64,000 nucleotides of DNA from Tubulanus polymorphus (lineage: Eukaryota; Animalia; Nemertea). How positions within the stretch are numbered: position 1 is the first letter of the stretch; every line of letters begins with the position of its first letter. Below the pieces are notes generated by a model, which ran no database searches, was not told the DNA's origin, and worked only from the letters and a program-made list of their open reading frames with translations. Location of the stretch: NCBI RefSeq assembly GCF_964204645.1, contig NC_134036.1, forward strand, positions 5,982,600-6,046,599, read 5' to 3'. Of the stretch, positions 1 to 64,000 are shown in pieces. Made by a program: the position numbers and the translations under genes.

Positions 1-358
1 ATCCCCATTGTTATTTCAATGCGTTCAGTTCGGCTGGTGATATACGATAGATCCCGTTTGTTTTTAGATCCCCGCTATCATGTTAATTTCATAGGTTTGG
101 CTAGTGATATTCGAAAGTTCATAGTTTGTTGCTGCATCCCCTTTTTGCGATATAAGTGAAAAATGATTTTCATATGCCAGTTTCTATATCCCCATTATCA
201 ACGCTTTAGGAGGTTTCGACGAGTGATTTACATATCATGACAAGTGTTAGCAGTTTCAATATCCCCATTTTTATGTTAATGCTATACGTTTAGCGAGTGA
301 TTTACATATCAGCAGATTCTCATTATTCCATTCTGTAAAAAAGGCAGATTTTGCTGAC

Positions 359-26027
<25,669 letters not shown>

Positions 26028-28659
26028 TGCACCGGCTACGATTTGGGGTCACTGAAAAAAGAAAACACGGAAAACTAGTTGAATTATATATGAACACCAT
26101 GAAAACAAGCGTCTGTCCTTTGTCCATGATTTTAAGTAAAAGCATCTACAAATATATGCTTAATTTGCGATTACGATAAACAGTCAAGAACAGTCTTTGA
26201 AAATGGCTTGGTGGCCCCCGGATTGTTAGGAACAGTCTCTGAAAATGGTTTACTGCCCCATGATTGTCAGGAACAGTCCCTGAAAGTAGTGACGTCCCCT
26301 GATTATCAGGTGTAGTTTCTGAAATGTTTTACTTTTCACTGATCGTCCCTAAAAAAGGCATTCTATCTCCAGATTGTCTCTATTGGTAGGTTTTACTAGT
26401 CGCCAACGCTTCACAAAGCTACGAATAGTGTTTAGCAAAGACTGTTCGGTCTCCAGACATTACCCTTCACAAAAAAACATGTTTACTCTCCGACTGTATC
26501 GGTTATTTTCATTTTCTGCCTAAAGCATTTCGAAAAAATCAATTACGTTCGGTACAATGAATATTTTCATGTAGAGTACCCATATTGTGTATATCAGGCT
26601 AATAGCATTCTTGCGCTCAATCTACGAGCTAAGCTGTAATTCCAAACCTCTTATTTGGCCATCCAATTACAAGGTATTCATTGATAGATAGTTCGGCGTA
26701 TTCAAGTGTCAAGTTTTGTGGAACCAATTTCAACGCGTAGATTTGAGAACAGAATACGCTGATATCTTAGCTCTACCGTTTGGAAGGACTTTGCAATGTG
26801 CAATATTCGTAAGCTGTGTTTTATATTCAAGAAAAAAAAATTCGGGATCTACATATTTTGATTTTGAAAATCATTCAAAATGAGATGATCATCATTAGTA
26901 ACTAATCACTATAATTTCACTGAATTGTTGAGTTTATCGAGAATCAGAAGGTCGTCATTAGTAACAAATAATAATTTTATTGAATCCTTGAAGTTATCGA
27001 GAGCGAAAAGGTCGCCATTAGTATAACTAATCATAATTTTACTGAATTGTTGAAGTTATCGAGAATGAGAAGGTAGTCATTAGTAAATAATCATAATTTA
27101 ACTGAATCTTTTAAGTTATCGAGAATGACAAGGTCGTCATTAGTAACTAAACATTATCTTACTGAATCGTTGACGATATTGAGAATGAGAAAGTCGCAAT
27201 TTGGTAACTAATCATAATTTGACTGAATCATTGAAATCATTGAGAATGAGCAGGTGTCACTAACGATTAATCATGTATTACTGAAATACAGAACTACAGA
27301 TCAAAACCGGCAGTTGGGGACAGAATTTTTCCCATCATTATGTTCTATATATTTCGCCCGCGGTTTATACACGACGTGTAAGCCGCTTAAACCGTACACA
27401 CAAATAAAGCCCGCTATTGTCGAGCCTGAAGGTAAAAGAAACAAAAACAAATCCAACCACGCTTATACGATTTTCCATTATAAAGAAAACCATACATTTT
27501 CAGGCAGAGGCGGGTACAGATGCGGCTTTGATTTGACTCTGAAACCAGTTTCAGGGGTAAATTTAGGGGGAAATTGTGAGATATGTACAAACCCACCAAA
27601 AACCTTTTTCATTGGCCCTTTCTATTTTCCAAACAAAGATACTTGATGCATTTCAATGTAGTAGTGTCCCTGATACTGCCTTTGTGGACTTCAAAGTGCC
27701 CTTTTGGGATGTGACAAGTCCTTCAAATTTGGCCTCCGCCCGTGAGTCCCACAGTTGCGAAGCTTTAATTCGACTCTGAAACCAGCTGCACAGTTGCGTT
27801 GGTTTAAATTGGTCAGTGGAGCAGTTCCACAGTTGTATGGCTTTGATTTGGCTCTGAAACCAGCTTCACAATAATTATTGTGTGGCTTTAATTTGACTAT
27901 AAAACCAGTTTAATGTTTGGCTTAGATTTGACTCTGAACTAGTTTAACAGTTGTGTGGCTTAAATTTGACAACGAAACCAGTTACACAGTTGCGCGGTTT
28001 AAATCTGACTCTGGATCAGTACAACTCGCGTGGAATCAACTCCACTCGACTATTTCGTTTTTAACGCCAGTCGACATACGTGACGATTAATCCGACCCCG
28101 GAACCCGTTGCACAGGTTCGATCTAATCCACTTCCACAGTTCTGTGGGTTTTATGGGTTTTATCTTAACCCAGTTCCACCAGTGACCCAAAGCGACGACA
28201 TCAGTGTGTCATAGGGTCGATAATTCGACGCATTTTCATAGTAATGTCGTCCGTATTTGTTCGATTACGTTAAAACCCGCGCTGTTAACAAACTCCATTT
28301 AATCATTGTTTCGGTCAATCGTTTAGTGTCTATAGTAACCCTGGTTACGGGTGACATTACGATGGTAAACACACACGAATGTAGCCCGGAAGCGTGAAAA
28401 TGAGTGTCGCACGCCATCGTTGAGAAAAAAAAACATTGATTCACCGATAGACAATTGAGTCATTTGTCATAATATCTGTTACGCCGAAGTGAGAAATTTT
28501 GCCTAGCTCCGTAAAACTGGTAGGATTCTAATTACATAAAAAACTGGATGCCGATGCCTTATTCAATGTCCAAATATATTTGAATCGCGAATGAAAGTTG
28601 TGTTGGTCAGTTTTAAAATTGGCTTGACTATAAGGGCTATACAGATTCAATGATGAACG

Positions 28660-29025
28660 AGTACTCGTCTATTGGTTCTCGGTGAACCCCATCTCCTCAC
28701 AGCTGTAGCGGGAGAGCAGCGAGTAGAACAGTCGCAATAGGTTCTCGGTGAATCCCCTCTCCTCACAGCTGTAGCGGGAGAGCAGCGAGTAGAACAGACT
28801 TGATAGGTTCTCGGTGAACCCCCTCTCCTCACAGCTGTAGCGGGAGAGCAGCGAGAAGAACAGTCGCAATAGCCTCACGGTGAACCCTCTCTCCTCACAG
28901 CTGTAGCGGGAGAGCAGCGAGTAGAACAGACTTGATAGGTTCTCGGTGAACCCTCTCTCCTCACAGCTGTAGCGGGAGAGCAGCGACAATCGGTTCTCGG
29001 TGAACCCCCTGCCCTCGCAGAAAGT
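28660..29025 (-). repeat. 66-bp GC-rich minisatellite (reverse-oriented relative of 55460-56130)
   Basis: Unit GGTTCTCGGTGAACCCCCTCTCCTCACAGCTGTAGCGGGAGAGCAGCGAGTAGAACAG.... Confidence 0.9.
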
Positions 29026-32000
29026 TCTCAATCAATTAAAAAACGACAATGATTTTGACGGTGATTGTCAAGGCGTGCGCGCACGCGTGGCTCCCGGCCG
29101 GGTTTGTGCCAACCCGGTGCTATGGGAACGGCTCGTGTCCCTATCCATGCGCGGACGTAACAATCGATCACGACATCGAAATCTCTTATAGTGAGCACCG
29201 CGCGCGTCGTAATCACAATATTGTTGATCGGATGTGATAAACTTGTAATTGTTCGGCCGTGAAACGTATAATCAATCTAATTCAGTCGTGATCGTCGAAT
29301 CGATGTCGTTAGTTGAAGAATTACCGTAACGACCCGGCCGAAAGTGTTTACAGAATGATCTCGAGGCTACTGAGTCGGGGGGGGGGGGTGGGGGTGATGT
29401 CGCAATAGCAACGACTATAGTTACTCTTAACGCCGGTTTATCGATGTTGCTTCGATACCAAAAATTGCCATCATCAATTTCGAAAACGGCAAATGCGTAA
29501 CGACGATATATTGACATTCGAAAATGAAGTTTAAGCGGTTGCGTATTGGAAAGCAACAGTCGGCCTACAGTCGCGACTCAATTCTTTGGCCTTAAAATTA
29601 TATTGTCTTAATTGGTTAGATCGCATTTGCGAAAATATACAAGACAGTTTGAAACTCGATTCTAAACCTAAGCCATGTCTGCGGCCCAATCGGGTCAGTT
29701 CTATAGACGGTGGTTTAAAACCTAAAACCACTTTTAAGCTTAAGTCACTAGAAGAATATTTGAGTTAATCCCCTCCCTGTTAAAGTTAAAACAACCACTC
29801 TGTTTCACTTCCGGCGGGTGTGGCCGGTTTGTAAGGGACACCGTAAGAAATATCAAACCAATTAAGACGGTTACTCCCTTTTTCAATACCAAGATAAACG
29901 TTTAAACCAATCTTCGAAACATGGCCCAAAGATAAATGTGGTATCGCTGTAAATTATCAAAGAAATGGTTTTTTCTCCGTAATAAAATCGTATCAACTAA
30001 GTTTACCTTGGTTAGCCATTATAACTCCCTTAGGTCAATAGAATTGTGAAGTTTTTACGGAAAAAAGTTATATATTCCTGAATAACGCGTTTGTTGAGTT
30101 TGTTTGAACGCAAATCTTCTTATCGGCAAGACGTCGACGTATCCGGTCAAGCGCAGACGTTTATTTCACATTTTACCATCGATATGAAGGTATAGTTTGT
30201 TTGAAGAGTAATGAGGTTTAGCCGCTAAAAAACCGTTAGACGTATTCGATTTGAATTTCGCGATTCGAAGCGCGGGTTCGAGTCCCGTTGTTGGCTCACG
30301 ATGCGCGGGTAACACTCAGAATAGCCGCGGTTCCGTCGCCAGATACAATGAACAATTCAATAGCAGGGTTAGGTCTAGGAAACCAAGATCCGAACTACGT
30401 TGTCAACAAACAAATAATGTAATATGAATCCGTTTTTTCTTTGCATTCTGCGGGAACCAACGAATTCGAGTAATTTACTTTCGTACGAGTTTGCATCGTA
30501 TTTTGCGCGCGAAAATTCACGATAGAAATCCGATTTAAACGAACCCGACCGCCGGCGACGAGTTACCCGTGCGTGAGCGAAACTGAGTCGATTCATCCGG
30601 TAACAACGTCGTTAGTTCTCGCGTCGACCGCGTGGAGGCGCAGCGGTCGCCCTAGACGGTTGCGTTCGATGATATTTTGATGTTTATCCTAGTTACGCCT
30701 TTACTTGAAGTAATCATTTTGACGAATGACTACTGCAACGTTACGCGAACGTATGCAACACGCCGGCGTTTAGAGACGAAATTTCAGCGCTACATCGCCT
30801 TTCAAGTCCGTTTTCTGCTCAGAAATCTTTACACTCAACCCCCGATATGCCACCCTCCCATACACCGCCACCCCAGCCTATCGCCGGGTTATCTTAATGT
30901 AGATCTATATACAAATACATAGTAAAACACCCCCGATATACCGCCATACTCTCTATACACCCAAAATCCTACTGCACCGATGTGGGCGGTATATCGGGGG
31001 TTGACTGTATATCGTTTTAAAATCTGTGGTCCGGTCTACATTGCAATTAGAAAACCGCGATAAGAAAAGAAAAATTCCATTCTCTCTTATTGTAGGATTT
31101 CATGACATCATCGTTACTGCCTACGAAGACGGAGTGTTTCATCAAAAGCTATGATATCTACATTAGATATTCCCTGTGTGTTACTTATCCGGTCACCGAT
31201 CCACAAAGAGCGCTTTTCACTTAACATTTCCCTACTAAAATTTTCATCCTCGCTGTATTGTGTAATATTGACTGATGAAATCAATTAATGATTCGACTTC
31301 TGCGAGGAAACGACGAAGCCTATGGGAAAGCCGGTGTCGCAATAACGTAGAGTTTTAGAAGTCGTGGTCGGTATCTCAATGTCATCGACGATAATGCGGG
31401 TACTTTCGAATTCTTCCTGCCATTCGGGTTACCGTTTTTGGCATGACAAAACAGGTTAAAACCTTATACTAAAGAAGCGAGGATAATTTGAAAATTTTGA
31501 TATCTCAATGACTTCAAACGTTTCGGTAAAATTATGATTAGTTACTAATGACGACCTTCTTATTCTCGATAACTTCAATGATTCGGTAAAATTATGATTA
31601 GTTACTAATGACGACCTTCTCATTCTCGATGACTTCAGCGATTCAGTAATATTATGATTAGTTACAAATGACGACCTTCTCATCCTCGATAACTTCAACG
31701 ATTCGGTGAAATTATGATTAGTTACTAATGACGACCTTCTCATTTCAAATGAATCCAACGATCCAGTAAATGATTTCTTATATATACAGACCGACTGCAG
31801 AAAGTTAATACCACAATTATGTCTTAAATTCATCTATGAGCCTTTAGTCGTTAGATTAGCTATAGAACTTTCATTGGCTTTTAGTATTCTCGCGCGACTA
31901 ATAGTACAAGATTCGTCGCTTCTCATCCAAATTATACAACTCGTCTCCTTGTATATACGTCGACCCCAAAAGGTGCACTTTTAAGTATCAAATATCTTTG

Positions 32001-35000
32001 TCCTGATGTAACGACGTTCTAACAGAAAAACCATTCATTCCGCTGATTATTTTTTCCTTTTTTTTCATTCAATTCGTCTCTCCTTTAGAAAAAAGCACGA
32101 AGTCGTCGTAGAATAATGTAAAGCTATAATAAGCTATAAGAATACTCAAATAGATCAAGTTCGGCTGAAGTTCGGTTAAAAGTGGGAATGTATAGTAATA
32201 ATATCCCTGTATACGGTGCGCATACGGTTTAAAACGGCGAAATTGGAGGGCGATTATATTCGAGGCTTAATCGCATTTTAGAATGAAGCGCCTTTTATGA
32301 GGTTTACTCAGTCTTTTAAACAGACGTTCCTTTCTTGTCTGGATAGAAACTGGTTTTGATAGCCCGTCATAATCTTTACGAATCAGACGCGAACGGCGGC
32401 TATTAAAAAAGTATTTTCTCCGGCTATGGAGAATGATAGCAATATGTTCGGTTTTTATCATGTTGCGAGTCTGTCGGCACTTCCTGCAGAGAAGGCTGTC
32501 CTAAAGAAATCGACCGCCGCATCATAAAGTCCTCGTTTGGTTAACAGGTACCCATCATGGCGCATGGTGATGGTGTCATCGATTCTAGGACAATTCAATG
32601 TCCTTTAATACATGCAATTCTTTATCTTTTAATACATGTAATAATGTACTGTCCCTCAAAAAGATACCATCTAATATATAAAGTTACCGTTTAATAAGCT
32701 CATTTTGGTTCCATCTGGCAACTTACGACCAGTCTAAGCTCATTTCGTGGGTTTTTTGACAACCTACCACACATGGCATCGGTCTTTTTGATTCCATATA
32801 TTATATAGTCAAGTTTGCAACATAAGACTATAGTTTAGGCCCGTTTAACTTCTATAGCCAATTTCATAATCTAAGAGCTAGAGCCGATCTTTCGATTTCC
32901 TAGCTTAATAAAGGCCGAATTAGGAAGTGGGCCTTCCTGGGCTATCAGACCCTGGTTAACACACTTATCTACACTCAATGGTCAAGTTGTAGGCTAGGAA
33001 AAGAAAGTCACAATACTTAGGTAAACATATCCATCGTCGAAGACCTTGAACTATACTTAAGCTGAATATTTGTGCCAGAAAAATTGAGCAAACATTTGCT
33101 TTTCGTGTAAAAATTCTGCCGGGTCGAGAAAAATTTGCTTTTCCTTTTCATCCATTCTTGTTTGCTATATAAACGACTATTTGATTCGGCGAAGATTTAA
33201 AAACTCGATTCGCGCGAACTCAAAAGAATAGCTGGTTTTTTGTTGTTGTCGCGAACGCAAATATTTATCTAATCCAGATACGTCGTTTGAAATATTCGCG
33301 GCGACGTATTTGCCCGCAATCGCTCGGCACGATCTTGGTCGCGCGGCGGTCACGGTCGCGCGGAGGTCACGGTCGTGCGGCGATCGCGGTCTCGTGAACG
33401 CGCAAGTCAGGCATCAGACCACAATTAGGTTAGTAGCTCGAAGATGCGTAGGGCTGGACCCCAAAAATAGTACCTAGAGTGAAGAAGAGGTCCTCCATAA
33501 ATGTTGCCATGATTTCTGCAAATGGGATAGGTAACGAATTTCGGTTATATGTATGAATTCCATTGATCCTGAGAGACAGATTGATGATGAAATAAGGGAT
33601 TCCCTGTACTTTTTTTGCTTGCAGTAAGGGTACCAAACACGGTGGGGGATTCCCTTAGATATTGGGCTCGGATGTACCGGCATACCCTGTACTGGGTTAC
33701 CCCTCCTTTCTAAAGGTTTGATTATTTCAAAAGTTAGGTTGGGTATGTCGGGCGAAAACCACTTCAATGCGTAGCTAAGATGCTGGCCTATGAGCCATAA
33801 GCAGGATTTCCCCTGAATTTACGCGCTTATATATGAACTAAAATCTCGAATTTCGTGTTTTTACTATTATAGTATATAGAAGATATTGGAATATTGGTCT
33901 GAGCTCAAGTATCGGGTTGAAGTGTGAACGGACACCTGTGTCGTTAATTGGATTCCCGATTCGCCTTTTGTCGGCTGATAATTAGATGATCCGGCGATTA
34001 TACGTACGCGTTTAAGTTTGTTTTCGTTCTACCCAAGAAGGCGAATCCCGGTAAGATTGAAGTTATTCGGAATGCTGTTAACTCCATAATTCCAGTACAC
34101 CATTTCGTTAGTAAAATGAGAGAATGGAATAAAACAAAGCATCAGTTACACTTATGGTGATAATTGAATTTGAAAAAAAGAGTATAGAAAAGAAAAACGA
34201 TTGTTAATACTCTATTTTTTTTTCAATTTCAGTTATTACCATTAGTGTATTCGTGTTTTTTTAAATTTCTTTTTGTAACTGTTGTTTTCTCAAATCAAAC
34301 TTGCACGACTGTGTGGAACTGGACCGAGAGTGAGTCCGAATAAACCCACATAGGCCGAGCTGTGGAACTGGATTCAGAGTCTTATGAAACCCGCACAAAC
34401 TTTGGAAGTAGATCCAGGGTCAAATTAAACCCGCGCATCTTTGGAAGATTGGATTCAGTGTCAAATCAAAAATTCGCTGAATGTAGAATTGAGTCCACGG
34501 TCATTTTATACCGATACATCCAGGGTTCTAAAAAGACGGTTTACAGTGCAGGCCTTGAAAACTATGGTCTTACTAAAATCATTGAACGATTAAATTCTTC
34601 AAGATATCTATTCGAGTACGTGCGCCTCGCATTCCTAGGTAATGGTTCTTTTGCAAAATCTTTTTATCCGTAGAATTTTGAAAAATATAAACGATAGTAT
34701 TGTGTCATGTATTTTCCCACGAATTTGTATCGCGTCTTGAATAGTTTGATTTTTAAATGTAGATTTTCGAGACACCGCACAATGACCGACACCGTTTTAC
34801 TTTTAAACGGAAGCGATTTCACATAAGTAATATAACACAGATAACGAATGTAGAGTAAATCGTTACGCTTTCTTTTTTTTACATAAAGTGCGAATGGGAA
34901 TGATAGTGGTCCCCCCCCCCAACGCTGGACTTCGGCAACCAACGATTCCAACTATGGCGAGTGAGATTCTATTACCAGGTGTCGTTAGTAGTTACTGAGT

Positions 35001-35229
35001 CTTCCGCGAAAAATCGAATGAACCATTTTTTTCTTAATTAAACCAATTCTTGATGAAAACCGTATAATCGCCGAGTAGAAATGAATCAGTTTAGTTAAGT
35101 AGAGATTACGTCGCTACTGCAAGTAACAGCGTAACGTTGGTGGGTCTTAAGAGACGGTCAGGGCTTTTTCGTATAGGTTGTTACGACTCATAACCTGGCT
35201 AAGTTAGCAGAGCTTAATCTTGACAGCTA

Positions 35230-35301
35230 ACGCCCAGAGGTGGCTTCGAACTAGGAACCTCTTGATTCCTAGTCCTCGCCTCTACCAACTGAACTACCCG
35301 C
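35230..35301 (-). mobile_element. tRNA-derived SINE head or tRNA pseudogene
   Basis: Minus strand GGTAGTTCAGTTGGTAGAG (A box/D-arm) ... CTAGTTCGAAGCC (degenerate B box); no proper cloverleaf. Confidence 0.5.
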
Positions 35302-37059
35302 ACGTAAGTTAAATCCATGCATGTAAATCCTTTAAGACAATGTATGGATTCGGGGCCAAGCAATTCGTTGAATCAAGTTGATTGTTAATGAACTAATTAT
35401 GACGACATTATACCGAGTGTGCTCGTGTCGGCTGACGGCCGGATAGCTGGTGTCGCAGTTCTCAAAAAGGAATGAAAAATATCGGATAAGAAAGAACATT
35501 AGATTTTTGATTACACTTTCGCAGATTTTCTATCTACGATTTGAATGATCAGTTCACATTTCTTATCGTTCTTTAACCGCGATAAGTAGCGACATTTTTT
35601 GACGAAGGGTTTTTACCCATTCATCGACGCGGCCGTCGAGTACGACGATACGTTCAAAATCGTCGAATCAACTCGAGTATGACTTAATGAAAAACATATA
35701 TAGAATGCATAGCGCCCGAAAGCTTACCTTATTTCGATGACGTATGCCGCAAGCTCGAAATCAAAAGTATTCCAAAAGTTAGTATTCTAAAAAAGCCGAA
35801 CCAGCGTTTTAATCGGAATAAGCAAAAACGTTGCGGCTAACGCGCGTATCTGTTTAGCGAAGCCTCTAACCGAACCGGTGTCTCAATCCGTTTAGATATA
35901 GGGGCGATATGTTCGTATTATTATACCAATGTCAAAACATAACGCGTATTTTTGAACGCTTTAGATAGCCCATTTTTCTATTTACACAACGCCACGAAAG
36001 ACGACATACGCTCGCGCGACCCAGCCGTCGAACGAACGAACGCGCGTCGTTAACGACCCCGTTGTCAAAATATATATCTACGTCCTTTTTGTGAACGATA
36101 TATAAAGGACACTTTCGATTTAATTGAACGCGCGCGCCGTAGGCTCGCTATAGGATCTCATCGAGCGTGCTGTATATATATACGGCGTGCTTTGTCGCTT
36201 TCGTGGCTCACGCCCTATGGAGTCTTCTACCTGTTCAGATAGCCTCAGACGTGGATGGTTGTGTCGTGTGTATTTCGATGTTTATTTGTCGTGATATCTG
36301 ATTTAATTGATACATATATCTCTTCTTTTCGACGCGTTATTCAAATTTTTGTTAATATCGACATCGATGTCTCGGTATTTATAATGATCCTCAGATTTAT
36401 TTTGTTTGGATCTTTCACGACATTAAGGGGCAAGGGTTTGTTTCATCGACGGATATCGAAACTTATTACTAATAGGCCTACGTGCAACTAACTCTACGTT
36501 CCACTCCGAGGACGCTAGAGTTGCTCAGTTGTGGCTTTATTTATTCATGGCTTAAATCTAAAGCCAGCCTAAGACCACCCTTTTAGTTGCAAATCTAACA
36601 ACTTCTGCCACCATGCTAAAGCCAGCTTTTAAGACCACTTAAGGATCATGTCTGTGCAACTTGGCCGAGAATATATGGAATTTTTGAAATCCATGGACAT
36701 ATCCCATCCCCTCGGCGTAACAGACGGCTTTTTGTAGTGAATTTGTGAAAATTGGTTCCATTCTCAAATCTTCTTAAAGGCAAACCAAGATTCCTAAGAA
36801 AAATTTGGTTCAATATCGTTTTCCCGAAAATAACTTTGAAATGCACACGCTTTCGAAATCAGAAAATCCTAGGCTCCAACACGAATCATCCACTGGGAAG
36901 CGAGGACGAGGGAATCCCTATGCGAGGGAATCCTTTGATCGGTGACGTTATCGGCTCGAGCCAGGTCGGGTAATCCCTATACGCCATTCACGAGCGCGTC
37001 ACGGCAATCCCCGACGTCATACACTTGCCAGCAGAGTGAGGAAACCCCCGGAACGAAGA

Positions 37060-40000
37060 ATGGTGGATCGCGACGTCGAAAAACCATCGTTTCTGATATT
37101 AGGAGGTAATTTAGTCGGTATTCCGACACGACAACTTGTGGAAGACTATGACGCAGGTTGAATGACTATTCAATCGCCGGTTGTCACGCGTCATGCATTG
37201 CTCAGCGTCTAATTGCGTGTAGAATAATCCCACCAATTCAATTCAATCCAATCCTTATCCTAATTCCTACCTGTCCCGTGTTGTTGATGATGGGTGTGTA
37301 TCTTTATTGTGCCTGGCTATAGCACGTATTTATAGTGAGGGCGATTTGTTTGTTGACCTTCCTTAATACGTTCAAGTTCCGTACCGGAAAACCGCAGGCT
37401 GAGTATTGCTTTGCCTATCGAATAGGTTAGAATGTATATACAACTAATACTAATGTCTATTTATTAATGTATGAGACCTGTTTTTTTGCGATATCTTGCT
37501 TAGTATTTGTAGTACATACCTCATTTAGGTCTTATCGTGACCACAAAAGTCGCGGACGACATATGAATATCCGATATTTTATCCGTTAATCACCGTTTAG
37601 AAGGATTGGTAAGAAGTGTAGGAAATCGCATCTTAAATCGGCGAAAACAACCGCCATGTTCGTCTTTTTCCGGCTCATGTGCGCATGCGCTATGATGCGG
37701 AATTTCTGCGTAGGGGTGGTAGCTTTTGAATTTAATTAATGCTCAACGAATCACAGTGTTGCAATAGTGCGCTTATGCATATGCATTCAGGTTAATCGCT
37801 TAATAGTAAACACGTACAAACGAACGCGCAACACAATGAGCTTTTCAAAACCACAATGGGAAATCATAAATCTATTCACATCACACCTACGTCGAGAAGA
37901 GAGGACAGGCCGAAATATCCCAAACAACAACACCTACGAAAGAATTCGGGCCGCTCTCAAGAAAAAAGTATCCACAGAGTCGATTAAGAGGAATTACGGT
38001 ATGTCATAGAAGGAAGTCATGCGTTGTTTATTTACTATTATAATTAGCCACGAGCTGAAGGATCTCTCACTACACAAAAACAAAAACATTGATTTGAAGA
38101 GAACTGATGGAAATCATATCAATTAAAAACACTTTATTTTTCATATAATTATTTAGGCCTAGAGAAAGCCTGTTATAAATTTCATTTTAAGTAATAAACT
38201 ATATACACTTCAAAAATACAAAGGTAATTATTTTTCATAGGCCTATTACAAAAAAAAATCTTGATTAAAAAGACATGTTTCAAAACATATTATTAAAGAC
38301 CGGTTTTCTACATTCAGGCCTATAGAAAATCATACAATAGGCCTACAAACTTTTTAGTTAGGCTAAAAAAAATGATACCTTGTTTCTCCGCAGCAGCCGG
38401 GTCATTTTAGTAAAATATGATAAAATTTATAAACAGTTCATTTCTATAGCGGCCGGTATGTTATGGTAAAATTGATCACGATTTAAAAAAAAGTAATGTA
38501 TAGGGTAGATAGGCGGCCGGCCGGGTCAACATTTAAGCTCAGCAGAGCGGAGAAACAAGGTATCAATTTTTTTTAGCCTTACTCTTTTTTGCAAACCCTG
38601 CTGGTTCGATAAATGAACTTGAAGTCAATTTTCAATGGATTTTCAGAAAAAAAGTCTTCAGTAACTGAACCTAGTAAAACCGGACGTCCATCTATAGAAC
38701 TAGACCAATTTGATCAAGATATAATCCGAAGAGAAATTCATGATATGACCAGAGATAAGAAATACATTACAATAGATGGGTAAGAATCAACAACTGCCAG
38801 ACAAAACACATCCTCCCTGACAATGATTCCAACATGATTGCTTCAAGAGATCGCCACAGCCAAAAATCCAGCCAGAGTAGCCCGGATACATAAGCATTGC
38901 TCATCATTAGCTTATCAATGTCCATTGTCCAAGTTATCTCAACTATAATTATCCGCAAAATTTGCCTAAGGGGTCATTCATTTATTACGTATGCATTCGG
39001 GGAGGGGTCAGTGCAATTGCGTTCTGTGATGCTTAGTGTATATGAAAAAAATGGCCGATTTTGCGTACAGAGGGGAGGGGGGTTGAAAAATTCAAATTTT
39101 ATGCGTACGTAATAAATGAATGATCCCTAAGTGATCAGGTTATCTGATAATTGGTAAGCAAGTTTTCAGCAAAGCTGTGCACTAGGGCTAGTCAAGCTGG
39201 ATTTCATACTGCAGCAGTCTTGATGCCATCATTTTCGGATCCCTTCTGAGAGGGATGTGCAAATATGGATATTAAGGCTAAAAAAATTGATACCTTGTTT
39301 CTCCGCTCTGCTGAGCTTGTTGACCCGGCCGGCCACCTATCTACCCTATACATTACTTTTTTTAAAATCGTGATCAATTTTACCATAACAGACCCGGCCG
39401 CTATAGAAATGAACTGTTTATAAATTTCATCATATTTTACAAAAAATGACCCGGCCGCTGCGGAGAAACAAGGTATCATTTTTGTTTAGCCTAACAACAA
39501 AAATGTAACTATAAATTTACCATCCATCTTGGTACAGCAGATTTGAAATATTTGATCTCCATATTTATGTATTTATCTCTATAGAATATATGCGAGAATC
39601 AAAAACAAAATATCAGTTGACTTGAAAAGAGTTTCAATATGGAAATGGATAAGGAGAATTGGGTTCAGGTGGCTGAAGAAAAGTGGAAAACGGTAGGCAA
39701 AACAGTTTTATATCCGATAATTTTGATTAATTATCTGATGTTTCATAGGCCTTTGTATAGTGATTATCCCTGTTCCCTTCCAGTATGCCCTAAGATTGAT
39801 GTGTCAAATTGATCAATATCTAAAATCATTGTATCTTCTTTCAGCTTTAGTCATGAAAGACCCGACATTGTACGCCAAAGAAGAAACTATCTACGGAAAA
39901 TAAAAAAAGCTAGACAGGAGAACAAACAGATCGTATATTTGGATGAAACGTGGATAAATTCAAGAGATACAATGCAAGGTGAAACTTTAAAACACTAAGC

Positions 40001-41921
40001 CTAAGTTAGATTTTTGTATTTGAATCTACCAAGGGCCCATCAGCATAACAAAAATTGGGTCAACCTTACTCAAGATGGCCGTCCTAGGACCTTTTAAGTG
40101 CCCAAAAATGTTAATTTTGGCCCGAATTCCGAGTCCTGTAGCTTCCTACTGGTTTGCCATTTCTCATTGCAATTGCTGATTGACATTCTTTGGAAAGGGA
40201 TGTTTTATACCTGAGACAGGTATTTTTGATCAGCCAATTGGCGGCCATCTTGGTGTCATCAGTACTCATTCGTAGGTAGGAAAAAGTTTTTCCACATTAA
40301 ATTGATACCTAAGCATTATTGTGTTACTATATTCAATTGGAAAGTTGTAGCCCATAACGTGTTCTATGATTTTGGTGAGTTTCAAGGTCATTGGTTTTTG
40401 CATGTGGCCACCAGGGGGCGTTGAATAATACAATAACTTATTATTTCTATATTATATTTGTACCTATGCATATTTTGTTACCACAATCAATTACAAAGTT
40501 GTAGCTCATGACATCTTCAATGATTTTGGTGAGTTTTAAGGACATTAGGCTAAACAAAAATGATACCTTGTTTCTCCGCAGCGGCCGGGTCATTTTAGTA
40601 AAATATGATAAAATTTATAAACAGTTCATTTCTATAGCGGCCGGGTCTGTTATGGTAAAATTGATCACGATTTTTAAAAAAGTAATGTATAGAGTAGATA
40701 GGCGGCCGGCCGGGTCAACATTTAAGCTCAGCAGAGCGGAGAAACAAGGTATCAATTTTTTTTTAGCCTTAGTTATTCTATATGGTCACCAGGGGGTGTT
40801 GAATAGTAGAATAACTTAGCATTAGAGCCCACAGATAGAAGAACATATACAGCCTACAAGTAAAACTACAGTCAACCCCCACGATATACTGCGGGAGGGC
40901 GGTATATCGGGGTTGACTGTATAAAGAAATTACCAGGCAAAAATGTTCGAAAAAAAATTTTCATACAAAAGTTAAGTTTTCAGAAATTTTTTCCCCATAT
41001 TTTTCACATGCATCTTATCTCTGCTAAGACAAAGTACATTGTATGTTACCTGTTTTTAAACCTGGAATCACTATTATCTTCAACAGGCGAATGGACAGAA
41101 AATTGGGAAAAAGGAATGACCAACTTTTCCCATCCACCATGTAAGGATTGCGGACGAGTAGAGCAAAATGGTAAAGGTGCACGCCTAATCATTTTAGATG
41201 CAGGAAGTCGAAATGGCTTTGTGCCAGGTGCAAACCTAGTTTTTGAAGCGAAAAATGGTTCTGGAGATTATCATCACCAAATGGATGGTAAATATTATTA
41301 AGTCTTTGTTTTCAATATCCATATTAATGTCTATTTCAACTTGGCTTCAGAGCATATCAGATTGCCTAGCTCAGTCAGTTTTGGTGGTAAATATCTGGTA
41401 AGGGTCCTATTGGTTAAGTTTGAATTATTGTCCTCGTTGAAAACATGAAGTTTGAGTTAGACTCAAACTGTGAAACTTTTGTGAAACTAGGCCCAGGGGC
41501 CGGTTGCTCAAAAGTTGATTTAAAACAACCTTTGAGCAGCCAGCCCCTCCATAGCATAAATTGCTCTGATTGTGTGACAACTGATATCTCAAAAAAGTAT
41601 ACCCATCAAAAATATCACTCTCTAATAGTCGTATGAAAAATGCTGATCGCCTACAGCCTACATCAATCATCAATTTCGAAACTAATCATATTCTATGTGC
41701 TTTTCAGGAGACATATTCGAAACATGGCTCGAGGACCAATTGATTCCAGCATTAGAGGAACCTTCCCTTATAGTCATGGACCAAGCGTCATATCATCTCT
41801 GCTTAGTAAAGGAAAGTCAGGCTCCAAAAAGCTCACAGAGTAAAGAAGAGATCAAGGTATTAAAAAACCTAGATGGCCAGTTTTGAAAAATTGTTTTCAC
41901 AAATTCAATTTAAAGACATAT

Positions 41922-42000
<79 letters not shown>

Positions 42001-45000
42001 GCTCATCAGAATTTATGAAATCACTTTTTCAAAACTGGTTTCAAAATAATAAATTCCATCATATAAGATTTAAACCAAGGGAAACCCCATGTCTCAGAAA
42101 ACATCTCAGAAAACCATTGCATTAGGCCACACCAAAAGAAAACCCTGTTTCTCGGGCCCGACCGACCTGATATTTCGTCATTTCAAATAATCATTTTCAG
42201 AATAAAATATAATTATCATATTCCTGACTAAAAATTTAGTCCAGTAAAAACTATTTACGGCGACCTACCCACTGATAGAAGAATAACCGATATTTTTTTT
42301 CTATACAGAAAATAAATGTCCTACCTACCTACCCATTTTGGGATCATTCATTTATTACGTACGCATAAAATTTGAATTTTTCAACCCCCCTCCCCTCTGT
42401 ACGCAAAATCGGCCATTTTTGTCATATACACTAAGCATCACAGAACGCAATTGCACTGACCCCTCCCCGAATGCATACGTAATAAATGAATGACCCCTTA
42501 CAGTGCCATACAGGTTCAAGGAATGAAGTATCTATTTGGTATGCTTATGATGCTAATAACATTAAATTTTAATTTTAATTTTAAAATAAAATTTAATTTT
42601 TCAGAGATGGTTGGAAAAGAAAAAAGTGACATACGACCAAAATCTAAACAAACAACAACTTGTTAAACTATGTCAAACTCAGTCACCAAATAAACTTTAC
42701 AAATCAGAGCAGCTGATTCTCGATTCTGGACACGAGCTACTGATATTACCAGTCAAACATTGCGAGCTCAACCCAATTGAAATGGTTTGGCACCAGATTA
42801 AAGCATATGCAAAGAAAAAAAACACAACAAATAAACTGAAGGATGTGGAAAAGCTAATCATTGAAGGGAGAGAACAAGTCACGGCGGAAAATTGGAGAAA
42901 CTACGAGGATCATGTGAAGAAAATCGAAAACGAATTATGGATTAAGGACAAATTATCAGACAATCTAGTAAAAAATTTTGAAACTAATCATATTGTAATA
43001 AATCTGAATGATAGTGATGAGAGTGAGGATGAGAGAGAAAATGAGAGAGAGAATCAGGGTGCGGAAGATGACAGTGAGAAAGATGGAAATATGTCTAGTG
43101 AGGGAGATGAGAGCGAGAATGAGGTTTGTGCGGTGTGTGGAGAGAAGGATGATTGTGGAGATGATCAGCTGGTTGAATGGGTAGCTTGTAGTATGTGTGA
43201 TCGCTGGTTCCATGTTTCTTGTTTAACCAATCATGATTCAGAAAATTTCAAATGCAAAAGATGTGAAGATATTCTATGCAAATCAATGTACTTTTTGGAA
43301 CCGTAAATTATCCAATCATATCTTAGAAATTCATTTACTTCAATCATTTGATGTACATGTATATATCATCTAAACTGGTTTATTTCTAAGTATCGAATTT
43401 AAATGACATTGTTTCCAGAACGAAGGCTCTTTGACTGTGCAACTGAGCATATATTCATACAAATCACTCATTAAAGCATTACCCATTCTCCAAACTAGCT
43501 GAATTTTGAAAAAGGGCCTCGTTAAAATTTATGAGCTTTTTCACGAAAATCTGATCGTAATAATATCTGTTTTAAAAAGCCAATCAGAAAGCAAAGACTC
43601 CTCTATGATTGGCTTCGCCGCAGAAATCAGCAGGTGTTCACGTGAACCCGCGGTAATTTCAACTGTTTTACTTCCGGGTTTTATTTTAAGATCTAAAATT
43701 TTATTTCAATATAGATTTCTGCGAAATCTTTACTTCATTTGATTTTTGGGAGGAATACTTTTAATTGCACCACAGAAAATATCATAGAAAATTGTGCCAA
43801 GTCCGGGGAAAAAAGCTTTTTCTCAAATCGGATGGATGACCTTGATATGCTATTGTGTTAATTATTAGGTATTGACTAGTCTGAGTGCCCCTTGGGGCTC
43901 TTGTTTTTATCTGACCCGTAAATATTCGATACGGCCAAGTGGCGACAATTGTTGTTCGCCATAATTAGCCATGTTTACACATTTGTTTTTAAGTGAAATT
44001 TCCTTGGGCAGGGCAATCACCAAAATGGGTAGGTAGGCAGGACATTTTTTTTACTTTTTATAGAAAAAAAATATCATTCATTCTTCTATCAGTGGGTAGG
44101 TTGCCGTAAATAATTTTTACTGGACTAAATTTTTAGTCAGGAATATGATTAACAGCTAGTAGACTACAATAATAAAAGGATAATCCAAAGTCGCCATCAA
44201 AGTTGTCTGAGCATTTTGGTTTCCATAGACAAGTGGCTGTCCAATATCAATAGTAGATAAAAACCCACAATAAAAAGAAAAACTATCTGGTAGCTTAACG
44301 TTTCAACTCAATTCTATGAGCAATTTTCAAAAACTAAATCAGTTTTTGAAAATGGCTCATAGAATTAAGTTGATAGTTTTTCTTTTTATTGTCGGTTTTT
44401 ATCTACTATTGTCTGAGCATGGCTGCGCCATTTCCAGAATCAAATCTTAAATCCGATATAATAAAATGTTTTTATGATGCTGATCTGTGCCGACATAATA
44501 ATTTGGTAAAAAAATATCTACGAGAAAGGAGTTCGGTCGGCCACATATATATTTTTGAAAAGAGTTATTTGACCTAAAATTTTGAAAAAGGGTCGGTAGG
44601 CGATTATATTTTATTCTGAAAATGATTATTTGAAATGGGGAAATATCGGGTCGGTCGGGCCCGAGAAACAGGGTTTTCTTTTGGTGTGGCCTAAGTGCAA
44701 TTGCGTACACTGTAATGCTTAATGTTCATGAAAAAATAATGTAATTGTAAATAGTGCAAACCTCTATGTATCTATGTTATCTTGTCTGTAATCTGTCAAT
44801 ACAGTTCAACGTTAATTAAATATTATATTATGTTATTATTGTTTGTATTGTGGCTGAAAATGGGTATCTACACGTCTCGAAGATAAACCTTTTTCCCTTT
44901 TTACTAAACTGATGAAACACATCCATTGATCAAAAACCTGTTTGACAGAACCCTACCGAAGGTGTACTACAGAAATTTCAATAAAAATGCAAACGGAACC

Positions 45001-48000
45001 ATCTGTACAGAACTCAGGATTTAGACCTCAAAATTGACCCGATTAACTCCCGGTAAAACAGAATAAGCCGGAATTGCATTCAGCCAAGCAGGCTATAAAT
45101 TACCGATTAGACTTAGGATGATTAACTGCATTCGTTGAGACCACAAATTTGCTTCGTCATATTCTGTATCCTGGTTTAAATCTACCGAGTGGATGATTTG
45201 TCGCGTACACCGAATAAACCAAGAAGTATAGATCCTTCGATTTGCAGCAATTTCTTGACCACGTTCAATGTCATGCGCATTTGAATTATCTGACAGACCA
45301 AAAACCATTCAACAATGTTGGGTAATCTTGCAAAGCTCCTTGAACACACTCTGAAATTAAAATGTTACATGAACAATCCAATAGGATTAGTTTGAAAACC
45401 GGTAGGACAGTGAATGGTATTCAGTGAAACTCGCAGAAATTGCTTTTTCAGTATGCATTGCCATTGGTCCGGTTTTTAAACTAAGTAAATTTCATAAAAA
45501 TCGAAAATATTCAACTTATCTATAAGCCGTACATCGGGTAAGTTCAATAAATTTGATTGGGTCCAACAAGTACGACTTATATGTGGACTAGTTATTGTGT
45601 AAATAAAAAGTTTGATCTACCTCCACTCCATGTCCATGTCCTACTTTCCTTTCCAACTACCTACATATTCAGCCATGATTGATGAAAACTGCGGGACGGA
45701 CCATGAACTCTCTTCCCAAAAATTCAGTTCAACTAAAAAAAGCAACTGCGCATTAGGTCTTTAATTCATTTCGAACTAGCTGAATGAAGGGTTACTGTCC
45801 ATGACTTACCTTATTGAGCATTTCCGACAGAGAGCAACATTAGGCGTTGTGTACCTCCCCCCGCGCCGCGCACACGAGGAGAGCGCGGTGCGGTTGGTTC
45901 CCTTCATCATCCATCCATGCTACGGGATCGAAGATATGTGCGGTTTTTCAAAGCGTTACCAATTTCTTTACAAAAAGCGAATCATCTTAAATAACACTAC
46001 GTGGTAATTGTACTCACGCTTACGCTTCAGTCTAAGACGTACAAAAGTGATTTCTTGCCAATCCCGACTAAAAAAAACGGCATTTTACGAGAGTTCGGGA
46101 GTTCTTCAGACTCAGAGTTGGCGGCAAAATGGTAGCTAGCCACACGTGTTTGCATAACCTAACCAACCCGCAAAAAATAAACTCGCCCAGATCACATGAC
46201 TAAAAACGCTCATTAGCATATGCATGAGCCGGAAAAAGACGAACATGGCGGTTGTTTTCGCCGATTTAAGATGCGATTTCCTACACTTCTTACCAATCCT
46301 TCTAAACGGTGATAAACGAATAAAATATCGGATATTCATATGTCGTCCGCGACTTTTGTGGTCACGATAAGACCTAAATGAGGTATGTACTACAAATACT
46401 AAGCAAGATATCGCGAAAAAACAGGTCTCATACATTAATAAATAGACATTAGGCCTAAACGAGTCCATCGGCAGGGATTACTAACATTTAAGATTGGCCA
46501 GACGTCCAGACAAATATATTTCATAGACTGCGCATTTATGTGATCGTGATAAAATTTAGGATACAAATGTAGCCTACTGTTAGAGCAAATGATGGTAAAA
46601 ATGTAGCACCGGTTCAGGTATAGGCCTAAATAAATAGAAACAAAAATAGGCCTAGGCCAATATCAAAACAATATAGGCCTACGCAAGGAATGCAATTCAG
46701 TAGGCCTACCAGTACCGGTAAGGCACAGGATTAGTAAATGTTCGTTTCAGTATTTTTAACCTGCATAAATGGCATGGTAGTTTTTAGATATTGTACCGGT
46801 ATGTAGGCCTACAAGGCCTCCATAAAAACGTGGACTTTAGTTCATGTAACTGATATGGTACATTGAGTAGTATGATTACTCATTTTGCGGCCTTGCTGGA
46901 GTTACTATTGTACATATTATTGTACACAACCCTCTTTCAATTTGTATTCATTGAAACATTTGCTATTACAGGGTATGGCCTTGTTTTACCCTAGATTGTC
47001 TTGTACATAAACAGTGCAAAACCTGTAGGCCTACATCAATCAATCATTCAGGCTACCACGAGAATGATGCTGTAGGCTATACAATTGGCTTCATCGGCCT
47101 AGGTGTTCATCACGAGATCTAAATGCATCATTGGGGATCCATTCCCCCCCCCCCCCCGATTTCTAAGATCGCCTAGACTGGTCTTAAAACTAAGTATGAT
47201 AGCCTTAGTCCGGTCTTGAATGCAGAATCTAAGATAGGCTAACCTTAGACCGTTAGACTGGTCTTGAATCTAACTAAGACAGCCTTAGCCTGGTCTTAAA
47301 TATCACTAAGATAACCTAAGCCTGGTCTTAAATCTCACTAAGATGACCTTAGCCTGGTCTTAAATCTCACTAAGATAACCTTAGCCTGGTCTTAAATCTC
47401 ACTAAGATAACCTTAGCCTGGTCTTAAATCTCACTAAGATTACCTAAGCCTGGTCTTAAATATCACTAAGATAACCTAAGCCTGGTCTTAAATCTCACTA
47501 AGATAACCTTAGCCTGGTCTTAAATCTCACTAAGATAACCTTAGCCTGGTCTTAAATCTCACTAAGATTACCTAAGCCTGGTCTTAAATATCACTAAGAT
47601 AACCTTAGCCTGGTCTTAAATCTCACTAAGATTACCTAAGCCTGGTCTTAAATATCACTAAGATAACCTTAGCCTGGTCTTAAATCTCACTAAGATTACC
47701 TAAGCCTGGTCTTAAATATCACTAAGATAACCTTAGCCTGGTCTTAAATCTAACTAAGATAACCTTAGCCTGGTCTTAAATCTCACTAAGATAACTTTAG
47801 ATAACCTTAGACCGTTAGAACTGTCTTGAATCTAACTAAGATAGCCTTAGCCTGGTCTTAAATCTCACTAAGATAACCTTAGATAACCTTGGCCAAGTCT
47901 TAAATCTAACTAAGATAACCTTAGCCTGGTCTTAAATCTCACTAAGATAACTTTAGATAACCTTAGACCGTTAGAACTGTCTTGAATCTAACTAAGATAA

Positions 48001-51000
48001 CCTAAGCCTGGTCTTAAATCTCACTAAGATAACCTTAGACTGGTCTTAAATCTCACTAAGATAACCTTAGATAACCTTAGCCCAGTCTTAAATCTAACTA
48101 AGATAACCTTAGACTGGTCTTAAATCTCACTAAGATAACCTTAGATAACCTTAGCCCAGTCTTAAATCAAACTAAGATAGCCTAAGCCTGGTCTTAAATC
48201 TCACTAAGATAACTTTAGCCTGGTCTTAAATCTCACTAAGATAGCCTTAACCTGGTCTTTAATCTCACTTAGTTAATCTTAGCCTGGTCTTACATCTCAC
48301 TAAGATAACCTTAGATAATCTTAGCCCGGTCTTAAATCTAACAAAGATAACCTTAGACAGGTCTTACATCTCACTAAGATAACCTTAGATAATCTGAGCC
48401 CGGTCTTAAATCTAACAAAGATAACCTAAGCCTGGTCTTAAATCTCACTAAGATAACTTTAGCCTGGTCTTAAATCTCTCTAAGATAGCCTTAACCTGGT
48501 CTTTAATCTCACTTAGTTAAGGCTGGTCTTAAATCTCACTAAGATAACCTTAGATAACCTTAGCCCAGTCTTAAATCTAACTAAGATAGCCTAAGCCTGG
48601 TCTTAAATCTCACTAAGATAACTTTAGCCTGGTCTTACATCTCACGAAGATAACCTTAGATAATCTTAGCCCGGTCTTAAATCTAACAAAGATAACCTTA
48701 GACTGGTCTTACATCTCACTAAGATAACCTTAGATAATCTTAGCCCGGTCTTAAATCTAACAAAGATAACCTTAGACTGGTCTTACATCTCACTAAGATA
48801 ACCTTAGATAATCTTAGCCCGGTCTTAAACCTAAAAAAGATAACCTTAGACTGGTCTTGAATCTCACTAAGATAACTTTAGATAACCTTAGCCCGGTCTT
48901 AAATCTCACCAAGGTAGCCTTGGACTGGCCTAAAGAATCTAAAGAATTTAGATGACCTTACACTGCTCTCCTAACCAAGATTGCCTTAAACCGGTGTTGA
49001 TTTTCGCCGTGTAGTCATTTCTTATTAAAAGATGTTTGCCCTTGTTTTCTAGGCGTTGGTTTTATCGGGCGCAATTTAGTTCATCATCTGCTCGCGAACG
49101 ATTTATCCGATAAGGTAAGCGTAAGAAGAGGTAGACACCTGAGGATGGTCACTCGATTGCTTTTATTAATTCTCGAGTAATACATTTCGTCCTTAAACTT
49201 TCAGATTTTGTTTACGCCTGGTGGGTTTTATATACTTATTAGGCCTATCCGTTCTCAACGTCAGAGTTAGGCTATTATTCCATCTTTAAATATCTTTATC
49301 GTTCAAACCACCTGTTTCGTTCCCGGCGGGTATTGTAGGTTTGCAATGGATACGAAATTCTGATATAATCAGATTTGATCAATGAATCGAAATGATCGAT
49401 TTTAATTCGGATAAATCACCATATATCAAGATAGAAGAAAATACCTTTACCGCCATCCTTCAAATCCGCGATCGCCAACGCCTACACACGACCTGGTCAG
49501 GATTTCTATAATGTAGGCTACAAAACACCAGATATTAGACATTTTTATCAGCGTTCGTTCTTTTCAGAGGAATTGAACACGCAGACACCACCCTTTTTGA
49601 GAATGATCTGCGAACACATCGGAAAGATATTTTTGTCAGCACACTTAACAACGAATGATCGTCCACACTTAACCGGTTCCATAGTCAGGGCTTAGACTTA
49701 AGACCAGTCTAAGACCAACTTAGTTATATAGCCATTCTAACAACTTAAGACCAGTCTTAAGGTTTGAGACCACTTTTGGACTTAAGTCTTAACCATGGAA
49801 CTGGCCCCTGTGGCGTAACATTGGGCAGCCACATCAGTAGGCACATCGGACAAAACCACTAATGTGTTTAGTACTTCAACTGAGGCATTTTAATTGAAAA
49901 TCAATTTCTATTATTTGATTCTATCGAATGATATTACGAACGCCAAACATCGTAGATTTGACGACGTAAAATGATGGCGGTTATATTCGCTGCTAATCGT
50001 CACCCGCATCACGTGTTTTCATTGTAAATTTCAGATATACGTAGTCGACAGAGTGCCCCCTGTACTGGCCTGGCTCAATACAGCTCACAAGGAGGCGTTC
50101 GCGAAAGTAACGTTCAAACAGGTCAACCTCATCAATCCGAGTAAGTAAAGACGAATGGTCGTTATAGTCGCAAATGATTTGCCCAGATGATAAAATCCTA
50201 CAATTCTACCATTCAATAAGAATTGGTAAAATTTTTGCCACTGGAATTACAAAAAAGAGTAGGTGTCAATCCCGGATCCGAGTTCATGGTTTACAAAAAA
50301 CCCATTCGGGCTGACTCGGTAAAGTTTTTAAAAGATCCCGAAGATAATTACTCTCTTACTGCAGTTAAGACGAGACCAAACAAATTCACTCCGAATCGGT
50401 GTTAAATACTGAATAAGTGTTTGTGAAATACAGTAGACTGTGTCTCTTGGGACTGGTAAAATTCTACCCCGAGCTGGTGTCTAATACTGAGTAAGAGTTT
50501 GTGAAATACAGTAGACTCTGTCTCTTACTGCGGTAAAGTTGAGACTGGTAAAATTCTACCCTGAGTTGGTGGCAAATACTGAGTAAGAGTTAGCGGAATA
50601 CAGTAAACCCTGTGTCTTACTGCGGTCAAGTTTAGACTGGTAAAATTCCAACCCGAGTTGGTGTCAAATACTAAAAAGAGTTTGTGAAATACAGTAGACT
50701 CTTGTCTCTTACCGCGGTATAGTTGAGACTGGTAAAATTCGTGTGATTATTAGTGTAAGATTTTTTTTTTGTTGTTCTTTATTTGTTTTCGTTTTGTTAT
50801 TTTTTGTTCGTCTTTTGTTTTCACCCTCTTTAGACTCGGTGGACGCGCTGTTCGACCAGGTCACCGATGAAAACGACAAACGCCCCGTCGATTTCGTGGT
50901 CAATTTAGCTACCGAAACGAAATACGGCCAAACAGGCGCCGTAAGTTGTCAAAAAGAAAGATGATAATCACTTACAAGAAGCATAGGCCTTTCATTTTCT

Positions 51001-54000
51001 TCAAATCTTCGTTCAATTCAATTTAAGTGTCATTTCCTTTTTGTTTGGTGTGAGACTAAATAATGACACCTTGTTTTTCCGCTGCTGCCGGGCTATTTTG
51101 TAAACTGCAAAAAAGGGGAAATTTGTAATGAGTTCATTTAACTGTCGGGTATGTTATCTAAATAACTATCTATAATTATAACATGTAGTTAGCTTGATCA
51201 AGATTTAAAATAATGTGTAGGGAAGATAGGTGGCCGGCCAGGACCCAGTTCCACAGTTGTGAGTTAGAGTAAACTCTGAGTTAAAGTTCGTTCATTTTCA
51301 ATGTTTTAACCCAGGGTTAAATCCTAACTCAGAACTGTGGAACTGGACCCAGGTCTACATTCAAGCTCAGCATAAATGAAAAACAAGGTAGATACTTTTT
51401 AGCTTTGTGTCATGTTGTATCCTATGTAAAAATGAAATTGTTTTATCCATCGTCGATATTTAGTTACATTCGTTATAGTGGCTTATTAGTGCCTTTTTAT
51501 CGACACACTTTCTTAAACTGATCGTCCACACTTCGCGTATTATGTTCAGTACTTCACCCGCGAGACGTTTCTAATTAAAAATGAACCGCAAACACCTGAC
51601 AATGGTCCTTCATCAGTACACTTTCAAAAACTGATCGTCCACGCTTCACATGCTTTCAGTGCTTCACCTAGGACATTTTTATTTGAAAATGAACTGCAAA
51701 CACCGGACATTAGACGGTTTATCAGTGCACTTTCGAAAACTGATCGGTCCACATTTCACATGTGTTCAGTGCTTCACACGAGACATTTCTAATCGAACTA
51801 GAAACACCTGACATCAGACATTTCATCAGCGCACTTTCTAAAACTGATCGTCGGCGCTTGTTTTCTTTCGCGTCTTTTCAGGTGTACGATGAAGGTATAT
51901 TGAAGTTGAGCCTGAACTGCGCGCGTGCGGCCGCGCGATGCCGAGTAAGCCGTTTCGTCGAGCTATCGACTGCGCAAATGCATTCTTCGGACAAGGTAAG
52001 TCGTGGTTAAAATTTGGTTAAAACTTGTTATTGTTATATCAGCGCTTGAATTGGATCAAAATTTCGCTATCGTGATTATTATTTTTTCAAATTTATTTAT
52101 TTTACTCTCAAACCCAATCCAAGTATTAAAGGGACGACGCAAAATTTACAGATATTATAAGTCTGTAGAAAATTTGCAAATTCAATTAGATAATAAACTT
52201 ATTTACACGAACAAACAGAAATCACACAGAAACCAATTTAGACTACTAGGCCTATCTACTAATGAGAGCAAGCATTCATTAGACAAATGCAATTTTTTAA
52301 TAAGAGTTTCGTGCAAAAAACTGCAAATTCTTTAGGTGAATTGAGCAAAAAAATTAATCGGGATTATATCCGTAATCATAATCATTCGGGACTTCAACAA
52401 ACAAGTGCCTTTCGAATACAAGGGACGAACGGCGAGATGAAATGTGACCATTAGAAATACCCTTCATTATACACAGGGCACGAAAAAGTATATAAATATC
52501 CATCACTTGTTGTCGTCAGTATTAACTGGGAGACGGTGGCGCCAGCTATCGGTAGAAGCGCGAAGCACGCATATCGGCAGCGTCGCCTTTTTCCGTTGTA
52601 TCGCCGACTAGCTTTTTTCCGAAGCTCGTCGATGTTCGCGAGGAGTGAAGTCTGATAAAAGTTTGAAAACTGGCTCGATGCGACCAGCTATTTACCGCCC
52701 GATAATTGTATTCGTTAGACAAGTAAAACACCGTCGTGTTCAGTGTAGCAGCAACTTACATAAACTTAAATCTTGGCGGCGTCGACACTTTTTCACACTA
52801 TATCTTACTAAAAGGATATAAGTATTTTTGCGTCCCCGAAATGGGGGTACTGTTATTGCTACTGGAAACCTTGGGCAGCTCTTGAAACATTACTTTTTTT
52901 ATTCGGCCTTTTGATAACGTGGATGCCACATGCGCTGTGAAAACCCGTACCTGGAAAGACAGGGAATTATCGGAGGTCCGAACAAAATGTATGCGGCGAC
53001 ACGCGGGACTCCAACTCCCGACTCATCAGGTGCAAAAGCCTTGATCTTTACTAACTGGGCTTCTAAAGACACGGTACCGTAAAATCGTTTTGATGCGGTG
53101 AGAGTCTATAACGAGAATTCCTGATTACTGATTGGCTGCAATTTTTGTCTGCCTCCGTTTGGCCCCCTATAAATATTTTCACTCCCGTTGATACCCGTTG
53201 CATTAGTTAAAACAATTATTGACTACCGCACAATATTTCAAGGGCCAAAATTCTTCTCCGCAGCAACACTACTCGTAATGACATATAGTCTGTAGAGTCG
53301 TCATCCTCGCTTGGGCGCTGAGCGGGAATCTGTATCGGCTATGTAATCGACCGATGAATTTGGTGTGCGCAATCAAACCCTGGCGAGCGAGGATCTAGGT
53401 AGAGTCTCATGTTAGTCGCTTTGACCTACCATAAAGGCCGTACCCTCCTCATAAGCTTTTGTAAACGAGTGTAGTTTATAGAGGATCCCGCAATAATAAC
53501 GAACACGAAAGAAAAATGATTAAAGTAACGTTTAACATTACTCGGCAGAAATTATGAACAAAGACTCTAGAGCTTATCGAGTGATTACTTTTCATGCGAT
53601 CAATCCTACGATGTCCTGTCTACGGAAGAACATTGCGGCAACGTGAACGTGATTTTTTTTCAAGTCGAGATTTCGAAACTCGAAATATTTACTTTAAAAA
53701 AAAATGTTCATGTGGCCGTAATGCTCTGCCGTACGTGTCAGTTCGGTTTAGTTTTCTGTTTTGTTTTTCAGCACCCGGTCACCGAGGAGACGCCCCACCT
53801 GTCACCGTGGACGCTCGCAGCTAAATACAAGCTGAAGGTCGAGGAGGCTCTTCGCAAAATCGATGGCTTGAACTACGTGATCATCCGTCCGGCGATCGTT
53901 TACGGAATTGGGGACCGGCTCGGACTTAGTAAGCACAAAAAACGCAACCACTTATAATAAACTGGTTAAGCCTCGGTAACATTAAACAACCTTTAAGTAA

Positions 54001-57000
54001 CTGACCCCAGTACCGCGGTGTTTAAACACTGGTTTACATTAAACAACCTTTCAGTAACTGACCCCTGCACCGCGGTATTTAAACACTGGTTTACATTAAA
54101 CAACCTTTCAGTAACTGACCCCTGTACCGCTGTATTTAAACACTGGTTTACATTAAACAACCTTTCGGTAACTGACCCCTGTACCGCGGTATTTAAACAC
54201 TGGTTTACATTAAACAACCTTTCGGTAACTGACCCCTGTACCGCGGTATTTAAACACTGGTTTACATTAAACAACCATTCAGTAACTGACCCCTGTACCA
54301 GTATTTAAACACTGGTTTACATTAAGCAACATTTCAGGAACTGACCCCTGTACCGAGGTATTTAAACACTGGTTTACATCAAACAACCTTTCGGTAACTG
54401 ACCCCTGTACCGCGGTATTTAAACACTGGTTTACATTAAACAACCTTTCAGTAACTGACCCCTGTACCGCGGTATTTAAACACTGGTTTACATTAAACAA
54501 CCTTCCAGTAACTGACCCCTGCACCGCGGTATTTAAACACTGGTTTACATTAAACAAGCTTTCAGTAACTGACGCCTGCACTGCGGTATTTAAAAACTGG
54601 TTTACATTAAACAACCTTTCAGTAATTGACCCCTGTACCGCGGTATTTAAACACTGATTTACATTAAACAACCTTTCGGTAACTGACCCCTGTACCGCGG
54701 TATTTAAACACTGGTTTACATTAAACAACCTTTCAGTAACTGACCCCTGTACCAGTATTTAAACACTGGTTTACATTAAGCAACATTTCAGGAACTGACC
54801 CCTGTACCGAGGTATTTAAACACTGGTTTACATCAAACAACCTTTCGGTAACTGACCCCTGTACCGCGGTATTTAAACACTGGTTTACATTAAACAACCT
54901 TTCGGTAACTGACCCCTGTACCGTGGTATTTAAACACTGGTTTACTTTAAACAACCTTTCGGTAACTGACCCCTATGCCGTGCCATTTAAACAGCGGTAT
55001 TTTATTTAATTTTCAGCTCCACGTTTGATAATCGGCGCCGTTTACAAAGAGTTGGGCGAAAAGATGAACTTACTCTGGACGAAGGATCTTCGCATGAACA
55101 CCGTCGACGTTCGAGACGTGTGCAGCGCCATCTATCACCTGTGCTACCACGGCGATAGCGGTCACGTGTTTAATCTGGTCGACAAAAACTGCACGAGTAT
55201 GTGACGTTATTTTGAGCGATTTTTTTCGGTGGTACTATCAGTTTCAATAGTTCGATATAGAAGATTTAAGATATTTTTCTTCTATTTTCTTTTCAGCTCA
55301 GGGCGTCATTAATGAACTGATATCTAGTATATTCCGTATACAGTACGATTACGCCGGCACAGTCGTGTCTAACATGGCTCGGGTAAGGCAAAACAGTATG
55401 TATTCATCGTTCAGGCAACGAGTTGTGGGTCCTGTGGTGTGTTCTAATAGCTGCTTAATCCCCGCTATAGCTGTGAGGAAAGGGGTTCCCCGAGAACCTA
55501 TTGCGTATGTTCTACTCGCTGTTCTCCCGCTACAGCTGTGAGGAGAGGGGGTTCCCCGAGAACCTATTGCGTATGTTCTACTCGCTGTTCTCCCGCTACA
55601 GCCGTGCGGAGAGGGGGTTCCTCGAGAACCAATTGCGTCTGTTCTACTCGCTGCTCTCCCGCTACAGCCGTGCCGAGAGGCGGTTCCCCGAGAACCAATT
55701 GCGTCTGTTCTACTCGCTGCTCTCCCGCTACAGCCGTGCCGAGAGGCGGTTCCCCGAGAACCAATTGCGTCTGTTCTACTCGCTGCTCTCCCGCTACAGC
55801 CGTGCCGAGAGGGGGTTCCCCGAGAACCAATTGCGTCTGTTCTACTCGCCGCTCTCCCGCTACAGCCGTGCCGAGAGGCGGTTCCCCGAGAACCAATTGC
55901 GTCTGTTCTACTCGCTGCTCTCCCGCTACAGCCGTGCCGAGAGGCGGTTCCCCGAGAACCAATTGCGTCTGTTCTACTCGCCGCTCTCCCGCTACAGCCG
56001 TGCCGAGAGGCGGTTCCCCGAGAACCAATTGCGTCTGTTCTACTCGCTGCTCTCCCGCTACAGCCGTGCCGAGAGGCGGTTCCCCGAGAACCAATTGTGT
56101 CTGGTCCACTCGCTGCTCTCCTACGGTTTGTAGCGAGTCTCCAAAATGCTTAAATGAGCTCACTCTTGGAAGTCTGGATACTTTCCAGAAAAATAATTTC
56201 TAAAAGTGCCTAAGAAAACGCTTAGTTTTGACGGATTTCTCGTCACTTTTGCCTGACAAGAGTGCTAAAAAGTTCACACCTTAGCCTAACTACTATAAAC
56301 CCAGTTTCCTTCTACAGCTGCTTGGGAAGGACCTCACTAACAACCTATTGCATACTTCTTCAGTTAGTTAAGACGATAGCATTCGCTGGTCATTTTTTTC
56401 TTCAGTTGAATATGCAAAACGTAGTGGCGGACATCAACAGTAAACATATGGCTCCTTGGGCATCGATGTGTCGGTCATCGGGAATAGATAATTCCCCTCT
56501 GAACCCGTATTTAGATCAGGTAATATTTACTTATCCATATCAACGTCCCGGTAATAATTGGAACATATGCAAGCAAAAAATAACAGCATCACTGAATATT
56601 GTTTATATCCATCGTTTGCGCTGCCGGGACCCTGCAACCCATTGCCTCTCTCTTTCGTTAATGACTCGTAGAATTGAGTATAAACGTCACTACTCTCTTA
56701 CTTATGAAAATGGTTCATAGAATTGAGTCTAAACGTAACTTCTCTCTTAGTTTTGAAAATGGCTCATAGAATTGAGTCTCAACGCCACTACCTCTTAGTT
56801 TTGAAAATGGCTCATAGAATTCAGTCTCAACGCCACTACCTCTTAGTTTTGAAAATGGCTCATAGAATTCAGTCTCAACGCCACAACTCTCTTAATTTTA
56901 AAAATGGCTCATAGAATTGAGTCTAAACGTCACTACTCTCTTAGTTTTGAAAATAGTTCATAAAATTGAATCTAAACGTCACTACTCTCTTTGTTTTGAA

Positions 57001-58979
57001 AATGGCTCATAGAATTCAGTCTAAACGTCACTACTCTCTTAGTTTTGAAAATAGTTCATAAAATTGAATCTAAACGTCACTACTCTCTTTGTTTTGAAAA
57101 TGGCTCATAGAATTCAGTCTAAACGTCACTACTCTCTTAGTTTTGAAATTGGCTTATAGAATTCAGTCTAAACGTCACTACTCTCTTAGTTTTGAAAATG
57201 GCTCATAGAATTCAGTCGAAACGTGCTACTCTCTATCTCTCTCTTAGTCTTTCTTTGCCGATTTTTTTCTGCAATTCGACGCGTTATGATCCAACATTCG
57301 ATCAGTGATACTTTTCTGTTTAACTTTGCTCTACTTCTTTACGCAGGAATTGTTGTACAATAAACACGTGAACATGGACGGCAGTAAGATCGAGGGAACT
57401 GGCTTCGTTTACAAATACCCGGTACTAACTAAAGAGGCCTTGCAACAGGTACATATAAAATGCGTCTATACGTACGGGTTTATTTGATAAGGGCATTTAC
57501 GAATTGAATGAAAAATGGTATCATGGCTAGTCCTAAGTTTTCAGATTGGCAGAACTAAGATGGTCAACCGAGTTCCCTGACTGTCAACTCGGTGAAATAT
57601 TTACAGCAGTCCCAGCCCGCTACCGACTTCCCTGATTCGATTCTGGACTCGGTGAAAATTTCGAACACTACCAAGTTCCCAGATTCCGAACTCGTGAAAT
57701 ATTTTAATTTAAGGCTAAACAAAAATGATTGCTTGTTTCTCCGCAGCGGCCGGGTCATTTTTGTAAAATATGATAAAATTTATAAACAGTTCATTTCTAT
57801 AGCGGCCGGGTCTGTTATGGTGAAATTGATCACGATTTAAAAAAAAGTAATGTATAGGGTAGATAGGCGGCCGGGTCAACATTTAAGCACAGCATAGCGG
57901 AGAAACAAGGTATCAATTTTTTTGGCCTAATAATGATTATTTAGTTTGTATAACGCCCTTTCCTCCACTGTGAAACAATGTTCAACGGCGCTGTTTATGG
58001 TTCAAACTTCATACGCAGCTTTGAACTTTGATTTACGGCAGTCCAACGCTACCGAGTTCCGTGAAACTCAAATCGTTGAAATATTTGAACGCTACCGAGT
58101 TCCCTGATTGTCAACTCGGTGAAATATATTTACAGCAGTCACAACGCTACCGAGTTCGTTTCCTGATTCTCAACTCGGTGAAATATATTTACAGCAGTCA
58201 CAACGCTACCGAGTTCCCTGATTGTCAAATCGGTGAAATATATTTACAGCAGTCACAACGCTACCGAGTTCCCTGATTGTCAACTCGGTGAAATATATTT
58301 ACAACAGTCACAACGCTACCGAGTTCGTTCCCTGATTGTCAACTCGGTGAAATATATTTTCAGCAGTCACAACGCTACCGAGTTCCCTGATTGTCAACTC
58401 GGTGAAATATATTTACAACAGTCACAACGCTACCGAGTTCCCTGATTCTCAACTCGGTGAAATATATTTACAACAGTCACAACGCTACCGAGTTCGTTCC
58501 CTGATTGTCAACTCGGTGAAATATATTTTCAGCAGTCACAACGCTACCGAGTTCCCTGATTGTCAACTCGGTGAAATATATTTACAACAGTCACAACGCT
58601 ACCGAGTTCGTTCCCTGATTGTCAACTCGGTGAAATATATTTTCAGCAGTCACAACGCTACCGAGTTCCCTGATTGTCAACTCGGTGAAATATATTTACA
58701 ACAGTCACAACGCTACCGAGTTCGTTCCCTGATTCTCAACTCGGTGAAATATATTTACAGCTGCCCAACGCAATCGAGTTCCCTGATTCTGTGCAATATT
58801 TACAGCAGCCCAAATACTACCGACTATTCTTCATTACATTACATATAGATCAAACCGTTGTTTTTAAGACGAAAAGTTCTGTTTAGATGCGTCGACGATT
58901 TCTCGATGTGTCGTTATGCTCGATATTTCAGGTTCTGGACGACTACGTCGAGTTGGGAATATTCCCGAAGACCGCGTGA
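37060..58979 (+). CDS. Extended SDR / NAD-dependent epimerase-dehydratase family protein, 11 exons, 373 aa
   Basis: Exons 37060-37105, 49053-49114, 50035-50140, 50834-50940, 51882-51995, 53772-53928, 55017-55196, 55297-55382, 56406-56519, 57347-57448, 58932-58979. All GT-AG and in phase (1122 nt). Rossmann motif LILGGVGFIGRNLV is split by intron 1; also VVNLA, FVELST, IIRPAIVYG, TVDVRDV, FNLVD. Candidate AATAAA at 60361. Confidence 0.92.
37836..43306 (+). CDS. Spliced DD83E transposase with acidic linker and C-terminal PHD finger, 7 exons, 529 aa
   Basis: Exons 37836-37998, 38647-38779, 39585-39692, 39845-39978, 41087-41287, 41708-41856, 42605-43306 (1590 nt, in phase, no internal stop). Motifs GRPSIELDQFD, IVYLDETWIN, GKGARLIILDAG, GDYH, IVMDQASYH, LP..HCELNPIE; C4HC3 CAVC..WVACSMCDRWFHVSC..FKCKRC. 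Confidence 0.9.
38361..38578 (+). mobile_element. PIF/Harbinger-type MITE family A (~220 bp); copies at 39276-39491 (reverse), 40548-40768, 57713-57927, diverged copy ~51053-51403
   Basis: TIR GGCTAAA(A/C)AAAA(A/T)TGATACCTTGTTTCTCCGC; perfect 3-bp TTA or TAA target duplications at four copies. Confidence 0.9.
38970..39127 (+). mobile_element. PIF/Harbinger-type MITE family B; near-identical reverse copy at 42340-42497
   Basis: TIR GGG(G/A)TCATTCATTTATTACGTA; TAA target duplication. Confidence 0.88.
41930..41996. repeat. (TA)n microsatellite in transposase intron 6
   Basis: Pure dinucleotide run. Confidence 0.97.
44012..44691 (-). mobile_element. Harbinger-type MITE family C (ends GGCCACACCAAAA); shorter truncated copy at 42125-42339; contains palindromic insert ~44225-44435
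   Basis: Both ends of 44012-44691 are reverse complements of 42125-42339; TWA flank at one end. Confidence 0.75.
47170..48960. repeat. 32-bp minisatellite array (~1.8 kb)
   Basis: Unit TAAGATAACCTTAGCCTGGTCTTAAATCTCAC, with 10-bp AGATAACCTT insertion variants. Confidence 0.97.
51500..51850. repeat. ~110-bp diverged repeat; copies at ~49520-49670, ~61720-61790, ~63260-63500
   Basis: Core TCAG(C/T)(A/G)CACTTTC(A/G)AAAACTGATCGTCCAC...GAAAATGAAC..CAAACACC.GACATTAGAC. Confidence 0.75.
53960..54990. repeat. 57-bp minisatellite filling SDR intron 6
   Basis: Unit TTTAAACACTGGTTTACATTAAACAACCTTTCAGTAACTGACCCCTGTACCGCGGTA. Confidence 0.97.
55460..56130 (+). repeat. 66-bp GC-rich minisatellite, ~10 units
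   Basis: Unit GTTCCCCGAGAACCAATTGCGTCTGTTCTACTCGCTGCTCTCCCGCTACAGCCGTGCCGAGAGGCG. Confidence 0.97.
56665..57240. repeat. ~48-49-bp minisatellite
   Basis: Unit AGTTTTGAAAATGGCTCATAGAATT(C/G)AGTCTAAACGTCACTACTCTCTT. Confidence 0.95.
58070..58815. repeat. 55/59-bp minisatellite with dimeric higher-order structure; diverged units also at 57565-57705
   Basis: Unit AACTCGGTGAAATATATTTACAGCAGTCACAACGCTACCGAGTTC(GTTC)CCTGATTGTC. Confidence 0.95.
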
Positions 58980-60499
58980 ACACCGACGATCGAGGTCGGA
59001 CCCACCGTCAGATCGAGCGCAACGACAATACGCAGCAGCAAAAAAAAGGAAAAACACAGCTATGCATATCAACCGAGAAGTATTGATATAGTTTCTAAAG
59101 AGTTTTTTGTTTCTTACACATTCCCAACGCGCTAATGGAAAATTCCGCACGAAGGCTGTGCTATTATCGACGACGATGGTTTATTCGTAACTTATGGTTA
59201 AAACAGTCAACACGCCGCGGCCGCGCTGATCGGGTCGATAGCTTTATATGTCTTATATGCACTGACTGAGACGGTCAAATTTGTACATAGTCTCTCGGAA
59301 TTTTTGCTGGTATATATATCTGCAGCCTGGAACCGACCCTCGGAATATTCATTATCGTTGCATTTTAAGACTTGCACGACGAGCTTGTGATATAAGTGTG
59401 CCGACAACGTGTCTTATGTCTGGTGTTTACAGTTCGATTTTATTGAAATATTCATTGAAATATGTCTCAGACGTTTTGAACGCATACATACGCGTTCATA
59501 CGAAAGTTACATATATACGCGGCAACGTGCTTGAAAAACCAAAAGGGGCCTGTGTCCCATAGGTCTCCAAGCACCCAGAAGGAAAAACTTCCAACATTTA
59601 ATGAAATTTAAGTAAGATCAAATGCTTTGACGCTTGCAGATTATAATCGAAAAGTGTGAGGTCTGCATGATCGATTTCTTTTTCTAAAAGTTCGTTGTTC
59701 ACTAGAGAATGAAGTGCTGCTGAACGCGTCGTGCGAAAATGTGACGGAAAAAAGTCTCACGCGAAGTCTCGAACTGATGTTAAGCGTGGTCAATCACAAT
59801 TCAAAAATTTCCCGAAAATGTGCATTGTGTTTTTAGGTTCACGATTTAAAATCGGTTTCGTTTGAAATCGTGAACACATATGCGAAGTATGGACGATCAC
59901 TTTTTAAAAGTGCAATGATAGTTAAATCTAATTTGAAAAAGTGTCCTGATAGAATGTCTTATTTGAAATTTGTCTATTGATAGTGTATGTTGTTCTTTCT
60001 GAATCAAAATGCGAAGCTCTGAACACGTGTGAAGTGATGATAATTCCTGGGAATACTGAATATCTGGGGGTTCAAGGTCCAGGCTACAAAACAATACCCG
60101 CAGTCTATTATTACTATATGATGGAGTAGTGTTACTGCATTCAACCACGCGCTTTATCTAACCAAGATTGTTTATTTATTTTACAAAATCATGCATTTAT
60201 CAATATTGCAATGATCGCAATTTTATCGGGTACGATTTTCTCAAACTAGTCAATGTTTGTAGTAATTAAACGTTTAATTTTTGTGCATGTTGATTTAAAC
60301 GGATAATATATATTGTATATATATTGTATTCGGAATCGTTGATTAAATTAAACGATGATTAATAAAGTTAATTTAGTCTTTTTAACGAATTAAGTTCGTC
60401 TATAGGTTTCATTTATACTTACTCACTCGCTACTGTCGGGGCTGCAGTTTCTTATCCTAATAACAAACAAATTATTGGGGGATTGAATGGCACATACAC

Positions 60500-61170
60500 C
60501 CTTTCAGTAACTGACCCCTGCACCGCGGTATTTAAACACTGGTTTACATTAAACAACCTTTCAGTAACTGACCCTTGTACCGTGGTATTTAAACACTGGT
60601 TTACATTAAACAACCTTTCAGTAACTGACCCCTGTAGCGTGGTATTTAAACACTGGTTTACATTAAACAACCTTTCAGTAACTGACCCCTGTACCGTGGT
60701 ATTTAAACACTGGTTTACATTAAACACCCTTTCAGTAACTGACCCCTGTACCGCGGTATTTAAACACTGGTTTACATTAAACAACCTTTCAGTAACTGAC
60801 CCTTGTACCGCGGTATTTAAACACTGGTTTATATTAAACAACCTTTCAGTAACTGACCTCTGTACCGCGGTATTTAAACACTGGTTTATATTAAACAACC
60901 TTTCAGTAACTGACCCTTGTACCGCGGTATTTAAACACTGGTTTATATTAAACAACCTTTCAGTAACTGACCTCTGTACCGCGGTATTTAAACACTGGTT
61001 TATATTAAACAACCTTTCAGTAACTGACCTCTGTACCGCGGTATTTAAACACTGGTTTATATTAAACAACCTTTCAGTAACTGACCTTTGTATACCGCGG
61101 TATTTAAACACTGATTTATGTTTCAACATCCTTTCAGTAAGTGGCCCCCGAACAGTGACATTAAAACACT
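60500..61170. repeat. Second array of the 57-bp minisatellite
   Basis: Same unit and orientation as 53960-54990. Confidence 0.97.
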
Positions 61171-61861
61171 TAACGCGTGGAATTATTTCTGCGAAACAAA
61201 ACAGCAATGATCTTATTAACCATCACAGCTGGTGCTACGGCCAATTTTTTTTACGTTAGATTATCGGTTTCTAGCTCACTAAAAAGAAAAATGTCAGGGT
61301 TACTGCCACGGAGGACGGTGACACCTGGACAAAATGTTTCGCAAAAATGGTTGATATCTGTCGATTGCCTGAATAGGATGATAGAGACAGCAGGTTGATA
61401 ATAGCAGCAACGCATATTTTTATAACGCACATTTTTATAACGGATGTGTTTTTTTTTCGTTTTTTTGAAACAGTTCCAACAACCGGCTAAGAGTGGCAGA
61501 TGCCTCCCTCCTGGAATTTCTGAAACGTGGCCCATTTGCAAATATCGTCCGAGTGAACTGTCCCTTTTCAGGATCCTCTAACCCCCCCCCCCCCCAAAAA
61601 AAAAAAATCAAATTTTAGGTACGGCCCCGTCAAAGATGGTTGACATTTAGATTGTGTTTCTTTTAATTTCGTGCGTATTCTGGTTTTCGCTTTTAATTGA
61701 AACCGAACTAACGGTCACATGACATTTAATGTCATCAGCACACCTTCACTCATCAGCAAACTGATCGTCCACACTCCACGTGTTCGGCATCTCTTCCGTG
61801 ATATACTTCATTGAATACAAATCGGTTTCGCGTTTGTGGTTTACTTCGATACATCCTTCCC

Positions 61862-61987
61862 CGGCATGGATTCGAACCAGATGGCATCGCTACACTCAGC
61901 CACGGTACGAAACCCTGCTACGCTACTGTAGCAGGGTTTCGTGCCGTTGCAGAGTGAAGCGATGCCATCAGGTTCGAATCCCTGCCG
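61862..61987. repeat. 60-bp-arm hairpin built from two inverted B-box-containing units
   Basis: CGGCATGGATTCGAACCAGATGGCATCGC...AAACCCTGCTAC, loop GCTACT, then GTAGCAGGGTTT...GCGATGCCATCAGGTTCGAATCCCTGCCG. Confidence 0.88.
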
Positions 61988-62039
61988 TCGGAGGATGTAC
62001 TCGATAACGGGTTTTTCCGTCAAACCCTTTGCGACATTT

Positions 62040-62419
62040 GGGGCCGTCCATAAAAGACACCCACGCTGCAGGGGGAGGGGGTTAGTTTTTTTTGACTTTT
62101 GGGGACAAGGGAAAGGGGGGATTCCAATGATATGCATATCCATCTTGAAAGGGGGGGGGTCACTAGTTAAGGGACATCTTTTTTTATTAAAGTATGAGTA
62201 AAATCACTCAATCCTCCAATGACTAGTTACCAGAACAAGTTATAATTAGTAATTCCAGGTCAAGGGAATAAATGTAGATACGTTGATAAAAGTTAAGTTT
62301 TTTATGCTGCATCAAATCTTCATCATGTATGAAACTTTAAGTCCAAGGGGGTCAAGCTGATAGGGAGGGGGGTGTCATATTTTCCATATTTATTGTGGAC
62401 GTATTTTATGGACAGCCCC
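62040..62419. mobile_element. Diverged Harbinger-type MITE
   Basis: Ends GGGGCCGTCCATAAAA and TTTTATGGACAGCCCC followed by TAA. Confidence 0.6.
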
Positions 62420-63024
62420 TAAGTGTGGTGATTAGGGGCGTTGCCTTTCGATTGATGAGTAACGATAACTTGTACCTGAATAAATACCACCCCTTTCCTA
62501 GCAAATCAACTTGTCGGATATTCACACAATGTAAAAATATTTTTTCCGGGTAAAAAAGCATTCATACCGCCTTCTTTAGACCTTCTGGGGGTCGATGTGA
62601 AAAGATGATTTATTGATATCGCGCACCGCTGTCGAATCGCACAATAATAGCCGCCACACGATAAAAGAAGGCAGACACCAGTTCGATACACACGCCTGAG
62701 AGCAAAACTGAAAATCAAGGTAAGGAGTGTTCTATTTTGGGCATTTTGTTTTCAAATGAATGGTAATTTTGTTTACCGTTATTATTATAACTATTATCAA
62801 AAGCGTCTTCTGTCAGAAATCCCTATCGTGTTACTCGTGATTTTTATTATTATGGCTTTCTGACCGTCCGGCAGAAAACCCTAATGTAATACTCGTGATT
62901 ATTTCATAACCGTTCATTCTGTTATGAATACTAATTTCTCAAAATTTGCATATTTAATGATTCCGAGGGCAGAAAACCCGTTATCAGTTATTTGCTGTTA
63001 AATTTTGTCGATATAGATATTGAT

Positions 63025-64000
63025 ATGAACGCTGTATACGCGGTGATAGCTGTGTTAGCCGCGGTAAGCGGCGCGTGTAAGTATTATTGCTCGAGATTGT
63101 GATCTCCATTGAAGAAAAAAACCGTCACCTTTTTCCTTTACATGTGTTGTTGTTTATTGCAGCGGCGTGGGGATACGCACCTTATCGGCCAATGCATCCA
63201 CAACGTAAGTAAAAAAATGGATTTATATTTGCCGCCTTGCTTTTCGTAGGATTGGCCTAAGACATTTAACAGCACACTTTCAAAAACTGATCGTCTATAC
63301 GTGTTCAGTACTTCGCCTGCGGTATTTTTCTATATTGAAAATGAACTACAAACACCATACATTAGACATTTTGCCAGCAAACCTTAAATAACTGACCATC
63401 TACACTAATAATTCACATGTGTTCAGGATTTCGTCACCTGAGCCATTTCCGCCATACCGAAATGATCTACATATCTCAGATACGAGACTTTTTATCAGCA
63501 CACCCGTTTATACTTACAAATTCATTCCCGCATCGTTTTTCAGGTTTTCATAACTACTCACCGTGGTACCCGAGCCCGGTAAGTACATCTTATAATACGT
63601 AACCTTGAAAAAAGAATTTCTTGAATTATATACCCTAAGGACGTATATTGCCTTTCAATCTTGAAATGACATCGCTTCAGTGCTTTAAGGTTCGTGGTTT
63701 GAAACATTTCATTCGTTTTTAAAACTCGCGCTGTGGTCGATCAGTGATAGAATGAGACTTTTTTGATATTTGCCCCCGGTCGAAGGTTTTTAGTCATCAC
63801 AAATGAGTCAGTTTAAAAGTTGAATCGATTTTTTTGAGAGAAAACAAACGATTTCAATTAGTGCTGACCACCAGTGTGACGACCTCATTGCAGCAACCTT
63901 CGCAGCAACAACAACCCGCACCACAGCACGGACTGTACGGGCCACCATCGCCGCCGCAGATGTACCACTATCAGTCTCCGAATCAGAAACCGGTGCCTTG
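63025..64000 (+). CDS. 5' part of a secreted Pro/Gln/Tyr/His-rich protein gene with micro-exons; continues beyond window
   Basis: Exons 63025-63076, 63163-63204, 63544-63578, 63894-64000+, in phase with GTAAGT donors. Product MNAVYAVIAVLAAVSGASAWG-YAPYRPMHPQRFHNYSPWYPSPQPSQQQQPAPQHGLYGPPSPPQMYHYQSPNQKPVP. Probable 5'UTR exon ending ~62719 (AG|GTAAGG). Confidence 0.75.

What the first reader, a model, noticed from the sequence alone, without database searches (positions are those of the whole stretch)
37453..46449. Intact-looking ~9-kb Sailor-like transposon with a six-intron transposase
Seen: ~227-bp near-identical TIRs, TA duplication, and seven in-phase exons encoding 529 aa with a complete D-D-E triad. 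I count 83 residues between the second D (MDQASYH) and E (NPIE). Known: spacing near 82 defines the Sailor (DD82E) group of IS630-Tc1-mariner, and most elements of this superfamily are 1-3 kb with few or no introns. Inference: a large, spliced, recently mobile subfamily that ORF-based annotation would miss; only the last exon appears as a long ORF.
Basis: partly seen in the sequence, partly recalled or inferred. Interest (0 to 1): 0.85.

Follow-up and report, generated by a model that had tools for sequence, protein, structure and literature searches.

The report
Intron-bearing Sailor transposon with PHD finger
This is a real 9-kb cut-and-paste transposon of the ribbon worm Tubulanus polymorphus. 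Its Sailor-type transposase gene is split by six introns and ends in a histone-reader-like PHD finger, which makes it an unusual member of a known superfamily, not a new kind of element.

Summary
Window 37453-46449 is bounded by 227-nt inverted repeats with 3 mismatches and by a TA duplication. Seven GT-AG exons give 529 codons with D168, D271 and E355, and 83 residues lie between the second D and the E.

Taken one at a time, the exons tile positions 14-451 of a 453-position profile built from intronless relatives. That same profile recovers the Legionella and Desulfobulbaceae loci published as Sailor. NCBI's model for a second copy uses the last two junctions.

The genome (Tubulanus polymorphus, Nemertea) holds two copies with all seven exons open: this one and one on contig C10, 97.5-99% identical, in different unique flanks. 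It also holds several degraded copies and a 542-bp MITE family with related ends. All 39 distinct termini abut TA, and 36 of them abut C-TA.

Introns are older than the current copies. A roughly 90% identical relic keeps the splice sites it retains, with different intron lengths. Part of the 9 kb is high-copy MITEs nested in introns.

The C-terminal PHD finger recurs in relatives from mussels and metagenomes.

No RNA run exists, so splicing is inferred. My verdict is a new variant of a known kind, of moderate interest.

The parts
37451..37452 (.). Left TA target-site duplication, preceded by C at 37450
   Evidence: TA at 39 of 39 termini, and C at position -3 in 36 of 39.
37453..37679 (+). Left terminal inverted repeat, 227 nt, starting ATGTCTATTTATTAATG
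   Evidence: Blocks 1-33, 57-82, 92-125 and 145-165 are shared with the MITE family's TIR.
37836..37998 (+). Exon 1 (start codon; N-terminal region), donor GTATGT
   Evidence: Profile positions 14-57 (weak, E = 0.01). Identical in the C10 copy.
38647..38779 (+). Exon 2 (GRP..DxF..IRR block of the DNA-binding region)
   Evidence: profile positions 76-108. match to P0006 residues 77-107.
39585..39692 (+). Exon 3 (second helix-turn-helix-like block, ..RRIGFRWLKK..)
   Evidence: profile positions 112-144.
39845..39978 (+). Exon 4, with the first catalytic D (IVYLDETW)
   Evidence: profile positions 150-189.
41087..41287 (+). Exon 5 (GKGARLIILDAGS.. beta-strand block)
   Evidence: profile positions 195-252. 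Its donor is used in NCBI model P0001.
41708..41856 (+). Exon 6, with the second catalytic D (LIVMDQASYH)
   Evidence: profile positions 255-300. Both of its junctions are in NCBI model P0001.
42605..43306 (+). Exon 7: catalytic E (HCELNPIEM), acidic linker, C4HC3 PHD finger (about 43119-43256), stop codon
38365..38573 (.). Nested very-high-copy ~210-bp MITE in intron 1. The same MITE lies at 39280-39494 (intron 2) and 40545-40762 (intron 4)
   Evidence: I6-I12. depth about 600 times that of the exons. Absent from the old copy L037.
43307..46222 (.). 3' non-coding part, 2.9 kb. It is specific to this family except for a nested ~460-bp high-copy repeat (43394-43852) and a 164-bp palindromic insert (44248-44411)
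   Evidence: No ORF there has a Pfam match.
46223..46449 (-). Right terminal inverted repeat
46450..46451 (.). Right TA target-site duplication, followed by G at 46452

Best explanation
The locus is an autonomous cut-and-paste DNA transposon of the Sailor (DD82E-type) branch of IS630-Tc1-mariner, in the nemertean Tubulanus polymorphus.

Shown:
- The element has 227-nt TIRs and a TA duplication in a C-TA-G target.
- Its gene has seven exons, and their products tile the whole Sailor transposase profile with an intact D-D-83-E triad.
- A C4HC3 PHD finger follows the catalytic core, joined to it by an acidic linker that the model leaves disordered.
- A second copy with all exons open, several degraded copies and a MITE family with related ends exist elsewhere in the genome.

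Inferred mechanism:
- The gene is transcribed from inside the element and six spliceosomal introns are removed.
- The 529-aa transposase binds conserved blocks in the long TIRs through its N-terminal helix-turn-helix region.
- It excises the whole 9-kb unit, introns and nested MITEs included, and reinserts it at TA inside CTAG. It also moves the 542-bp MITEs in trans.
- Because transposition goes through DNA, introns and passenger MITEs are copied with the element. Introns therefore act as safe landing sites for other repeats, and the element has grown to 9 kb.
- The PHD finger probably tethers the transposase to histone H3 tails, possibly methylated K4, and so biases where it lands. This last step is the most speculative.
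For: **Ends, target and copies**
- TIRs and TSD.
- Target: 39 of 39 termini abut TA and 36 of 39 abut C-TA. Twelve complete elements are all flanked TA..TA.
- The window and C10 copies have all seven exons open and every GT-AG site kept. They are 97.5-99% identical over the full length. The window copy's flanks are unique in the assembly and unlike the C10 flanks.
- Exon 6 occurs in 9 places at 91-100% identity.
- The MITEs are 542 bp, on average 95% alike, and their TIR is 80% like the autonomous one.

**Exon model**
- Exon-by-exon tiling of the family profile.
- Intronless relatives align colinearly across the junctions.
- Splice sites are conserved while intron lengths vary between copies, for example intron 1 at 648, 641 and 329 bp, and intron 5 at 420 and 1740 bp.

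**Sailor membership**
- Published loci recovered.
- Profile scores.
- Tree.
- Published motifs.

**Fold and PHD**
- The profile's only PDB hit is the Sleeping Beauty catalytic domain (5cr4), and 5cr4 is also the best structural match of the catalytic module.
- Pfam finds a PHD finger.
- The best PDB sequence match (E = 7e-5) and the best fold match are both the Alfin-like 3 PHD finger (5yc3), solved with H3K4me2.
- Both Trp residues of W..C..C..WFH are kept in all PHD-bearing relatives.
Against: - No RNA data. The four runs that hold the stretch look like DNA, with contigs running across the introns and none joining exon to exon. The one possible RNA run holds nothing of the gene.
- NCBI's model covers only exons 5-7 and starts at an internal Met, so junctions 1-4 rest on homology and splice consensus alone.
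- No empty allele or insertion polymorphism was found, so current activity is unproven.
- The differences between the two copies in exon 7 include at least two amino-acid changes. There is no sign of purifying selection between copies, and too few differences to test for it.
- The Sailor clade has only 82% SH-aLRT support, and the protein's position inside it is unresolved on a long branch.
- The TSD is TA, not the TATA reported for most Sailors.
- The histone specificity of the PHD finger is inferred from sequence and fold similarity only. Foldseek E-values are weak, at 0.016-0.03.
Confidence: 0.85

Rival explanations
1. It is a dead relic. The element is a true Sailor-type transposon, but none of its copies moves any more. 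The open exons then reflect only how recent the last burst was.
For: - No RNA evidence and no empty site.
- Most copies are degraded. The C1 copy lacks exons 3, 4 and 7. The C6 copy has a 1-bp insertion in exon 5. The two C2 copies carry stops.
- The two best copies differ by 1-2.5%, and the arms of the window TIR differ by 1.3%.
Against: - Two copies keep all seven exons open and all twelve splice dinucleotides.
- The TA duplications are intact.
- MITE copies reach 99.3% pairwise identity.
- NCBI models a protein from the C10 copy.
Confidence: 0.3
2. The interruptions are not spliceosomal introns. They are insertions and decay that broke an originally continuous ORF, so no full-length protein is made. 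The GT-AG ends would then be fortuitous.
For: - Relatives are intronless.
- Four of the six interruptions contain high-copy repeats.
- Junctions 1-4 have no transcript or gene-model support.
Against: - All six interruptions have GT..AG ends, with a pyrimidine-rich tract before the acceptor of every junction printed (junction 5), and joining them restores the frame exactly.
- The exons meet with gaps of at most 6 profile positions, except between exons 1 and 2.
- Intron 3 is 152 bp in every copy where exons 3 and 4 could both be placed, and it holds no repeat.
- The ~90% relic L037 lacks the nested MITEs yet has the same exon boundaries.
- Exon lengths are constant while intron lengths vary up to four-fold.
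- Gnomon uses two of the junctions.
Confidence: 0.07
3. It is a domesticated host gene derived from a Sailor transposase, like the TLEWI genes of bivalves, and not a mobile element.
For: - It has a gene-like exon-intron structure and an added chromatin-reader domain.
- TLEWI sets a precedent for intron-bearing Tc1-like genes thought to be co-opted (10.1101/656579).
Against: - It has long TIRs and TSDs, and many copies at unrelated unique sites, several of them decayed. It also has a MITE family with the same termini.
- The nearest relative outside the species is only 37% identical, so no conserved orthologue is visible.
Confidence: 0.03

Closest known systems
Sailor (DD82E) superfamily of IS630-Tc1-mariner transposons (Shi et al. 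2021, PMC8533490)
   Same: - It has the same catalytic signatures: I/VVYLDET, a VIIMDNA-like motif and HCELNPIE.
- Its D-E spacing of 83 is the commonest value in the paper's molluscs and annelid.
- Long TIRs occur in the family: Haliotis rubra has 235/237 bp.
- My family profile retrieves the paper's own Legionella (JAACPN010000008.1) and Desulfobulbaceae (JAABQY010000010.1) loci.
   Different: - Published elements are 1.4-7 kb, and the paper reports no introns for them. This one is 9 kb with six introns.
- The duplication is TA within C-TA-G, not the TATA reported for most Sailors. The next two bases (AT) are inverted, not direct, so they belong to the TIR.
- It carries a C-terminal PHD finger, which the paper does not mention.
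- Its host phylum, Nemertea, is absent from the paper's list.
TLEWI, Tc1-like elements with spliceosomal introns in bivalves (Puzakov et al., 10.1101/656579)
   Same: It is an IS630-Tc1-mariner transposase gene interrupted by spliceosomal introns, in a lophotrochozoan.
   Different: TLEWI are DD36E, lack TIRs, are low-copy and are read as domesticated. This element is DD83E (Sailor) and has TIRs, TSDs, many copies and MITEs.
PHD-bearing Sailor-like proteins of Mytilus (CAG2214270.1 and relatives) and of metagenomic contigs (P0003, P0005 cluster)
   Same: They share a Sailor catalytic core followed by a C4HC3 PHD finger with the W..C..C..W(F/L/Y)H pattern. They are 35-39% identical to the C10 copy's protein P0001 over the aligned part.
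   Different: They are essentially intronless. P0005 is 410 aa in 1233 bp. The Mytilus model has only a 65-bp gap, at a position that matches none of the introns here. I found no TIRs around them.
Sleeping Beauty / Tc1 transposases
   Same: They share the RNase H-like DDE catalytic fold. The best structural match of the catalytic module is PDB 5cr4. They also share the TA duplication and long TIRs.
   Different: They are DD34E, with a short D-E spacer, no introns and no PHD finger. The Sailor profile scores the Tubulanus Tc1-like copies at only 19-20 bits.

Membership tests
Sailor (DD82E) superfamily | DDE triad with a long second spacer (DD78E-DD111E, mostly 82-83) | tested here: met
   83 residues between the D of VMDQA and the E of NPIE. 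The published range is given.
Sailor (DD82E) superfamily | Signature motifs I/VVYLDET, VIIMDNA and HCELNPIEL | tested here: met
   IVYLDET, LIVMDQA (Q in place of N) and HCELNPIEM.
Sailor (DD82E) superfamily | Groups with published Sailor sequences, apart from Tc1/mariner and IS630 | tested here: met
   - Profile A1 retrieves the Table S6 loci L112 and L092.
- Sailor loci score 240-512 bits and IS630 and Tc1 loci 16-36 bits.
- In the tree the Sailor clade has SH-aLRT 82, Tc1 100 and IS630 97.
- The paper's own reference alignment could not be loaded, so pogo, Gambol and Zator were not included.
Sailor (DD82E) superfamily | 4-bp TATA target-site duplication (predominant, not universal) | tested here: not met
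   Only TA is duplicated. The flanks read C-TA..TA-G in nearly all of the 39 termini.
Sailor (DD82E) superfamily | TIRs that usually start with GT or CC | tested here: inconclusive
   The element starts ATGTCTA. GT follows at bases 3-4, so the difference may lie only in how the TSD and TIR are delimited.
IS630-Tc1-mariner group | TA target duplication, TIRs, and an RNase H-like DDE domain after an N-terminal helix-turn-helix region | tested here: met
   - TA and TIRs.
- Pfam DDE_3 on exons 6 and 7, below the cut-off for single exons. Over the cut-off on P0001, at 37.4 bits.
- Sleeping Beauty catalytic domain as best fold match.
- The helix-turn-helix region is supported only by colinearity with the family profile.
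TLEWI (intron-bearing Tc1-like genes of bivalves) | DD36E signature, no TIRs, low copy number | tested here: not met
   DD83E, 227-nt TIRs, and at least 9 copies plus MITEs.
PHD finger (C4HC3 zinc finger, histone H3 tail reader) | C-x2-C-x(n)-C-x2-C-x4-H-x2-C-x(n)-C-x2-C pattern and PHD fold | tested here: met
   - Pattern present.
- Pfam PHD at E = 3e-4, 21 bits, below the 24-bit cut-off.
- PDB sequence hit to the ALFIN-LIKE 3 PHD finger at E = 7e-5.
- The model's residues 278-335 have pLDDT 77-90 and match 5yc3 with a target-normalised TM-score of 0.66.
- Histone binding itself cannot be tested with these tools.

The most novel reading that the evidence does not exclude
A lineage of autonomous DNA transposons has carried spliceosomal introns through many rounds of transposition. 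A second Tubulanus family, only about 50-60% identical, appears to break at the same exon 6 boundaries.

Its transposase uses an H3K4me-reading PHD finger to steer integration towards active chromatin. That would be a chromatin-tethering strategy known from retroelement integrases, here in an IS630-Tc1-mariner element. Introns would serve both as a eukaryote-only expression lock and as tolerated landing pads for other MITEs, which would explain the growth to 9 kb.
Probability: 0.3. Interest if true: 0.72.

Novelty: new variant of a known kind. Interest (0 to 1): 0.5.

Why it matters
- **Annotation.** Sailor was described from ORF-type elements, and this example has six introns. ORF-based or tblastn-based TE mining (the paper used E = 1e-100 and 2-kb flanks) would miss or truncate such elements. 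NCBI's own annotation models only the last three exons, as an "uncharacterized protein".
- **Biology of mobile elements.** It is a case of an IS630-Tc1-mariner element that is gene-like and apparently still mobile. The only intron-bearing precedent I found (TLEWI) lacks TIRs and is read as domesticated.
- **Target choice.** The PHD finger, conserved in a subgroup that spans nemertean, mussel and metagenomic sequences, offers a testable route to chromatin-guided target choice in a cut-and-paste transposon. That is of interest for TE biology and for transposon vector design.
- **Distribution.** It adds Nemertea to the known hosts of Sailor.

Tried and rejected
- **RNA evidence.** The look-up of sequencing runs listed no run on record as RNA. 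Read laying on 37700-43400 gave only DNA-like contigs that cover the introns, and none joining exon to exon. The 2015 run guessed to be RNA held only a repeat fragment. Splicing could therefore be neither confirmed nor refuted.
- **Empty allele.** Both flanks of the window copy are single-copy in the assembly. Joined MITE flanks found no uninterrupted paralogue among the fetched loci.
- **Second gene in the 3' 2.9 kb.** No ORF over 110 aa and no Pfam hit, so I rejected this.
- **Introns created wholesale by MITE insertion (introner-like).** Rejected. Intron 3 (152 bp) shows no repeat, and intron 5 (420 bp) no very-high-copy one. The relic L037 has intron 1 without the MITE.
- **Segmental duplication of the C12 and C10 copies.** Rejected, because the flanks differ and each copy has its own TA..TA.
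- **Shared introns with the Mytilus relative.** Not found. That model has only a 65-bp gap at a different position.
- **TIRs around the Mytilus and ENA relatives.** None convincing.
- **Internal direct repeats in the TIR (IR-DR type).** None at a seed of 7.
- **More genome DNA.** I tried to fetch the C4 copy, the diverged C2 and C3 families and the end of the C6 copy. Intactness of the C4 copy, and shared intron positions in the diverged family, therefore rest on match coordinates only.
- **Host gene.** The other first-reader note says the element lies about 400 bp after a host start codon. I saw no obvious host exon in six-frame translations of the flanks and did not pursue it.
- **Joined protein.** It was built only inside local scripts, to check frame, length and spacing. 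It was not sent to any search, fold or database tool. All searches used single exons by reference or the database protein P0001.


Full report
**What is there**

The window is G000:C12:5982600-6046599 of a 268-Mb assembly. The source name of the nearest database protein identifies the organism as the palaeonemertean Tubulanus polymorphus.

The longest inverted repeat in the region has arms at 37450-37679 and 46223-46452, 230 nt and 99% complementary. Reading both ends and comparing 39 distinct family termini puts the element at 37453-46449. It runs ATGTCTATT...AATAGACAT. TA lies outside both ends in 39 of 39 termini, and C lies before the TA in 36 of 39.

All twelve complete elements with both ends in hand read C-TA[element]TA, and in ten of them G follows. 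No direct repeat exists beyond the C and G. The simplest reading is a 2-bp TA duplication at a CTAG-like target.

The Sailor paper reports mostly TATA. Here the two bases inside the TA are AT on the left and AT on the right when read inward. They are therefore inverted and belong to the TIR, not to a 4-bp duplication.

**The gene**

Three-frame translation shows seven stop-free pieces on the + strand. Among in-phase GT..AG combinations, one set has good consensus at every junction.

- The exons are 37836-37998, 38647-38779, 39585-39692, 39845-39978, 41087-41287, 41708-41856 and 42605-43306.
- The introns are 648, 805, 152, 1108, 420 and 748 bp.
- The total is 529 codons.

The catalytic residues sit in YLDET, VMDQA and NPIE, with 83 residues between the last two.

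I did not send the joined protein to any search tool. Instead I searched each exon translation alone against a profile of 25 relatives (A1, 453 positions). The hits were consecutive: 14-57, 76-108, 112-144, 150-189, 195-252, 255-300 and 301-451.

Full-length relatives of 440-500 aa, encoded without interruption on contigs of 1.7-2.5 kb, align colinearly over exons 4-7, and one of them also over exon 2. NCBI's protein for the C10 copy (LOC141912265, 340 aa) joins exons 5, 6 and 7 at exactly these junctions.

There is no RNA evidence. The runs that hold the stretch behave as DNA, and none is on record as RNA.

**Copies**

- **TIR search.** It finds full-length partners on C10 (8.8 kb), C1 (7.0 kb), C6 (10 kb) and C4. 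It also finds solo ends and more than 25 copies of a 542-bp MITE whose 164-167-nt TIRs are about 80% like the autonomous TIR.
- **C10 copy.** It is 97.5-99% identical over the whole length. It has all seven exons open and every splice dinucleotide kept.
- **Other copies.** The C6 copy has a 1-bp insertion in exon 5. The C1 copy lacks exons 3, 4 and 7. Two C2 copies (88%) carry stops. Exon 6 alone occurs nine times at 91-100% identity.
- **Independent insertions.** The flanks of the window copy are unique in the assembly and differ from those of C10. These are separate insertions, not a duplication.

**Why it is 9 kb**

Read depth along the gene is about 100-240 over the exons. It rises to 10^4-10^5 in parts of introns 1, 2, 4 and 6. 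The inverted-repeat map shows one ~210-bp MITE three times, at 38365-38573, 39280-39494 and 40545-40762. The 3' 2.9 kb has no coding signal and holds two more nested repeats.

A ~90% identical relic (L037) keeps the GT-AG boundaries of the four exons that could be placed in it (1, 2, 3 and 5). It lacks these MITEs, and its intron 1 is 329 bp against 648 bp. Across copies, exon lengths are constant and intron lengths vary up to four-fold.

The introns are therefore older than the present copies. They have since collected passenger repeats, and the element has carried those along when it moved.

Match coordinates also suggest that a second Tubulanus family, about 50-60% identical (C2 near 16.42 Mb), breaks at both boundaries of exon 6. 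Several families at 35-45% identity run straight through those positions. I could not fetch these loci to check.

**Family**

The motifs and spacing fit Sailor as defined in PMC8533490: I/VVYLDET, VIIMDNA, HCELNPIEL, DD78-111E, with DD83E usual in molluscs and the annelid.

- **Published loci recovered.** The A1 profile, scanned over bacterial and archaeal genomes, returned JAACPN010000008.1 (Legionella sp.) and JAABQY010000010.1 (Desulfobulbaceae) at the coordinates listed in the paper's Table S6. It also returned other contigs of the RPGQ01 Desulfobacteraceae assembly, one contig of which that table lists.
- **Profile scores.** Those loci score 240-512 bits. Canonical IS630 copies from the same bacteria and Tc1-like copies from Tubulanus score 16-36 bits.
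- **Tree.** In a 49-row maximum-likelihood tree the Tubulanus protein falls in the eukaryote-type Sailor group, next to the bacterial Sailor clade. It is apart from Tc1 (100) and IS630 (97). Support for the Sailor clade is 82, and the protein's place inside it is unresolved.
- **Nearest relatives.** The nearest protein outside the species is a Mytilus edulis protein at 37% identity.
- **Literature.** Nemertea is not in the paper's host list. I found no paper in the library on introns or PHD fingers in Sailor.

**The PHD finger**

The last exon ends in a C4HC3 pattern, and Pfam finds a PHD finger at E = 3e-4.

- **Closest solved sequence.** It is the ALFIN-LIKE 3 PHD finger, at E = 7e-5.
- **Structure model.** An AlphaFold model of the C10 protein has three parts: a confident catalytic module, a disordered acidic linker (235-277) and a confident small domain (278-335). 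The best Foldseek matches are 5yc3 (AL3 PHD bound to H3K4me2) for the small domain and 5cr4 (Sleeping Beauty catalytic domain) for the catalytic module. The E-values are weak, at 0.016-0.03.
- **Relatives.** The same finger, with both Trp residues of W..C..C..W(F/L/Y)H, follows the catalytic core in proteins from Mytilus, from an ENA assembly with eukaryote-size contigs, and from metagenomes. None of the typical 440-500-aa Sailors retrieved has it.

The suggestion that it reads methylated H3K4 and guides integration is an inference from these similarities and from my general knowledge of PHD readers. Nothing here tests it.

**Verdict**

The element is a member of a known superfamily with an unusual build: six introns, a PHD finger, 9 kb, a C-TA-G target and a new host phylum.

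The main gap is transcript evidence. Current activity is plausible but unproven.

Noticed in passing
Protein P0004 (XP_074643883.1), encoded on another contig of the same genome: NCBI's 'cytosol aminopeptidase-like isoform X3' of T. polymorphus begins with 65 residues that are 86% identical to the transposase stretch around the catalytic E. After that it is a normal M17 peptidase. Either a fragment of this transposon family has become an exon, or the gene model is wrong.
   Followed up: partly
window 38365-38573, 39280-39494, 40545-40762: One ~210-bp MITE of very high copy number sits in three different introns of the transposase gene. Its read depth is about 600 times that of the exons. Other copies of the element show joints that skip it.
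   Followed up: partly
L013-L030 (for example G000:C10:6987005-6987552): A 542-bp MITE family has 164-167-nt TIRs that share four long conserved blocks with the autonomous TIR. It has the same TA/C-TA-G flanks, a mean pairwise identity of 95% and a maximum of 99.3%.
   Followed up: yes
L031:9316-9340 (G000:C10, right end of the C10 copy): The C10 copy abuts another terminus of the same family head to head, with a single shared TA (..AAATAGACAT TA ATGTCTATTT..). It looks like an insertion into the TA that flanked an older element.
   Followed up: no
G000:C4:11404319-11404996 (L120); C6:12214157; C3:19740622; C2:13084080: The same genome holds several other Sailor-like families, 35-45% identical, that run uninterrupted across the positions of introns 5 and 6. 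A family of about 50-60% identity at C2:16417519-16423679 seems to share the exon 6 boundaries and the PHD region.
   Followed up: partly
Relatives P0006, P0002 and others (precomputed Pfam column): The source database labels part of these transposases PF27940 'C21orf140-like', and one thrips homologue is named 'Protein FAM243A'. This hints that the vertebrate gene of that name may derive from a Sailor-type transposase. The local Pfam copy did not report this family.
   Followed up: no
L057, L063 (archaeal MAG bins); L040-L042 (Dehalococcoidia and SUP05 bins): Sailor-type ORFs appear in MAGs labelled as archaea. Among the loci placed in the tree, those from the Dehalococcoidia and SUP05 bins group with eukaryote-type sequences and not with the bacterial Sailor clade. 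This could be binning contamination or real transfer.
   Followed up: no
window 41926-42000: A (TA)n microsatellite of about 70 bp lies in intron 6. Read contigs appear cut there.
   Followed up: no
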